Sequence record: PP213477.1 | Origin: Escherichia phage vB_Eco_ZCEC08 | DNA length: 47,926 nucleotides | Reading direction: 5' to 3' (one strand) | Part shown: positions 1-47,926 of the stretch, in pieces | Layout: every line of letters starts with the position of its first letter | How positions within the stretch are numbered: the first letter of the stretch is position 1 | The notes under the pieces: generated by a model | What the model saw: only the letters and a program-made list of their open reading frames with translations | The model's database searches: none | Told to the model about the DNA's origin: nothing | Program-made: the position numbers and the translations under genes

Positions 1-1425
1 ATGGCTAGAAAAAGACTCTCAAGTGTGGCAATCGAAAAACTTGAACAGGCGGTTGGAAACTCAACTTCAAAGCCTGAGTCTGCTGTATTTGGCATTGTTA
101 ACAAACTGCTTGCCGATGGTACGCCTAATGTTATAAAGCGCCTAAAAATGACATCAACAGGCGTATCTGAAACAAACGAAGAACCAACAATCCTCATTCC
201 CGAGAGAATGGAATTACTGCTTTATCCTCGCCGTTTCAAAGTGTTCTATGGAGGTAGGGGCAGCGGAAAGACGGCTAACGTTGTTTCTTACCTTATAGAA
301 AAGGCAAGATTTCGCAACAGCCGCGTCGGATGTTTCCGTGAGATACAGAACTCAATCAAAGAATCAAGCTATGCCGAACTGGTTGATGAGATAAACAGGA
401 AAGGACACACTCAGGAATATCGTTGCGTGGATGGTGAAATAACCCACCATTCAACGAGGTCAAAGTTTGTTTTCCGTGGTTTGTGGCGAAATATAACCGC
501 CATTAAGGGTATGGCTGGCCTTACAGATGTATTCTGTGAAGAATCAGAAAATATCAGCCAGGTTTCATGGGATACGCTAATCCCAACAGTCCGCGCCGCT
601 GGCTCTGAAATTATTATTGTTTTTAACCCAAACAAAGAGACGGACCCGACATGGACTAACTTTGTTGCGCCTTATATTGACAAGATGGTTGACGGCATAT
701 ATCAGGATGATGACATCGTTGTTGTTAATGTTAATTACATCCACAACCCGTGGTTCACGGAAGAACTTAAGCAGCACATGAACCAGATGAAAGCTGTGGA
801 TTATGATCGCTACCTTTGGGTGTATGAAGGCTTATTCAACAAGCGGTCTGACGAAGCTGTTCTCGGGGGGAAATGGCAAACACTCGACTTTGAACCATCT
901 CCTGAGTGGGGTGGGCCTTACTACGGCATTGACTTTGGTTTTTCTCAGGATGCAACAGCAGCAACTGAATCATATGTAGAAGATTTGGGTGATGGACGAA
1001 GAAACCTGTATATCTATCGTGACTTTGCAAAGGTTGGCCTTGAGATAACTGACACGCCGGAAGCGATGCGCTCAGCATTCCCAAATTCAGAGAAGTACAG
1101 ATGGTATGGGGATTGCGCAAGACCTGAAACAATAAGCCATATACGACGCTCTGGATTCGATATTCATCCGTGCGCAAAATGGCCGGGGAGCATTGAGGAC
1201 GGTATTACGTGGCTGCGTGGGTGTGACAGGATTTACGTGCACTCAAGATGCAGGCACGTCATTGAAGAGATGACAATGTACAGCTATAAGGTGGACAAAT
1301 TAACAGGTAACATACTCCCTGATATAGTTGATAAATACAATCACGCGATTGATAGTTTACGCTATGGACTTGGAGATCACATCGTTCAACGCGGTAGCGG
1401 GATGCTAATCCGGCGCAGGCGATAA
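1..1425 (+). CDS. terL: terminase large subunit
   Basis: 474 aa; P-loop FYGGRGSGKTA near N-terminus; sits upstream of portal; preceded around the circle by candidate terS and an HNH gene. Confidence 0.85.
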   Translation: MARKRLSSVAIEKLEQAVGNSTSKPESAVFGIVNKLLADGTPNVIKRLKMTSTGVSETNEEPTILIPERMELLLYPRRFKVFYGGRGSGKTANVVSYLIEKARFRNSRVGCFREIQNSIKESSYAELVDEINRKGHTQEYRCVDGEITHHSTRSKFVFRGLWRNITAIKGMAGLTDVFCEESENISQVSWDTLIPTVRAAGSEIIIVFNPNKETDPTWTNFVAPYIDKMVDGIYQDDDIVVVNVNYIHNPWFTEELKQHMNQMKAVDYDRYLWVYEGLFNKRSDEAVLGGKWQTLDFEPSPEWGGPYYGIDFGFSQDATAATESYVEDLGDGRRNLYIYRDFAKVGLEITDTPEAMRSAFPNSEKYRWYGDCARPETISHIRRSGFDIHPCAKWPGSIEDGITWLRGCDRIYVHSRCRHVIEEMTMYSYKVDKLTGNILPDIVDKYNHAIDSLRYGLGDHIVQRGSGMLIRRRR

Positions 1426-1441
1426 ATCCGCATCACCACAC

Positions 1442-1470
1442 TTGACCAATCTACACCGAGCGCATAGTAT
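1442..1470 (+). promoter_or_regulatory. sigma70-like promoter (TTGACC - 17 nt - TAGTAT) followed by ATCTACATCA motif
   Basis: hexamers read directly; lies 30 nt upstream of the ATG at 1502. Confidence 0.4.
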
Positions 1471-1501
1471 AATCTACATCAGGATTATCGGAGATATCAC
1501 T

Positions 1502-1708
1502 ATGCGCAGCTATGCAGGATTTACACAGGAGGAAAAAGAACAGGTTTACTCACTGGCGCGGGCTGGTGTGCCAGATGAGGTGATATGCCGTCGGTATGAT
1601 ATTGACGAGGATTTCCTGCTGCGCGTCATTGATGATGTTTTCGTTAACCTGCAGGAGAAGCGCGGGTACAAGGGTATCTGTTGCAAGAATGATTTTTTGA
1701 GAGGGTGA
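1502..1708 (+). CDS. hypothetical protein (68 aa)
   Basis: internal ATG (residue 21 of ORF 1442..1708) preceded by GGAGA; first gene after terL. Confidence 0.45.
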   Translation: MRSYAGFTQEEKEQVYSLARAGVPDEVICRRYDIDEDFLLRVIDDVFVNLQEKRGYKGICCKNDFLRG

Positions 1709-1709
1709 T

Positions 1710-2117
1710 GTGGTTAATAATAAATTAAAGAAAATAATCCGCGATGCTGCGGATAAGAAATACACCAAAAAGATTGATATATCATTCATTGATGGTGCTG
1801 GCCTGTACAATCACGCCTGTCATCTGAATGCAGTAAACAAGGCTCGCGATGGGAGTTCGTGTGCAGTGGTTGAAGTTGTGGTGATTGATGATAAGTCAGT
1901 GATTGCACATTACATCAATATGCAGTCAGATGGCTCTTATGTTGATTACACGCTTGGCTGGCACTGGTCTGGTGCTGATTACAGGTTTGTTCGGTTCGTC
2001 CCGTTTGCCGAGTGGTCGGATATTACAGGTTCGTTAAGCAGACTAAAGGCTGAGCTGTGCAAACCAGTGGCTAAATGGCAGAAGTTGTTAATGATAACTG
2101 ATGGTGAACTTTGTTGA
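1710..2117 (+). CDS. hypothetical protein (135 aa, GTG start)
   Basis: ORF track; GAGGGTGA ribosome-binding site just upstream; stop/start coupled to neighbours. Confidence 0.5.
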   Translation: MVNNKLKKIIRDAADKKYTKKIDISFIDGAGLYNHACHLNAVNKARDGSSCAVVEVVVIDDKSVIAHYINMQSDGSYVDYTLGWHWSGADYRFVRFVPFAEWSDITGSLSRLKAELCKPVAKWQKLLMITDGELC

Positions 2118-2122
2118 GGTGA

Positions 2123-2314
2123 GTGATGATTATTGATGAAACGAAAAATTGTTATGAACTGCAAGTTAGTCATAGCTTTGGTGATTACCCTATCATGATG
2201 CTTACTTCATTCCGTGAAGGTGATGATGTTAACTCTATCGGTATTGACAAACACCAAGCCATGCAACTAATCGAAGCCATGAAACGCTGGGTTAATGGTG
2301 AGGAGATTGAGTGA
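2123..2314 (+). CDS. hypothetical protein (63 aa)
   Basis: ORF track; junction GAGGTGAGTGATG couples it to the upstream gene. Confidence 0.45.
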   Translation: MMIIDETKNCYELQVSHSFGDYPIMMLTSFREGDDVNSIGIDKHQAMQLIEAMKRWVNGEEIE

Positions 2315-2499
2315 TGAGCGTTTATTTTATTCATGCTGAAGTTATGTGGGGTGGTGATACCATCAAGAAGATTTCATGTATGGCCTCTACAAGTAATGCC
2401 ATTGAGGCGTTTAACTCATTCATGAGTTGTAGTGAGGTTAATGAGTTTAAACTTGGTGGGTATGATGTTGTCATTGATAAACTGGAAAAGGTGGAGTGA
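2311..2499 (+). CDS. hypothetical protein (62 aa)
   Basis: ORF track; start overlaps upstream stop. Confidence 0.45.
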   Translation: MMSVYFIHAEVMWGGDTIKKISCMASTSNAIEAFNSFMSCSEVNEFKLGGYDVVIDKLEKVE

Positions 2500-2660
2500 T
2501 GGCGCTATTCTGGTCGTTCTGGATTCCACTTAATTTTATGTTCTGGTGGTTTATAGCAGCCGGAGTGCAAGAGCCAAGCAAGATACATTTCATGATTAGT
2601 TCATTTTTCGCTGTGATGACTGGTGTTGTGCCATGCTTGTTGTATCAATATTTCAAATAG
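2499..2660 (+). CDS. small hydrophobic protein (53 aa)
   Basis: hand-translated MALFWSFWIPLNFMFWWFIAAG...; ATG overlaps upstream TGA (GTGATGG); below the ORF-track cutoff. Confidence 0.35.
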   Translation: MALFWSFWIPLNFMFWWFIAAGVQEPSKIHFMISSFFAVMTGVVPCLLYQYFK

Positions 2661-2670
2661 AGGTGGAGTG

Positions 2671-2868
2671 ATGCATTTCAAATCACTAAATACCATAAGG
2701 AACGAGATGGTTGGTGGCAAATATAAAAACCACAGAGACGAAGTAGTAACCGTTGTTAATGTTGTTGGCGCTGGCGGTGGTTATCAGGTCCATTTTAATT
2801 ACGGCATGCCATACAATGTGGTTTGCGGACTTGGCAAGTTCAGGCAGCGATACCCGCATAAGGTTTAG
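2671..2868 (+). CDS. hypothetical protein (65 aa)
   Basis: internal ATG (residue 17 of ORF 2623..2868) preceded by AGGTGGAGTG. Confidence 0.45.
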   Translation: MHFKSLNTIRNEMVGGKYKNHRDEVVTVVNVVGAGGGYQVHFNYGMPYNVVCGLGKFRQRYPHKV

Positions 2869-2889
2869 CCATATACCATCCATGCTATA

Positions 2890-2917
2890 ATCCCATCCAA
2901 CGTGATGGGATTTTTTA
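2890..2917 (+). terminator. rho-independent terminator candidate (CCCATC..GATGGG + T-run)
   Basis: hairpin followed by TTTTTTATT between the early small genes and portal. Confidence 0.5.
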
Positions 2918-2927
2918 TTGGTGACAT

Positions 2928-4340
2928 ATGTCAAAAATTGATGCACTAAACGCTTATATACGCGACCGCGTAGCGAACAATAACCGGGCGATCCAGCAGC
3001 AACGGCTTTGCGCTGGCGGGAAGAATCTGGACCAGAAGCGAGAGTTCATGTGGAAGGAACTTGGCTACCCGCAGGAAATCACCGCCGAGATGTTCCGCTA
3101 TGCCTATGAGCGACACCCAGCCGCCGCCGCTGGAATTAACCGCATTATTAATAAATGTTGGCAGAAATACCCTGAAGTTATCGAAGATGGCGAGGATGAC
3201 AAGAACTCAACGACATGGGAGCTGTCCATCAACGACATGATGAAGCGCGCCTACCCGTTCATCAAGGAGGCTGATAAGCGCAACGCCATCAACCGCTATT
3301 CCGCTGTTATCCTGCAAATCCGTGACGGCAAACAGTGGAGTGAGCCTGTAGACATTACAAAAACCCGCCGCATTAAAGATAAATCCATCGCTCGCTTTAT
3401 TCCGGTATGGGAAGAGCAGCTACGCGTTAGCGCATGGAATAACGACGAAACCAGCGAAGACTACGGGATGCCTGAGATGTACGAATATCAGGAAAGCGCC
3501 GTGGAGGACTTCGATAGCGATGGCAAGCCTGAGCGTTCCGTGCAGATTCACCCTGACCGCATCATCATTCTGGCTGAGGGTAGTTTTGACGGCAGTATGT
3601 TCAGTGGCATCCCGATGTTGCGTGCTGGCTACAATAGCCTTATCGACATGGCTAAGGTTTCAGGTAGTTCAGCAGAAGGATTCCTGAAGAATGCCAGCCG
3701 TCAACTGGCTGTTAACTACACGAAGGACAACGTAACGCCAGCAAGCCTTGCGCAGTCTATGGGTGTCGATATTGAAGAACTCACTGACATCATGAATGAG
3801 AACATCGAAGCGCTAAACTCAGGCATCGACGCAGCTATGTTCACAATGGGGGCGGATGCAAAGGTGCTTGCCGTAACGCCAGCCGACCCGAAACCAACAT
3901 GGGAAGTGGCTGCCAACCAGTTCGCTGCATCAATGGCGCTTCCGTTCACCGTCATTTTTGGTCAGCAAACCGGACGCCTTGCGAGTGATGAGGACAAGAT
4001 GCAGGAGGCGATGACAGCCAAGCAGCGCCGCGAAACGTGGGTTGATTATGTCATCTCAATGTTCGTTGAGCGCATGATTCAGTTCGGCATTGTCGATAAA
4101 GCACCGGCAAATGGCTACAAGGTTAAGTGGGATGATCTGCTTGCCCCATCAGAGCTGGATAAAGCTGAATTGCTGTCCAAGCTCGCCACTGCGAACAAGT
4201 CCTTCTTTGATGCTGGTCAATCTGCACTGCTGACCGTCGATGAAGCTCGCGGCATGGTTGGCATGGAGCCGATTGAGCTTGATGAAAGCTACCGCGAAGA
4301 CACACCACCGGAAGACGAAAATGAAGATACTCCGGTTTAA
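2928..4340 (+). CDS. portal protein
   Basis: 470 aa; position directly after terminase region and before head morphogenesis gene; acidic C-terminus. Confidence 0.7.
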
Positions 4341-5271
4341 CGCAAGACTTCCACAGCCGCGCATATCGCAGAGTCTTACCGACCCATTAGGCGCTGCGGC
4401 TCGCCTGCCGAAGATGGACAAGGTGATAACGCGAAAATACAAACAACTCATGGCTCGTGCGCTCGAGTTGTTTCGCACTATTCCGAGCAGTCAGGCTAAC
4501 GCAGAGTCAAGTGGCCTGTATTTCTACGATTTCAGTAGTGCGCGGGCCGCCACTTTTATGGATGAGTTGCAGGCGCTGATTGACGAGATTCTGCTGGAAG
4601 GTGATGATTTCGGTCACGGCAGGATGTGGGCCAATGTGTTCATCGGTGATGCATATCAGGCGGGAACGCAGAAGGCAAACTCAGAGCTATCAAGTCTTTC
4701 TCCGGTTTATGCTGAACAGCGACCGATTGCTGCGATACTCTACAGTGAGCCTTACCTGAACAGGCTGCAACTGGCGTACACATCCGGATATTCAGACTGG
4801 CGCGGACTGAGTGATTACTCCCGTCAGCAACTGGCATCCGTCATCATGGAAGGTATTGCCCGTGGTGCTAATCCTCGCGATGTTGAAGCTGATATTGTTA
4901 AGCGTGTGGATGTGTCTCATAGCTACGCGAAACAGTTGGCGCAGACTGAAATAACCGGAACGCTGCGACAGGCAAACAGGCGGGAGGTCATTGAGGCACG
5001 CGAAGAGCTAGGCATTGAGACGGTGATGCTGTGGCAGTCGGCATTGATGCGCACAACCCGCCAGACGCACGCGGCGAGACACGGCCGGTTTTACACGCCA
5101 GAAGAGATTGACACGTTTTATAGTGAGAATGGCAATAGATATAATTGCCACTGCGCACAGACTCCGGCTTTGTTAATGGGTGGTAAGCCGGTCATTCTTG
5201 AATCGTCGCAGGGAAGGCTTGATAAGCAGCGAGAAGCATGGCAATCAGCCAACAAAAAGCCCTCCAAGTGA
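4321..5271 (+). CDS. head morphogenesis protein (Mu F / SPP1 gp7-like)
   Basis: start moved to ATG overlapping portal stop; [16 protein letters not shown] resembles the F-family motif. Confidence 0.6.
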
Positions 5272-5290
5272 GGGCTTGGTTTTATTTCGA
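5256..5290. terminator. bidirectional rho-independent terminator
   Basis: AGCCCTC-CAAGT-GAGGGCT then TGGTTTTATTT; stop codon of the upstream gene lies in the hairpin; convergent genes on both sides. Confidence 0.55.
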
Positions 5291-5360
5291 TGGCTTATCG
5301 CATTTACTGCACCAACTATTAAGGCACATGCGCCCGCAATGCTTGCATATAGGCCACATA

Positions 5361-6011
5361 TCATTCCTCCAGTTTTACGCCGGGAATCTTGCCTGCCGCG
5401 ATGGCTTCATAAATTAGCTTGGCCTCATCCTCGCGCTTGTAATCTTGAGCTACCATTTCTAACACCGCGCAGATAGACTCAAGTACAGCCTCATGCTTCT
5501 TTTCTGCTTCTGTGCGTAATGGCTTTAGGCTTTCAGGAACGAAGCAGCATGATCGAACAGCACCACCCTCATCCCAGTAGCAAACAGCCACATCGTTTCC
5601 GTCCGTTGTTGTTTTGTGTGCCACAACTTCCATTTCAGTGCCGGCATCAGGAATCCAGGCATTGCGGTATCCTAACTTTGGATTGATGAAGAATTCTACT
5701 TTTGCACCAACTGGAGGTAGGCCTTCGCCGCTCCATGTTGGCTTTTGTGATGCTGCGAGTGCGGATTCGTATTGGCTTCTAGTTACCATTGCCTTCGTAC
5801 TGTCGCATGATAAAACAACATCATTATCAACTCGCCAGTATCCAACTAAACCCTTTCCTGTTCTGTGTCTCCAGCCAAATCCATTGTATCTTGGGTCATC
5901 ATAACGCCAGCAACAGAAATAGCCGTCGGCATCTTGCGTAACCACCACCCAGTTTTCGTTCCACCCACCACGCTTAGGTAATTCTTGAACTAACAGTTCG
6001 ATAAGTTTCAT
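5361..6011 (-). CDS. hypothetical protein (216 aa)
   Basis: ORF track; last gene of a minus-strand cassette. Confidence 0.55.
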   Translation of the reverse strand: MKLIELLVQELPKRGGWNENWVVVTQDADGYFCCWRYDDPRYNGFGWRHRTGKGLVGYWRVDNDVVLSCDSTKAMVTRSQYESALAASQKPTWSGEGLPPVGAKVEFFINPKLGYRNAWIPDAGTEMEVVAHKTTTDGNDVAVCYWDEGGAVRSCCFVPESLKPLRTEAEKKHEAVLESICAVLEMVAQDYKREDEAKLIYEAIAAGKIPGVKLEE

Positions 6012-6012
6012 T

Positions 6013-6264
6013 TCATTCTCCTAGCGCTTTGTTGATTGCACCCTGTGCTGATTTAATCACTTCTGGGTATGCGTCATTCCAGTTTTGCTTATACGCTTTA
6101 CTGAGCATTTTCTGCAAAGCCTCCAGAAGCTCAGGTGCTGCAGCGATGACGTTGGCATCATCCTTATTGGTAACATCGCACACGAATTGGTCGCCATTAC
6201 TATAGACCCCACCAAGTTCATCATCGTAATGCCACGACCCAGGGATTCCTTTAAATTCTTCCAT
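6013..6264 (-). CDS. Ead/Ea22-like family protein
   Basis: motif IAAAPELLEAL...INKALGE shared with ORF 37490..37771; ATG at residue 5 of the track ORF. Confidence 0.5.
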   Translation of the reverse strand: MEEFKGIPGSWHYDDELGGVYSNGDQFVCDVTNKDDANVIAAAPELLEALQKMLSKAYKQNWNDAYPEVIKSAQGAINKALGE

Positions 6265-6272
6265 CACCAACC

Positions 6273-6416
6273 TCACTTAATATATTCAACAATCTCAACT
6301 TCGCGCATCTGCACCAGACTAAATGGCGCAACCACCTTGCCGTACGGACGGATTTTGATTTGCTCAAGGCTGAACATTCTGCGACAACCGCTTTCTTTGA
6401 ATTTGACTATTGCCAT
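6273..6416 (-). CDS. small hypothetical protein (47 aa)
   Basis: hand-translated MAIVKFKESGCRRMFSLEQIK...; not in ORF track; first gene of the minus cassette. Confidence 0.3.
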   Translation of the reverse strand: MAIVKFKESGCRRMFSLEQIKIRPYGKVVAPFSLVQMREVEIVEYIK

Positions 6417-6440
6417 GATTTCTCCCTCACTCATCATTTA

Positions 6441-6477
6441 ATGTAGATACTATGCACCACCACTCAATCTACGTCAA
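6441..6477 (-). promoter_or_regulatory. candidate minus-strand promoter (TTGACG ... TAGTAT) with inverted ATCTAC motifs
   Basis: reverse complement reads TTGACGTAGATTGAGTGGTGGTGCATAGTATCTACAT. Confidence 0.35.
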
Positions 6478-6521
6478 TAGTCATTGTGATAGAATTAATC
6501 ATTATTTGAACTGGAGGCAGA

Positions 6522-6800
6522 ATGAAACTATCGCAACGAGGCGTGGAGACGTTTGGAATTACCGATGCCGTGGATATATCGCCTTACATCACTACCGAGA
6601 CAACGCAGAATCAGTTCGACGCGCTGGCAAGTCTTGCCACCGACATTGGCATTTACGCGTTCCGTAAATCAACGCTTCTGAAGAAGCACAACCTCCGCTG
6701 CTTCTCATGTGCTGTTGCGCATTTCATCGCGTGGGGCGAGAAGACTGGCGACAAAGCAAAACGCAAAGCTGAAAAAGAGGTTTACTGGTATGGCTATTAG
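6522..6800 (+). CDS. hypothetical protein (92 aa) upstream of endolysin
   Basis: ORF track; GGAGG upstream; not hydrophobic enough to call a holin. Confidence 0.45.
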   Translation: MKLSQRGVETFGITDAVDISPYITTETTQNQFDALASLATDIGIYAFRKSTLLKKHNLRCFSCAVAHFIAWGEKTGDKAKRKAEKEVYWYGY

Positions 6801-7254
6801 TAAAAACATGAAGGCGTTTCTGGATATGCTGGCGTACAGCGAGGGCACTGATAACGGGCGGCAGAAAACCAATAATCATGGTTATGATGTGATTGTTGGC
6901 GGCTCACTGTTTACCGACTATTCCGACCACCCGCGCAAGCTGATTAGCCTGCCAAGGCTGGGCATTAAATCCACCGCCGCCGGTCGCTATCAGGTACTGG
7001 CTAAGTTTTATGATGCGTACAAAAAGCAATTGCGTTTACCGGACTTCTCCCCCGCATCGCAGGACGCCATTGCAATGCAGCTAATCCGTGAATGCAAGGC
7101 CACCGCTGATATTGAGGCTGGTCGCATTGCTGATGCCATCCATAAATGCCGCTCCCGCTGGGCCTCATTGCCGGGCGCTGGGTATGGTCAGCATGAGCAG
7201 AAGCTGGATAAGCTGATTCGGGTATACAAAGAGGCTGGCGGAGCTGTGGCATGA
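6790..7254 (+). CDS. R: endolysin, lambda R-like lytic transglycosylase
   Basis: MAISKNMKAFLDMLAYSEGTDNGRQKTNNHGYDVIVGG...WASLPGAGYGQ matches the lambda R sequence as recalled from memory. Confidence 0.85.
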   Translation: MAISKNMKAFLDMLAYSEGTDNGRQKTNNHGYDVIVGGSLFTDYSDHPRKLISLPRLGIKSTAAGRYQVLAKFYDAYKKQLRLPDFSPASQDAIAMQLIRECKATADIEAGRIADAIHKCRSRWASLPGAGYGQHEQKLDKLIRVYKEAGGAVA

Positions 7255-7481
7255 AAAAGCTAAGCAACTGGCTGCTCGCCGCGTGGATTTCATTCTGCTC
7301 GCTGTTACAACTATGGCCTGATGCAATGATGCATGTGTGGGTAATGATGCCGGATGACCTGAAAGCAGCGCTACCGCCAATCGTGGTCAAAGGTGTGAGT
7401 TACTCCATCATGCTTGTCGGCATCCTCGGCAAAATGCACGGCATGAGGAAGGAAAACCGGAGGCTGCGCGATGGTGAGTGA
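7251..7481 (+). CDS. putative holin (two hydrophobic segments)
   Basis: 76 aa; hydrophobic stretches WLLAAWISFCSLLQLW and VSYSIMLVGILG, charged C-terminus; ATGA overlap with endolysin stop. Confidence 0.4.
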   Translation: MKKLSNWLLAAWISFCSLLQLWPDAMMHVWVMMPDDLKAALPPIVVKGVSYSIMLVGILGKMHGMRKENRRLRDGE

Positions 7482-7621
7482 GCAAAGAGATGTATTGGTG
7501 CTGGAATGGGTGCGCATAACCAGCAAGGAAGACAATATTGAGTCGGCGTGGCGCGCACTTAAAAATCGCTCACAATTGGTGCAGTTTGCAACTCGTCGGT
7601 GTTTTATATGGAGGTTGCGCA

Positions 7622-8113
7622 ATGATGTCGATTCTCGCTAAATACTGGCGACTGCTGGCAATTATTATAATTGTTGCTGCCTGCGCGCTATGGATTCGCG
7701 GAGAGGTTATAGACTACGGCGACCAGCGATACGCAGAAGGCAAAGCTCAAGCCATCGCAGACCAGAAGGCTGCAGACAAAAAAGAGGAGCAACGACGCAA
7801 TGCAGAACTGCAAAAGATTCAGTCCGACGCACAGCAAAGGATTGATGCTGCGCGCAATGATGCTGTTAATGCTGCTGCTAAGTCTGGCAGGTTGCAGCAA
7901 CAACTCACCAGTATCCGCAAGCAGCTCGTCGGATATTCCACCGCTGAGTCCATTGGCAACCCAGCCGCAGAAACCGGAGTTTTGCTTGCAGACGTGCTCC
8001 GCAAATCTGTCGAAAGAAATCAACAGCTGGCAGATTACGCTGACAGGGCGAGAGAGGCAGGATTGACGTGTGAGGCACAGTATAATTCTCTGCGTAATAA
8101 AAAAGCCCCGTGA
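7622..8113 (+). CDS. Rz: i-spanin (Rz-like)
   Basis: start at MMSILAKYWRLLAIIIIVAACALW (N-terminal TM segment) after GGAGG; coiled-coil periplasmic part; contains embedded Rz1 frame. Confidence 0.65.
   Translation: MMSILAKYWRLLAIIIIVAACALWIRGEVIDYGDQRYAEGKAQAIADQKAADKKEEQRRNAELQKIQSDAQQRIDAARNDAVNAAAKSGRLQQQLTSIRKQLVGYSTAESIGNPAAETGVLLADVLRKSVERNQQLADYADRAREAGLTCEAQYNSLRNKKAP
7845..8066 (+). CDS. Rz1: o-spanin (Rz1-like lipoprotein) embedded in Rz
   Basis: signal peptide MLRAMMLLMLLLSLAGC with lipobox LAGC; proline-rich mature region; lies wholly inside Rz in another frame. Confidence 0.65.
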   Translation: MLRAMMLLMLLLSLAGCSNNSPVSASSSSDIPPLSPLATQPQKPEFCLQTCSANLSKEINSWQITLTGRERQD

Positions 8114-8128
8114 TGGGGCTTTGTTTTA
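8100..8128. terminator. bidirectional rho-independent terminator
   Basis: AGCCCC-GTGA-TGGGGCT flanked by A-run and T-run; Rz stop codon in the loop. Confidence 0.55.
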
Positions 8129-8147
8129 ACCTTCTCCGTAGCCAATG

Positions 8148-8525
8148 TCACGCATAAAGCGCCTCCATCTTGTACCCAAACATAATTGCATTCTGATGCT
8201 CAGTGCTACCAGAAAACACCAGATAGCGTTTACCTCGATTATCCGTAACGATGTAGGCAGCTGGTGAGTTTTCCTTCCTAAATCTGGCTTCGTCATCACT
8301 CCCTTCATACATCCTCCCACTCGCTGGCAGATACAAATCGAATGTTTGAATTTCCGTTCCGCTGCATTCATTGCTACGTTCATTGAACAGGATAGCCAAT
8401 CTTGGGTTGCCATTGGAATGCTTTGCAGGGAATGCGATTCTCCAGCCATCGTACATATACTGACTTGGGTAGGATAGCCATGACTTACCGCGCCTACCCT
8501 CCGTAAGAATCGGCTTACTCGCCAT
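8148..8525 (-). CDS. hypothetical protein
   Basis: ORF track 8148..8573; start moved to MASKPIL (residue 17) with GGAGG upstream. Confidence 0.5.
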   Translation of the reverse strand: MASKPILTEGRRGKSWLSYPSQYMYDGWRIAFPAKHSNGNPRLAILFNERSNECSGTEIQTFDLYLPASGRMYEGSDDEARFRKENSPAAYIVTDNRGKRYLVFSGSTEHQNAIMFGYKMEALYA

Positions 8526-8790
8526 TATGATCCTCCACAATCCGCACCAGTGAGCACTCAAGATTCGGTGCATTGTAATTACCAGCCAGAAACAGCACGC
8601 TACCAGTGCTAATAAGCACCTGCTTCGCGTTCGCCTGCGACAGATTCTGCACGATGAATTGCGCTGTTTCTGTGCCGATTTTCAGCACTGCGCTGCCGTC
8701 GCTGTTCAGTGATACAAGTTGTGCGGAAGTGTCAGTAATGTTGGTGAAGTTCGCGTTTCGCTGCGCGATTGTGATGTCGCAAAAAGACAT
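8515..8790 (-). CDS. hypothetical protein (91 aa)
   Basis: ORF track. Confidence 0.5.
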   Translation of the reverse strand: MSFCDITIAQRNANFTNITDTSAQLVSLNSDGSAVLKIGTETAQFIVQNLSQANAKQVLISTGSVLFLAGNYNAPNLECSLVRIVEDHNGE

Positions 8791-9092
8791 TATTTAATCT
8801 CTCCGTTCAGTTCATTAACAATTAACGTTGCATAGCCAGCAATATCTTTCCAGCTGTCATCATAAGTCGGGTCGCCATTCAGAATGCGCCCAATCTTGTG
8901 CTGAATCATGTCGAGCGCCTCGCGTTGACTTGGTGTGAGATTGCGCCAGCCATCTACCTCGCGCATCACATCTTTCAACTCCTGCATAATTTCAGCGCCG
9001 TCTTTGAATTTACCGTATCGACTACCGCGTTCGGTGATGAGTCGCTCTGTTGCGTCAGTATGGCGCTTATCGCCCGTGATTTGTGAACTCAT
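8790..9092 (-). CDS. hypothetical protein (100 aa)
   Basis: ORF track. Confidence 0.5.
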   Translation of the reverse strand: MSSQITGDKRHTDATERLITERGSRYGKFKDGAEIMQELKDVMREVDGWRNLTPSQREALDMIQHKIGRILNGDPTYDDSWKDIAGYATLIVNELNGEIK

Positions 9093-9579
9093 TGTGATGC
9101 ATTCTCCTGAATTCTTTTATTTTTGCTTCTGCTTCTCTTATGTCGGAAAAGTAACCAACTGTGAATCTTTTGCCATTTACTCCAACTCTTGCATGCCACT
9201 TGTTGTGCGATGAACTCCAGTTAACCCCCTTGATACCGCTAGTGTTGTTTTTGTTCATTGCTTTGTTGTGGCTATTCTCAAATTTGCTGGCCTCCCTTAA
9301 ATTGCACGCCCTGTTGTCATTGCGAATGCCATTAATGTGGTCAATCATTTCACTTGCTGGCGCGCCATGAATGCATATCCATGCCAATCTGTGAGCAAGA
9401 AAAGCCCTACCGCAAAGAATTATTTGCACATATCCATCTGGCTTTAAGTAGCCAGCCACACTCCCTTTTTCTGCAATCCTATTCCTTGTCTTTAGCCATT
9501 TAAATTCCCCAGTTAGTGGATTGTAGTAAAGGTAACTCAATATAAACTCCCTACTCGGCTCATCTCTCCTATGCCTCAT
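9067..9579 (-). CDS. HNH homing endonuclease (AP2-domain type), paralogue 1
   Basis: HRLAW..., IDHINGIRNDNRACNLREAS, GVNWSSSHNKWHARV; paralogous to 10322..10861 and 47414..47926. Confidence 0.7.
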   Translation of the reverse strand: MRHRRDEPSREFILSYLYYNPLTGEFKWLKTRNRIAEKGSVAGYLKPDGYVQIILCGRAFLAHRLAWICIHGAPASEMIDHINGIRNDNRACNLREASKFENSHNKAMNKNNTSGIKGVNWSSSHNKWHARVGVNGKRFTVGYFSDIREAEAKIKEFRRMHHNEFTNHGR

Positions 9580-9782
9580 TTCTCATCCTCTTTCATTGTC
9601 ACCCTATTATTCTCGTCAACACTGAAGTTGGCCCGAATCAAATCATACATATCTTCCTTAGGCATATCAGCCAGCGCCACATAGCAACGGGCGAAGTAGC
9701 GAACATCACGGAGTGTCAGCGGTTGTCGCTTCTCCACAATGCTGGTGATAATGCCCATCGGCTCGCGTCGTGGTCTTGGCAT
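9576..9782 (-). CDS. hypothetical protein (68 aa)
   Basis: ORF track; first gene of the minus operon. Confidence 0.45.
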   Translation of the reverse strand: MPRPRREPMGIITSIVEKRQPLTLRDVRYFARCYVALADMPKEDMYDLIRANFSVDENNRVTMKEDEK

Positions 9783-9808
9783 ATTTACTACTCCTTCTCG
9801 AAAAACAT

Positions 9809-9853
9809 CTTGACGTTTCTACATCATTTAGTCAATACTTGTTGACGTAGATT
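9809..9853. promoter_or_regulatory. divergent regulatory region with inverted TCTACATCA / TGACGTAGA motifs
   Basis: CTTGACGTTTCTACATCATTTAGTCAATACTTGTTGACGTAGATTG between divergent genes. Confidence 0.3.
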
Positions 9854-9881
9854 GTACCACAACGGAAAAGGTGATGTGGAA

Positions 9882-10079
9882 ATGCGATACAAAGAAATAG
9901 CAGCGAGATACCAGAAGGAAGTTCGCGAGGTTATGGAAATCCTTAACGTTCGCGAGGATACCATTAAGTTTGTGGAAACCGCCATGTGTTCACTGGCGCT
10001 TGAAGCGGAGGTTGCGGGTCGTGAAAAGGCTGACGAACTTATATCTGCGGTGGTTTATAGTTCAACCAGTAACGGTTGA
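9882..10079 (+). CDS. hypothetical protein
   Basis: internal ATG (residue 11 of ORF 9852..10079) after AAAGGTGA. Confidence 0.45.
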   Translation: MRYKEIAARYQKEVREVMEILNVREDTIKFVETAMCSLALEAEVAGREKADELISAVVYSSTSNG

Positions 10080-10139
10080 AGATGAAGGTTATCTGTGCGT
10101 TGAGCACGTTGTTATCAAATTCTACGGGAGAAATTATAA

Positions 10140-10334
10140 ATGGCGCATGACGAACTGTACGAAGAATCGTTAATCCAGAGGTTGAATGAAGTTGAGCGCA
10201 CTCGCGAATGGCTGGAGTGCGAGTTACGAGAAGTGCGCAACCGCCTGCAACGCAAGCGCAGTCAGCAAAGAGATGTCATCGACTGGTCTGGGGGTACACC
10301 TAAATTTAACAATCTGGGAGAATGGTTGAAATGA
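10140..10334 (+). CDS. hypothetical protein (64 aa)
   Basis: ORF track. Confidence 0.4.
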   Translation: MAHDELYEESLIQRLNEVERTREWLECELREVRNRLQRKRSQQRDVIDWSGGTPKFNNLGEWLK

Positions 10335-10861
10335 GCAACATTAGTCAGGAAAGCATTTTAAAGTTCCTCCAGTATGATGAAAATACAGGAAACTTTCTAT
10401 GGATTGATAATTTCTCAAGAAAATCAAAGAAAGGGAAGGTGGCTGGAGGTATTACATCGCATGGGTATTGGAGAATTCAACTCCCCATCGGGAGGTTTTA
10501 CGCACACAGAATGGCGTGGATTGTTTGCAATGGAGATATACCAAACGGATATGAGATTGATCACATAAATGGGAACAAGAAAGATAATCGCATCAGCAAC
10601 CTAAGATTGGTCACAAGAGGTCAAAATGTTATGAATGTAGGCGTGAAAAACAATAATACAAGCGGAGTTAAGGATGTTGTTTGGGACTCTTCGCGAGAAA
10701 GGTGGGGGGTTCAAATTACAGCCAATGGCAAGCATTATTATGGAGGTAGATTCTCGTCAATAACACAAGCAAAAGAGGAGAGGAACAGGCTCATAAAGAT
10801 GGTTCACGGGAAATTTTTGAATACAAAAGGTGAGCAATATGACACTACTAATGAACGATGA
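10322..10861 (+). CDS. HNH homing endonuclease (AP2-domain type), paralogue 2
   Basis: HRMAW..., IDHINGNKKDNRISNLRLVT, GVKDVVWDSSRERWGVQI. Confidence 0.7.
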   Translation: MVEMSNISQESILKFLQYDENTGNFLWIDNFSRKSKKGKVAGGITSHGYWRIQLPIGRFYAHRMAWIVCNGDIPNGYEIDHINGNKKDNRISNLRLVTRGQNVMNVGVKNNNTSGVKDVVWDSSRERWGVQITANGKHYYGGRFSSITQAKEERNRLIKMVHGKFLNTKGEQYDTTNER

Positions 10862-11075
10862 GAAATTACTTGAATGCCCGTTTTGTGGTTGTGATGACGT
10901 AAGTGTTATTGATGACGGCGAATGGTTGCACGTTGAGTGCGGAGATTGTTTTTGCCGCACTGACTCGTATTGCTGCGCATCCACGGCAATGAAGAAATGG
11001 AACACAAGAGGTGGACACCTCTACACTTCCGACGACTTCAATCAGGCAGCAGAGGAGCGCGATTATGGATTATAA
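10830..11075 (+). CDS. Lar-like restriction alleviation protein (zinc ribbon)
   Basis: N-terminal LLECPFCGCDD...C..C pattern typical of the Lar family; exact start uncertain. Confidence 0.45.
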   Translation: MSNMTLLMNDEKLLECPFCGCDDVSVIDDGEWLHVECGDCFCRTDSYCCASTAMKKWNTRGGHLYTSDDFNQAAEERDYGL

Positions 11076-11553
11076 ATCACAAATCATGCGCGTGATTGTC
11101 AATCATCCAGGGGCAACGCGTGCATATATTGAAAAGCATTGCGGAGGTAAGCATTCAAGCACCACAACGCACCGTTTACATGAGATGCTTGCGCTTGGAT
11201 TCATTCGTCGAGAGAAGTCCGTGATTCGTGGTGGTAAGTGGCAGTATAAGTATTTCATCTCTGAGGATGCAGCAGGTATTGATGATGCGATTAAGTGCCA
11301 TTTGCTTGATAACGCTGGCGCAGAGGTGAAAGAAATCAGTGCAGCCACTGACCTTGATTACCGAATTGTAAAAAGCCGCATCCGCATTATGTTTCATAAC
11401 GGTGATGTGACGCGAAGCTATGACCACCACAAGAAGCTGTGGCGTTACTCATGGAAGGAGCAGGAAGTAAATATGAGCAATCTGTTTAATTCACTTCTTC
11501 GCAGCGCAAGAGGTCATTATGGGAAAAGCGAAACGCAAGAAGCAGGAGTATGA
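11065..11553 (+). CDS. hypothetical protein
   Basis: internal ATG (residue 19 of ORF 11011..11553) overlapping upstream stop. Confidence 0.5.
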   Translation: MDYKSQIMRVIVNHPGATRAYIEKHCGGKHSSTTTHRLHEMLALGFIRREKSVIRGGKWQYKYFISEDAAGIDDAIKCHLLDNAGAEVKEISAATDLDYRIVKSRIRIMFHNGDVTRSYDHHKKLWRYSWKEQEVNMSNLFNSLLRSARGHYGKSETQEAGV

Positions 11554-11678
11554 GCAATTACCGCCATGCAAAATGTCAGGAATGCCGCAACAGGAGGATG
11601 TGATTCTCACCGAAGCTGAGTGGCGCAAGGTGGCGAGGGTGCAAATCATGTTCCGCAAACTTGCTGAGGATGTACTAA

Positions 11679-12083
11679 ATGAGATGGGCTATTAAGCATA
11701 AATCTGGCAGAACTCTGTTTGTGACATCAGATGAGTTTATTGCCAATAACCGTAAAGAGATGGGCTGGATAGTGGAGGAAGTGAAGATGACGAGTAGAGA
11801 GCAGTTTGAAAAAGAAATGAGTGACAAGTATGAGTGGTTCAGTGATGCGATCGCTTGTGCTGATTTTTGCGGTGACGATGATGATGGCTACTATGTTGGC
11901 GGTGATTACCTCTATTATGGGAAGTCATGTTCAGAGGCTTTGTTTTGGTTATGGCGAGGATGGCAGGCATCGCGCGCAGCAATTGAGATTCAAGCGTGTC
12001 CATGTCCAAACGATCATGGCCCGAATGTTGATGACCATTATCGCGAGCAAATTAATAACGCAGGCTTAAAGGTGAAAAAATGA
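11679..12083 (+). CDS. hypothetical protein (134 aa)
   Basis: ORF track. Confidence 0.5.
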   Translation: MRWAIKHKSGRTLFVTSDEFIANNRKEMGWIVEEVKMTSREQFEKEMSDKYEWFSDAIACADFCGDDDDGYYVGGDYLYYGKSCSEALFWLWRGWQASRAAIEIQACPCPNDHGPNVDDHYREQINNAGLKVKK

Positions 12084-12406
12084 TTATCCAGTTAAACGAC
12101 ATCATGAAAGCAGATATCATTCAGCTTGAAGATTATGACATGCAACTGGCGTTTGAAATCGAAACTGTCGAGCGTCAACTGCAGTATGCTGATAAGAAGA
12201 ATGATCGCGTCTGGCACGAGAAAGCACTTAAGGCGCGCGACCACATGAAGCGCACGCGAGCACTCATTAAAACTCGTCTTGATAAGCTATATTTTGGCGA
12301 AGAGCGAATGCTGCATGGCGCTATACTGGCGCAAATCCGCAAGGAAATGCCGATTGGTAAGTTTATGACATACGTTCATCGCGCAAAGCAGGAGGCTGGG
12401 TTATGA
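12080..12406 (+). CDS. hypothetical protein (108 aa)
   Basis: ORF track; ATGA overlap with upstream gene. Confidence 0.5.
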   Translation: MIIQLNDIMKADIIQLEDYDMQLAFEIETVERQLQYADKKNDRVWHEKALKARDHMKRTRALIKTRLDKLYFGEERMLHGAILAQIRKEMPIGKFMTYVHRAKQEAGL

Positions 12407-12516
12407 TGGACTTCCTGAACTGGTTCGCTGACCACTGGATTTTAACTTTATTCTCCTGCTATTTATTATTTGCTGGCCTAGAGGAATTGATTAGAGCATG
12501 GAGGGGGAAGCCATGA
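12403..12516 (+). CDS. small hydrophobic peptide (37 aa)
   Basis: hand-translated MMDFLNWFADHWILTLFSCYLLFAGL...; overlaps upstream stop. Confidence 0.3.
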   Translation: MMDFLNWFADHWILTLFSCYLLFAGLEELIRAWRGKP

Positions 12517-12659
12517 TTCCATTACTGTTGATATTATCAGCCTACGCATTCGCGCGGGTATTTGAGGCCGATACTCTGTACCAGATGATTTGTTATGGCG
12601 CGCTGTTCTGCCTATCAGGTGCTGCGCTTGCATTTATGGATGATGTGATTTCAGAATAA
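12513..12659 (+). CDS. small hydrophobic peptide (48 aa)
   Basis: hand-translated MIPLLLILSAYAFARVF...GALFCLSGAALAF; ATGA overlap. Confidence 0.3.
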   Translation: MIPLLLILSAYAFARVFEADTLYQMICYGALFCLSGAALAFMDDVISE

Positions 12660-12714
12660 CTCCGTATATCTTTTGTTCATCATGGGCTGCTATCATTTAA
12701 TCAGGAGGTAGCCC

Positions 12715-12837
12715 ATGAACATAATCCCTATCACTTACTTTCTCACGCTATACGCACTCACCAATTCGCCATTGTTTGCACTGGCTACCGCCTCGTGGTG
12801 CTATATCTCCCTGTGTTATAATTCGACCACAAACTAA
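12715..12837 (+). CDS. small hydrophobic peptide (40 aa)
   Basis: hand-translated MNIIPITYFLTLYALTNSPLFALATASW...; AGGAGG upstream. Confidence 0.3.
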   Translation: MNIIPITYFLTLYALTNSPLFALATASWCYISLCYNSTTN

Positions 12838-12852
12838 CCGTGGAGCTACGCG

Positions 12853-14606
<1,754 letters not shown>

Positions 14607-14608
14607 TA

Positions 14609-15682
14609 ATGGAAAAGATTATTTTTACCAAAGACCTGGTAGCCAACTCCGCAGTGGTGGCTGACCAGTGGAAACATCTCACCATCGACCGCAAGGTGTT
14701 CTGCAACGCAGAAGCTGAGCTGGCGAAAACTTACGGTGTTAACGCCACTGCACTGGTAACGAAAGATTACTGGCGCGACGTGGATAACGTCACCACCCGC
14801 GTTTTCCGTAACGAAGCTGGTCAGGACATGATGGCCGACCTGATGGGCATCGCGGCAAACATCAATATCGGTAAGACTGTAGCAATCAGCCGCATTGCTT
14901 CCGATGCTGGTAAGGTCGTCCGCACCCTGTCTGGTCAGGAGCCGGAAGATTTGGATAAAACTCGCTACGATTACACTGGCGATGTGATTCCAATCTTCAA
15001 GACTGGCTACAGCCGCGAATGGCGTGAACTGCTGGGTATGCAGTCTGAAGGTTTTGACCCACTGCTGGACGATCAGGCTAACGTTACCTTTAACCTGCGT
15101 TCCGACATGGCGCAGTACCTGCTGACTGGCGACCAGACCCTGAACGTGAACGGCGTTTACACTGGTTACGGTATCACCAACCACCCGAACACTATTCAGG
15201 TTAACCTGAATGCTTCCGGCGGCCTGAATATCGACCTGCAAACCGCAACACCAGATGAAATCGTGACCTTCTTCAATCAGGATTTCCAGGCTATTCTTGA
15301 TGCGCAGAACGTATTTGAGCAGGTGACTCTGTGGGTTTCCCCGGCAGTGCGTCGCAGCTTCATGCGTCCGTATTCTGATGCAGCAGGCTTCAAAGGCGGC
15401 ACAGTTGAGCAGTACATCACGCAGTTCGGCAATGGTCGCATCGGCAAGATTGGCACCAACTTCCTGCTGACTGGTAACCATTTCGTTGGCTATGTTCGCA
15501 ACGACATGTACATCCGTCCGCGTGTTGCTCAGCCTGTCTCCACCTATGCGGCGGCACGTGTCAACCCGCACGATAACTTCAACTTCCTCGTGTGGTCAGC
15601 TTTTGGGCTTCAGGTGAGACGCGATTTTGCAGGGAAGTCAAAAGTGTTTAATGGTTACGGGACGCAAACACCATTGGCTTAA
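14609..15682 (+). CDS. major capsid protein
   Basis: 357 aa; position after scaffold/decoration genes; followed by a strong terminator. Confidence 0.7.
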   Translation: MEKIIFTKDLVANSAVVADQWKHLTIDRKVFCNAEAELAKTYGVNATALVTKDYWRDVDNVTTRVFRNEAGQDMMADLMGIAANINIGKTVAISRIASDAGKVVRTLSGQEPEDLDKTRYDYTGDVIPIFKTGYSREWRELLGMQSEGFDPLLDDQANVTFNLRSDMAQYLLTGDQTLNVNGVYTGYGITNHPNTIQVNLNASGGLNIDLQTATPDEIVTFFNQDFQAILDAQNVFEQVTLWVSPAVRRSFMRPYSDAAGFKGGTVEQYITQFGNGRIGKIGTNFLLTGNHFVGYVRNDMYIRPRVAQPVSTYAAARVNPHDNFNFLVWSAFGLQVRRDFAGKSKVFNGYGTQTPLA

Positions 15683-15689
15683 GATGTAA

Positions 15690-15718
15690 TTTAAAGGGGG
15701 CATCAGCCCCCTTCTTTA
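15690..15718. terminator. bidirectional rho-independent terminator
   Basis: GGGGGC-ATCA-GCCCCC then TTCTTTAT; stop of the convergent minus gene lies in the loop. Confidence 0.5.
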
Positions 15719-16518
15719 TACCTGATTTCACCATACACCATGTATTGCAGCATGTAGCAGAATTCCCATTGCGTCATATCCTTGCGCAGCCACTTTCTGT
15801 TTTTCTTCCAGTTGAACTCTGCCGGCTCAGCTTTGAGGTTATGTAGTGAATTCACCAGCTCTGGGTAGACAAGGTTGTTTTTTACAAACCAGTCCACTGG
15901 AAGTATGTGATCTATATGCCAGCAACTACGGTTATCAAAGCTCATCCATGGCTCCATAGTTGACTCTATGTGTTTTATAAAATCACTTTTTGTATAACCA
16001 AGCACATCATCAACGGTTTTATCAATGACAACGTCGGACAACCTCATATCAATTCTTTCAAGCATCTTCCTTAGGAACACGTGGTGGGGGTGTTTCTTTT
16101 GCCATTGCTTGACGTTATCCAGAGCCTTTTTGTTGCCTTTCTCAGAGTAATACCATTTACGGTACGCATCCCTTCTTCTTCTGAGAAATTCCTCCATCTT
16201 TTTTATGTCTGAGCTTAATCTTTTTTTGTATTTCTTGTGAAACTCCCTATCTCTCTCTTTCTTCATTGCCTTGAATTCTGGATTGTTTTTATTTTTTAAC
16301 CACTCTTCTTTGTTTTTCTGCCTCATCTTTTCTTTGTATTCAGTAGTAGACCTTCTTGCTCTTGTTCTTTCGTATACGCAATGCTTGCATCCTCCTGATG
16401 CTGTAAAAAACACAGTTCCACCGCATACAGAGCATGGAACCCATTCGCATACAAATTGCTTCAATCCAGCAACCCTTGCTTCTTGCGCAGCTTCTTTTCT
16501 TGTCTTCATAAAAGTCAC
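15703..16518 (-). CDS. HNH-like nuclease with N-terminal zinc ribbon
   Basis: CxxC...CxxC at N-terminus, lysine-rich middle, C-terminal WHIDHILP...LHNLKA...N motif. Confidence 0.45.
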   Translation of the reverse strand: MTFMKTRKEAAQEARVAGLKQFVCEWVPCSVCGGTVFFTASGGCKHCVYERTRARRSTTEYKEKMRQKNKEEWLKNKNNPEFKAMKKERDREFHKKYKKRLSSDIKKMEEFLRRRRDAYRKWYYSEKGNKKALDNVKQWQKKHPHHVFLRKMLERIDMRLSDVVIDKTVDDVLGYTKSDFIKHIESTMEPWMSFDNRSCWHIDHILPVDWFVKNNLVYPELVNSLHNLKAEPAEFNWKKNRKWLRKDMTQWEFCYMLQYMVYGEIRYKEGG

Positions 16519-16596
16519 TCCTAATTTGGTTTTATATTACTACAGGTGTAATGAGTGTGCTACAATTAATCAGCATTAACTCACGAGGATATTTAA

Positions 16597-16794
16597 ATGG
16601 CTAAATACGAAGTCATCGCACGCGGAATCTTTGTTAAAGAGAAGGGAAAGATTCGTGAATTGCAGCTTGGCGAGGTGATTACCGAACCAGACGAGCATCT
16701 GCTACCAAAACTGCGCATCATGCCAGAGCTGGAAAAGTCTTTCGAAGTCGCAACCCCACAACAAAAGACGACAAAGAAAAAGAAAGCAGAGTAA
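16597..16794 (+). CDS. hypothetical protein (65 aa)
   Basis: ORF track; own terminator downstream. Confidence 0.45.
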   Translation: MAKYEVIARGIFVKEKGKIRELQLGEVITEPDEHLLPKLRIMPELEKSFEVATPQQKTTKKKKAE

Positions 16795-16799
16795 ACTGA

Positions 16800-16826
16800 A
16801 CCCGCATTATGCGGGTTTTTTATTTG
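16800..16826 (+). terminator. rho-independent terminator
   Basis: ACCCGCA-TTAT-GCGGGT followed by TTTTTTATTT. Confidence 0.55.
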
Positions 16827-16949
16827 GATCTTCTATGACTGTAAGATGAGACATAGCTTATTCGCATAACATCACTTGATACTGCGGTGCAGAATATCAA
16901 TGCGTATGTCTCGTGGTTTGAGGATGATACTTATCTTGCGTGATAAAAG

Positions 16950-16976
16950 AAAAGCCCCGTAAAGGGGCTTTTTATT
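16950..16976. terminator. bidirectional rho-independent terminator
   Basis: AAAAGCCCC-GTAA-AGGGGCTTTTT; ends the minus operon 20130->16978. Confidence 0.55.
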
Positions 16977-16977
16977 G

Positions 16978-17514
16978 CTACAGAAGCATAGGCATAACAA
17001 CAATCTTCGCAGTCTCACCAGATGGCGCATTAAGACAGCAAACTGCGGCATTTGTGTTTCCATTCAGTTCAATTTTGACGCCACAGAATTTAGGATTAAA
17101 CAGCTTCGCCACTTTCTCGATATCCACGAGATAACCAGCATTGAAGCCAATTTTCTCTGCTGCTTTCGTTTCCTTTGGTATAACGCGATCAATATCAGGG
17201 AATCGTCCGTCAATCTCTTCGCAGATACCAGCGCCAACAATCACACCAGCTTCATCATAATACGTTGCAATTTTCGACTTTGTATCAATGATGGCGTAGT
17301 CATAGCGTTTTGTTGGTGACTTGCCAATCTTGATAATCACATTTTCTGTCAGCTTATTGTCATGGCTTCCGCCAATGAATGCGCGATGACCGTCAGTTGA
17401 TGCAATGCGACCATCAGGCATAAAGCAGATGCCATTCAGGTAGTAGCGCACATCATTGCGCGCCTGAAATATTAATGCTGACTCAAGTAATAGTTTGCTT
17501 ATTTTTAGTTTCAT
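16978..17514 (-). CDS. DNA polymerase III beta-clamp (DnaN) single-domain homologue
   Basis: motifs TDGHRAF, FPDIDRVIP and C-terminal VVMPMLL resemble the DnaN C-terminal domain (TDGHRLA, FPDY.RV.P, MPMRL); only about 179 aa. Confidence 0.5.
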   Translation of the reverse strand: MKLKISKLLLESALIFQARNDVRYYLNGICFMPDGRIASTDGHRAFIGGSHDNKLTENVIIKIGKSPTKRYDYAIIDTKSKIATYYDEAGVIVGAGICEEIDGRFPDIDRVIPKETKAAEKIGFNAGYLVDIEKVAKLFNPKFCGVKIELNGNTNAAVCCLNAPSGETAKIVVMPMLL

Positions 17515-17687
17515 CACTTCACCTTAATCATATGCTGTTTTGCAACCTTCAGGCACTCTTCGAAAATGCCTCCCTTCTTAGCGCTCTGATTGCGCTTGTA
17601 ATACTGAATCGCCGCATCAATTGCCATCTGGTCAATGTCAGGCAGCTTGTTGCGAAGTTGTTTTTCAATGAATTGTTCTGGTGTCAT
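17514..17687 (-). CDS. small hypothetical protein (57 aa)
   Basis: hand-translated MTPEQFIEKQLRNKLPDIDQMAIDAAIQYYKRNQ...; couples methyltransferase and clamp-like genes. Confidence 0.3.
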   Translation of the reverse strand: MTPEQFIEKQLRNKLPDIDQMAIDAAIQYYKRNQSAKKGGIFEECLKVAKQHMIKVK

Positions 17688-18487
17688 TAAACGGACCTCA
17701 TGAATGCTTTAATGAATTCTGCTGCGACTTGTGGAACTATGGCATTACCATAACCGCGCAATCGTCCCACTCTTGCGGATACCCCATGAGTTGCCTCGCA
17801 AAATCCGCCTGGTATGACTCTAGTTTCCTTATCTGCTCCATGGTTGGGTTTCCATGAATCCCATAAACATGAAGCCACATCTGGCGATAAAGAGTATCGT
17901 TCCTGAATTTCCCGTCCTTTCTGTAAAATGACTTGCTGAGATTCCCGTAATCCTTCCATCCTCGCGCCGTTGGTGTCGCCCATCCTCGCGCCAAAGATGA
18001 TTCTTTTCCTTTCCTGTGGAGAGCCGACGCTGCAAGCTGGCAATACTGACGCCCCGCAGGCGTAGCCTTTGTCTTCCAGGTTAAGGAATACAAAATCGAG
18101 CCAGTGCTTCCCAATTGCTGCTGCAACCTGCTCTCCAAACAGCAATTCAGGCTTGCACTCTCTGATGAGCCTGAGAAATGCTGGGGCAAGGTGTCGATCG
18201 TCGTCAAATCCGAGAGACTTACCGGCAACGCTAAACGGCTGGCAAGGTGGTGATCCTGTCCAGAGTCGAGTGCTTTCTGGTATTCCTGCCAGCTGGAGTG
18301 CAAGGGGCCACCCTCCGATTCCGGCAAAGAAGTGACACTGTGTAAATCCTTCCAGGTCTGAAGGGGTGACTTCGGTGATTGATCGTTCATCGACATATCC
18401 GTAAGGAATTAGTTTATTGTTAATTAATTCACGCAGCCATGCCGCTGCGCCCTTGTCCCACTCATTGTAATAGTGGACCATCATCAC
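17687..18487 (-). CDS. DNA (cytosine-5) methyltransferase
   Basis: motif I FFAGIGG, motif IV PPCQPFSVAGK, GEQV (ENV-like) motif. Confidence 0.8.
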   Translation of the reverse strand: MMMVHYYNEWDKGAAAWLRELINNKLIPYGYVDERSITEVTPSDLEGFTQCHFFAGIGGWPLALQLAGIPESTRLWTGSPPCQPFSVAGKSLGFDDDRHLAPAFLRLIRECKPELLFGEQVAAAIGKHWLDFVFLNLEDKGYACGASVLPACSVGSPQERKRIIFGARMGDTNGARMEGLRESQQVILQKGREIQERYSLSPDVASCLWDSWKPNHGADKETRVIPGGFCEATHGVSARVGRLRGYGNAIVPQVAAEFIKAFMRSV

Positions 18488-19293
18488 ATCTTCTCCAGAA
18501 TTGCCATCACCTCGTGAATATCAGCAACAGGAATCTTGATAAACTCCTCATTCTCTGCCACTACATGACCAGCAAGAAGAATAACGTGGTCAGCTGGCTT
18601 CAGTAACTCAATCAGTCGGTCTACTGGCTTAATCTTTTTCGACTTAAGCACCTTCGCCGTTACCTTATCCTTGCCTTGCGCCTTCGCTTCTTCGACTGCC
18701 TCGTCGATAACTTTAACCGCATCATCGCCATGTTCGCGAGTTACTGCTACGGCATTTGCATAGCTGATTTGCCCTGCACTGATTCGCGCTTTTACTTCGG
18801 CTGGCACATCACCCAGTGACAGGTGCATCTGCACGTCAGAAACTGAGCGCCCTACCTTCTTGGCGATTTCCTCGTTGGTCCAGCCAAAACCCTTCAGTCG
18901 CGTGTAAGCCTTTGCGCGTTCAAACGGGTCAAGCTGCTTACCCTGACTGGACGACACCATGAAGGCGATTTTATCTGCTTCGCCTCCTGTGAAATCCTTG
19001 CACTCAATACGAACAATTGGTGCGCCACGCTCAATGGCACGCAATGCGCCTAGATAGCGATGCTGACCATCAAGAATGCGGATTCCCTTCTCATCAGGAA
19101 TAACTGTTAATGCTGGTAATGGCTGACCTGATTCCCAGCACTGCGCGAAATACTCCACATGCTGCTCGTCTGCTTCGCGGATGTTGTATCCCGGCTCCAG
19201 ATAGATTTGCTCCACTGGCACGAGATAGGTTTTGTTAACAGCGATTCCGTTGCGCGTTTCTTTGTCTGAATAGATTTTGCTAAGTGTTTTCAT
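18484..19293 (-). CDS. ParB-like nuclease domain protein
   Basis: ILDGQHRY (ParB/Srx DGxHR motif) plus helix-turn-helix-like TNEEIAKKVGRSVSDV; start moved to residue 32 (MKTLSK). Confidence 0.65.
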   Translation of the reverse strand: MKTLSKIYSDKETRNGIAVNKTYLVPVEQIYLEPGYNIREADEQHVEYFAQCWESGQPLPALTVIPDEKGIRILDGQHRYLGALRAIERGAPIVRIECKDFTGGEADKIAFMVSSSQGKQLDPFERAKAYTRLKGFGWTNEEIAKKVGRSVSDVQMHLSLGDVPAEVKARISAGQISYANAVAVTREHGDDAVKVIDEAVEEAKAQGKDKVTAKVLKSKKIKPVDRLIELLKPADHVILLAGHVVAENEEFIKIPVADIHEVMAILEKM

Positions 19294-19294
19294 A

Positions 19295-19486
19295 TCATTC
19301 ACCACTTTCTTCCAATAATTGCTCGTAATATGCGACGTACTCATTAGCAAGATGGTACAGGCGCTCAGCAGACTTGCGTTCTGCATTACTTAAGTCACCA
19401 ATAGACTCAATGTTGCCAATTGCATCAACACAATCATTGAAGTCTTGCTCTGTATTACGAAATCGACAGTAGGACATGTTTGCCAT
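19295..19486 (-). CDS. hypothetical protein (63 aa)
   Basis: ORF track. Confidence 0.4.
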   Translation of the reverse strand: MANMSYCRFRNTEQDFNDCVDAIGNIESIGDLSNAERKSAERLYHLANEYVAYYEQLLEESGE

Positions 19487-19488
19487 GA

Positions 19489-20130
19489 TTAATCCTCATC
19501 ACCAGAATTAGCAATATCGTAAAACTGACCGTAGGTTATCTGCTTAAAGTTATCAGGTATCGTTACCTGTCCGTGACCTTCATCTTTTGTATTTGGCACA
19601 GCAAAAATCAAACAATCATCCTTTTTCGGGTGTTTGCCTCCATAAGTAGAAAGCATTGCAAAACCAAATCCGCGACCAGATTTCTCACCAATGCCGGTAC
19701 GTGCGATGCCATAATGGTTAACAATGTAGTCCTTCCATTCTGGCAATAACTTTAATTTCTCGTTTGCCTCGCGCATCACTGCGTCCAGCTTTTTGTTGTA
19801 TTCACGACCATCCTTTGTGTTTCCTTTCCCACGAACAATAACCACGCGCTGACCTTCCCAAAAATCTTCACGTTTTATTGTTACAGGGCATGGAAATTCA
19901 AATTTATTGCTCCACGCAAAACTCTCAAGCAGGCCACCGCCAACAGCGCCCCAACTGCGCGTTGTGGTAAATGCGACAGCTCCAACCTTTTTCATTGCGT
20001 CACCGAGAATTTCATTGCGGCGATTCTTGATGTCATCGTATGCGTCGATTAGTTTCTTAACATCATCACCTTCAACCATGTAATAATCATAATGTTTTGC
20101 GTTACTACTCATCTTCATCACCTCTAACAT
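19489..20130 (-). CDS. hypothetical protein (213 aa); start may be 18 nt downstream
   Basis: ORF track; GAGGTG precedes the third in-frame ATG; no motif recognised. Confidence 0.5.
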   Translation of the reverse strand: MLEVMKMSSNAKHYDYYMVEGDDVKKLIDAYDDIKNRRNEILGDAMKKVGAVAFTTTRSWGAVGGGLLESFAWSNKFEFPCPVTIKREDFWEGQRVVIVRGKGNTKDGREYNKKLDAVMREANEKLKLLPEWKDYIVNHYGIARTGIGEKSGRGFGFAMLSTYGGKHPKKDDCLIFAVPNTKDEGHGQVTIPDNFKQITYGQFYDIANSGDED

Positions 20131-20139
20131 TTATTGTTG

Positions 20140-20200
20140 TTTCTACGTCACTAACTATAAACGCCACATCAATCTACGTCAACAGGAATATGCTAAAATC
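20140..20200. promoter_or_regulatory. divergent promoter region with two direct TCTACGTCA motifs and an extended -10 (TGCTAAAAT)
   Basis: GTTTCTACGTCA and TCAATCTACGTCAA about 32 bp apart; TGnTAAAAT upstream of the plus-strand genes. Confidence 0.35.
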
Positions 20201-20229
20201 ATGCTAATCAAACAACAGGAGATTTAAAC

Positions 20230-20349
20230 ATGGGTTCAACCAACTCACCATCTCGTTCGCGCGCTACTGGCAACACAAAAACTGGCGGCAAAACTGGCGT
20301 GGTGAAGCCAAACGGCTCTACCCGTTCACCATCGCGCGGTAAAAAATAA
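20230..20349 (+). CDS. small basic Ser/Thr/Gly-rich peptide (39 aa)
   Basis: hand-translated MGSTNSPSRSRATGNTKTGGKTGVVKPNGSTRSPSRGKK; RBS-like AACAGGAG upstream. Confidence 0.3.
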   Translation: MGSTNSPSRSRATGNTKTGGKTGVVKPNGSTRSPSRGKK

Positions 20350-20789
20350 TGTTCGGCGCAGATGTTGCCATCATGATCATGTATGTGCTTGGATTTGCCT
20401 GCACGGGCATGGTTGCGTTTCTGGTGTTCATTCCGGCAATGGTGATGTCTGTGTATCTTGGATGGGTGCTTGTTGATTCATTTCCCGCCGAATATCTGTA
20501 TTACCTTGCGCAGTGTATGGTCTGGTTGTTTCCGGCTATTGCGCTGCGTAAAAGTACAAAGATGGCGCTCTGCGTGCTGACGATGAGCCTTTACGAATGG
20601 CTGGTTGCGATAGAGTCATTCGTATGGGAATTTATCACGCCTGTAGAAACGCCGCTTCATGCGCAGTACGCATTTATTATTATCGGCATCCATCTGTTCA
20701 TCCTTTCCATCACTTTTAAATGGGGCGGCGAAATTGGACATTATTCTTGGCGTGGTTGCCATCGTTTTTTCGCTGATTCAAATCTATAA
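20349..20789 (+). CDS. polytopic membrane protein (146 aa)
   Basis: several hydrophobic segments; ATG overlaps upstream stop (TAATG). Confidence 0.5.
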   Translation: MFGADVAIMIMYVLGFACTGMVAFLVFIPAMVMSVYLGWVLVDSFPAEYLYYLAQCMVWLFPAIALRKSTKMALCVLTMSLYEWLVAIESFVWEFITPVETPLHAQYAFIIIGIHLFILSITFKWGGEIGHYSWRGCHRFFADSNL

Positions 20790-20821
20790 GTGCTGGAAAC
20801 ATATTATCAGCGAGACTCGCA

Positions 20822-21106
20822 ATGAACGAAACACTAAGACAGGCCGCAGAGCAAGTTATAAGCGGGACGACGGGGCAGGTGATTGACAAGGCTGGATATG
20901 CCTCCATTGGTACTGGTATTGGACTGAAAGTTGCAGAGCAAACGCCTGTCACGCAGTCTTATTTTGAGGCTATGATTCCACACAGTCTGACAGAGTGGGC
21001 GGCAGTAGCGTCAATCCTCGGCGCCCTGTCTCTGGTAATAAAGAACCTCTTTGAAATGTGGTGGAAGGTACGGGAGTCAAAAAAAAATGGCAGCACCAAC
21101 ACCTGA
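20822..21106 (+). CDS. hypothetical protein with C-terminal hydrophobic segment
   Basis: ORF track; WAAVASILGALSLVIKNLF. Confidence 0.4.
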   Translation: MNETLRQAAEQVISGTTGQVIDKAGYASIGTGIGLKVAEQTPVTQSYFEAMIPHSLTEWAAVASILGALSLVIKNLFEMWWKVRESKKNGSTNT

Positions 21107-21479
21107 AGAATTAGTAAGCCAGATGGCATCCCGTGGGATAACTATCACCACGACGGATGCGTCCGGTATTCTGTGCCTTGTGGCGTCAATCAGTGAATGC
21201 CTTGAGCTGAACTATCCAAACGATGAATGCCGACAAAATGCGATCATGTTGTGGGCTTCCATCCTGATTAGCGCAAATACTGCTGGTCGCTACGTTACCA
21301 GCCAAAGCGCACCATCTGGAGCATCACAATCATTCGCGTATGGCAGTAAGCCGTGGGTGGCGCTGTACAATCAGATGAAACTACTGGATACAGCAGGATG
21401 CACTGGCGATTTAGTGGAAGACCCGGACGGCGGCGGCAAGCCGTGGTTTGCGGTTGTGCGTGGGAGTAAATGCAAATGA
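21087..21479 (+). CDS. putative head-tail connector protein
   Basis: position upstream of head-tail joining and tail genes; start moved to MAAPTPEEL (residue 13). Confidence 0.4.
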   Translation: MAAPTPEELVSQMASRGITITTTDASGILCLVASISECLELNYPNDECRQNAIMLWASILISANTAGRYVTSQSAPSGASQSFAYGSKPWVALYNQMKLLDTAGCTGDLVEDPDGGGKPWFAVVRGSKCK

Positions 21480-21817
21480 CTTCACTGGCTAACTGGAGCT
21501 ACACGCAACCATGCACCATCTGGCACAAAAGAGGCACTGACAAGTACGGCAAGCCAACTTTTGACGCGCCAGTGAGCATCATGTGCGATTATGGCTTTAA
21601 CGATGATGTATCGACCGATGCGAAAGGCAATGAGATTGTGCAGAAAAATACATTCTGGACAGAATACACTGACGCTAATGTTGGTGATTACATCATGATT
21701 GGCACGGTGACAGAAGCTGACCCGCTGGCGGCTGGCGCAAATCAGATTCTGAATGTGATTAACTATGGCTCAACTTTCAACAGGTCAGAGCCACCTGACT
21801 TTGCACTGGTGACATAA
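21470..21817 (+). CDS. putative head-tail joining protein
   Basis: 115 aa; overlapping starts within the head-tail module; call by position. Confidence 0.4.
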   Translation: MQMTSLANWSYTQPCTIWHKRGTDKYGKPTFDAPVSIMCDYGFNDDVSTDAKGNEIVQKNTFWTEYTDANVGDYIMIGTVTEADPLAAGANQILNVINYGSTFNRSEPPDFALVT

Positions 21818-22215
21818 TGCCAGCGAAATTAAGAGGCGTCCGACAGGCCGTAGAGAGAACATCGCAGATTGTGGATGAGATAATCGCCACGAAAGCTGTG
21901 CGTGCAATTAAGTCAGCGACATACATCATCCGCACCGAATCAGCCACGCTAACGCCAATTGATACATCAACGCTAATTAACAGTCAGTTTGATACCGTGG
22001 AAGTTAGCGGAACGCGAATCACTGGCAAGGTTGGCTACTCTGCAAAATATGCACTGTACGTCCACAATGCCAGCGGTAAACTTGCAGGGAAACCGCGCAG
22101 CAACGGCAACGGCACGTATTGGTCGCCGGGTGGTGAACCACAATTCCTGACCAAAGCAGCGCAACGCACAAAAGACCTTGTTGATAGCGTGATTAAGAAG
22201 GAGATGACACTCTAA
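21817..22215 (+). CDS. HK97 gp10-like head-tail joining protein
   Basis: 132 aa; TESATLTPIDTSTLINS resembles the gp10-family PxDTG.LRNS motif. Confidence 0.5.
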   Translation: MPAKLRGVRQAVERTSQIVDEIIATKAVRAIKSATYIIRTESATLTPIDTSTLINSQFDTVEVSGTRITGKVGYSAKYALYVHNASGKLAGKPRSNGNGTYWSPGGEPQFLTKAAQRTKDLVDSVIKKEMTL

Positions 22216-22589
22216 TGAATATGCTTGAACTGGTTGATGCATATCTTCAGGATGCAGGATTGTACGATGGCTGGACTTCGCAGCTGCAGTTCTGGAATGA
22301 CACCGGAGATGGAAGTGAGCAATTTATTGTTCTGCAATCCAACGGTGGCACTCAGGTTATGGATGGCCTCGGCGGTGACTTCTATTTTTCGCTGTATGTT
22401 GTTGGCAAACAAGGCCAATACAATGTTGCTGATGTTGATTCGAAGGCCAATGAGATTATCGAATACATCAAAACACACCCGATTGATTCATGCGTTAACT
22501 ACATCCAGTTGCAAGCGCCACTTGGCAGGGCAATGCTGACGGAAGAAAAAAGACCAGTGCATGAACTGCTATTGCGTGTTGTGAAATAA
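22215..22589 (+). CDS. putative tail terminator protein
   Basis: 124 aa; last gene before the terminator and tail genes; call by position. Confidence 0.4.
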   Translation: MNMLELVDAYLQDAGLYDGWTSQLQFWNDTGDGSEQFIVLQSNGGTQVMDGLGGDFYFSLYVVGKQGQYNVADVDSKANEIIEYIKTHPIDSCVNYIQLQAPLGRAMLTEEKRPVHELLLRVVK

Positions 22590-22590
22590 A

Positions 22591-22616
22591 TAAAGCCGCA
22601 TGAAGCGGCTTTTAAT
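22591..22616. terminator. bidirectional rho-independent terminator
   Basis: AGCCGC-ATGA-AGCGGCT then TTTAATTT; abuts the 3' end of the minus-strand tRNA-like gene. Confidence 0.5.
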
Positions 22617-22617
22617 T

Positions 22618-22694
22618 TGGTGGACACGGACGGATTTGAACCTTCAATCAGCCGATTATTAGTCGGTTGCTTTAACCAATTAAGCTACGCGTCC
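22618..22694 (-). tRNA. tRNA-like gene, isotype undetermined (hand fold gives anticodon AAU)
   Basis: minus strand reads GGACGCG-TA-GCTT-AATTGGTTA-AAGC-A-ACCGA-CTAATAA-TCGGC-TGATT-GAAGG-TTCAAAT-CCGTC-CGTGTCC-ACCA: 7-bp acceptor stem (one G.U), 4-bp D stem, T-loop TTCAAAT, encoded CCA; one mismatch each in anticodon and T stems. Confidence 0.5.
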
Positions 22695-23192
22695 ATAAGT
22701 GCTGGTTTAAGCATTGCCAGCGTGCTTTCTTAACATCCAGCCCCGTAACCCATACATACCCCTACATATGATTGCGATAATGCTGGATATTAAGTGTTGT
22801 GGTGGCCGGTGCTGATCTCCGGCATAAGGCGCTTATTCGGCGGCGTCGAGCTTGCTTATTCGCTTGAGCCATCCTCGTGAGTCAGCCACGTCCCACTGCG
22901 CATCAGCCTGCGCATTCACCACAACGGAAAGAGCACTGATGCGCTCACTTGGGACTCCTTAGCCATAACCCACGGGCTTCTGGTACACCAATGCTCTTAC
23001 CTGTTGTGTTCCCTGACTTATTAATCACACCTCAGGGACGCAGTGCGCCGAATTTGTTTACAAGGAATCGGAAGACCTTGCTGACTTACAGGCTATTACG
23101 CCGCCATCAGAACAACATCATCGTTTGCATTTATCTTTGTGGTCAGTTTCTAAAAAGTCCGCAAAGTCGCTCACGAAAACTATCTGAAATAC

Positions 23193-23236
23193 AATCTACA
23201 CCACAAAATAATCGCTGTCAACACCTGTGATATAAT
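23193..23236. promoter_or_regulatory. back-to-back promoters: minus TTGACA-17-TAGATT and plus extended -10 TGATATAAT
   Basis: hexamers read directly; plus promoter precedes the major tail gene; minus promoter points into the non-coding region and tRNA. Confidence 0.45.
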
Positions 23237-23272
23237 CACCACGTTAGCAGCTAACACAATTCGGAGATCGAA

Positions 23273-23992
23273 ATGGCTATTTGTGCAAATGATAAAGGCG
23301 TTCTGGTCGGTCGCATGACCCGACTGTTCCTTGCTGAAGGGTGCGGCGACGCAGTTCCGGATGCAGGCGACTGGAAGTATTTAGGCTCAACCACCAGTAA
23401 AGGCGTTGACTACTCGCCGCAGACCACTACGTCGGAAGCGGATACCGCTGGCGGCTTTGTTTCTACTCTCGTTACCAGCTCTGATATGACCATCAGTGCA
23501 GAGGTAGAAATCCGCAAGAATGACCCGAGCGATGAGTTTGGCTTCCATCGTCTTGTTGAGATTTACACCACTGAACTGAAGGTTCGCCGCCAGCCTTCCT
23601 TGTGGGTGCGTCAGGTGACTGGTGCAACTATCGTTACCGCGTATTGCAACATCACCAGCATCAGCTACGAAGGTGGCACGAACGATATCGTTACTGGTAG
23701 CCTTGAGTTTAAGGTTTACGATTCTGACAGCGTTACCGTAGAAAGCCTTGAACCTCTGGCATTCACTACCGACCTGCAATCAACTGGCACGGCCGGAAGC
23801 CCGTTAACCGTTGCTGTTGAAGGTGGCGTTACTCCTTACACTTATGTATGGCGCAAAGATGGCGCAGTTGTTGGTGGTGAGTCTGGCGCATCTCTGGCAA
23901 GCCCTACCGCTGGCGTGTATACCGTCACGGTAACTGATTCATCTACCGACCCGGAAATTATCATCAGTACGGCGTGCACGGTATCCTCATAA
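23273..23992 (+). CDS. major tail protein with C-terminal Ig-like domain
   Basis: 239 aa; position before the tail chaperone and tape measure; C-terminal Thr/Val-rich Ig-like repeat. Confidence 0.6.
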   Translation: MAICANDKGVLVGRMTRLFLAEGCGDAVPDAGDWKYLGSTTSKGVDYSPQTTTSEADTAGGFVSTLVTSSDMTISAEVEIRKNDPSDEFGFHRLVEIYTTELKVRRQPSLWVRQVTGATIVTAYCNITSISYEGGTNDIVTGSLEFKVYDSDSVTVESLEPLAFTTDLQSTGTAGSPLTVAVEGGVTPYTYVWRKDGAVVGGESGASLASPTAGVYTVTVTDSSTDPEIIISTACTVSS

Positions 23993-24025
23993 AGAAAAGC
24001 CCCGAAAGGGGCTTTGTTTTATTCT
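23992..24025. terminator. bidirectional rho-independent terminator
   Basis: AAAGCCCC-GAAA-GGGGCTTTGTTTT between convergent genes. Confidence 0.55.
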
Positions 24026-24219
24026 TGTGGTGGTTCTGGCGGATTGGCCCAGTGGGTAGCTGGAATTCCGTGACAGCAGTCCAATTCACTAACAAATATC
24101 TTGCTGCCAATATTATCGACAGCTTTACATACCGCAGTTCTAACAACACCGCGAAATGCTGTAAGAACCATCGTTCCTTCTTCTGGCATTCGCTCACTAC
24201 ACTTAATCCACTGGCTCAT
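24019..24219 (-). CDS. DUF551-like small protein
   Basis: MSQWIKCSERMPEEGTMVL... fits the W-I-x-x-x-E-R-M-P-E-x-G pattern of DUF551 phage proteins. Confidence 0.5.
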   Translation of the reverse strand: MSQWIKCSERMPEEGTMVLTAFRGVVRTAVCKAVDNIGSKIFVSELDCCHGIPATHWANPPEPPQE

Positions 24220-24359
24220 ATCACCTTGTCCTCATCAAAAATCACGCCAATAACGCGAAGTAAGTCTTTCGCCATGCGTTCCGCTTCTTCATAATCGTAA
24301 CCTGCATCAACATACAGTTCAGTGTAGAAAATCAGGTCAGCTTTTGTTTGTTCGTTCAT
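24216..24359 (-). CDS. small hypothetical protein (47 aa)
   Basis: hand-translated MNEQTKADLIFYTELYVDAGYDYEEAERMAKDLL...; ATGA overlaps at both ends. Confidence 0.3.
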   Translation of the reverse strand: MNEQTKADLIFYTELYVDAGYDYEEAERMAKDLLRVIGVIFDEDKVI

Positions 24360-24550
24360 TTCTTGTCGCCACTGTTAACTAATGCCCAAACAAGTGCCGC
24401 AACCCATCCAATGAAGCTCCATCCGACAAGAATATTCAATACACAGATTGCTGTCGTGTTTGTGTGCTTTCTTTGCAATGCCACAAATGACGGGAGAAGA
24501 TAAGCAAATATAACCAATCCAGCAAAAAGCAACAAAATAACAACATCCAT
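24356..24550 (-). CDS. small two-pass membrane protein (64 aa)
   Basis: two hydrophobic segments separated by QRKHTNT; GAGGTG upstream; first gene of the moron operon. Confidence 0.5.
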   Translation of the reverse strand: MDVVILLLFAGLVIFAYLLPSFVALQRKHTNTTAICVLNILVGWSFIGWVAALVWALVNSGDKK

Positions 24551-24585
24551 AACTCACCTCATTCATATCTCGTTTCGATGATTTG

Positions 24586-24633
24586 AATCTACATCACCAC
24601 CCCGCAGGTGTCAACACCACTGAGATGATATAA
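24586..24633. promoter_or_regulatory. back-to-back promoters: minus TTGACA-17-TAGATT and plus extended -10 TGATATAAT
   Basis: same architecture as 23193..23236; drives the minus moron operon and the plus tail chaperone gene. Confidence 0.5.
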
Positions 24634-24654
24634 TCAACATCAGTCAAATTCAGG

Positions 24655-25371
24655 ATGCAAAATATGAGCAATCGCACGCCACTAACAGAAATCGGGGAGA
24701 TGCGCATCTCGCTTTCTGACAGGAGTTTTTTCTTTAAGCCATCATTCCGCGCAATGAATGAAATCGGCACGCCAAAAGAAATCGTCGAGGTATACGCTAA
24801 GCTCAATGGCATTGATTATGTTGCGCCGCTGCAGCACGTCGAATACCTGCCGTTTGGCGCGCAGATGCAGGTTATGAAAACCATCAGCAAGCCAGTGTAT
24901 GGTCGACATGTACTGGGTGCGGCCTATATTGTCATGCAATCATGCTGTGAAGATGATGTTTCCGTGTTGATTGGTGGCTGGAAACCAACTCCACGCGGCG
25001 TGCGATATGTTCCAGGCATCATGCCAGTGAGCGACATTATTATTATTGCGCGCAACCTGATGCAGCACGGCATCATCGGTAAGTCACCACTCAAAGTGCC
25101 TGAGCGCCTGGAGGAGCAAGGCAAGAAAACCACAAACGAGTTTCATGCGTCGCAATACATCATCTCAGCACGCACGCATTTCGACATGACTCGCGATGAG
25201 GCCGAAAACCTGTCCATGACAGAGTTTCAGATGATGATTAAGAATAAATATCCAGAGCCGAAAGGGTTAACTAAAGAAGAACGTGCGGCTGAGTACGATC
25301 AGGCTAAAGCTGACCGCGAGCGCATGAAGGCGCTGGCTGAACGCAAAGCGAAAAAAGCGAGGAATACATAA
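24655..25371 (+). CDS. putative tail assembly chaperone (start may be 24664)
   Basis: 238 aa immediately upstream of tape measure with TAATG overlap; Lys/Glu-rich C-terminus; call by position. Confidence 0.4.
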   Translation: MQNMSNRTPLTEIGEMRISLSDRSFFFKPSFRAMNEIGTPKEIVEVYAKLNGIDYVAPLQHVEYLPFGAQMQVMKTISKPVYGRHVLGAAYIVMQSCCEDDVSVLIGGWKPTPRGVRYVPGIMPVSDIIIIARNLMQHGIIGKSPLKVPERLEEQGKKTTNEFHASQYIISARTHFDMTRDEAENLSMTEFQMMIKNKYPEPKGLTKEERAAEYDQAKADRERMKALAERKAKKARNT

Positions 25372-27739
25372 TGGCTGAAGAAGTCGGCGGAATTGTCTAT
25401 GAAGTCGGGATGGATGTTAAAGGTCTGAAAGCTGGCGCGACAACAGCCAATAAGACTTTAGATGACCTTGAGTCATCACTAAACAAGACTACCGGAGAAC
25501 TCAACAAGCTGGACAAAGGCGCGCGCAATGCTGGCAGCGGAATAAAGAATGCTGGCGGCGCAGCTTCAGGACTCAAGACCAGTATGTCGATGCTAGCTGG
25601 CGCAATATCCGTGTCACTGATTATCGAATGGGGCAAGCGATTCCTTGAGGTTGCCGATAACATGACGCAGCTTCAGGCAAGGATTGCTCGCCTGTCAACT
25701 GATGCGAAAACCGCGAACGAAACATTCAGCGCACTGGCAAATATCGCCTCAACCACTGGCGCAAGCCTCAGCGACACGACGAAACTGTGGGAAACATTGA
25801 CGTCATCACTGAAAGAGGCTGGCGCGACAAATGCGCAGGTTCTTAACCTTACAGATACCCTGCAAAAAATAGGTCGAATCGGCGGGTCATCAACTGAAGA
25901 AATGGCTAACGCCCTGCGTCAGTTCGGTCAGTCAATCGCTTCTGGCACAATCCGTGCAGAAGAATTTAACTCTATCCTTGAGCAGATGCCTGAACTTGCG
26001 CGCCAGATAGCGGCTGGGCTTGGCATTTCAATGGGTGAACTTCGCGCCAGAATGCTCGATGGCAAGCTGACAGCAGAAGATGCACTGAATGCCATTCAGG
26101 ACAGAACAAGCGTCGTCAATGCTGAGTTCGCAAAACTACCGCGCTCTATATCTCAGGCTACTGGAAGTCTTGAAACATCATTTGCAAAAATGATAGCAAG
26201 CATAAACGATGCAACCGGAGCCAGCTCCACTTTTGTTTCTGTTATTGATTCTATCACTTCAGCAATAAACAGACTTACTGGTCAAACTGTAAGTGCAGCA
26301 GAGGTTATTTCTGATTTGACGTCAACAGCCGAAATGTTCAGTCGCAGGGCTAGAACTTGGTCATGGGTTGGCATTGACGGATGGGCGGCACAAAATCAGG
26401 CAATAGCTGCGGTAGCAAATCAGGCTGCAACTTTGGTATCAGATATGGATGCCGTAACTAAGTCAACAGGAGAGGCAGCAAAAGCTCAGGCGCATTTGAC
26501 AGTGCCTAAAGCGGCAGAGAAAGACAAAAAAGGAAAAGGTAAAAGCGCAGAAGAGCGACAAGCTGAGTCAGTAGCTGAAAAGCTGGAGAAATTACGCCAG
26601 CAAACCATGCTCAATGCAGCATCTACCAGCGAACTATCCCGCGAGCAAGCCATCCTCAATGCGCAGCAATCGCTTGGCAAGGCAGCAACTCAGGAGCAGA
26701 TAAAACTGGCGGGGGAGTACGCTGCGAAGATTTGGGACCAGAAAAACGCACTGAAGGAGCAGGCAGAAGCTGAGAAGGAAAAGCAGCGCGTAGAAAAATC
26801 ATATCAAGGGTTGCGCGCCATTGCGTCGCCAACAACTGGCATTGATAGTGAATACCAGCAACGAATGGCTGACCTTGACGCCTACGCCGCAGCGTATCCG
26901 CAGAAAATCACGGAAATTGAACAGACTCGCGCAGCAATTGAAGCGCAATACCGCCAACAGCGAATGGACGCTATGTGGGCTGAATGGCAGCAACAAAGCC
27001 TCGGCGCGCAACTGTTCGGTACCGCTCTTGATTCAGCAATGAGTACGGCATCAAACAGCATCACCGGATTGCTGACAGGAACAATGAGCGTTCAGGATGC
27101 CATGCGCAGTCTCGGCTCTACGGTACTCAACTCTCTGGTAAATAGTTTCGTCGAGATGGGTGTGCGGTGGGTTAAATCTGCTGTTATGGGTCAGACTGCA
27201 CAGGTTGCAGCCACAGCGACAACCACAGCGGCGCAAACGGCAGGACTGGCAACCACAACAGCAGCATCCACTGCGGCGGCAGCAACCACTACGGCAGCAT
27301 GGACTCCTGCAGCAATCGTAGCATCAATCGGCTCATTCGGCGGGGCGGCTGCAATTGGGGTAGGTGCCGTTCTCGGAGCGCTGGCGATGGGCATTGCTGG
27401 CAAGCGTAAAAATGGTGGCCCTGTTAGTGCCGGAAGTATGTACGAAGTGGGCGAAAATGGCTTGCCTGAAATATTCCAGGCGTCCAACGGTCGCCAGTAT
27501 ATGATTCCCGGTAACGACGGCTCAGTTATCAGCAACAAAGACCTGACAGGCGGCAGCAGTGGTGTTGTAGTTTATAATAGCATTATCAATAACAGCTCAG
27601 CGCAGGTTAGCAGTAGCGCCAGAGATAACGGTGACGGCAGCGTGACAATTGAGACGATTGTGAGTGATATTTCGGAAAATGGCCCAATAGGGCAAGCCAT
27701 TTCAAGAAACTACAATACCAACAGGAGAGCAACCGAATA

Positions 27740-27740
<1 letters not shown>
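25371..27740 (+). CDS. tail tape measure protein
   Basis: 789 aa; long predicted helical regions; Ala/Thr-rich hydrophobic segment near C-terminus; position. Confidence 0.8.
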
Positions 27741-31544
<3,804 letters not shown>

Positions 31545-31583
31545 TACAATATACATCAAATTCACAAAGGAGCATTTATTATA

Positions 31584-34163
31584 ATGGCTACCACACCAAC
31601 CAACCTGCCTATACCCAGTGAGTCACCAAGGGATTTGAAATTCAATGCGGGGAAAATAGACGAAGTTGTCAACTCTGACGCGCATTACTACACCGATCGC
31701 TTTGGTGTACGCCGATGGACAATTGCTGGATTTCAGTACACCGCAGAAGAAGCTATACGTAAATATGGCTACATCACTATGGACAGCTTCGAAGATGGTG
31801 CGACACTGACGCTTCCCAATCAGACACTGCGTTATGAAGCAAATGGAGAATATTATCGCTGGGATGGTGAGTTACCCAAAGTAGTGCCAGCTGGTTCAAC
31901 TCCAGACAGCACGGGTGAGGTTAAATTAGGAGCTTGGGTTAGTGTTGGTGATGCGTCATTGCGCGCCGATATTGCAAAACCAACCGGAACAAATTTAATT
32001 GGCGCAAAAAACGGGGAAACACTGTCTACAGTCCTGGGTAGTCGTTGGGCTAATTCGGGCGCAGATAAAAAAGAAATTCGTTTTGACCTGCCATTACTAT
32101 TCCCAGATTACGATGCGATTCTGGCGGCACACCCTGACTGGACGTTTATTTATCCAGGGTCATTCTGTATCGGGGATGATGGCAAAATCTATATTGCATA
32201 CGGCCCAAGTAATAACGCAGCGACGGAACGTTTCGTTGTAGTTTACTCAGGGGAAGGTGAATACTTAGGGTATCTCCAGACTAATAATGGAGGCACCGGG
32301 GTAAATGGTTCTGCGGTATCCGAGGGGATTATCGTAACCAATTACTATGGTTCACTTAAGTTATTCCTGGGATCCTACGATGGTAACTTAGCTGAGTTTG
32401 ATATCTCAGCGGTGACCTACGGCACCACGATTAGCTATACAGCCTTGCATCAGGTAGGTCTGTATAACCAGTTCTCCTTCCACAATGGAATGTGGGCAGT
32501 TGAACAGGCCATCCCAGCGTTGGGCATTAACCGCCAACGTAATGCTATTGCGTACTTCAACTCCGCATTTGCATTAACTGGCTTCACGGAATTTTCTCCG
32601 TATGACGCTGGATACATCACGGAAACTACTACTAATTATGGGTCACTTCAAACTAAGCGACAAGCAATCTGTTTAGCTCCTGGTGTTTTGATTATGGCAT
32701 TCGGTGGTGTGTACATTACAGGAACAACTGTAGAAGCGCCTACTAATTATCAGGGGGTAAAAGCGTTCAGCACCGATGGGCACAAAATGGTAGAGGCAGT
32801 AATTCCTCCTACTGGTTTTATTAGTGTCCTGGATGCTAAAGGCTTAACGACTTCTCGTATAGAGAATGAGGGCATCTGCTATTCAAATGGTGAAGTGTTC
32901 ACCTTATGGATCTATAACGACCGAACCACCTCGAATGCGTATACGCATGGAATCCTAATTACCAAAGAGTATTCCAATTTCCCGGACTTGGATTTTTCTG
33001 CGGTGACAACGGTATCCCCAGGTTACGATACCATTCGGATGGCTTCTGGGGTTTATCCACGAATTCTCGCAGGCGACGTACTCTATAACCCTCTGACCGG
33101 TATTGCCATGACTTCGTTGTCAGCAGTATTGGACTTTATGCGATTGTCCGGGCAGAAGGCAGTTACTATCTATACATCAAGCACCGGTCTTACAGACCTG
33201 GCTGGAGTTGCCTACCCAATCGGGATAGAGCTTCATATTAGCAACCTGAATAACCAGAGCTTCTCTATAGATCAGACCGGGCCAACTACCCGTAAAACTG
33301 TTCGTGTTACTTATGACACCTCCGGTTACACAGTAGTTACTGCGGCTACTGGTTTGGAGACTTACCGTTTAACTTTAAACAATACTGACTCTGGGTCTTC
33401 AACTCAGGGGCGTATCGCTGCCAGAGCTTTCGGTAACACAAATTTAACCGAAGCAGAACAGATTCTTGTCCTCGATCAACAAAGTTCCGCATCTGCACAT
33501 TCTCTTATTTTAGGTGGCGGCTCTTCATTATTTAAGAGTGCTACGACTATTAGTTTTGCTACTAATCCGTCGCCCGCAACCCTAGGTGGCACTATTCGAT
33601 GGCGTTTAGATGATACATCTCTACGTCCATACACAGATAATGCTTACAATTTAGGTAATCCATCATTACGTGTGGCTCAAGTATTCGCGGCAATTGGTAC
33701 TATTAATACGTCTGATTCCCGTGAAAAAACTGATCCTTCTGAAATATCGGATGATATCCTTGATGCCTGGGGCGATGTACAGGTGATCACTTATAAGTGG
33801 TTAGCTTCTATCGCATCTAAAGGGGAGGACTCTGCTCGTTGGCATTTTGGGGTAATTGCCCAACAGGTTCGTGACACGTTCATCAAGCATGGATTGGATG
33901 GTACTGCCTTTGGCCTGCTTTGTTACGACGAGTGGGAAGATGAATATGAACCTGAGTTCGTTGATGAGATTGTTACTGTTAATATTGATGGTGTCGATAC
34001 CGAAGTTACCCGTCAAGTGGAAACCGGTAATACCCTACTTACTAGAGCTGCCGGTAATCGCTGGGGCATTCGTCCCGATCAGTGTTTCTGGTTGGAGGCC
34101 GCTTATCAGCGACGCCGCTGTGATCGTATTGAAGAGCGATTAAAAAAACTGGAGGCTAAGTAA
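31584..34163 (+). CDS. tail fibre with C-terminal intramolecular chaperone (peptidase S74-like) domain
   Basis: 859 aa; C-terminal DSREKTDPSEI...WHFGVIAQQV...RLKKLEAK resembles self-cleaving chaperone domains of tail fibres and endosialidases. Confidence 0.65.
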   Translation: MATTPTNLPIPSESPRDLKFNAGKIDEVVNSDAHYYTDRFGVRRWTIAGFQYTAEEAIRKYGYITMDSFEDGATLTLPNQTLRYEANGEYYRWDGELPKVVPAGSTPDSTGEVKLGAWVSVGDASLRADIAKPTGTNLIGAKNGETLSTVLGSRWANSGADKKEIRFDLPLLFPDYDAILAAHPDWTFIYPGSFCIGDDGKIYIAYGPSNNAATERFVVVYSGEGEYLGYLQTNNGGTGVNGSAVSEGIIVTNYYGSLKLFLGSYDGNLAEFDISAVTYGTTISYTALHQVGLYNQFSFHNGMWAVEQAIPALGINRQRNAIAYFNSAFALTGFTEFSPYDAGYITETTTNYGSLQTKRQAICLAPGVLIMAFGGVYITGTTVEAPTNYQGVKAFSTDGHKMVEAVIPPTGFISVLDAKGLTTSRIENEGICYSNGEVFTLWIYNDRTTSNAYTHGILITKEYSNFPDLDFSAVTTVSPGYDTIRMASGVYPRILAGDVLYNPLTGIAMTSLSAVLDFMRLSGQKAVTIYTSSTGLTDLAGVAYPIGIELHISNLNNQSFSIDQTGPTTRKTVRVTYDTSGYTVVTAATGLETYRLTLNNTDSGSSTQGRIAARAFGNTNLTEAEQILVLDQQSSASAHSLILGGGSSLFKSATTISFATNPSPATLGGTIRWRLDDTSLRPYTDNAYNLGNPSLRVAQVFAAIGTINTSDSREKTDPSEISDDILDAWGDVQVITYKWLASIASKGEDSARWHFGVIAQQVRDTFIKHGLDGTAFGLLCYDEWEDEYEPEFVDEIVTVNIDGVDTEVTRQVETGNTLLTRAAGNRWGIRPDQCFWLEAAYQRRRCDRIEERLKKLEAK

Positions 34164-34389
34164 TGCATGATTTTCCCCATTATTACATGCGGGGGCCGCT
34201 GTCATTATCCAAAGCGGAATTGGCATTGTGTTAGGTATGTGGGGTGCAGGAGGCGCGCCAATATACCTTGGTGGGGTGGATTCGACTGGCGAGCATGGGA
34301 CTTACCTAGTCTATTGGATTAGTTAGTACCAGTGTTAGCATATACTGTAGTTTGGGTTATTACGGCTTATATTTCCTAACAATAATCAC

Positions 34390-34412
34390 TAAACCCCGCT
34401 TCGGCGGGGTTA
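34390..34412. terminator. bidirectional terminator candidate
   Basis: CCCCGC-TTCG-GCGGGG then TTAGTTTTATC, between convergent tail fibre and SSB genes. Confidence 0.5.
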
Positions 34413-34421
34413 GTTTTATCA

Positions 34422-34910
34422 TCAGAACGGAATGTCGTCGTCGAAGTCCATCGGAGGCTCGTTGCCTCCTTGTGGGCTTTGTTGTTTTGGTGGCTGCTGT
34501 TGCTGTCGTTGCGGTTGCTGCCCTGATTGCTGGCGTGGTTGCTGACCAGAATCGTCACGTTTACCACCAAGCATCTGCATGACGCCGCCAATCTGCGGAA
34601 TGACAATCTCAGTGGTGTATTTGTCCACACCGTTGCTGTCAGTCCACTTACGAGTGCGCAGTTGGCCTTCGATATAAACCTGCGAGCCTTTGCGAAGGTA
34701 TTCTCCTGCAACTTCCGCAAGTTTTCCAAAGATGACCACGCGATGCCATTCAGTCTGTTCTTTCTTTTCTCCTGTCTGCTTATCTTTCCATTGCTCAGAT
34801 GTTGCAACAGAAAGGTTGGCAATTGAAGAGCCTGATGCTGAATATTTAACTTCAGGGTCGTTACCAACTCGACCAAGGATTATGCACTTATTAATACCAA
34901 TCGAAGACAT
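34422..34910 (-). CDS. ssb: single-stranded DNA-binding protein
   Basis: OB-fold N-terminus, Gln/Pro-rich linker and acidic tail ending DDDIPF. Confidence 0.9.
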
Positions 34911-35428
34911 TACTTGAATCTCCCGTTTTTATCTCTTAATCTGCCATTATGATTCTCTGTGGCGTGTAATGATGCGTGCTCTGACTTCGTCATAAGCATT
35001 AGGTTACTTGGATGGTTGTTTGTTTTATCATGGTCTATATGATGAACGCATTCATTGTGAAACAACCTCCTCCCAATAATGCCTTCCATAACTACGACAT
35101 GCTCTCCTCTTCCTTTGTTTTCACCCATAGTTATCTCGACATAACCATTCGGTTTTACAGAGCGACCCTTGCCAACTCCTTTCTTTGATTTTGATATATT
35201 TTGCTTCCATTCTTCAGTAAACTTTCGTTTTTTACCCCTAAGTCCTGAACCAAGTCTTCCCTCTGCGGCAGCAATTCTTATTGCATCTCCTCTGCTTCTC
35301 AATATTCCGGCTTTCTTAAATCTAAACCTCAATGTTGACATGGCTATTCCTGTTTCATTGGAGATTTGAGGGATGCTCATGCCAGACAAATACATATCAA
35401 ACTCATTCATATGCACCTCCTTGTGCAA
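34910..35428 (-). CDS. HNH homing endonuclease
   Basis: C-terminal [23 protein letters not shown]; N-terminal helix-turn-helix-like region. Confidence 0.7.
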
Positions 35429-35490
35429 TATAGTAATTTACAACCATTAAGTCAACTTTTAATTACTTTATTTACGCCGCGTGCCATTTA

Positions 35491-36540
35491 TCAAAATCCT
35501 TCAATTGGAGTTGGTTTATGTTCGGTTTTGGTTTCTTCCTGTGGCTCTGGCGGTTGTGGTTGTGGTTTAGCCAGTTTTGCAGGGTTGAAATTATCCTGCG
35601 GAGTGATTACCACAGGAGATAATTGCTCATCATTGATGAAAGACTCAATGCGATCGTATTCTGCGGCTGAAGCAGCGAGAGACGGCCATATTGCGCGAAT
35701 CTTATCTTTCAGGTTATCAGGTATTGATTTTGCTTCTTCCTTCAAGCCTTCCATGCCTTTTGCTGCTGAAAGCTGAAGTCGTGAACGCCATGACTCAAAT
35801 TCTTCGTCAACTTTAACGCCAGAGTCAACCCATTTGATGAGTCCGCGACCGTGAGCCTCGCCAATATATCCATGACGAACACTTTCACGACCAGACTCAA
35901 AGAAGATGGGGCGTAGTTCTTCTGGTAATTTGGTGAACTCCTGAATTTTCCCTCCATCGTGCATCATCATGCTCACGGTCATCTCGAACATAAAATCTTT
36001 CTCGCACACTGGCTGTAACCCAAGCGATACAGGCTCCTTCGGATTTGCGAAGTCAGTTTTCTGGCGAGCACGAAGACATACAATGATATGCATATTGCTT
36101 TGCAGCATGGCGTTCATGAACTTCTTGTGTTCAGCTTTTGCACGCTTCCAGTCAGCCATCTTTTTGCCGTTAAGAAGCGGCTTTTCAGCAATCTCTGTGC
36201 AGCTTCCTTCCCCTTCCCATTCGTGCGAACCTGAATCAATAACAAGAACCTTAACGCCGGCAGCCTGAAACTCTTCAATGGCCTGACGGTAGCGAGCGGG
36301 GCTGAATGGTGCATACATATCAGCGTGCAGAAATTTGCCATCAAGGATGTTTGAGTACAAGCGACCACGACCATTTTCAGTGTCAAGGAATCCGATTTCT
36401 TCTGGTGAGTCAACCATGCCTCTCGCCAGCTTAAGTGCGCTATATGTTTTTCCGCTACCAGACTGACCTGAAATACCTATTACCACGCGAGAACCTGAAC
36501 GCTCTGCTGGTTTAATATTGAGAATACCCATTTGCATCAC
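35491..36540 (-). CDS. RecA-like / Sak4-like ATPase (recombination module)
   Basis: Walker A GISGQSGSGKT; located between exonuclease and SSB. Confidence 0.5.
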   Translation of the reverse strand: MMQMGILNIKPAERSGSRVVIGISGQSGSGKTYSALKLARGMVDSPEEIGFLDTENGRGRLYSNILDGKFLHADMYAPFSPARYRQAIEEFQAAGVKVLVIDSGSHEWEGEGSCTEIAEKPLLNGKKMADWKRAKAEHKKFMNAMLQSNMHIIVCLRARQKTDFANPKEPVSLGLQPVCEKDFMFEMTVSMMMHDGGKIQEFTKLPEELRPIFFESGRESVRHGYIGEAHGRGLIKWVDSGVKVDEEFESWRSRLQLSAAKGMEGLKEEAKSIPDNLKDKIRAIWPSLAASAAEYDRIESFINDEQLSPVVITPQDNFNPAKLAKPQPQPPEPQEETKTEHKPTPIEGF

Positions 36541-36548
36541 CTCACTAA

Positions 36549-37487
36549 TTATAAATTAAATTGCTTCTTGAACCATTCAGGCGTTTCCATTTCGATAACA
36601 GGATTACCCATTGAATAACCCGGCCACGAATTGGCTTTTTTGCACGCCTTGTAAATTTCCATTGCACCATTCAACTGAATGCGACCGATTCGTAATTGCT
36701 CTTCAGTCAAACGAATCAAAGCAGGAATAAATGGAGCTTTCTTTTCCTGCACGAGAAGATTCACAGAGCGTGGCGCATAACCGTATGCAGCAACAAACAT
36801 ATCGTGTTGCATAGCCATTTTCATAAAGTAGCCAAGTCGCGCAGCATGACGGAAAAACTCTTCAGGCTTGGCGCTCACTGCCGTTTTGTAGTCAATAATG
36901 TCACCACCTTTTGTCAGGCAGTCAAAACGAACTTTTGCTTTTTCTCCGTTAAGTTCACCGAGAATTGACACTTCAGCATAAGCGCCAGCAAGAAGGCTGC
37001 TGTAGTAGCTGTTTGCGTGTATTACAGCACGCATTTGCTGAATTGCGTCATAATCACTACCTTCCAGCATCTGCTTTCCTGCAGCAGCTTTTTCAGCATC
37101 TTCACGGATGACATCGTAAATTTTCACTGGTTCGCCAGTCGCCTGAATAATTTTGATTACCTCAGCTTTCGACTTCCCTGATAGTCCTTTAATGCCACGC
37201 TCTTTCGCCCATGAGTTCATGTCACTAACTGTAACAAGCAGGTCATCACCAAAATCTTCTTTTGTTGGCATTCGCGCATATTCTGCATCGAAACGCTCAG
37301 GTTCAAGTAGTGCAGTATGGCTTCCAGTTCCGAAGATAAGAGCTTTTGATTGCTCATCTTCTTCGTCTTTGTAGCGCCATGCTGCTGGGCATCTGTCAAG
37401 TATATTCCATAATCCAGAACCATTAATGTGCTCTGTGTCGGCATGGTACTGTTCGTTTGTGAGTTCATTGTTGAAGTAGACTTTCAT
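36549..37487 (-). CDS. PD-(D/E)XK family exonuclease
   Basis: 312 aa; IIDYKT motif consistent with PD-(D/E)XK nuclease; adjacent to ATPase and SSB. Confidence 0.5.
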   Translation of the reverse strand: MKVYFNNELTNEQYHADTEHINGSGLWNILDRCPAAWRYKDEEDEQSKALIFGTGSHTALLEPERFDAEYARMPTKEDFGDDLLVTVSDMNSWAKERGIKGLSGKSKAEVIKIIQATGEPVKIYDVIREDAEKAAAGKQMLEGSDYDAIQQMRAVIHANSYYSSLLAGAYAEVSILGELNGEKAKVRFDCLTKGGDIIDYKTAVSAKPEEFFRHAARLGYFMKMAMQHDMFVAAYGYAPRSVNLLVQEKKAPFIPALIRLTEEQLRIGRIQLNGAMEIYKACKKANSWPGYSMGNPVIEMETPEWFKKQFNL

Positions 37488-37489
37488 AG

Positions 37490-37771
37490 TTATTTGCCTA
37501 ACGCTTTGTTGATTGCTGTAATCGCTTGATTATGTGCGTCACGAGAAATACCATTATTTACCCATCCTAGACATGCTTGCAAAGCACTCAAGAGTTCTGG
37601 GGCGGCGGCTATGAGGTATGCATTGTGCCACTGCTCATCTTTATCCCCGTTATATGTTGGCGTGCTGGCAATATCAACTCCACCATCAGCTACAATATCA
37701 GGCGAATTGTCATCACCAACCACTACTCTCCACGCACCTTTAGTACCTTTGAATTCGTTACTCATCTTCAT
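37490..37771 (-). CDS. Ead/Ea22-like family protein
   Basis: IAAAPELLSALQ...INKALGK shared with 6013..6264. Confidence 0.5.
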   Translation of the reverse strand: MKMSNEFKGTKGAWRVVVGDDNSPDIVADGGVDIASTPTYNGDKDEQWHNAYLIAAAPELLSALQACLGWVNNGISRDAHNQAITAINKALGK

Positions 37772-37803
37772 TACCTCACTTGTTATTGTCAGTTGAATCT
37801 ACA

Positions 37804-38229
37804 TCAATCTACATCGAAAGGCAAGCCAAAATAGAAAAGCGTGGCTTTTTTTAGTTCATCAAGACCATAAGCGATGGCAGCATAATGACCAAGCCTGCAC
37901 ATCTCTGTTAGCACTGCTGATTGATCCTTGCTCACCCTGCTTTTGCTTTTATCGCGGCGCTTTGCTTCAATCATCCCACAACTGTGATTTACCCCCGGAG
38001 TCATTATCACATTGTCGCCTATACCAGCCTTAACCCCCATCTTCTGGCGCTTCAATACAAACTGGACGCGGCTGGATGTTCCTGTTTCATTCGGGACGTG
38101 AAACCAGAGCACATCAGGGAAACGGTGTTGCATCCATGTTCCATAACCCATCTGGTCAGTCTCCTCTTTTGGGCATTCTCCTCGATAACCGCTATCAAAT
38201 ACCCATATACCGCTATCAAGCTGCTTCAC
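37804..38229 (-). CDS. VRR-NUC domain nuclease
   Basis: FHVPNETG...MGVKAGIGDNVIM...IEAKRRD...SKDQ pattern. Confidence 0.6.
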   Translation of the reverse strand: MKQLDSGIWVFDSGYRGECPKEETDQMGYGTWMQHRFPDVLWFHVPNETGTSSRVQFVLKRQKMGVKAGIGDNVIMTPGVNHSCGMIEAKRRDKSKSRVSKDQSAVLTEMCRLGHYAAIAYGLDELKKATLFYFGLPFDVD

Positions 38230-38239
38230 TTTGTTATCC

Positions 38240-40144
38240 TTAAAATTCTTTTCGGTGGATTATGTCGCGACCTTTATCATTAATGCGATGCGTGATGCGT
38301 TTTGGCGCTTTAATCAACCCCGCATACATCATGAACTGCTTGGCGTTCTGGCATTTCAATATTTTCCCAGCCATTGACTTATCATCAAGGTGTGGGAATA
38401 CAGCCTTTGCCTTGAACATGTTTTTCATGTGAGTTGCGCCGCCATAAGGGTAGAAAACTTCATTAGCCCAGCCTTCTTTGCCATCACAACGGTTAATCCA
38501 GTAGCGATATAAAATCCCCTCTCCGTCCTTCGTTAGTTGAACCTTGAAATCCATAACATCAGCCCACTCGTTATCTGTATAAGCACGCTCATTCAGTGCC
38601 GAATTAGGGTCGCGCAACACGTGATCGCAATGTCTGCAATAGCGCGCAGTGGGGTCGTTTTTAGTGCCGCAACCATCATCAAAAATCCGGATTCCGTGCT
38701 TATCAAAACCGCAACGGATGTAACTGAAAAATTCTTCGCAGCGACCATCTGGAGATAGCGGGTCTTTCCCTATGCATCGACGCGCATATGGGCTGTTCAT
38801 TGTTCCACATGTATGACACGGAACTTGTTCGCCACTGCGTTTTGAACGTTGCGCTTCAGCCTCTTCCAGAATCGGGTCTTCATACAGCTGACCAAGCTCA
38901 AACATCGTGCCAGAGAAATCAAGAACCAGATGGTCTTCTTTATGATACCCGGCATCAATTTGCTCTTTCTTCAGTAGGCGCATTCCGCGACCAAGAAGCT
39001 GGACAAGGAGAGTTAGCGACATTATTTTTCGCAATATGCAGCTCGTATCCCATAACGGTATATTTACGCCAGTGGTAAGGGCGGCTATCTGGAATGTGAA
39101 TTTTTTACGCCCGGTGTATGCATCTTTTAGAGCCTTCCTTCTGGCTTTTGACCCCATATCTTCTGTAACTATTGAATAACTTCCTTCGGGTAGGTATTTT
39201 GCCGCCTCCTGACAATGTTTTTTACCAGCACATGTAATCAGTACGCCGTTTCTGTTTTTAGTCAACTCCATAACCTTGAGCATGATTTTCTGCGTCAACG
39301 TACCTTGCTCAAGAATTTCTTTCTGCATCTGCTTGAGCTGCTCGGCGGTAAAGTCCTGAGTACCATCAACATCTGAACCATGAAAATCCGAAAGGTCATA
39401 ATGCAGACTATCAACATCATGAAGACCAAAAATTGTTGGAACAAGAAAACCGTTTTCAACCATGTACTTGGTGTCTATGTTGATAATCTCTTTCTTCCAG
39501 AAAGCGCCTTTTATTGATGTAGTTCCGCGAAACGGTGAGCCTGTATAACCTATTATTCTCAACTCATGGCCATGCTTATCTTTACACCTTTTCATTAGCT
39601 CATTAATTATCACTGCATACTGCGTATCACCATTATTAACAACATCAATGTCATTAACCATATGATTTTCATCGATCAGCAGGAATCTTGGGCAAAAGTC
39701 AGAGAGCGCACCTTTTGCAATAACATTCCCATGCTCATCTTTTTTATCAAACAAAGCATTTACAACAGTACCCTCAGAACCACAGATTATTGGGTACGTA
39801 GAACTTTTCCTACCCAACGAAGCACTGAATAGCGAGTTTCTAACACCAAGCAACCATAGCTCTTCCGCATCTTGCTCCACTATTTCGCCCTGTCTTGATA
39901 AAATCATCCCTGAATAGCCCATCTCCTGAAAACGCTTTGCTATCATGGCAATCATCAGTGACTTTCCGCTACCGACACTTGCTGTTACATAGCTTGGGCC
40001 AACATAATGACGAATCACATCGCCAGTTAACTTATATATCAACCACTGATAGGGTCTTGGCTCGATATCACCAGTATCCAGATAAGATTTCAGCAGATTA
40101 ATATCAATCTCTGAAATCATTTTGTCGATTTTATGCATTACCAA
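38240..40144 (-). CDS. superfamily 2 DNA helicase with C-terminal zinc-ribbon region
   Basis: Walker A SVGSGKS, motif II LIDENH, TGSPFRG; Cys-rich C-terminal part. Confidence 0.7.
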   Translation of the reverse strand: MVMHKIDKMISEIDINLLKSYLDTGDIEPRPYQWLIYKLTGDVIRHYVGPSYVTASVGSGKSLMIAMIAKRFQEMGYSGMILSRQGEIVEQDAEELWLLGVRNSLFSASLGRKSSTYPIICGSEGTVVNALFDKKDEHGNVIAKGALSDFCPRFLLIDENHMVNDIDVVNNGDTQYAVIINELMKRCKDKHGHELRIIGYTGSPFRGTTSIKGAFWKKEIINIDTKYMVENGFLVPTIFGLHDVDSLHYDLSDFHGSDVDGTQDFTAEQLKQMQKEILEQGTLTQKIMLKVMELTKNRNGVLITCAGKKHCQEAAKYLPEGSYSIVTEDMGSKARRKALKDAYTGRKKFTFQIAALTTGVNIPLWDTSCILRKIMSLTLLVQLLGRGMRLLKKEQIDAGYHKEDHLVLDFSGTMFELGQLYEDPILEEAEAQRSKRSGEQVPCHTCGTMNSPYARRCIGKDPLSPDGRCEEFFSYIRCGFDKHGIRIFDDGCGTKNDPTARYCRHCDHVLRDPNSALNERAYTDNEWADVMDFKVQLTKDGEGILYRYWINRCDGKEGWANEVFYPYGGATHMKNMFKAKAVFPHLDDKSMAGKILKCQNAKQFMMYAGLIKAPKRITHRINDKGRDIIHRKEF

Positions 40145-40401
40145 ATCCTCGCACCAAGACGTTCAATTGTTTGTTTCTTTGTTTCATCATCTATTCCGCT
40201 ATAAAAATACATATAACTAAGATTCCATAGATAATCTTCTGGTCGCTCATCGGCAAACAAATCATCCCACTCAAAAATCCATTCTCCAGTTCTCTGTCTT
40301 CTGTATATGGTTAGCCATGTATTGCTTCGTGGCGGGTATCCGAAGGCAACAGGGATTGGCTTGCCATGAAAAATCCTCTTAAAAATGCTATCAAGGAACA
40401 C
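40138..40401 (-). CDS. hypothetical protein (87 aa)
   Basis: ORF track; start overlaps helicase start region. Confidence 0.45.
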   Translation of the reverse strand: MFLDSIFKRIFHGKPIPVAFGYPPRSNTWLTIYRRQRTGEWIFEWDDLFADERPEDYLWNLSYMYFYSGIDDETKKQTIERLGARIW

Positions 40402-40416
40402 TGCTATATCCTTTTA

Positions 40417-40446
40417 TTGATGTTTCTACGTCAGTTAGCTTATACT
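40417..40446 (+). promoter_or_regulatory. sigma70-like promoter (TTGATG - 18 nt - TATACT) with TCTAC motifs
   Basis: hexamers read directly; about 30 nt upstream of primase ATG. Confidence 0.4.
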
Positions 40447-40476
40447 CAATCTACACCAACAATCAAGGGTCAATTT

Positions 40477-41430
40477 ATGAGATACGACTGGAAAGACATT
40501 GAGCCAAAAATGCTCGGCAACTGGCAGGCTGCCATCATGTCTATCGTCAATGTGGATAGCAGAGTTTTCAATGGCAAGCACCAGCCTTGCCCTTCATGCT
40601 CCGGCAAAGACAGGTATCGCTTTGATGATAGCTTCGAAACAAAGGGCGATGGCGGCGCAATATGCAATCAGTGCGGGTCCGGCAGCGGCATGAACTGGCT
40701 GATGAAACTCTCCGGAATGAGCTTTCCTGAAGCGCTGGAGGCACTTGGTGGATTCCTGAATATGCACCCGCGTGAAAAGCTGGAGGCAATCAGGAAAGAG
40801 CTACCGAAGATAAATCACAGCGATGACTTCATCACCGAGCAGGAAGTCGCAGCAATCATGGCTAAAACGACTCGTGTCGCGATGAATGAGTGGACTTTGA
40901 TAAATGGTATTGGTTGCGACGTTAACGTCACCAGAGGCAAATCTGGAGAACTTATTGCGGTTGAGATGATGCGAGCTGACACAATGAAACTGTGCAACGT
41001 GGCATTCATTGGCATGGATGGTGATTCAATCAGAACGTTTTTCCGCGCAGGATACAACAAGGACTCAGCCATCAACGGCAAACTCACGCGCGGCGCGATA
41101 AGCCCAATCGGAGAAGACAACGGGAAGTTCATTTACCTGGTATCTGATTATGCCGATGCGTGGAAATGCCACTACTTCACTGGCGCTCATGCCTGGTGCT
41201 GCTGGTCGCCGGAAAACATGTGGGAGGTTGTGCGCTCGGTTAGCGATGAAACGAAGGCGAGATTGCGCTGCATAGTTAATTATAAATTTGACGAGCTTTG
41301 CGCTGCGGGAAATGCAGGACTTCCGGTGATGCTACCTGATGATGCTGACACAATCAGGATGGCGAAGCGAATCAGAAGAAAGATTTATGACGCTGGCGAG
41401 TTGATAGAGAAAATGTCAGTCATCAGATAA
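40477..41430 (+). CDS. DNA primase (zinc-ribbon type)
   Basis: start moved to MRYDWKD (residue 38); CPSCSGKDRYRFDD...CNQCGSG zinc-ribbon motif typical of phage primases. Confidence 0.6.
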   Translation: MRYDWKDIEPKMLGNWQAAIMSIVNVDSRVFNGKHQPCPSCSGKDRYRFDDSFETKGDGGAICNQCGSGSGMNWLMKLSGMSFPEALEALGGFLNMHPREKLEAIRKELPKINHSDDFITEQEVAAIMAKTTRVAMNEWTLINGIGCDVNVTRGKSGELIAVEMMRADTMKLCNVAFIGMDGDSIRTFFRAGYNKDSAINGKLTRGAISPIGEDNGKFIYLVSDYADAWKCHYFTGAHAWCCWSPENMWEVVRSVSDETKARLRCIVNYKFDELCAAGNAGLPVMLPDDADTIRMAKRIRRKIYDAGELIEKMSVIR

Positions 41431-41432
41431 AA

Positions 41433-41458
41433 TAAACCCTCCATCTGGAGGGTTTTTG
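41433..41458. terminator. bidirectional rho-independent terminator
   Basis: ACCCTCCA-TCTG-GAGGGT then TTTTGTT. Confidence 0.55.
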
Positions 41459-41875
41459 TTATTCTTTGAACTCTGGCGCTTCAGTCCAGAAAGCTACATT
41501 TCGCAGCGACTTACCAGTGTGATTGCACCAGTATATTCCTGAGTCGTCATACCTGGCAGTAACCTTGACGCGATCAGCATCAATAATAACAACCTCCTGT
41601 CCATCTTTAGGGTCGAAAAGACGCGCATCTTTCCAGTTGGCAATCTCATTAAAGGAAAGAAGAATATAGCCGGGAAGATAATCTCCGACATCATCGATGT
41701 GATCTATGGCTCTCTCCGTTCTCTCTCCTGTGTAGCCTCCATTCCACTCATAAAGAATGATAGTGTCTCCAACCTTAAAATCACGGCCCTTCTTTATTAT
41801 TTCAGCTTTCTTGTGCCCGGTAACTACAGGCCAGAAGTGCTCAGGTAAAATTTTAAGTTCGTGTGTTTTGCTCAT
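41459..41875 (-). CDS. ASCH-like / DUF3850-like protein
   Basis: THELKILPEHFWPVVTGHKKAEIIKKGRDFKVGDTIILYEW pattern. Confidence 0.45.
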   Translation of the reverse strand: MSKTHELKILPEHFWPVVTGHKKAEIIKKGRDFKVGDTIILYEWNGGYTGERTERAIDHIDDVGDYLPGYILLSFNEIANWKDARLFDPKDGQEVVIIDADRVKVTARYDDSGIYWCNHTGKSLRNVAFWTEAPEFKE

Positions 41876-43467
41876 TTCAAACCCCTCATAAATCTCATGC
41901 GCTTAACAGCAGCAGAAAGATAATTTCTAACCGTTGAGTTCATTCGCAGACCATCCCATGAGCCATCACCGCACATCTTTATAGCTCTTGGGTTATCCCT
42001 GTCCAGCATTAGTGGTGAATGCTTATTTTCCTCAATAGCAAGAAGAACCTCATAAACAAACTTATCAGGTGTTAGTGTGATGTTATTAGAGTCAGCAGAA
42101 TTGATTATCTTTTTAATTCTATCACGACACAGCTTGTTCTTTATAACAGACAAGTAAGGCGTTTTAATGAATGCCTGTGATTCACAAATTCGCTTAATTT
42201 TTTCTACAATGTTCTCCCATTCAGTATTTTCAAGTCCATCAAACTCCTGTTCGCCCTCAAGGAATCTTTGCAGACCAGCGAGATGCTCAAGAACTACGAT
42301 ATATCCCCATTCGACATGCTCCATCGTAACTGCTGGCGTCATTCCACGGCGACTTGACAGATCTGCGTAAGCCGCAAGCGTTGCAAGGTCTACAATCATT
42401 AGCCCCATGCGCGGGATAACGTCACCAACAACACCATCGCGATCACCAAGCTCACTTTCCAGTTTCATAGACAGAGATCTGTGCAGTTTTTTCACATCAT
42501 CATCAGCCCATACAGCGTTAGTTTTCGCGGTAAGAATCCTACCCTTCCACTCATTGATTATTTTTCTTGAAAGTGTGCCGCTAGCTTCCACATCCTTCAT
42601 CGCTGGCATTTCCTCACCAGCAAGATGTCCAAGCTGAAACAGCACTCGCCCCATGCCGCCATCTTTCTGCCATGAACGCGCAGCATCTATTCCCTGCTCT
42701 GGAGTGACAGTAATCAGCGGAACAAATTTTGCGTTTTCAATTCCACCGTCTTTTGTTGCAAGTTCGTACTCATTCATTGCCGACTTGAGCGCGCGCCCAA
42801 CGCTGTGGTCCATCATCGCAAGGCGCTTATAATCTATGACGCCTTTCCCATCATCACCACCAGTAAGTGGCACTATCCATCCCTCAGCACTTGCTGCCGC
42901 CATGATGCGTTTTGGGTTTTGTTCCCAAGTAAGGTTTTCAAGCAGCTCCTTGATTATTGGTCTGTTAGGCACCCACACGCCGCCATCAGTGAGGCCTCTA
43001 TACCACGCCATAGTACCGCCAAGATATGCATTGCGCGGGTTGTTCCAGTCTTCAAGATGTTGTTTGTCATCGTTCACAACGTAGAGCAAAGAACCACCTC
43101 CAGCAATCAGGTCTAACTGCATCTGTTTCGTCGAGGTTGATTTAGATGCGCAAACTCTGGAGCCAATTCCCAGTGCATTGGAATATGCCCTAACGAAACT
43201 CACAGGGGCACCCTTACCTGCACCAGAGCGAGCCACCAGAAATATACCAGTATTGCAGATACTACCTGTTGGACCAATCAAATATCGTCCAGCCATCGCC
43301 TGAGTAAGACCCAAGGCACCAGTTAAGCGATATCTCTCCCCATCATTACGGCGCTCAAAGTTTTTCGCAATCTCATCCATAAACTCACCAAGTGCACCAG
43401 GAGCCTTCCTGTTTATACCCATAGCCATAGAATCAAAATCAATAGCGCCCATCAATATACTCTCCAT
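41872..43467 (-). CDS. hypothetical replication-module protein (531 aa)
   Basis: ORF track; degenerate P-loop-like LVARSGAGKGA; function not recognised. Confidence 0.5.
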   Translation of the reverse strand: MESILMGAIDFDSMAMGINRKAPGALGEFMDEIAKNFERRNDGERYRLTGALGLTQAMAGRYLIGPTGSICNTGIFLVARSGAGKGAPVSFVRAYSNALGIGSRVCASKSTSTKQMQLDLIAGGGSLLYVVNDDKQHLEDWNNPRNAYLGGTMAWYRGLTDGGVWVPNRPIIKELLENLTWEQNPKRIMAAASAEGWIVPLTGGDDGKGVIDYKRLAMMDHSVGRALKSAMNEYELATKDGGIENAKFVPLITVTPEQGIDAARSWQKDGGMGRVLFQLGHLAGEEMPAMKDVEASGTLSRKIINEWKGRILTAKTNAVWADDDVKKLHRSLSMKLESELGDRDGVVGDVIPRMGLMIVDLATLAAYADLSSRRGMTPAVTMEHVEWGYIVVLEHLAGLQRFLEGEQEFDGLENTEWENIVEKIKRICESQAFIKTPYLSVIKNKLCRDRIKKIINSADSNNITLTPDKFVYEVLLAIEENKHSPLMLDRDNPRAIKMCGDGSWDGLRMNSTVRNYLSAAVKRMRFMRGLK

Positions 43468-43781
43468 ACTCGCAAGAATTTGCCAGGGATAATACCTTGT
43501 TTCACCGTTAACACAGCGCCAACCCTGTCCGCCTCAATTTTTAGCGCCTTCTGAAGTGACGTCATTGTCATCTGAAAACCTCGCTCTATATCGTATGCGT
43601 AGCACCCATCTCTTCTACCAATCAAAATTGAAGTTGAATACCCGTTCTCAAAGTAAAACTGACACCCATCAGGAGCGGTAAGATTATTTATCACGTCGTG
43701 AGCAAGCGATGTCGTTACAGGGAATATAGGCGCGCAACTCATACCTACCTCACTCAACTCGCTTAATGTGCAAAACTTCAT
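43452..43781 (-). CDS. hypothetical protein
   Basis: ORF track. Confidence 0.4.
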   Translation of the reverse strand: MKFCTLSELSEVGMSCAPIFPVTTSLAHDVINNLTAPDGCQFYFENGYSTSILIGRRDGCYAYDIERGFQMTMTSLQKALKIEADRVGAVLTVKQGIIPGKFLRVWRVY

Positions 43782-43980
43782 CGAAATATGAGCACGTTCT
43801 GAATTTCATCCCAAAATCCTCACCAACCCTTCCGAGACACGCGCGAAATCTTTCAACAGACAGACCTTTATATGCAATGTCCTCATAAGCAATCGAATTA
43901 ACCTGACCAACATCCATATGTTTTGCAACGCGATACACAAACTCCATCTTTGAACCATCACGATACATTTTGTTTCTCAT
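43750..43980 (-). CDS. hypothetical protein (first gene of the replication operon)
   Basis: ORF track 43750..44013; start moved to the ATG that follows GGAGGT. Confidence 0.4.
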   Translation of the reverse strand: MRNKMYRDGSKMEFVYRVAKHMDVGQVNSIAYEDIAYKGLSVERFRACLGRVGEDFGMKFRTCSYFDEVLHIKRVE

Positions 43981-44013
43981 AGTAACCTCCATCTGAATTC
44001 CAGCAGTAACCAT

Positions 44014-44635
44014 AGATAAAAAATAAAATTAACGCAACACAAAACAGGTCTAACCAGCAACAATAGCTACCACACTTAATAACTGGTCAGACCACCATCC
44101 CGTATCTGATATATGTGGATGGCGCCTGTCGTTCAATTTGAACTCGATTTTTACCTAATTTACCGTATATTTATCGGTCGGTTTTTTGCATAAATAATTG
44201 ATTTATAGTATTTTACCTGTTTTACCGTAACTCTAAGGAGTATTTTCATCATTAAGAGTGGTAGTATATTAATTGGTCTAATTTTAAAGAAATCTAATAA
44301 AATCAATATATTAATATAAAAGAATAGCTTACTTACTTCTATAGTATTTACCTGGTAAAACCGGTAACTCCTCCGAAGGCCGCGTCATTACTGGATTCAT
44401 TTTTACCGCCTGTAGGTAAATACAGTAGTTTTCAATCCGTTATTGCTCTTCTAAGCTGTTGATTACCGGTACTTTATTTGGGAAACCGGCATTTACCGGT
44501 TTTTGTGGTGTGATTAATAATCGAGCAACTGGTCCTGTTTCACCAGAACCAACTAATGCGACGCCTGAAAATCATGTTGACGTAGAATCATCATTGATGT
44601 AGATTGAACTAATCGAAACAAACGAGGGTGAAGAG
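44014..44635. repeat. AT-rich non-coding region with iteron-like TTTACC(G) repeats and ACCGGT palindromes; candidate origin
   Basis: direct TTTACC copies near 44148, 44159, 44211, 44221, 44347, 44401; inverted copy near 44415; ACCGGT near 44360, 44465, 44495; no ORF of 60 aa or more. Confidence 0.35.
44577..44605 (+). promoter_or_regulatory. sigma70-like promoter TTGACG-17-TAGATT
   Basis: hexamers read directly; about 30 nt upstream of the ATG at 44636. Confidence 0.45.
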
Positions 44636-44782
44636 ATGAAAATCAAAGACCGAGAAGAATTTGAAGATGCTCAGGCTATGGCGCGCATTGCAGTTGAGCG
44701 CACAAATAACAGTATACCTGCCGACGCATTCTGGAACGCAGCAATGCAGGCGTTAATCTCAGCATATGGCTTAAGCAAATGA
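44636..44782 (+). CDS. small hypothetical protein (48 aa)
   Basis: hand-translated MKIKDREEFEDAQAMARIAVERTNNSIPADAFW...; GAGGGTGAAGAG upstream. Confidence 0.4.
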   Translation: MKIKDREEFEDAQAMARIAVERTNNSIPADAFWNAAMQALISAYGLSK

Positions 44783-44874
44783 CAGGCGCATCATTCGAAC
44801 TTATCGCCAGTCTGGTTATCGTGGCATTCGTCATTATCGCAGTGGCAGTTTCAAAATCAGGGTATAAGGAGTAG
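44779..44874 (+). CDS. small hydrophobic peptide (31 aa)
   Basis: hand-translated MTGASFELIASLVIVAFVIIAVAVSKSGYKE; ATGA overlap. Confidence 0.3.
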   Translation: MTGASFELIASLVIVAFVIIAVAVSKSGYKE

Positions 44875-44962
44875 AAAAATGAGCAACTGGCATAACGAAC
44901 ACATCATGCAGTGGTTTCGCCGTCGCATTAAGTCAATTACTAACTCTTATGAGGTTTAACAA

Positions 44963-45145
44963 ATGGCAAAGACTATATATCGTCGCGAGAAGCTGGAACC
45001 TGAACTCGGTCACGTTGGCGCGCAGAACTTTATGAGCAAGCAGGCACGCAATGCAATGGAATCTATCCGAGTGAATCGCGTTGTGCGCGTGTTTAATGGT
45101 GAAGGCAAGCGAAGAGTAATGGATGAGCTGATTATCGTGTTCTGA
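44963..45145 (+). CDS. hypothetical protein (60 aa)
   Basis: ORF track. Confidence 0.4.
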   Translation: MAKTIYRREKLEPELGHVGAQNFMSKQARNAMESIRVNRVVRVFNGEGKRRVMDELIIVF

Positions 45146-45181
45146 CCTCGATTCAGGTGACTTATTTTTAATGGTGATGAT

Positions 45182-45409
45182 ATGGCAAAAGTGAAAACAT
45201 ACGAGTTCTGGCTTGCACAGAACAAAATGTATGCAAGCAAGGAAATCAAGAGAGCACGCTGGTGGAATAAATTGTTAATCCTGTCCGGCTGCATAGTGCT
45301 GGCAAAGTGCAAATTCAAAGCGATTGACATCACCGATGAGGATGCGCTCACAATCGCAAAGATTGAGTTTGAAGAAGATGGATATCACGAAGAAATTATT
45401 GGGGGTTAG
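45182..45409 (+). CDS. hypothetical protein (75 aa)
   Basis: ORF track. Confidence 0.45.
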   Translation: MAKVKTYEFWLAQNKMYASKEIKRARWWNKLLILSGCIVLAKCKFKAIDITDEDALTIAKIEFEEDGYHEEIIGG

Positions 45410-45412
45410 GGT

Positions 45413-45766
45413 ATGAGTGAAGTTAATTACCAGGCACTGCGTGGGATAGCAAAACAAGCAACACAAGGCGAATGGGTCGCATTTATTTCGCAGGGTACTG
45501 GTACGTATGCGGTGCATACGCCAGGTGATAAACGATGTGAAGACATTATCAAATGGACCGGCTTTGATGGACAGAAAAACGCAAAGAACAACGCTCGTTA
45601 TATCGCAGCTTTAAACCCAGCAGTGGTTCAGGCACTACTGGATGAACTGGAAGCTCAAAGTAAACGCATTGCAGAACTGGAGTCTGCATTAAATCGCCAT
45701 TATGAGATCCCTGACGTTTATGATATGGCGATAAAGCAATTCGAAAGCCTGGCTAAAAGTGAATAG
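45413..45766 (+). CDS. Ead/Ea22-like family protein (third paralogue)
   Basis: ARYIAALNPAVVQALLDELEAQSKRIAELE matches the Ea22-type IAA..P..V.ALLD.LEA motif. Confidence 0.5.
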   Translation: MSEVNYQALRGIAKQATQGEWVAFISQGTGTYAVHTPGDKRCEDIIKWTGFDGQKNAKNNARYIAALNPAVVQALLDELEAQSKRIAELESALNRHYEIPDVYDMAIKQFESLAKSE

Positions 45767-45829
45767 CTACCCGTTCATATTAATTATCAGTGCGCTCTAT
45801 GTGGCGCACGCTTTAGTGGAGGCATACTC

Positions 45830-45937
45830 ATGAACAACCACAAACGACGCCGATACACCACTGGCGCTAAAATCTTCCTTGCTGTTTATGTGCTGGCCCT
45901 GGTGGCAGCCATTGCAGGAGTTGTGCATTATGTTTAA
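45830..45937 (+). CDS. small hydrophobic peptide (35 aa)
   Basis: hand-translated MNNHKRRRYTTGAKIFLAVYVLALVAAIAGVVHYV; GGAGG upstream. Confidence 0.3.
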   Translation: MNNHKRRRYTTGAKIFLAVYVLALVAAIAGVVHYV

Positions 45938-46109
45938 CGATATCAGCGACGCAATGCAGAACATGTGGGAACGCTACTGGAACAGCATGAAGACATGTCA
46001 CTACATGATGGTACAGATAGGTAGTTACATTGAGGTTGTTCCTGACAATGGTGTGCACGACATTAAGTACATGTGCTCAACGAGGGATTATGCTAATGCA
46101 AACCACTAA
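45930..46109 (+). CDS. hypothetical protein
   Basis: internal ATG (residue 18 of ORF 45879..46109) overlapping upstream stop. Confidence 0.35.
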   Translation: MFNDISDAMQNMWERYWNSMKTCHYMMVQIGSYIEVVPDNGVHDIKYMCSTRDYANANH

Positions 46110-46263
46110 ACAGAAAGTCTGGCAACTCGCAAAGCAGCACGAATTAGACGATTTCATCGAGAAGGTTGCAAAGACATTCCCTGACGCGCTTGAAGTCGTT
46201 CATGTGCAGACGCGAAATGAAAATGCATGGTGCTACACAAAAAATCATACAAATGGTAGATGA
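46096..46263 (+). CDS. hypothetical protein
   Basis: internal ATG (residue 23 of ORF 46030..46263). Confidence 0.35.
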   Translation: MQTTKQKVWQLAKQHELDDFIEKVAKTFPDALEVVHVQTRNENAWCYTKNHTNGR

Positions 46264-46264
46264 A

Positions 46265-46690
46265 ATGAAGCTAACAAAAAAACAACGCGAAGAGCTACGC
46301 ATGAAGTTCGGTGGTCGCTGTGCTTATTGTGGGTGTGAGCTACCCGAGAAAGGTTGGCATGCAGACCATGTTGAACCAGTGCTACGTAAATCTGAGCAGT
46401 GCATGAAGGCAGCGGCGAAAGGGATTTTCAAGCTGAAGGCAACCGGTGAGCTATATCGACCAGAAGCCGAGCGACTGGAAAACCTTTACCCTGCGTGCGC
46501 CCCCTGCAATCTGATGAAAACTTCCTATTCCCTGGAAATGTTCAGGAAGCAGGTATCTCTTCAGGTTGCTCGTGGGCGCAAAAGCAGCATGAATTTCCGC
46601 ACTGCAGAGCGTTTCGGTCTTATCGCCGTGGTGGAGAGACCAGTTGTTTTCTGGTTTGAGAAATACCAGGAAGAGAACGAAAAAAAATAA
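46265..46690 (+). CDS. HNH endonuclease (start uncertain, ORF track 46166..46690)
   Basis: CAYCGCEL...WHADHVEPV...NLYPACAPCNLMK. Confidence 0.6.
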   Translation: MKLTKKQREELRMKFGGRCAYCGCELPEKGWHADHVEPVLRKSEQCMKAAAKGIFKLKATGELYRPEAERLENLYPACAPCNLMKTSYSLEMFRKQVSLQVARGRKSSMNFRTAERFGLIAVVERPVVFWFEKYQEENEKK

Positions 46691-46777
46691 ATGTGTTTAT
46701 GATGCTCTGTTGGCAAGCGCGATAATGATGGTGTACAATAAACGCATAACCACCATTGCTTTCACTTATATCATCAC

Positions 46778-46810
46778 CCAACCTTTAACCCGCCTTGTGC
46801 GGGTTCTTTT
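46778..46810 (+). terminator. rho-independent terminator
   Basis: CCCGC-CTTGT-GCGGG followed by TTCTTTTTT. Confidence 0.5.
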
Positions 46811-46870
46811 TTATCTACGTCTATGTGTTAAAATTAGCGTATGTGAGTTACTTAAAGAACACAAAAAGAC

Positions 46871-47311
46871 ATGGCGAATCCAAATCCAAAACACAAGTTT
46901 TCCTCTACAAATCAACCGCCTCCGCGCGGTAAGAGTTATCGCACAGTGCTGCTTGAGGCGCTTCGTGCTGCAAATACACCGATGAATGAGATTGAATTCG
47001 TCACGTATTACATCAATAGGGCCATGACATGCGAAGACGCTCAGGCAACTGGTATGCTTCGAGAGATATTCCTGCGGCTCAACCCAATTCCTAAGCCTGT
47101 AGCTCCTCCTGTGGAGTTTGACTTCCCTGCTGACGGAACTCCGGTTCAGAAAATGGATGCAATCATCAAGGGTGTCTCCACTGGCGTCGTGCCTGCTGAC
47201 ATCGGCAAGATGATGGCTGACATTATCAAGTCTGGCCTTGATATTCAGGAAACCACCGAACTCGCAGCGCGACTTGAGCGACTGGAGAAATTGCTGGAAC
47301 AGCAACAGTAA
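46871..47311 (+). CDS. putative terminase small subunit
   Basis: 146 aa upstream of terL around the circle, separated only by an HNH gene; assignment by position and size only. Confidence 0.35.
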   Translation: MANPNPKHKFSSTNQPPPRGKSYRTVLLEALRAANTPMNEIEFVTYYINRAMTCEDAQATGMLREIFLRLNPIPKPVAPPVEFDFPADGTPVQKMDAIIKGVSTGVVPADIGKMMADIIKSGLDIQETTELAARLERLEKLLEQQQ

Positions 47312-47413
47312 CTGATTTATAATAATTAATGCGGCAAAGGGTAGCTCCCTGCCCGGATTGGTCTCCGGGCTGCCGCATCCATCCAGTGACCGCCTTTAAC
47401 CGAGGATTCAATA

Positions 47414-47926
47414 ATGCGACCCTTAAAAGAAGAAAAACTCACGCAAGACAGGCTAAAAGAGTTGCTGCATTATAACCATGATACTGGTATTTTCACATGG
47501 GTTCAGCGCGCCTCAAAAAGCGTAAGAGTTGGTAATTCAGCTGGCAGTAAGAATAAGTCAGGCTATATAGATATACGCATCGATAAGTCTTTACACAAAG
47601 CTCATCGGCTTGCGTGGCTTTACATTTATGGTGTGTGGCCCAATGGGAAAATAGATCACATCAATAACGTGAAGACAGATAACAGAATCTGCAACCTGAG
47701 AGAAGCAAGCAATAATGAAAACGGATGGAATGCTGGTAAACCATCGACAAATACGTCAGGAGTAAAAGGTGTGAGTTGGGATGCAGAGAAAAATAAATGG
47801 AAGGCGCATTGCAGGGTTTTTGGGAAAAAATATACAGTAGGTAGGTTTTCATCAAAAGAATATGCTGAGAGAGCCGTGGCGGAGTTCAGAGAGAAACATC
47901 ACGGGGAGTTTTTTAATCATGGCTAG
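47414..47926 (+). CDS. HNH homing endonuclease (AP2-domain type), paralogue 3
   Basis: HRLAW..., IDHINNVKTDNRICNLREAS, GVSWDAEKNKWKAHCRV; stop lies inside the repeated ATGGCTAG that also starts terL. Confidence 0.7.
   Translation: MRPLKEEKLTQDRLKELLHYNHDTGIFTWVQRASKSVRVGNSAGSKNKSGYIDIRIDKSLHKAHRLAWLYIYGVWPNGKIDHINNVKTDNRICNLREASNNENGWNAGKPSTNTSGVKGVSWDAEKNKWKAHCRVFGKKYTVGRFSSKEYAERAVAEFREKHHGEFFNHG

Follow-up and report, generated by a model that had tools for sequence, protein, structure and literature searches.

A three-gene cassette on the minus strand of the tail gene cluster of Escherichia phage vB_Eco_ZCEC08 (PP213477.1; the whole stretch analysed, 47,926 nucleotides, is called the window below) was interpreted, with a probability of roughly 0.7, as an accessory unit of a virulent siphophage whose Imm-family product excludes later phages, with the tape measure protein as its proposed target. 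The first product, a protein of 64 amino acid residues, is clearly a member of the T4 Imm superinfection-immunity family as judged from its sequence. The imm gene itself is already known by annotation: relatives in RefSeq/GenBank label it "immunity to superinfection", and the published gene table of a relative lists immunity to superinfection (PMC12965234). The residual interest of the locus lies in a possible linkage between imm and the tape-measure gene, a hypervariable DUF551 gene, and a conserved 47-aa orphan.

Layout of the cassette and its predicted expression signals

The ORF listing contained three ORFs on the minus strand of this region and no others, at 24550..24356, 24359..24216, and 24219..24019, whose products consist of 64, 47, and 66 amino acid residues, respectively, in the order of transcription. 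Both junctions are 4-nt ATGA overlaps of a stop and a start codon, so that the minus-strand operon of three overlapping genes described in the first-pass annotation was borne out. The same annotation had called the second product acidic and the third DUF551-like; the former has a computed pI of 4.1, with 12 D+E versus 5 K+R residues, and the latter matched PF04448 above the cut-off. The cassette lies on the strand opposite to the tail cluster and is flanked upstream by the major tail protein gene (23273..23992, plus strand) and downstream by a DUF6246 gene (24664..25371, plus strand), which is directly followed by the gene encoding the tape measure protein of 789 aa (25371..27740, plus strand). 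The phage belongs to the Skatevirus group, with 88–95% nucleotide identity to Escherichia phages HC6 and 6947, Salmonella phage Skate, and others, and its window holds the minimal form of the cassette. The G+C content was 0.41 in imm and the 47-aa gene and 0.41–0.43 across the cassette in 300-nt windows, compared with 0.49–0.55 in the tail flanks and a window mean of 0.465.

The upstream neighbor was named from the annotation in relatives, in which "major tail protein" cites mass-spectrometry evidence from phage E1, and its product showed 94–97% amino acid identity across relatives. The product of the downstream neighbor matched PF19759 with 245 bits and phrog_791, a function-unknown PHROG. 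This gene had been taken for the tail chaperone gene; it does occupy the position of a tail assembly chaperone, but that label is positional only, and the profile match is to DUF6246. Its start codon is probably the ATG at 24664, not that at 24655, because AGGA is located 8 nt upstream and the products in relatives consist of 235 aa. The tape measure protein matched phrog_1538 with 676 bits and contains one strongly hydrophobic segment at residues of about 646–678, based on hydropathy.

The consensus scan detected a predicted sigma-70-type promoter for the cassette (24586..24614, minus strand), with a -35 hexamer TTGACA at 24614..24609, a 17-nt spacer, and a -10 hexamer TAGATT at 24591..24586, in agreement with the first-pass annotation. 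The full pattern had four matches in the window when one mismatch or fewer was allowed, versus 0.22 expected. Both hexamers were unchanged in 30 related loci, and the spacer varied at several positions. The -10 region, GTGATGTAGATT, is one copy of a genome-wide motif, TGAYGTAGAW, of which 12 exact copies were present in the window versus 0.34 expected, nearly all of them intergenic and several of them paired. Because the -10 region coincides with a copy of this repeated motif, the cassette appears to be wired into the phage's own regulatory scheme.

At the other end, the terminator scan yielded a predicted bidirectional intrinsic terminator, AAAGCCCC-GAAA-GGGGCTTT (23996..24015, both strands), whose hairpin with an 8-bp stem is accompanied by T-runs on both strands and scored on both, as had been proposed earlier. 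The stem was unchanged in the 30 relatives, and only the loop varied. As predicted from the sequence, this terminator would close both the major tail transcript and the cassette transcript. The promoter and the terminator represent consensus matches, not transcript data. A candidate extended -10 promoter, TGATATAAT (24626..24634, plus strand), was also read from the sequence; it stands back to back with the cassette promoter and faces the DUF6246 and tape-measure genes, and the 30 nt around it were unchanged in relatives. Its function as a promoter is putative.

A Shine-Dalgarno sequence of imm, GAGGTGA (24554..24560, minus strand), is located 3 nt (GTT) 5' of the ATG as read from the sequence, and in relatives it was kept in front of whichever gene is first in the cassette. 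The DUF551 gene has AAGGTG 4 nt upstream of its start. No clear ribosome-binding site was found for the 47-aa gene, which is presumably translationally coupled.

The possibility was considered that ORFs, promoter, and terminator arose by chance in an intergenic spacer that is not expressed. The ORFs are short, and consensus scans are prone to false positives: 12 promoter-like sites were found in the 4-kb region versus 5 expected. However, codon-aware substitution was confined to the annotated frames. Pairwise Nei-Gojobori comparisons gave pS, pN, and dN/dS values of 0.42, 0.044, and 0.07 for imm and of 0.31, 0.014, and 0.04 for the 47-aa gene, respectively, versus dN/dS values of 1.7–2.7 for two shifted control frames. 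This substitution pattern shows that both imm and the 47-aa gene encode proteins that are expressed and kept under strong purifying selection. In addition, two of the three products matched curated families above threshold, and the promoter hexamers and the terminator stem were invariant in relatives while adjacent bases varied. The family matches, the invariant signals, and the substitution pattern effectively refute the chance explanation, to which we assign a negligible probability.

The 64-aa Imm-family protein and its proposed mode of action

The 64-aa protein matched Pfam PF14373 (Imm_superinfect) with 66 bits (gathering score, 27.9) over model positions 2–42 of 42, and phrog_1039, "immunity to superinfection", with an E-value of 5.5e-24. 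A BLASTP comparison with T4 Imm, taken from NC_000866, showed 34% identity over 62 residues (E-value of 4e-12), and T4 Imm itself scored 58 bits on the PF14373 model. R33 and W50 of T4 Imm were aligned with R27 and W44 of the 64-aa protein, respectively, in a local alignment, and W44 and P20 were invariant across distant Imm homologues. Kyte-Doolittle hydropathy predicted two hydrophobic stretches, at residues of about 3–25 and 34–58, separated by a basic loop, QRKHTNTT. The two-pass membrane topology suggested by the first-pass annotation is consistent with these segments, and its suggestion of the membrane protein as a superinfection-exclusion candidate gained support from homology, namely the PF14373 match, the similarity to T4 Imm, and the retained R27 and W44. 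In the Pfam scan with E-values up to 1, the protein matched only PF14373 and DUF3302, the latter below threshold with 22 bits against a cut-off of 32, and it showed no similarity to gp15/YebO. A PADLOC match of Imm to 2TM-TIR with 15.7 bits was weak and was ascribed to hydrophobic composition.

Very small membrane proteins with two hydrophobic segments form a class that includes holins, and the weak DUF3302 match illustrates that such sequences fit several small-membrane-protein models. The 64-aa protein might accordingly serve the phage's own cycle, for instance by setting the time of lysis, like a holin or antiholin, or by modulating the envelope, rather than exclusion. However, the PF14373 match is strong and full-length, T4 Imm matches the same model, and no holin family in Pfam or PHROGs was matched by the protein. 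In the relative KFSST1, the genes for holin, endolysin, and spanin are clustered separately, at a distance of about 15 kb. Moreover, imm is absent from some relatives, and a lysis-control gene would tolerate loss less easily. A role as a holin or in lysis was rejected on the basis of the family match and the location, and we regard the protein's service in the phage's own cycle as quite improbable.

For the preferred reading, superinfection exclusion, T4 Imm provides the model. According to a 2026 preprint, T4 Imm co-purifies with the tape measure gp29 and contacts the helical-bundle domain of gp29, its W50A and R33A substitutions lower exclusion, and it blocks genome translocation (10.64898/2026.03.06.709160). 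In ZCEC08, host RNA polymerase would transcribe the opposite-strand accessory unit within the tail cluster, and the Imm-family protein made in the infected cell would most likely be inserted into the cytoplasmic membrane, where it would keep later-arriving phages, identical or related, from delivering their DNA. On the T4 model, Imm may bind the incoming tape measure and prevent the formation of the inner-membrane channel; that Imm resides in the membrane, that it excludes phages, and that the tape measure is its target are all predictions carried over from that system. The 47-aa and DUF551 products would be translationally coupled small cytoplasmic proteins, the former a helical hairpin. The tape measure varied in length from 778 to 1097 aa in relatives whose Imm was nearly invariant; therefore, if Imm interacts with the tape measure, the contact would have to lie in a part of it that is conserved.

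The predicted function is carried over from T4 Imm at 34% identity over about 60 mostly hydrophobic residues. The tape measure of T4, a myovirus, has no sequence relationship to that of ZCEC08.

Conservation and turnover of the genes in the slot

In 30 related loci, we compared the stretch bounded by the major tail and DUF6246 genes. The proteins on either side were 91–99% identical in these relatives, and the length of the stretch ranged from 651 to 1373 nt. All parts of the cassette were kept in the 30 relatives. In half of the relatives, a gene for a 97-aa signal-peptide protein (phrog_2315) was located between the promoter and imm, and BS5 carried a different extra protein of 93 aa. A NinX-family protein (PF10765, phrog_444) preceded the DUF551 protein in 13 of the 30 relatives. 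On the other hand, imm was absent in two otherwise close relatives, L037 and L039, in which the 97-aa gene abuts the 47-aa gene. A tmRNA beside the tRNA was rejected as a candidate, with Rfam scores of 27 and 18 bits that are far below threshold, and an ARAGORN "tmRNA" call in one locus (L066) was dismissed as a false positive arising from the tRNA.

A sister group (L122–L125), whose DUF6246 protein is 67–70% identical, has a similar promoter at the same slot. Its cassette starts with a homologue of the 47-aa protein, 52–53% identical, and ends with a DUF551-like protein in two of the three loci examined (L122 and L124). No imm was found in L122–L125. Because the sister group has these genes without imm, imm appears to be an add-on, and the 47-aa gene and probably the DUF551-like gene appear to be old residents.

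The refuting conditions set in the first-pass annotation, a conserved cassette of known structural role or a lack of membrane topology, did not overturn its reading: the core was conserved, without a structural role, and two membrane segments were predicted for Imm. The presence or absence of the cassette among relatives, a comparison also proposed there, gave a divided result: imm was optional, but the slot was never empty. Indeed, the slot between the tail genes was filled in all 36 Skatevirus-like loci and in the sister group, and the optional genes in it were imm and those encoding the 97-aa, NinX, and 93-aa proteins. The description of the cassette as a moron likewise held in part. Its own predicted promoter and terminator, its lower G+C content, and the presence or absence of individual genes agree with the term, but the relatives are virulent and the slot is always filled. 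The relatives have been reported to be strictly virulent, without integrase or repressor (PMC12965234), so that prophage expression is not expected. The contigs carrying the cassette were phage-sized, and a prophage or lysogenic-conversion reading was rejected on the basis of these sizes and the virulent relatives. "Accessory early-type unit", a term whose implied timing of expression we infer, fits the cassette better than a lysogenic-conversion moron, with imm as the truly optional gene.

The 47-aa protein matched only phrog_17424, a function-unknown PHROG. An exhaustive HMMER search among 1.84 billion proteins yielded seven representative clusters, all of them from this phage group and the sister group. 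AF2 predicted a helical hairpin with a pLDDT of 91 and helices at residues 3–18 and 23–36. A fold search of this model against the PDB gave no match with an E-value below 2, only generic helical hairpins. The gene was present in every relative, including the imm-less sister group, and had the lowest dN/dS of the cassette. The 47-aa protein is the most conserved and oldest occupant of the slot, and since conservation peaks in this gene rather than in imm or the DUF551 gene, the primary purpose of the cassette may not be exclusion.

The 66-aa protein matched PF04448 (DUF551) with 44 bits against a cut-off of 22, covering model positions 1–68 of 68. The DUF551 family is without known function (PMC10834534, PMC4776307), and a sequence search of the PDB found no solved structure for it. 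AF2 predicted a small beta structure with a pLDDT of 71, for which the structure search returned no significant neighbor. The ends of the gene, comprising the first 13 or so and the last 12 or so codons, were nearly invariant, and its centers fell into 13 mutually unrelated types among the 30 relatives, whose flanks are about 95% identical. The sequence pattern suggests that the DUF551 gene is a swap-in module encoding an arms-race protein.

These features raise the alternative that the operon serves mainly host takeover or anti-defense through the 47-aa and DUF551 proteins, with Imm as a later passenger. The ubiquity of the 47-aa gene and its dN/dS of 0.04 are in line with such a role, unrelated DUF551 centers between near-identical flanks are the pattern expected of an arms-race protein, and relatives insert further small genes at the slot, such as those for the NinX/PF10765 protein and the 97-aa signal-peptide protein. 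However, the 47-aa and DUF551 proteins matched no PADLOC defense or anti-defense model, no solved structure, and no characterized family; in NCBIfam, nothing was above threshold for the cassette proteins. A host-takeover role is also compatible with working exclusion by Imm, and it rivals the exclusion reading in emphasis rather than on imm itself. We consider it unlikely as the main role of the operon.

Imm genes beside tape-measure genes and comparison with known systems

Imm homologues were found in 1788 phage records of many kinds. In nine arrangements, a tape-measure gene confirmed by profile lay no more than 10 kb from imm; these comprise seven nucleotide-level clusters of an IMG/VR survey, Skatevirus, and Jerseyvirus, with two arrangements sharing one cluster; the independence of these lineages was judged by nucleotide clustering only, and tape-measure genes without a PHROG match may be missed in this count. 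The distance between imm and the tape-measure gene was less than 1 kb in six of the nine arrangements, taken as six unrelated siphophage lineages, and 2.2, 5.2, and 8.0 kb in the others. Under a uniform distribution of distances over 0–10 kb, the probability that six of nine fall below 1 kb is about 6e-5 by a hand-calculated binomial, and a cruder whole-genome binomial for the same proximity gave 0.002–0.02. As a caveat to this linkage, tail-gene regions are known to receive inserted genes.

The same slot, between the major tail and chaperone genes, holds imm in Jerseyvirus wksl3, again on the opposite strand. In Pseudomonas phage YMC11/02/R656 and three unrelated lineages from IMG/VR (L089, L102/L103, and L119), the genes are arranged on one strand in the order of major tail, chaperone-like ORFs, imm, and tape measure, and the tape-measure gene starts 110–450 nt after imm. 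The Imm proteins of wksl3, YMC11/02/R656, L089, L103, and L119 resemble that of ZCEC08 with 41–49% identity, and their genes lie less than 1 kb from the tape-measure gene. Unlike in ZCEC08, imm and the tail genes share a strand in four of these lineages, where imm is accompanied by neither the 47-aa gene nor the DUF551 gene, and the Imm of YMC11 is fused to a C-terminal extension, giving a total of 195 aa. The imm gene is away from the tape-measure gene in T4, Gordonia phage ShayRa, Acinetobacter phage P11B, and several metagenomic contigs, and in cluster-A mycobacteriophages the Imm match is near the far genome end. A strict tie between the presence of imm and the length class of the tape measure was not supported: the imm-less L037 and L039 have tape measures of 980–981 aa, and L006 has the 980-aa type together with imm.

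This proximity raises the tentative idea, which we think has a limited chance of being correct, that in siphophages imm and the adjacent tape-measure gene form a cognate pair, with Imm as an antidote to the phage's own channel-forming tape measure. If so, the specificity of Imm and the type of tape measure would co-vary, and the position of imm would predict the phages excluded. The siphophage cassette would offer a convenient test of tape-measure targeting as a general mechanism of Imm and of matched specificity behind the linkage.

The ZCEC08 protein and T4 Imm belong to the same family, are small, have two hydrophobic segments, retain the equivalents of R33 and W50, and are encoded by virulent phages. 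They differ in length, 64 versus 83 aa, and the ZCEC08 form is without the N-terminal extension and the C-terminal tail. The neighbors of T4 imm are early replication genes, with gene 43 adjacent, whereas ZCEC08 imm lies near the tape-measure gene on the opposite strand; T4 is a myophage, whereas ZCEC08 is a siphophage in which the cassette has its own predicted promoter and terminator.

Immunity genes of pore-forming colicins are adjacent to the respective colicin genes, in opposite orientation and with a promoter of their own. A parallel has been drawn between Imm and colicin immunity proteins, which are small inner-membrane proteins that block insertion of a pore-forming helical bundle (10.64898/2026.03.06.709160). 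The target is a secreted toxin in the colicin case and would be a competitor's virion protein here, and the parallel is functional and positional only.

HK97 gp15, the archetypal, YebO-like moron product, blocks genome entry in a manner dependent on the incoming tail, and its gene separates the chaperone genes from the tape-measure gene (PMC3594210). It resembles the present case as a small inner-membrane protein encoded in an insertion that brings its own promoter and terminator, in a tail operon by the tape-measure gene. In contrast, it belongs to an unrelated family and is expressed from the prophage of a temperate phage, whereas ZCEC08 is virulent and its unit comprises three genes on the opposite strand. 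P22 SieA and T1/phi80-like Cor are described as phage proteins that block superinfecting entry (PMC3594210; PMC10883804). Cor inactivates the outer-membrane receptor FhuA, and SieA is a larger, prophage-expressed inner-membrane protein; both families are unrelated to Imm, and neither protein was matched by the cassette proteins.

This phage group is used in the biocontrol of Salmonella and E. coli, and related phages combined in a cocktail can hinder one another through an exclusion gene. Natural imm-less relatives exist for comparison.

The two sides of the major tail gene

A second opposite-strand unit was found at 22587..23221 (-), across the major tail gene (23273..23992) from the cassette carrying imm, the 64-aa T4-Imm-family gene. 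Its promoter, TTGACA-17-TAGATT at 23221..23193 (-), has hexamers identical to those of the imm cassette promoter, and downstream of it lie a tRNA gene at 22694..22618 (-) and, ending the unit's series of elements, a terminator at 22612..22592 (-). Backward-facing accessory units therefore flank the major tail gene on both sides. Among the window and 31 relatives, the position of this promoter was fixed in 30 of the 32 loci; the length of the unit ranged from 454 to 1273 nt across the examined loci, and its tRNA content differed by locus (Met(CAT), Ile(AAT), Ser+Arg, Met+Arg, or none). About 500 nt within the unit contained no convincing ORF. A tmRNA considered at 23047..23205 was rejected, as its matches were weak and far under the threshold.

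The highest conservation within the unit was observed in a 90-nt block immediately upstream of the tRNA, at 22703..22792 (-), which was found in all 32 loci examined with a majority identity of 94-98%. On folding, its minus strand formed an extended hairpin with imperfect pairing (-32 kcal/mol, z -3.6), and the Rfam search returned no family for this block.

The tRNA of the window (22618..22694, -), called as Ile(AAT), differed from the tRNA(CAT) of relatives solely at anticodon position 34, where C is replaced by A. An Ile tRNA with A34 is unusual among bacteria. The A34 form was also found in Skate, HC6, and two further genomes (L038 and L054), and its repetition in several independent genomes indicates that it is not a sequencing error. 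The tRNA(CAT) of the relatives may be a tRNA for Met or, alternatively, an Ile tRNA of the lysidine type.

Variable genes of the imm cassette

The DUF551 gene of the cassette (24019..24219, -) and its counterparts in relatives L001 and L003-L031 shared invariant ends, MSQWIKCSERMPE... and ...THWMPLPEPPQE. The centres fell into 13 mutually unrelated types in 30 phages, and the flanking genes were approximately 95% identical. The pattern suggests that cassettes were swapped repeatedly via recombination within these conserved ends, or that the gene is under strong pressure to diversify.

Half of the relatives (e.g., L001, L005-L009, and L012) carried an additional gene whose 97-aa product (phrog_2315) has a signal peptide at its N-terminus. 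Where present, it was the first gene of the cassette, located between the promoter and imm; the window lacks it. In size and layout, the 97-aa protein bears some resemblance to T4 Spackle, which acts in the periplasm as Imm's partner in exclusion.

Promoter elements and the DUF6246 and tape-measure genes

A candidate promoter with an extended -10-like sequence, TGATATAAT, was located at 24626..24634 (+), directed toward the DUF6246 and tape-measure genes. It lies back to back with the imm cassette promoter and was invariant among the relatives. Without a promoter of this type, transcription of the tail genes farther downstream would be stopped by the bidirectional terminator past the major tail gene (23996..24015). 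For the DUF6246 gene, the probable start is 24664 rather than the first ATG, 24655.

The tape measures of close relatives (gene at 25371..27740 in the window) grouped by length at about 778-792, 816-827, 969-981, and 1096-1097 aa, even though the DUF6246 and major tail proteins encoded next to them were 91-99% identical. The genus is therefore polymorphic in tail length or in the domain content of the tape measure.

The motif TGAYGTAGAW occurred in 12 exact copies in the window, compared with 0.34 expected (1472, 6467, 9817, 9843, 13708, 20141, 20172, 24587, 37797, 40424, 44578, and 44595). The copies were almost all intergenic, with frequent direct or inverted pairs, and overlapped the -35 or -10 at promoter-like sites; one copy lies inside the imm cassette promoter. 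The motif has the appearance of a promoter or operator element used throughout the phage.

Mobile genes in tail modules

Mobile genes frequently land in the tail module of the Skatevirus-like group. Free-standing endonuclease-type genes (HNH_3, DUF723/T5orf172) were found on the opposite strand in the tail genes of relatives, just past the tape-measure gene. In L042, a Rha/Ant gene separates the tail terminator gene from the major tail gene. Taken jointly, these genes occupy 4849..5781 in L039, 4801..5292 and 5937..6587 in L042, and 1350..2237 in L122, a member of the sister group. In an unrelated metagenomic siphophage (L103), imm was flanked by two similar chaperone-like ORFs, 8610..9002 and 10232..10606 (sequences MKPSDFYTRAKANEGERMPL... 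and M(PKGKS)MRPEDFYTRTRASQGVRVDL...), and it looks as if the imm insertion was accompanied by duplication of the chaperone gene.

Follow-up and report, generated by a model that had tools for sequence, protein, structure and literature searches.

A tailspike precursor of Escherichia phage vB_Eco_ZCEC08 with a Peptidase_S74 chaperone, a predicted self-cleavage site and a central propeller module unlike that of endosialidases

Intramolecular chaperones of the S74 type, for which a Ser-Lys dyad and a folding-sensor logic have been stated (PMC3742443), form the C-termini of several phage appendages. In K1F endosialidase (3GW6; PF13884; MEROPS S74) the chaperone follows a stalk, and the cargo in front of both is a GH58 sialidase propeller. 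In the L-shaped fibre pb1 of T5 (4UW8; mature form 4UW7) the receptor-binding tip lies directly before the cleavage site. For the opposite end of such proteins the Shigella siphophage Sf11 (9OCC) provides a reference: its gp13 is an Sf6/P22-like tailspike of 585 amino acids, present as six trimers per virion, and residues 4–59 were modelled bound to the distal tail protein gp17, with helices that bundle with its adaptor helix (PMC12724387). Further relatives in terms of fold are the staphylococcal receptor-binding proteins of phi11 (Gp45, 5EFV) and 80alpha (6V8I), in which a propeller 'platform' is followed by a tower-like domain. Skatevirus-like phages, finally, are described as having a single tailspike, encoded directly 3' of a J-like hub gene (PMC11990801).

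How does the tailspike locus of vB_Eco_ZCEC08 compare with these systems? The window, that is, the whole analysed stretch of 47,926 nucleotides (PP213477.1), contains an open reading frame that the original prediction had described as a tail fibre gene. The frame is real: it runs on the + strand from an ATG to a stop codon over exactly 31584–34163 and encodes 859 amino acids with a computed mass of 93.7 kDa. In the published genome the gene would be ORF60 (PMC12001532). Its product is indeed a receptor-binding protein with a chaperone, but tailspike or receptor-binding protein is a better name than fibre, because the protein has Tail_spike_N near its start and a propeller of globular shape. 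A search of NCBIfam returned no match for it, and protein WEV89109.1 of phage ST1UNAM is 99.1% identical. We read the gene, with a probability of roughly 0.85, as encoding the single tailspike-type receptor-binding protein of a Skatevirus-like siphophage, made as a five-part precursor whose chaperone releases itself. The parts of the precursor and the surrounding features are the following:

27740..28213, + strand: distal tail protein of 157 aa with adaptor helix (PDB 9OCC chain C, Sf11 gp17, E 8.7e-101)
31567..31572, + strand: Shine-Dalgarno-like AAGGAG, 11 nt 5' of the tailspike ATG (read from the sequence)
31584..34163, + strand: complete tailspike / receptor-binding protein gene, 859 aa (ORF and translation)
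31584..31751, + strand: lineage-specific N-terminal anchor, aa 1–56 (match to PDB 9OCC chain G; Sf11 gp13 helices)
31761..31952, + strand: Tail_spike_N domain (TSP1/Gp66-type), aa 60–123 (Pfam PF18668, E 1.4e-19)
32067..33338, + strand: beta-propeller and small alpha/beta tower-like domain, aa ~162–585 (AF2, Foldseek, BFVD)
33339..33710, + strand: stalk, presumed triple beta-helix, aa ~586–709 (homology to the endosialidase / T5 fibre stalk)
33708..33713, + strand: predicted autocleavage site, codons Thr709-Ser710 (alignment to 3GW6, T5 chain ends)
33711..34160, + strand: Peptidase_S74 intramolecular chaperone, aa 710–859 (sequence matches, invariant residues, AF2, Foldseek)
34392..34411, no strand assigned: GC-rich hairpin AACCCCGCTTCGGCGGGGTT where the tailspike and ssb genes converge (terminator scan and sequence)

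The hairpin is probably a terminator, a call weakened by the fact that such sites are no commoner in the scanned region than in shuffled sequence.

The extreme C-terminus of the tailspike is clearly a Peptidase_S74 intramolecular chaperone and an ordinary member of this known family. A chaperone-like domain had been proposed for the last approximately 130 residues, from DSREKTDPSEI (residues 711–721) to the terminal RLKKLEAK; the resemblance stands and greatly exceeds chance, while the length has to be corrected to 150 residues counted from Ser710. The HMM search suggested as a check is positive, as PF13884 matches residues 710–771 at 54.3 bits (gathering score 22; E 1.6e-14) and is covered in full (profile positions 1–58 of 58). 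Solved chaperones match as well: 3GW6 from K1F aligns with residues 675–859 (E 5.4e-38), 3GUD from GA-1 gives E 3.9e-21, and 4UW8 from T5 matches in stalk and chaperone (E 2.8e-16). The domain opens with S710-D-S-R-E-K715, Ser and Lys being five residues apart (S-D-x-x-x-K), and as in K1F both members of the dyad are in place, with Ser710 aligned to position 122 and Lys715 to Lys127 of 3GW6. Among 14 full-length homologues, the most distant at 37% identity, Ser710, Asp711 and Lys715 never vary, and the same holds for Ser710, Lys715, Arg752 and His754 among 38 sequences. The AF2 model of this part reaches a pLDDT above 90 over residues ~720–859. Its modelled order of elements (helical cap or short helices, long beta-hairpin arms, C-terminal helix) is characteristic of S74 chaperones and equals that of K1F, and a Foldseek search at E <0.01 returned 3GW6, 3GUD, 4UW8 and 7DC3 only, all of them solved chaperone structures. 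Since such a domain is textbook, this part of the result mainly confirms routine annotation.

Can the processing of the precursor be read from these relatives as well? The mature T5 fibre chains 4UW7 and 5AQ5 stop exactly opposite tailspike residue 709. The cut is predicted between Thr709 and Ser710, just N-terminal to this serine, which is the nucleophile, and would yield a mature spike of 76.4 kDa and a released fragment of 150 aa and 17.3 kDa. On the model of K1F endosialidase, the L-shaped fibre of T5 and the appendages of GA-1/phi29, assembly would start with the three C-terminal domains, which would then serve as a template for the stalk to trimerise and fold. Once the fold is correct, Ser710 would come to lie next to Lys715, whereupon the Thr709-Ser710 bond would be cut, the 17.3 kDa chaperone would depart and a kinetically stable trimer of 76.4 kDa chains would stay behind. 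It is purely from homology that we infer the autoproteolysis, and the cut position, the chaperone requirement, the stoichiometry of the spike and its receptor are to be taken as equally indirect.

Alternatively, no self-cleavage might take place, and the S74-like domain would remain on the spike in the virion as a tip with a structural or binding role. The deposited sequence of a related tail spike, PDB 9VVR, does include the homologous C-terminal region, although this alone is uninformative on processing. We consider an attached domain improbable, as no homologue examined deviates in the nucleophile Ser, the general-base Lys or the residues flanking them, a constancy that would be surprising unless catalysis is under selection; moreover, the similarity to 3GW6 is close and spans the whole domain. 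With self-release as the preferred reading, the spike in the virion is predicted at 76 kDa, not 94 kDa, and recombinant constructs are predicted to need residues 710–859 for folding. In the literature on the relatives ST1UNAM, U8, HC6 and PBM-3, no receptor or processing data were found.

The stalk in front of the cut also leads to the endosialidases. BLASTP aligns residues 566–859 at 33% identity with the stalk and chaperone of P0015, a true endosialidase from the same phage group, and PDB entries 7Y5S, 4UW7 and 5AQ5 also match the stalk region. The stalk is presumed to be a triple beta-helix whose folding is nucleated by the chaperone; we count this architecture as assumed, because the monomer AF2 model is of low confidence here (pLDDT <50) and uninformative, and because the match of Pfam End_tail_spike (PF12219) to residues 566–709 is below threshold (15.5 bits against 25). 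The order of propeller, stalk and chaperone is the one found in K1F endosialidase, whereas in T5 pb1, which matches in stalk and chaperone, the receptor-binding tip adjoins the cleavage site.

Could the tailspike then be a genuine endosialidase, an endo-N-acetylneuraminidase with K1 polysialic acid as the substrate that it degrades? Its stalk and chaperone are homologous to their endosialidase counterparts, and relatives in GenBank carry this product name. The O1:H7 ST95 lineage of avian pathogenic E. coli is often K1-encapsulated. A phage with a 96% identical cassette was isolated on avian pathogenic E. coli of this very type (PMC12697173), and for vB_Eco_ZCEC08 itself ORF60 was assigned as endosialidase, plaques with halos were reported and activity on colominic acid is discussed (PMC12001532). 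Against this stands the centre of the protein. Pfam searches at E up to 1 give no End_beta_propel (PF12217), End_beta_barrel (PF12195) or End_N_terminal (PF12218), all three of which are carried by genuine endosialidases with the same N-terminal anchor (P0015–P0024). BLASTP against one genuine endosialidase aligns residues 1–135 and 566–859 only and leaves the centre unaligned. The centre is without a PDB sequence match; as modelled, it is similar to receptor-binding proteins of staphylococcal phages, and there is no endosialidase among its top 50 fold matches. The six-bladed sialidase propeller with its inserted beta-barrel and the endosialidase N-terminal domain are hence absent by Pfam, BLASTP and fold search.

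Because the central module is a different receptor-binding module, unrelated to the GH58 propeller of K1F, the endosialidase label is unsupported, and we regard it as extremely unlikely to be correct. The name appears to derive from the stalk and chaperone alone, a case of a stalk-plus-chaperone match propagating a wrong enzyme name. Correcting it is the more useful outcome of the analysis: vB_Eco_ZCEC08, a therapeutic candidate, and about 10 relatives in GenBank bear the label of endosialidase carriers. With another, uncharacterised propeller module in the place of the catalytic part, expectations about receptor and host range change.

What, then, occupies the centre? That the receptor-binding part lies upstream of the predicted cleavage site had been anticipated, and AF2, Foldseek and BFVD now place a propeller module there, at residues ~160–585. 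The AF2 model of this module (pLDDT 84.7, pTM 0.83) has about 20 strands before the tower, consistent with five blades. In the PDB, Foldseek ranks three receptor-binding proteins of S. aureus phages highest, 6V8I, 5EFV and 9M7X (E 2e-11 to 1e-9), the best being of the phi11 Gp45 type (E 2e-11, TMq 0.45), and the top BFVD match is the tail fibre of Staphylococcus phage vB_SscM-1 (TMq 0.80). As modelled, the tailspike shares with phi11 Gp45, 80alpha and the vB_SscM-1 fibre / phrog_22693 the succession of propeller platform and tower-like domain. Identity to phi11 is only 12–13%, and the tailspike anchor lacks a coiled-coil stem. In contrast to the staphylococcal proteins, the tailspike adds an endosialidase-type stalk and chaperone, and its hosts are Gram-negative.

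On the level of sequence, the module has no Pfam family and no PDB match, and phrog_22693 matches residues 164–582 (E 1.2e-26). The name of this profile, "glycerophosphoryl diester phosphodiesterase", was dropped as a function: the match comprises profile positions 443–853 of 968, and this partial coverage, together with the lack of a Pfam family in the matched region, suggests that the name probably concerns another part of the phrog_22693 proteins. An exhaustive search found 237 cluster representatives that match the module, a family for which exhaustive searching was needed, as a word-indexed search for homologues gave 5 proteins only when the central domain was the sole query. Compared with PDB sequences, the family profile retrieves stalk and chaperone entries only, neither phi11 nor any propeller, and the link to phi11 therefore holds at the fold level only. 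An S74 domain is found in just 15 of 61 propeller-family representatives, so the propeller as such does not depend on this chaperone.

The modelled module is presumed to be the receptor-binding or depolymerase part of the spike. In line with the proposal for phi11 Gp45, its role might be limited to binding a surface glycan, without depolymerase activity; the closest solved folds are receptor-binding proteins with no enzyme activity shown (PMC4901313). Such a purely binding role is plausible, if somewhat short of an even chance. Against it speak the halos reported around vB_Eco_ZCEC08 plaques (PMC12001532), the enzymatic tailspikes ascribed to Skatevirus-like phages (PMC11990801) and the presence of GH43 glycosidases, which have five-bladed propellers, among the weaker Foldseek matches. 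In addition, the 61 divergent representatives of the family all have Lys358, Gln360, Glu427 and Glu429, as would also be expected of an active site.

The wider distribution of the module allows a more tentative thought. Residues 57–859 form a cassette that recurs at 92–96% identity in T7-like and N4-like podophages, and the similarity to the podophage spikes begins only at residue 56/57. This inter-family cassette opens with Tail_spike_N. Possibly, though we would call it speculative, the central module represents an uncharacterised class of surface-glycan depolymerase, common to staphylococcal myophage fibres and enterobacterial phages and acting on a glycan shared by E. coli and Salmonella; jointly with this, and with the same reserve, the propeller might move together with stalk and chaperone as a ready-made cassette among siphophages, T7-like and N4-like phages.

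In front of the cassette lies the lineage-specific anchor, for which Sf11 offers a close counterpart. Chain G of 9OCC (gp13) matches residues 1–150 nearly identically (E 3.6e-67), with Lys19 conserved; the match ends at about residue 150 and does not include the C-terminal domain. Within this stretch PF18668 scores 70 bits against a cutoff of 25, and the Tail_spike_N region also matches the PDB tailspikes 4OJ5, 5W6H and 6NW9. Docking of the mature trimer would use its N-terminal helices: the adaptor helix in the distal tail protein is predicted to hold the spike N-terminus, and a docking mechanism as in Sf11 is expected. The partners are conserved too: the distal tail protein aligns with gp17 residues 1–155, its acidic adaptor helix keeps Glu129, Glu136 and Glu147 and has Asp in place of Glu152, and the hub protein matches gp14. 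Unlike the protein encoded at 27740–28213, the distal tail protein of Sf11 carries an extra appendage of about 300 amino acids.

The spike gene, coding for a tailspike or receptor-binding protein, runs from ATG to stop at 31584-34163 (+), exactly where the original prediction had placed it. It encodes 859 residues and has an AAGGAG Shine-Dalgarno sequence 11 nt 5' of its ATG. The two strings quoted from the protein are DSREKTDPSEI at residues 711-721 and RLKKLEAK at the C-terminal end. The Pfam profile Peptidase_S74 ("chaperone of endosialidase") matches residues 710-771 over its full length (E 1.6e-14, 54.3 bits vs a cutoff of 22). The chaperone proposed for the C-terminus is thus found by HMM, and it is backed by PDB sequence matches: the K1F endosialidase intramolecular chaperone 3GW6 on residues 675-859 (E 5.4e-38), the GA-1 neck appendage chaperone 3GUD (E 3.9e-21) and the T5 L-shaped fibre 4UW8 (E 2.8e-16). 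In an AF2 model of residues 560-859 the chaperone part has a pLDDT > 90, with short helices, long beta-hairpins and a terminal helix. A Foldseek search of this model against the PDB returns only 3GW6, 3GUD, 4UW8 and the MyRF ICA domain 7DC3, followed by noise. This interpretation of the C-terminus is supported, and the spike is an ordinary further case of the well-known S74 family.

Can the cleavage site be located? Aligned with K1F 3GW6, the dyad positions coincide: Ser710 of the spike pairs with chain position 122 and Lys715 with Lys127, which correspond to Ser911 and Lys916 of endoNF. The residue facing Ser710 in 3GW6 is Ala, which fits this entry being the S911A mutant; the natural endosialidase P0015 has Ser at this site. 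The 4UW7 and 5AQ5 chains, from the mature, cleaved T5 fibre, stop exactly opposite residue 709. Across 14 full-length homologues, with identities down to 37%, Ser710, Asp711 and Lys715 never vary; the same holds for Ser710, Lys715, Arg752 and His754 in a set of 38 sequences with varied central domains. From these alignments we infer self-cleavage at Thr709|Ser710, with a computed mature chain of 76.4 kDa and a released fragment of 17.3 kDa. At 150 residues, this predicted fragment is somewhat longer than the approximately 130 first estimated.

In the S74 proteins of K1F, GA-1/phi29 and T5, trimerisation of the C-terminal domains provides a template for the stalk, and the right fold assembles a Ser-Lys site whose self-excision leaves a stable trimer. 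The dyad and the idea of a folding sensor have been restated (PMC3742443). In the spike, the C-terminal domains would likewise trimerise and then template the stalk (residues ~586-709); once properly folded, this would assemble the Ser-Lys site, and the chaperone would cut itself off at Thr709|Ser710, leaving a stable spike trimer.

Docking of the mature spike may then follow the Shigella siphophage Sf11, with the distal tail protein as its partner. The cryo-EM structure of the Sf11 tail, 9OCC, includes the tailspike gp13, with which residues 1-150 of the spike align at E 3.6e-67; Pfam finds Tail_spike_N on residues 60-123. Six gp13 trimers sit on the Sf11 tail tip, where helices of gp13 residues 4-59 bundle with an adaptor helix supplied by gp17, the Sf11 distal tail protein, and Lys19 forms salt bridges in this contact (PMC12724387). 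Lys19 is kept in the spike. The distal tail protein (27740-28213 (+), 157 aa) aligns with gp17 residues 1-155 and keeps Glu129, Glu136 and Glu147, with Asp at position 152. Compared with gp17, which has 457 aa, this protein retains the adaptor helix but has none of the large appendage that has been described at the C-terminus of the Sf11 protein. An 829-aa gene upstream is a homologue of the gp14 hub.

The central domain (residues 155-600) has neither a Pfam family nor a PDB sequence match, and an exhaustive search collected 237 cluster representatives with E up to 0.001. Its AF2 model (pLDDT 84.7, pTM 0.83) has ~20 beta-strands and, after them, a small alpha/beta domain. Among PDB folds it best resembles receptor-binding proteins from three S. 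aureus phages, 80alpha, phi11 and NF5 (E 2e-11 to 1e-9); among viral models the Staphylococcus phage vB_SscM-1 tail fibre comes first (TMq 0.80, 21% identity), in agreement with a phrog_22693 match of the spike. In phi11 Gp45 a five-bladed propeller "platform" is followed by a "tower" (PMC4901313). The link to phi11 is at the level of fold only, since a profile of the central family did not detect it among PDB sequences. Based on the model, residues ~162-585 (32067-33338) would form a propeller module resembling that in receptor-binding proteins of staphylococcal phages. Lys358, Gln360, Gly374, Gly391, Glu427, Glu429 and Gly456 are invariant in 61 divergent representatives of the family, which suggests a ligand or active site. 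A depolymerase is tentatively favoured over a pure binder, because plaques of vB_Eco_ZCEC08 are reported to have halos (PMC12001532) and the tailspikes of Skatevirus-like phages have been described as enzymatic (PMC11990801).

The published name of the spike is endo-N-acetylneuraminidase (PMC12001532), a label its GenBank relatives also bear. The endosialidase propeller, barrel and N-terminal domain were not found by Pfam even with E up to 1; all three are present in genuine endosialidases with the same anchor (P0015-P0024). BLASTP against one of these aligns residues 1-135 at 87% and 566-859 at 33% identity, and nothing between 135 and 566. Lacking these three Pfam domains, with a centre devoid of BLASTP similarity to an endosialidase and a modelled fold closest to receptor-binding proteins of staphylococcal phages, the spike is probably misnamed. 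The name appears to derive from stalk and chaperone alone. Of the 61 central-family representatives, 15 carry S74; in the others the domains are those of various phage tail proteins, for example BppU_N, the N-terminus of the T7 fibre and Mtd_N.

With the gene already deposited and published under another enzyme name, the added value is modest: a corrected central-domain assignment and a cassette common to three phage families. The spike is 99.1% identical to its counterpart in the close relative ST1UNAM. The T7-like Kayfunavirus vB_EcoP-U8 has a spike with 91.8% identity to residues 56-857, and one from the N4-like Gamaleyavirus PBM-3 reaches 96.3% over residues 57-859. By sequence comparison only the first ~56 residues are lineage-specific, since the remainder is ~92-96% identical in podophage spikes.

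Locations of the cassette (92-96% identical)
Window, 31752-34160 (+): spike residues 57-859
Locus L002, 2485-5340: cassette
Locus L003, 2632-5310: cassette

Many Skatevirus-like spikes have only the N-terminus in common with this one and carry other centres, among them genuine endosialidase, pectate-lyase-like, SGNH and BNR domains. This pattern is the modular exchange of receptor-binding proteins familiar in phages (PMC10408124). The recorded hosts of cassette-bearing phages include Salmonella as well as E. coli, a hint that the two genera may have a receptor in common.

The genome (47,926 bp, GC 46.53%) is nearest to ST1UNAM, HC6, 6947 and HC8A in the databases; remoter kin are the Skatevirus-like siphophages Bas77-81, Skate, IME207 and Sf11 (PMC11990801). 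Gene order around the spike agrees with that published: ORF59 tail protein, ORF60 spike, ORF61 DNA-binding protein and ORF63 recombinase (PMC12001532). The spacer of 258 nt that follows the spike gene (34164-34421) contains no convincing ORF and ends in a GC-rich hairpin (34392-34411), placed between spike and ssb, which are convergent. Further on, a 172-aa HNH_3 endonuclease ORF (34910-35428 (-)) separates ssb from an AAA_24 recombinase-like gene; it looks like a homing-endonuclease insertion, as the two genes directly adjoin in ST1UNAM. An NlpC/P60 domain is encoded by a 188-aa ORF (28559-29125 (+)) that overlaps the ORFs on both sides and whose real start is therefore probably further downstream; the matching ST1UNAM stretch, 29067-29439, has no annotated gene. 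The sole tRNA (22618-22694 (-)), on the strand opposite to the longer ORFs of its region, is called tRNA-Ile with anticodon AAT, which is unusual in bacteria and phages.

Follow-up and report, generated by a model that had tools for sequence, protein, structure and literature searches.

A primase-homologue gene predicted to form its own one-gene transcription unit against the minus-strand replication genes of a Skatevirus-like Escherichia phage

We found that the primase homologue of Escherichia phage vB_Eco_ZCEC08 probably forms a self-contained, single-gene transcription unit that opposes the other replication and recombination genes of the phage, a reading to which we assign a probability of about 0.7. 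The stretch of 47,926 nucleotides deposited as PP213477.1 is referred to here as the window. Given a conserved promoter region before the gene and a predicted two-way hairpin after it, the locus is best read in silico as a monocistronic primase unit. The phage is a Skatevirus-like small siphovirus, a group that has been described previously (PMC11990801), and our literature searches found no transcriptome of Skate-like or T1-like phages.

The 317-aa primase homologue is encoded at 40477..41430 on the plus strand, inside a longer plus-strand ORF (40366..41430); in the protein, a zinc ribbon precedes an RNA-polymerase/Toprim-like domain of the P4-alpha or DnaG type. The ATG at 40477 agrees as start codon with the N-termini of 29 homologues and with an upstream Shine-Dalgarno sequence, AAGGG (40465..40469, plus strand, 7 nt 5' of the ATG), which is kept in relatives. 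Several GenBank records, including those of Bas77 and seszw, give a 1011-nt primase gene beginning at the ATG at 40420, which lies within the putative -35 element TTGATG and has no ribosome-binding site; the 954-nt gene from 40477 fits the N-termini of the homologues, and several GenBank starts appear to fall inside the promoter.

All genes flanking the primase lie on the minus strand, leaving it the sole plus-strand gene between two minus-strand sets. The downstream set begins with an 87-aa ORF (40138..40401; PHROG 5903, E 6e-14), divergent from the primase, and continues with a RadD-like superfamily 2 helicase with C-terminal zinc ribbons (38240..40144; Pfam Helicase_C, PHROG 16; its NCBIfam RadD match, E 5.3e-53, is under that model's cut-off), a VRR-NUC-like protein, an exonuclease VIII-like DUF3799 protein (36549..37487), an AAA_24 ATPase (35491..36540) and SSB (34422..34910). 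The upstream set comprises a 531-aa protein (41872..43467) and, as its last gene, a DUF3850/ASCH gene (41459..41875; Pfam DUF3850, E 1.2e-16) convergent with the primase. This ORF and domain annotation confirmed the preliminary description, which had placed the primase on the plus strand and the helicase, nucleases and SSB on the minus strand. The 531-aa protein is named (replicative) DNA helicase in relatives (RefSeq and seszw records); it had no Pfam match, matched PHROG 3022 'DNA primase' over the C-terminal half only (356-712 of 788; E 1.5e-13), and showed no BLASTP similarity to the Vibrio DUF3987 protein. Together, the 531-aa and 317-aa proteins may represent a split primase-helicase. 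A replication-origin signal was sought, but GC skew tracked the coding strand. The local repeats around the primase included nothing remarkable.

The primase had previously been credited with a promoter of its own, TTGATG-18-TATACT. This sigma-70-like site is present on the plus strand at 40417..40446, with a 9/12 match, a predicted start at ~40453 and a -10 element ending 30 nt 5' of the ATG at 40477. The hexamers by themselves, however, are at chance level: such matches occurred 19 times in 9 kb against 17.7 expected. We then compared the window with HC6, Bas77, Akira and IME207, and found one variable column in the 60 nt 5' of the ATG, versus 162 of 954 (17%) in the coding sequence. It did not matter for this conservation whether the helicase gene or the 87-aa ORF lay next upstream. 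In DS8, where the upstream sequence is otherwise different, TTGATT-17-TACAAT occupies the matching position, and the Klebsiella phage KP591P3, whose primase is 61% identical, has TTGCTC-17-TAGACT there. The hexamers are weak in KP591P3 and ZX4.

The region also carries two copies of the 9-mer TCTACRYCA on the plus strand. Copy 1, TCTACGTCA (40425..40433), lies in the promoter spacer beside the -35, and copy 2, TCTACACCA (40450..40458), lies 3 nt past the -10, over the predicted start; KP591P3 retains the same order of -35, 9-mer, -10 and second 9-mer. Conservation and the two 9-mers, rather than the chance-level hexamers, support a functional promoter region before the primase, and to this extent the earlier promoter assignment holds.

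The window contains 14 occurrences of TCTACRYCA against 1.13 expected, an approximately 13-fold excess that was reached in 0 of 100 shuffles. The sites start at 1473, 6468, 9818, 9843 (minus), 13709, 20142, 20173, 23195, 24588, 37798, 40425, 40450, 44578 (minus) and 44595 (minus). By our reading, 13 of the 14 are intergenic, often paired, and at the 5' ends of transcription units. In HC6, 12 of 14 sites are intergenic in a genome that is 7.4% intergenic (binomial 2e-12), and KP591P3 has 15 copies versus 1.05 expected, 14 of which are intergenic and at orthologous junctions. Variants of the layout at the primase, in which a -35 is followed by two bases, a 9-mer, 5-7 bases, a -10 and another 9-mer, are seen again at 1442, 9810 and 20136, and a 9-mer stands just past the -10 also at 1473 (plus), 6447..6439 (minus) and 9851..9843 (minus). 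The position of the 9-mer relative to the hexamers varies among promoters, from the spacer at the primase to the -35 or -10 elsewhere, and the reversed 9-mer supplies the -35 (TTGACG) or the -10 (TAGATT) of the best-scoring promoters of the genome. We had considered that the element might always point toward the gene it serves, which the reversed copies forming -35 and -10 elements ruled out. Literature searches on TCTACRYCA found no description of it. In Skate-like phages, TCTACRYCA is probably an element that accompanies promoters or binds a regulator.

This distribution allows an alternative in which initiation would depend on TCTACRYCA and a putative phage or host factor, with the hexamers partly incidental and the primase belonging to a phage-wide regulon that is switched together. 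The enrichment of the 9-mer, its intergenic placement and its conservation at orthologous junctions despite 61% primase identity all fit such a dependence, as do the two copies that bracket the -10, and T1-like phage TLS has an analogous intergenic repeat of 21 nt whose sequence differs from TCTACRYCA (PMC11447400). However, the position of the element varies and both orientations occur. The reversed 9-mer gives good TTGACG and TAGATT elements, so promoter hexamers may account for some of the enrichment, and the palindromic-operator reading, TGAYGT-N4-ACRTCA, was rejected for want of enrichment (12 sites versus 7.3 expected); TTGAYGT was weakly enriched (27 versus 16.9). We consider a factor-dependent primase promoter to be possible, and rather doubtful.

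Three further placements of the element were observed. Within the minus-strand operon, the short gap that separates the VRR-NUC-like gene from the following gene holds two tandem 9-mers, TCTACATCAATCTACATCG, at 37798-37816 (plus). The equivalent spot in KP591P3 has a single 9-mer (32115 in its sequence), and the tandem may serve as a promoter inside the operon or as a site of regulation. The regions 23216-23236 and 24609-24634, upstream of structural genes, both read TGTCAACACC and then an extended -10, TGATATAAT, with a TCTACAYCA copy 12 nt upstream in each, and their opposite strand reads TTGACA-17-TAGATT. KP591P3 has the same pair of promoter regions, at about 18058-18095 and 19681-19720 in its sequence.

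At the other end of the gene, we examined the hairpin AAACCCTCC-ATCT-GGAGGGTTT (41434..41455), which can form on both strands. The bases that come after it read TTGTTATT (plus strand) and ATTTTAT (minus strand). It starts 4 nt past the primase stop codon, between two convergent stop codons that are 28 nt apart. The stem has 9 bp, with a folding energy of -17.1 kcal/mol (plus) or -15.1 kcal/mol (minus) and z-scores of -4.2 and -3.7. T-runs are present on both strands, the minus-strand U-tract (UUUAUUUUAU) being interrupted. In HC6, Bas77, Akira, IME207, KP591P3, ZX4 and seszw the stem is invariant and the loop variable, with six loop sequences (ATCT, GACT, ATAT, AATC, TGAT and GATT); in the two Klebsiella phages, KP591P3 and ZX4, a stop codon lies within the hairpin loop. 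Because the stem never varies, there are no compensatory changes. An invariant stem with a variable loop fits selection on the hairpin. As a prediction, the bidirectional terminator proposed after the primase was supported by its energies, its z-scores and its T-runs on both strands.

Two-way intrinsic terminators are common in E. coli. Those of convergent bacterial genes likewise consist of one GC-rich hairpin between an A-tract and a T-tract, and we saw no notable difference from the hairpin described here. Similar strong hairpins, several of them two-way, were found at other convergent junctions of the window, at 5257-5277, 8102-8122, 23996-24015 and 34392-34411; those at 5257-5277 and 23996-24015 are predicted on both strands. 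They share one style, AAAGCCCC-loop-GGGGCTTT or close to it, with further strong hairpins assigned to convergent junctions at 16798-16818, 16950-16972 and 22592-22612.

Having observed the identity, orientation and synteny of the gene and the conservation of its promoter region and hairpin, we infer from them a start site, points of termination and a purpose. Host RNA polymerase would initiate at ~40453, using a promoter of sigma-70 type within the 75 bp that separate the primase gene from the divergent 87-aa ORF and helicase genes. The two 9-mers, one in the spacer and one at the start site, would group this promoter, in its regulation, with the majority of the phage's promoter regions. Plus-strand transcription would end at the hairpin 4 nt past the stop codon, and the opposite strand of the same hairpin would terminate the convergent unit of the DUF3850 and 531-aa genes. 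Such a layout could set the dosage or timing of the primase apart from the long minus-strand operons and limit head-on transcription. The preliminary interpretation, which is for the most part reasonable, had spoken of a single surrounding operon, and this part did not stand, as the hairpin would be expected to divide the minus-strand genes between two units.

If the hairpin terminates minus-strand transcription, the unit of the 87-aa ORF and helicase needs its own promoter. A scan of 40402-41434 found no minus-strand promoter of at least 9/12 with a canonical -10. The best candidate, from a relaxed scan, is TTGATT-16-TATAAG (40439..40466, minus; 9/12), which is weak: its TATAAG (40444-40439, minus) has no final T and overlaps the plus-strand TATACT (40441-40446) by 4 bp, and it is not clearly retained in KP591P3. 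Since this candidate is poor, antisense read-through over the primase is possible and perhaps substantial. An alternative reading takes this further and makes the primase antisense within one long minus-strand transcript that would start upstream of 44013 and pass a hairpin leaky in the minus direction, with the helicase, nuclease and SSB genes expressed mainly by read-through and the primase modulated by transcriptional interference or antisense RNA. Besides the empty scan, the interrupted minus-strand U-tract speaks for it, as does the lack of a minus-oriented 9-mer before the 87-aa/helicase unit, which several other divergent junctions do have. Against it, there are T-runs on both strands, and the hairpin is like the two-way terminators found elsewhere in the genome. 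The unit at 44013..41459 likewise has no predicted promoter, so the scan is insensitive for this phage, and the conserved 60-nt block could contain a back-to-back minus-strand promoter. We consider one long transcript, too, to be possible, and rather doubtful.

The overlap of the two -10 elements also permits a far more speculative proposal, in which the conserved 60 bp would act as a two-way switch. Back-to-back promoters with overlapping -10s, both bracketed by the 9-mers, would be chosen between by a TCTACRYCA-bound factor, in favour of either the primase or the helicase/recombination operon; hairpin read-through would add antisense control, and the primase would perhaps be a non-catalytic initiator or loader. 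We regard this combination as very improbable.

The arrangement is not peculiar to this locus: gene orientation alternates over about 17 blocks along the 47.7 kb of the closest annotated relative, and four of these blocks hold a single gene. The primase unit is the smallest protein-coding case of a general pattern of motif-bearing promoter regions and hairpin-closed convergent ends, and the genome has the appearance of a patchwork of short units with terminators at their ends. A minus-strand tRNA gene (22621-22694) also appears to be a unit of its own, with a 10/12 promoter, TTGACA-17-TAGATT (23221-23193, minus), whose -10 comes from a reversed 9-mer, and a hairpin at 22612-22592 (minus). Rfam searches found this tRNA and nothing else.

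The locus was then compared with those of related phages. Over the 1.8 kb around the primase, identity was 97.7% with Escherichia phages HC6 and 6947 and about 90-94% with roughly 130 Salmonella phages. A lone plus-strand primase was also found in HC6, Bas77, Akira, DS8, IME207, KP591P3, ZX4 and seszw, that is, in every close relative examined, which upholds the arrangement in synteny; the layout is present in more than 140 deposited genomes. The neighbourhood is less constant. The 87-aa ORF is annotated in HC6, IME207 and seszw and absent in Akira, Bas77 and KP591P3, and in DS8 and ZX4 an HNH endonuclease gene between helicase and primase replaces it. The two junctions flanking the primase (40138-40476 and 41431-41875) are hot spots for accessory genes, with differing ASCH/DUF3850 and small genes on the far side. 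Phage seszw was the subject of a laboratory genome-reduction study that yielded a 37.8-kb mutant (PMC9825161). In the reduced mutant seszw_270S the promoter block, primase and hairpin are kept, and SSB and two genes just past the hairpin are deleted.

These comparisons bear on whether the orientation has any functional meaning. The inversion could have been neutral, and fixed in the ancestor of a genome that tolerates strand switches, a reading consistent with the roughly 17 alternating blocks and the other single-gene blocks of the closest annotated relative, and with the accessory genes (HNH endonucleases, ASCH variants) at both primase junctions. We think it quite unlikely: the arrangement, promoter block and hairpin are still present in lineages whose primases are 58-61% identical, and they came through laboratory genome reduction.

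More distant phages suggest where the arrangement comes from. Vibrio phages 1.105.O and F27 have an orthologous primase, helicase (38% identity, E 3e-123), exonuclease VIII (32%) and P-loop ATPase in the same order. In contrast to the window, these genes lie on one strand throughout, and the primase is part of the operon, with no hairpin-bounded unit of its own. The term 'inverted', used for the primase at the outset, is justified because the Vibrio phages carry the same order on one strand. The T1-like phages (Drexlerviridae: T1, TLS, Warwickvirus and Webervirus) encode a homologous primase, with 31-34% identity in the examples examined, and in them, too, this gene is transcribed away from that of a homologous RadD-like helicase, which is followed by a VRR-NUC gene. 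Divergence of primase and helicase was found in Warwickvirus, Webervirus and Kosakonia phage Kc166B, and a re-annotation of TLS remarked on the opposite orientation of the two genes, as well as on intergenic repeats and terminator-bounded modules (PMC11447400). The T1-like primase has a co-oriented regulator gene before it and more plus-strand genes after it, whereas the Skate-like primase stands alone; in Kc166B the primase heads a longer plus-strand set, as in T1-like phages. Unlike in T1-like phages, a convergent two-way terminator would close the Skate-like unit, and past this terminator comes a second minus-strand unit. The arrangement would be an old inheritance of Skatevirus-like siphoviruses, related to the opposition of primase and helicase in T1-like phages.

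Finally, we assessed whether the product of the unit is a primase. The label 'zinc-ribbon primase' was sound as a statement of homology. Pfam detected the zinc ribbon only (Zn_Ribbon_Prim, PF08273; E 6.7e-12; residues 33-72), in which C38, C41, C63 and C66 are invariant across the 29 homologues and a wider set, and PHROG 510 'DNA primase' covers the entire 317-aa protein (E 3.7e-79). A profile of the 29 homologues aligned with residues 1-400 of P4 alpha over 290 columns (hhalign; probability 99.7, E 1.8e-25), indicating full-length homology to the primase domain of this satellite phage P4 protein, from the zinc ribbon through the Toprim-like domain. P4 alpha has fused helicase and origin-binding parts, which the 317-aa protein does not have. 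An AlphaFold2 model of the protein (pLDDT 83.5) gave T7 gp4 primase (probability 1.0, E 1.4e-4), T4 gp61, the DnaG core and Twinkle as best Foldseek matches; the TM-scores were low (about 0.3) because the protein is multi-domain. According to the model, T7 gp4, T4 gp61 and DnaG share its zinc-ribbon and RNA-polymerase/Toprim fold, with sequence similarity confined to the zinc ribbon. When the family was aligned with T7 gp4 by hhalign, the zinc ribbon aligned and nothing more; neither the protein nor the family profile gave a meaningful match in sequence searches of the PDB; and Pfam Toprim had no match in any of the 29 family members, even at E 5.

The active-site positions differ from those of P4 alpha, and work by Strack et al. 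in 1992 reportedly showed the Toprim glutamate to be essential in that protein. In the alignment, the glutamate of the P4 'EGYATA' motif falls on Ser223 of the local motif 'SDYADA', within IYLVSDYADAW (41140-41165, plus strand; aa 220-229). At this position the 29 sequences have S, A or C, or D in some T1-like members, and the wider set has S, A, L, R, C or V; the adjacent residue is D, N, E or S in the family. The glutamate was absent throughout 29 + 8 sequences, T1-like and Vibrio phage members included. In the DxD region (41272-41295, plus strand; aa 266-273), hhalign put the P4 'DRD' motif on N267-Y-K, and MAFFT put its second Asp on the nearly invariant D272; the first Asp is conserved in neither alignment. 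D227, H232, T235 and N247 are invariant in the 29 sequences, and of these only N247 is invariant in the wider set that includes P4 alpha. Literature searches on EGYATA found nothing. These substitutions suggest that the primase homologue may have an unusual active site or be non-catalytic.

Since the layout is conserved and was already visible in a well-sampled phage group, the finding itself is low in novelty; it is largely ordinary, being common to the whole group and one among many small units. It would mean that a Skatevirus-like phage makes its primase homologue from an insulated unit with no other gene in it, in a conserved layout already contained in public annotations. A 9-mer that probably marks nearly every transcription unit of these phages would be an aid to their annotation and to phage engineering. 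The 'DNA primase' family of T1-like and Skate-like phages, moreover, goes without a catalytic residue that is regarded as essential in the nearest relative to have been characterised.

What the first reader, a model, noticed from the sequence alone, without database searches (positions are those of the whole stretch)
44014..44635. 620-bp AT-rich non-coding region with iteron-like repeats next to the replication module: candidate origin of replication
No ORF of 60 aa or more. At least six direct TTTACC(G) copies, one inverted copy and three ACCGGT palindromes fall within about 350 bp. The region lies between the first gene of the minus-strand replication operon and a plus-strand promoter (TTGACG-17-TAGATT near 44577). 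Iterons in AT-rich DNA are the classic origin signature; a cluster of regulator binding sites is the alternative.
Basis: partly seen in the sequence, partly recalled or inferred. Interest (0 to 1): 0.7.

Follow-up and report, generated by a model that had tools for sequence, protein, structure and literature searches.

The report
Phage replication origin with matched helicase
This non-coding stretch is very probably where the phage starts copying its DNA: short repeats sit on both sides of an easily melted AT-rich core, and they change in step with the helicase gene next door, but no experiment has tested this.

Summary
The window is a complete Skatevirus / Vi II-E1-like siphophage genome. TTTACC occurs 9 times in 351 bp (44150-44500) against 37 in the whole 47.9 kb. 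Counting the TTACC core gives 11 sites. They form two arrays flanking a 115-bp block of 21% GC, which is the least stable duplex in the genome (z about 5).

The origin reading is supported by comparison with relatives:
- **Sister cassette.** Relatives with an ordinary DUF3987 helicase at this position carry CGTGGGG repeats in the same layout.
- **Exchangeable unit.** Helicase plus repeats form a diverged cassette (about 41.87-44.57 kb) inside roughly 90%-identical flanks.
- **Rivals weakened.** The putative small terminase is 100% identical (126 of 146 aa aligned) in phages with different repeats, so a packaging site is excluded. Small upstream proteins vary or are absent, so the helicase is the likeliest binder.

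The layout resembles SaPI origins. No experimental proof exists. Confidence is about 0.75.

The parts
44150..44226 (+). Helicase-proximal iteron array. Four direct copies of (T)TTTACC(G/T) form two tandem pairs (44150/44159 and 44212/44221). Spacing is 9 bp within a pair and 62 bp between pairs. All copies point toward the AT-rich block.
   Evidence: All four copies are invariant in Bas81, ASO78B and Bas80. Positionally homologous copies in L007, L009 and L006 read GTTACC or GTTCCC.
44232..44346 (.). AT-rich block (GC 0.21), the candidate DNA-unwinding element.
   Evidence: 44251-44351 is the least stable 100-bp duplex of the 47.9-kb genome (z 4.97). 44279-44319 is 93% AT (z 4.63). The same block ranks first at 40, 60, 100 and 150 bp. 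An 80-bp block of 79-86% AT lies between the two arrays in every homologous locus examined.
44347..44500 (.). Helicase-distal iteron array. Seven TTACC-core copies: forward at 44348, 44403, 44463 and 44493; reverse at 44354, 44363 and 44415. They include the inverted pairs TTTACC-T-GGTAAA and TTTACC-N7-GGTAAA and all three ACCGGT palindromes.
   Evidence: Copies are invariant in four phages. The homologous arrangement occurs in L007 and L009 with GTTACC and in L006 with GTTCCC.
44577..44605 (+). Rightward sigma-70-like promoter TTGACG-17-TAGATT for the plus-strand early genes. It marks the right edge of the exchangeable cassette.
   Evidence: 44571-44635 is the only part of the region conserved in about 150 relatives. 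Similarity to other cassette types resumes sharply at 44571-44575.
44107..44135 (-). Putative weak leftward promoter (TTGAAC-17-TATATC on the minus strand) for the helicase operon. It lies 15 bp from the first iteron.
   Evidence: Read by eye. It was not reported by the consensus scan, so it is tentative. L007 has a better TTGACG-17-TATATT at the equivalent place (sequence, by eye).
41872..43452 (-). Gene for a 526-aa MCM-like (divergent DUF3987-superfamily) AAA+ helicase. It has a Walker A motif (GAGKG) and a predicted C-terminal helix-helix-beta-hairpin (winged-helix-like) domain. It is the proposed initiator that recognises the iterons.
43452..43742 (-). 96-aa protein of unknown family, translationally coupled to the helicase gene. 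It is a possible accessory origin-binding protein or regulator.
   Evidence: 95% identical in Bas80. Only 18-27% identical to the 88-92-aa proteins at the same place in L006, L007 and L009. No such gene exists in L022 or in phage KLB16.
43750..43980 (-). First gene of the minus-strand operon (76 aa from the ATG behind GGAGG; 87-aa ORF to 44013). Function unknown.
   Evidence: Only 31% identical in Bas80, which has the same iterons. Weak PHROG 28700 hit. It is therefore unlikely to be the specificity determinant.
40366..41430 (+). DnaG/T7-gp4-type primase (zinc ribbon). It would prime at the opened origin.
   Evidence: PF08273 and PHROG 510.
41870..44571 (.). Exchangeable replicon cassette: helicase, small gene(s) and the iteron / AT block / iteron region.
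   Evidence: Against L007 the flanks are 89-91% identical, while the cassette is 69-72% identical in patches or has no match. Against E1-type phages there is no match left of 44572.

Best explanation
The 43981-44635 intergenic region contains the phage's origin of replication. Two arrays of the hexamer TTTACC (11 TTACC-core sites) flank a 115-bp block of 21% GC.

Proposed mechanism (inferred, not shown):
1. The 526-aa MCM-like helicase encoded at the end of the adjacent minus-strand operon binds the repeats, probably through its C-terminal winged-helix-like domain.
2. It assembles on both sides of the AT-rich block and melts it. Negative supercoiling from the two divergent promoters that bracket the region may help.
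3. It loads itself as the replicative helicase.
4. The neighbouring DnaG-type primase and, presumably, host DNA polymerase III then start bidirectional synthesis.

The repeats nearest the leftward promoter may also let the initiator regulate its own operon, as in iteron plasmids.

Helicase and repeats form one specificity cassette that related phages exchange.

Shown here: the repeats, their enrichment and conservation, the instability of the AT block, the helicase fold, the co-variation and the cassette boundaries.

Inferred: binding, melting, self-loading, bidirectionality and use of the host polymerase.
For: 1. Enrichment. TTTACC occurs 9 times in 351 bp against 37 in 47.9 kb (P about 1.6e-12; shuffle maximum 5). 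It is the only such cluster in the genome.
2. AT block. The block between the arrays is the least stable duplex of the genome at every window size (z 4.6-5.0).
3. Conservation. The repeats are invariant in four phages, including Bas80, whose region is only 82% identical and whose left flank is unrelated.
4. Concerted change. Homologues of the helicase keep the array / AT block / array layout, with a lineage-specific hexamer. At 93-98% identity it is TTTACC. At 57-59% it is GTTCCC. At 47-53% it is GTTACC. At 28% (L024) it is TTACCA. At 32-34% (L022, phage KLB16) it is TTAC[TC]A. Most or all copies in each locus fall in this one region.
5. Orientation. In L006 (distal array), L022, L024 and KLB16 the two arrays face each other across the AT block.
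6. Sister cassette. E1-type phages have a DUF3987 helicase at the same position and CGTGGGG/CCCCACG repeats flanking an AT block. E1 and Bas78 share a 98%-identical helicase and the same repeats but have unrelated small upstream ORFs.
7. Small genes dispensable. L022 and KLB16 have no small gene between the region and the helicase.
9. Cassette boundaries sit at about 41.87 and 44.57 kb within roughly 90%-identical flanks.
10. The cumulative GC-skew minimum is at 44410.
11. The layout matches the published description of SaPI origins (PMC9371898).
Against: - There is no experimental evidence of binding, melting or initiation.
- GC skew is confounded, because gene orientation switches at the same place.
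- The first iteron pair lies about 15 bp upstream of the putative leftward -35. In L007 and L008 a copy abuts the rightward -35. A transcriptional role is therefore plausible and could be the main one.
- In this cassette the 96-aa protein co-varies with the repeats as well, so the binder is not resolved here.
- The distal array of this phage has mixed orientation, unlike the clean head-to-head arrays of L022 and L024.
- The C-terminal 'recognition' helix of the model has few basic residues.
- No conserved DnaA box was seen.
Confidence: 0.75

Rival explanations
1. The repeats are operators for a phage transcription factor, either one of the small proteins of the operon or the helicase acting as autorepressor. 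On this reading they control the two divergent early promoters, and the region is not where replication starts.
For: - The region lies between divergent promoters.
- The first iteron pair is about 15 bp from the putative leftward -35.
- In L007 and L008 a copy abuts the rightward -35.
- The 96-aa protein is part of the cassette and diverges with the repeats.
- Iteron-plasmid initiators are known to autoregulate through the same motif (established knowledge).
Against: - In this phage the nearest repeat is 77 bp upstream of the rightward -35.
- Eleven sites spread over 350 bp around the least stable DNA of the genome are more than an operator needs.
- The facing orientation of the arrays across an AT block is an origin hallmark.
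- The small proteins are unrelated (E1 against Bas78), highly divergent or absent while the repeats persist. The only constant partner is a replicative-type helicase.
Confidence: 0.13
2. The repeats are a packaging (pac) or terminase recognition site.
For: - Small-terminase sites can be arrays of short repeats (established knowledge).
- In L022 a GP3_package gene flanks the region.
Against: - The putative small terminase (46871-47311) is 100% identical over its first 126 aa (the aligned part of 146) in Bas78 (CGTGGGG repeats) and Bas80 (TTTACC repeats).
- It is 99.3% identical in further relatives whose region matches only the shared promoter at 44571-44635, not the iteron region.
- The region is about 2.3 kb upstream of that gene and lies outside it.
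- The cassette boundaries exclude the terminase genes.
Confidence: 0.02
3. The repeats are a binding array for a host protein (a nucleoid protein or response regulator), or the pattern is a chance product of AT-rich composition.
For: - TTTAC direct repeats loosely resemble CpxR-type half-sites (from memory).
- The AT block contains an IHF-consensus-like AATCAATATATTA at 44301-44313 (by eye).
Against: - Spacing within pairs is 9 bp, not the 10 bp of CpxR sites.
- The motif changes to GTTCCC, TTACCA or CGTGGGG in phages of the same hosts, which a host factor would not tolerate.
- Shuffles exclude chance.
Confidence: 0.03

Closest known systems
Replication origins of Staphylococcus aureus pathogenicity islands (SaPI ori) with their self-loading Rep helicases
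   Same: Per PMC9371898, SaPI origins have 6-12 penta- or hexanucleotide iterons in two sets flanking a central AT-rich region, with copies on the two sides pointing in opposite directions. They lie next to the gene of an AAA+ helicase that carries a C-terminal winged-helix domain and acts as initiator. Specificity is island-specific. Here there are 11 hexamer-core sites in two sets around a 115-bp AT block, next to an AAA+ helicase gene, with lineage-specific motifs.
   Different: - The origin here lies upstream of the helicase operon, between divergent promoters, not immediately downstream of rep.
- There is no detectable sequence similarity to the solved SaPI Rep chains in the PDB.
- The element is a lytic siphophage of enterobacteria, not a satellite.
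DUF3987 (SF6, MCM-like) phage and mobile-element helicases
   Same: Profile search connects the 526-aa protein to DUF3987 and Prim-Pol/PriCT_2/DUF3987 proteins. It shares the MCM-like fold, the C-terminal wHTH-like domain and the association with a primase gene described by Kazlauskas et al. 2016 (PMC4889955). The sister cassette in Vi II-E1 and Bas78 is a bona fide DUF3987 protein.
   Different: - The protein itself does not hit PF13148.
- It shows no BLASTP similarity to the E1 helicase.
- Its family is rare: 46 representatives among 1.84 billion, and 10 phage records.
- The DUF3987 papers found and read in the held library describe no cognate origin.
Iteron-type origins of plasmids (pSC101, RK2, R6K, F) and satellite phage P4 (alpha protein with ori/crr)
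   Same: Multiple short repeats bound by an element-encoded initiator, an adjacent AT-rich unwinding element, incompatibility-type specificity and possible autoregulation. In P4 the initiator is itself a primase-helicase that binds octamer repeats in both orientations. (Established knowledge, from memory.)
   Different: - Plasmid iterons are 17-22 bp direct repeats bound by winged-helix Rep proteins that recruit host DnaB. Here the repeats are 6-9 bp in both orientations and the partner is a helicase.
- No second cis site comparable to P4 crr is present.
- No homologue was found in 72,556 plasmids.
Exchangeable replication modules of lambdoid phages (O/P with ori-lambda iterons)
   Same: Initiator gene and cognate repeats travel together as a mosaic module with sharp boundaries between otherwise similar genomes. 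Transcription nearby may activate the origin. (Established knowledge.)
   Different: The lambda origin lies inside the O gene, and O recruits host DnaB through P. Here the origin is intergenic and the phage brings its own helicase.

Membership tests
Iteron-type replication origin | Cluster of several copies of one short motif, far above chance | tested here: met
   9 TTTACC copies or 11 TTACC-core sites in 351 bp. P about 1.6e-12, shuffle maximum 5. It is the unique cluster in the genome.
Iteron-type replication origin | Adjacent AT-rich, easily melted element | tested here: met
   44251-44351 is the least stable 100-bp duplex of the genome (z about 5). GC of 44232-44346 is 0.21.
Iteron-type replication origin | Cognate initiator encoded next to the repeats, with specificity co-varying | tested here: met
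   Helicase subtype matches hexamer type in all loci examined: TTTACC, GTTACC, GTTCCC, TTACCA, TTAC[TC]A, and CGTGGGG for the DUF3987 sister cassette.
Iteron-type replication origin | Initiator binds the repeats specifically and melts the AT-rich element | not testable with these tools
   Needs EMSA, footprinting or KMnO4 probing.
Iteron-type replication origin | Replication initiates at the site, or the site confers replication in cis | not testable with these tools
   Needs marker-frequency sequencing, 2D gels or a plasmid origin assay. The GC-skew minimum at 44410 is consistent but confounded by gene orientation.
SaPI-type ori with self-loading Rep | 6-12 penta- or hexanucleotide iterons in two sets around a central AT-rich region, with opposite orientation on the two sides | tested here: met
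   Four copies lie on one side and seven on the other. The proximal array is all forward. The distal array contains three reverse copies but also four forward ones. Facing arrays are clean in L022, L024 and KLB16.
SaPI-type ori with self-loading Rep | Origin immediately downstream of the rep gene | tested here: not met
   The region lies upstream of the operon, 529 bp and two small genes away from the helicase start.
SaPI-type ori with self-loading Rep | Initiator homologous to SaPI Rep | tested here: not met
DUF3987 / MCM-like (SF6) helicases | Match to Pfam PF13148 | tested here: not met
   No Pfam family at E up to 0.01 for the window protein or for P0003-P0005.
DUF3987 / MCM-like (SF6) helicases | Remote homology to DUF3987 proteins; MCM-like AAA+ fold with Walker A/B; C-terminal winged helix | tested here: met
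Operator cluster of a transcription regulator | Sites overlap or abut core promoter elements | tested here: inconclusive
   Rightward promoter: the nearest site is 77 bp upstream. The putative leftward promoter is 15 bp from the first pair, but that promoter is only a by-eye call.
pac / terminase recognition site | Specificity follows the small terminase | tested here: not met
   The putative TerS is 100% identical (126 of 146 aa aligned) in Bas78 and Bas80, which carry different repeats.

The most novel reading that the evidence does not exclude
This may be the first recognisable origin for the MCM-like / DUF3987 helicase superfamily of bacterial viruses. On this reading the members are self-loading initiator helicases. 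Each sits next to two facing arrays of a 6-7-bp repeat around an unwinding element. Repeat specificity has been re-set several times within one protein family (TTTACC, GTTACC, GTTCCC, TTACCA, TTACTA). That would give a natural series for reading how the C-terminal domain recognises DNA. It would also define 'replicon types' that closely related lytic phages swap as cassettes, perhaps to avoid competing for or being hijacked by a co-infecting relative's initiator.
Probability: 0.4. Interest if true: 0.6.

Novelty: new variant of a known kind. Interest (0 to 1): 0.5.

Why it matters
Origins of replication are unknown for most lytic phages, and none was found described for Skatevirus / Vi II-E1-like phages in the searchable literature.

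This case offers four things:
- A precise, testable origin: 350 bp, 11 sites and a defined unwinding element.
- A function for a helicase annotated 'hypothetical protein' in all 10 matching GenBank phage records.
- A natural specificity series, with one- or two-base changes of the repeat tracking 50-60%-identical helicases. This suits dissection of how MCM-like initiators read DNA.
- A possible basis for orthogonal replicons or for engineering BASEL-collection phages.

It also shows that a bacterial-virus MCM-like helicase probably uses the same origin layout as SaPI Reps.

Tried and rejected
- **Rfam** scan of 43800-44800 found nothing meaningful, so a structured RNA is unlikely.
- **Small ORFs in the region.** No family hits. 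The 44459-44602 ORF, annotated as a CDS in Bas81, has its frame broken by indels among relatives. Rejected as coding.
- **Direct family searches for the helicase.** Pfam, NCBIfam and PDB-sequence searches gave nothing.
- **First AF2 model.** The 5-sequence alignment gave an unusable model (pLDDT 52). It was replaced by a 22-sequence alignment.
- **The search for related loci** with the wide alignment failed for lack of a conserved stretch.
- **First TerS comparison.** This used the wrong ORF (47414-47926, which is an HNH_3/AP2 endonuclease). It was redone with 46871-47311.
- **pac-site idea** rejected.
- **Plasmids.** No homologue of the helicase, so there is no independent evidence from a plasmid replicon.
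- **DnaA box.** Only a 7/9 match (CCATCCACA, minus strand, about 44110-44118, by eye), and it is not conserved in Bas80. Not pursued.
- **CpxR-like reading** of TTTAC repeats rejected on spacing and on motif turnover between phages of the same hosts.
- **Second least-stable region** (40083-40233) has no repeat cluster.
- **Literature.** The Vi II-E1 genome paper (Pickard 2008) is not held, so what its authors said about their annotated repeats could not be checked.
- **Which protein binds.** Pairwise identities of helicase domains and small proteins did not discriminate within this cassette.

Full report
**What the window is.** The 47,926-bp window is a complete genome of a Skatevirus / Vi II-E1-like siphophage of enterobacteria. 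The finding's region with 600-800 bp of flanking sequence (43400-45400) is 90.7% identical over its full 2 kb to Escherichia phage TanjaMuster_Bas81. It is about 91% identical to vB_EcoS_ASO78B. About 150 related Salmonella, Escherichia and Shigella phages match part of it. The BASEL paper that describes Bas77-81 says nothing about their replication origin (PMC11990801).

**The observation.**
- No ORF of 60 aa or more lies in 44014-44635. The two ORFs of about 48 aa have no family hits. One of them is frame-shifted among close relatives.
- GC is 0.352 against 0.465 for the genome.
- TTTACC occurs 7 times directly and twice inverted between 44150 and 44500, out of 37 copies on both strands of the whole window. 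Poisson P is about 1.6e-12. In 2000 dinucleotide-preserving shuffles the mean was 0.73 and the maximum 5.
- Counting the TTACC core gives 11 sites.
- Three of the genome's eight ACCGGT palindromes are here, as parts of TTACCGGT.
- No other 400-bp window of the genome has a comparable hexamer cluster.
- The TTGACG-17-TAGATT promoter is at 44577-44605.

**Anatomy.**
- The helicase-proximal array (44150-44226) has four direct copies in two tandem pairs. Spacing is 9 bp within pairs and 62 bp between pairs.
- Next comes a 115-bp block of 21% GC (44232-44346).
- The distal array (44347-44500) has seven copies in both orientations. It includes TTTACC-T-GGTAAA and TTTACC-N7-GGTAAA.
- With nearest-neighbour energies, the block between the arrays is the least stable duplex of the entire genome at 40, 60, 100 and 150 bp windows (z 4.6-5.0).
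- The cumulative GC-skew minimum falls at 44410. Gene orientation also flips here, so this adds little.
- Rfam finds no RNA.

**Conservation.** In a four-phage alignment every repeat is invariant. This includes Bas80, whose region is 82% identical and whose left flank is unrelated. Across the roughly 150 relatives, only 44571-44635 (promoter, leader and RBS) is conserved. The rest belongs to a variable cassette.

**The key result is co-variation with the neighbouring helicase.**

The minus-strand operon ends in a 526-aa protein (41872-43452). It has no Pfam or NCBIfam hit and only a PHROG match to the C-terminal part of a 'DNA primase' family. Its homologues are few: 6 clusters in the first search, 46 representatives among 1.84 billion proteins, and 10 phage records, all annotated 'hypothetical protein'.

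I fetched their loci. Every one has, upstream of the helicase operon, two arrays of a short repeat around an 80-bp block of 79-86% AT. The repeat differs by lineage:

| Helicase identity to window | Loci | Repeat |
|---|---|---|
| 93-98% | Bas77 (helicase only; its region, like Bas80's, is 82% identical, and was not mapped), Bas80, Bas81, ASO78B, L012 | TTTACC |
| 57-59% | L006, L013-L017, L021 | GTTCCC |
| 28% | L024, a different phage context | TTACCA, 11 copies, 4 forward then 7 reverse |
| 32-34% | L022, Klebsiella phage KLB16 | TTAC[TC]A, 6 forward then 3-5 reverse |

In each locus most or all copies of the motif (9 of 15 to 12 of 12) lie in that one region. An alignment shows that positionally homologous repeats have changed in concert. 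For example, TTTTACCTGTTTTACCG in the window corresponds to GAGTTACCGGAGTTACCGG in L007 and GAGTTCCCGAGTTCCCTGG in L006.

**Sister cassette.** Most relatives (Vi II-E1, Bas78) carry a bona fide DUF3987 helicase at the same position. It shows no BLASTP similarity to the window protein. Their intergenic region has CGTGGGG/CCCCACG repeats on both sides of a very AT-rich block.

BLASTN locates the cassette edges. Similarity to all other types resumes at 44571-44575. Against L007 it falls from 91% to about 70% at about 41.87-41.89 kb. Helicase, small gene(s) and repeats therefore form one exchangeable unit.

**Which protein reads the repeats?**
- E1 and Bas78 share a 98%-identical helicase and the same repeats, but their small upstream ORFs are unrelated.
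- The first small gene of the window is only 31% identical in Bas80, which has identical repeats.
- L022 and KLB16 have no small gene at all.

The helicase is the only constant partner. In the window's own cassette the 96-aa protein also co-varies, so an accessory role for it remains open.

**What the helicase is.**
- A profile of the family reaches proteins that carry DUF3987 and Prim-Pol/PriCT_2/DUF3987.
- With a 22-sequence alignment, AlphaFold2 gives pLDDT 88.9.
- Short hits to wHTH regulators are consistent with the helix-helix-beta-hairpin at residues 444-493.
- This agrees with Kazlauskas et al. 2016, who classed DUF3987 proteins as MCM-like replicative helicases with a C-terminal wHTH (PMC4889955).
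- It also agrees with the biochemical demonstration of helicase activity for one DUF3987 protein (PMC11724360).
- A DnaG-type primase gene lies 0.4 kb beyond the helicase gene.

**Mechanism proposed.** The helicase binds the arrays through its C-terminal domain. It assembles on both sides of the AT block, melts it and loads itself. Primase and presumably host Pol III follow. The divergent promoters flanking the region would add negative supercoiling. Repeats next to the leftward promoter may confer autoregulation. All of these steps are inferred.

The published SaPI origin is 6-12 penta- or hexanucleotide iterons, half on each side of an AT-rich centre and oppositely oriented, bound by a self-loading Rep helicase with a C-terminal winged helix (PMC9371898). 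It is the closest functional analogue. Membership fails on position (upstream rather than downstream of the gene) and on protein family.

**Rivals.**
- *A purely regulatory operator cluster* is not excluded. It does not explain the number and spread of sites, the extreme AT block, the facing arrays or the constant link to a helicase.
- *A pac site* is rejected. The putative small terminase is 100% identical (126 of 146 aa aligned) in phages with different repeats.
- *Host-factor sites or chance* are rejected by motif turnover and by the shuffles.

**Verdict.** This is a new variant of a known kind: an iteron / unwinding-element origin served by an MCM-like phage helicase, packaged as a swappable specificity cassette. 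It is of moderate interest, mainly because it makes the origin and the recognition code directly testable in cultured BASEL phages.

Noticed in passing
window 44879-44959 (+): A 26-aa ORF (MSNWHNEHIMQWFRRRIKSITNSYEV) matches Pfam PF08133, the anticodon nuclease activator family (32.2 bits against a cutoff of 25). It is a T4 Stp-like peptide in the early plus-strand operon. Bas81 annotates its counterpart as 'activator of host PrrC lysyl-tRNA endonuclease'.
   Followed up: partly
window 47414-47926 (+): A 170-aa HNH_3 + AP2 homing-endonuclease-like ORF sits between the putative small terminase gene (46871-47311) and the large terminase gene (1-1425). L007 has no such insert between the same two genes.
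   Followed up: partly
L004 1826-2098 (Vi II-E1, NC_010495 41510-41811): The record marks VIP0049 as a pseudogene. An intact 90-aa ORF with a weak AP2-domain hit (E 5e-4, below the Pfam cutoff) is present. It is unrelated to the 72-aa ORF at the same place in Bas78.
   Followed up: partly
window 44459-44602 (+); Bas81_0088: This small ORF is annotated as a CDS in Bas81. It overlaps the distal iteron array, and its frame is not preserved among the four close relatives (1-bp indels at A1 columns 461 and 513). It is probably an annotation artefact.
   Followed up: yes
window 44301-44313: AATCAATATATTA in the AT-rich block fits the IHF consensus WATCAANNNNTTR (consensus from memory). It lies in a 22-bp stretch invariant in four phages. 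It is not obviously conserved in the other cassette types.
   Followed up: no
window 40083-40233: This is the second least stable stretch of the genome. It is the divergent intergenic region between the SF2 helicase gene (38240-40144, minus strand) and the primase gene (40366-41430, plus strand). It has no repeat cluster and is probably just a promoter region.
   Followed up: partly
phage records JF974312 (Vibrio phage pYD38-A), JF974294 (Aeromonas phage pIS4-A), OR544125 (Acinetobacter phage vB_AbaM_AB4P2): Phages labelled as infecting Vibrio or Aeromonas encode a putative small terminase 96% identical to this enterobacterial phage. One labelled Acinetobacter shares about 89% identical early-region DNA. 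The host labels look doubtful, or the group has an unusually wide distribution.
   Followed up: no
L008 7489-8493; L009 6844-7416: HNH_3 endonuclease genes are inserted between the primase and SF2 helicase genes in some relatives but not in the window. This is further mosaicism in the replication region.
   Followed up: no
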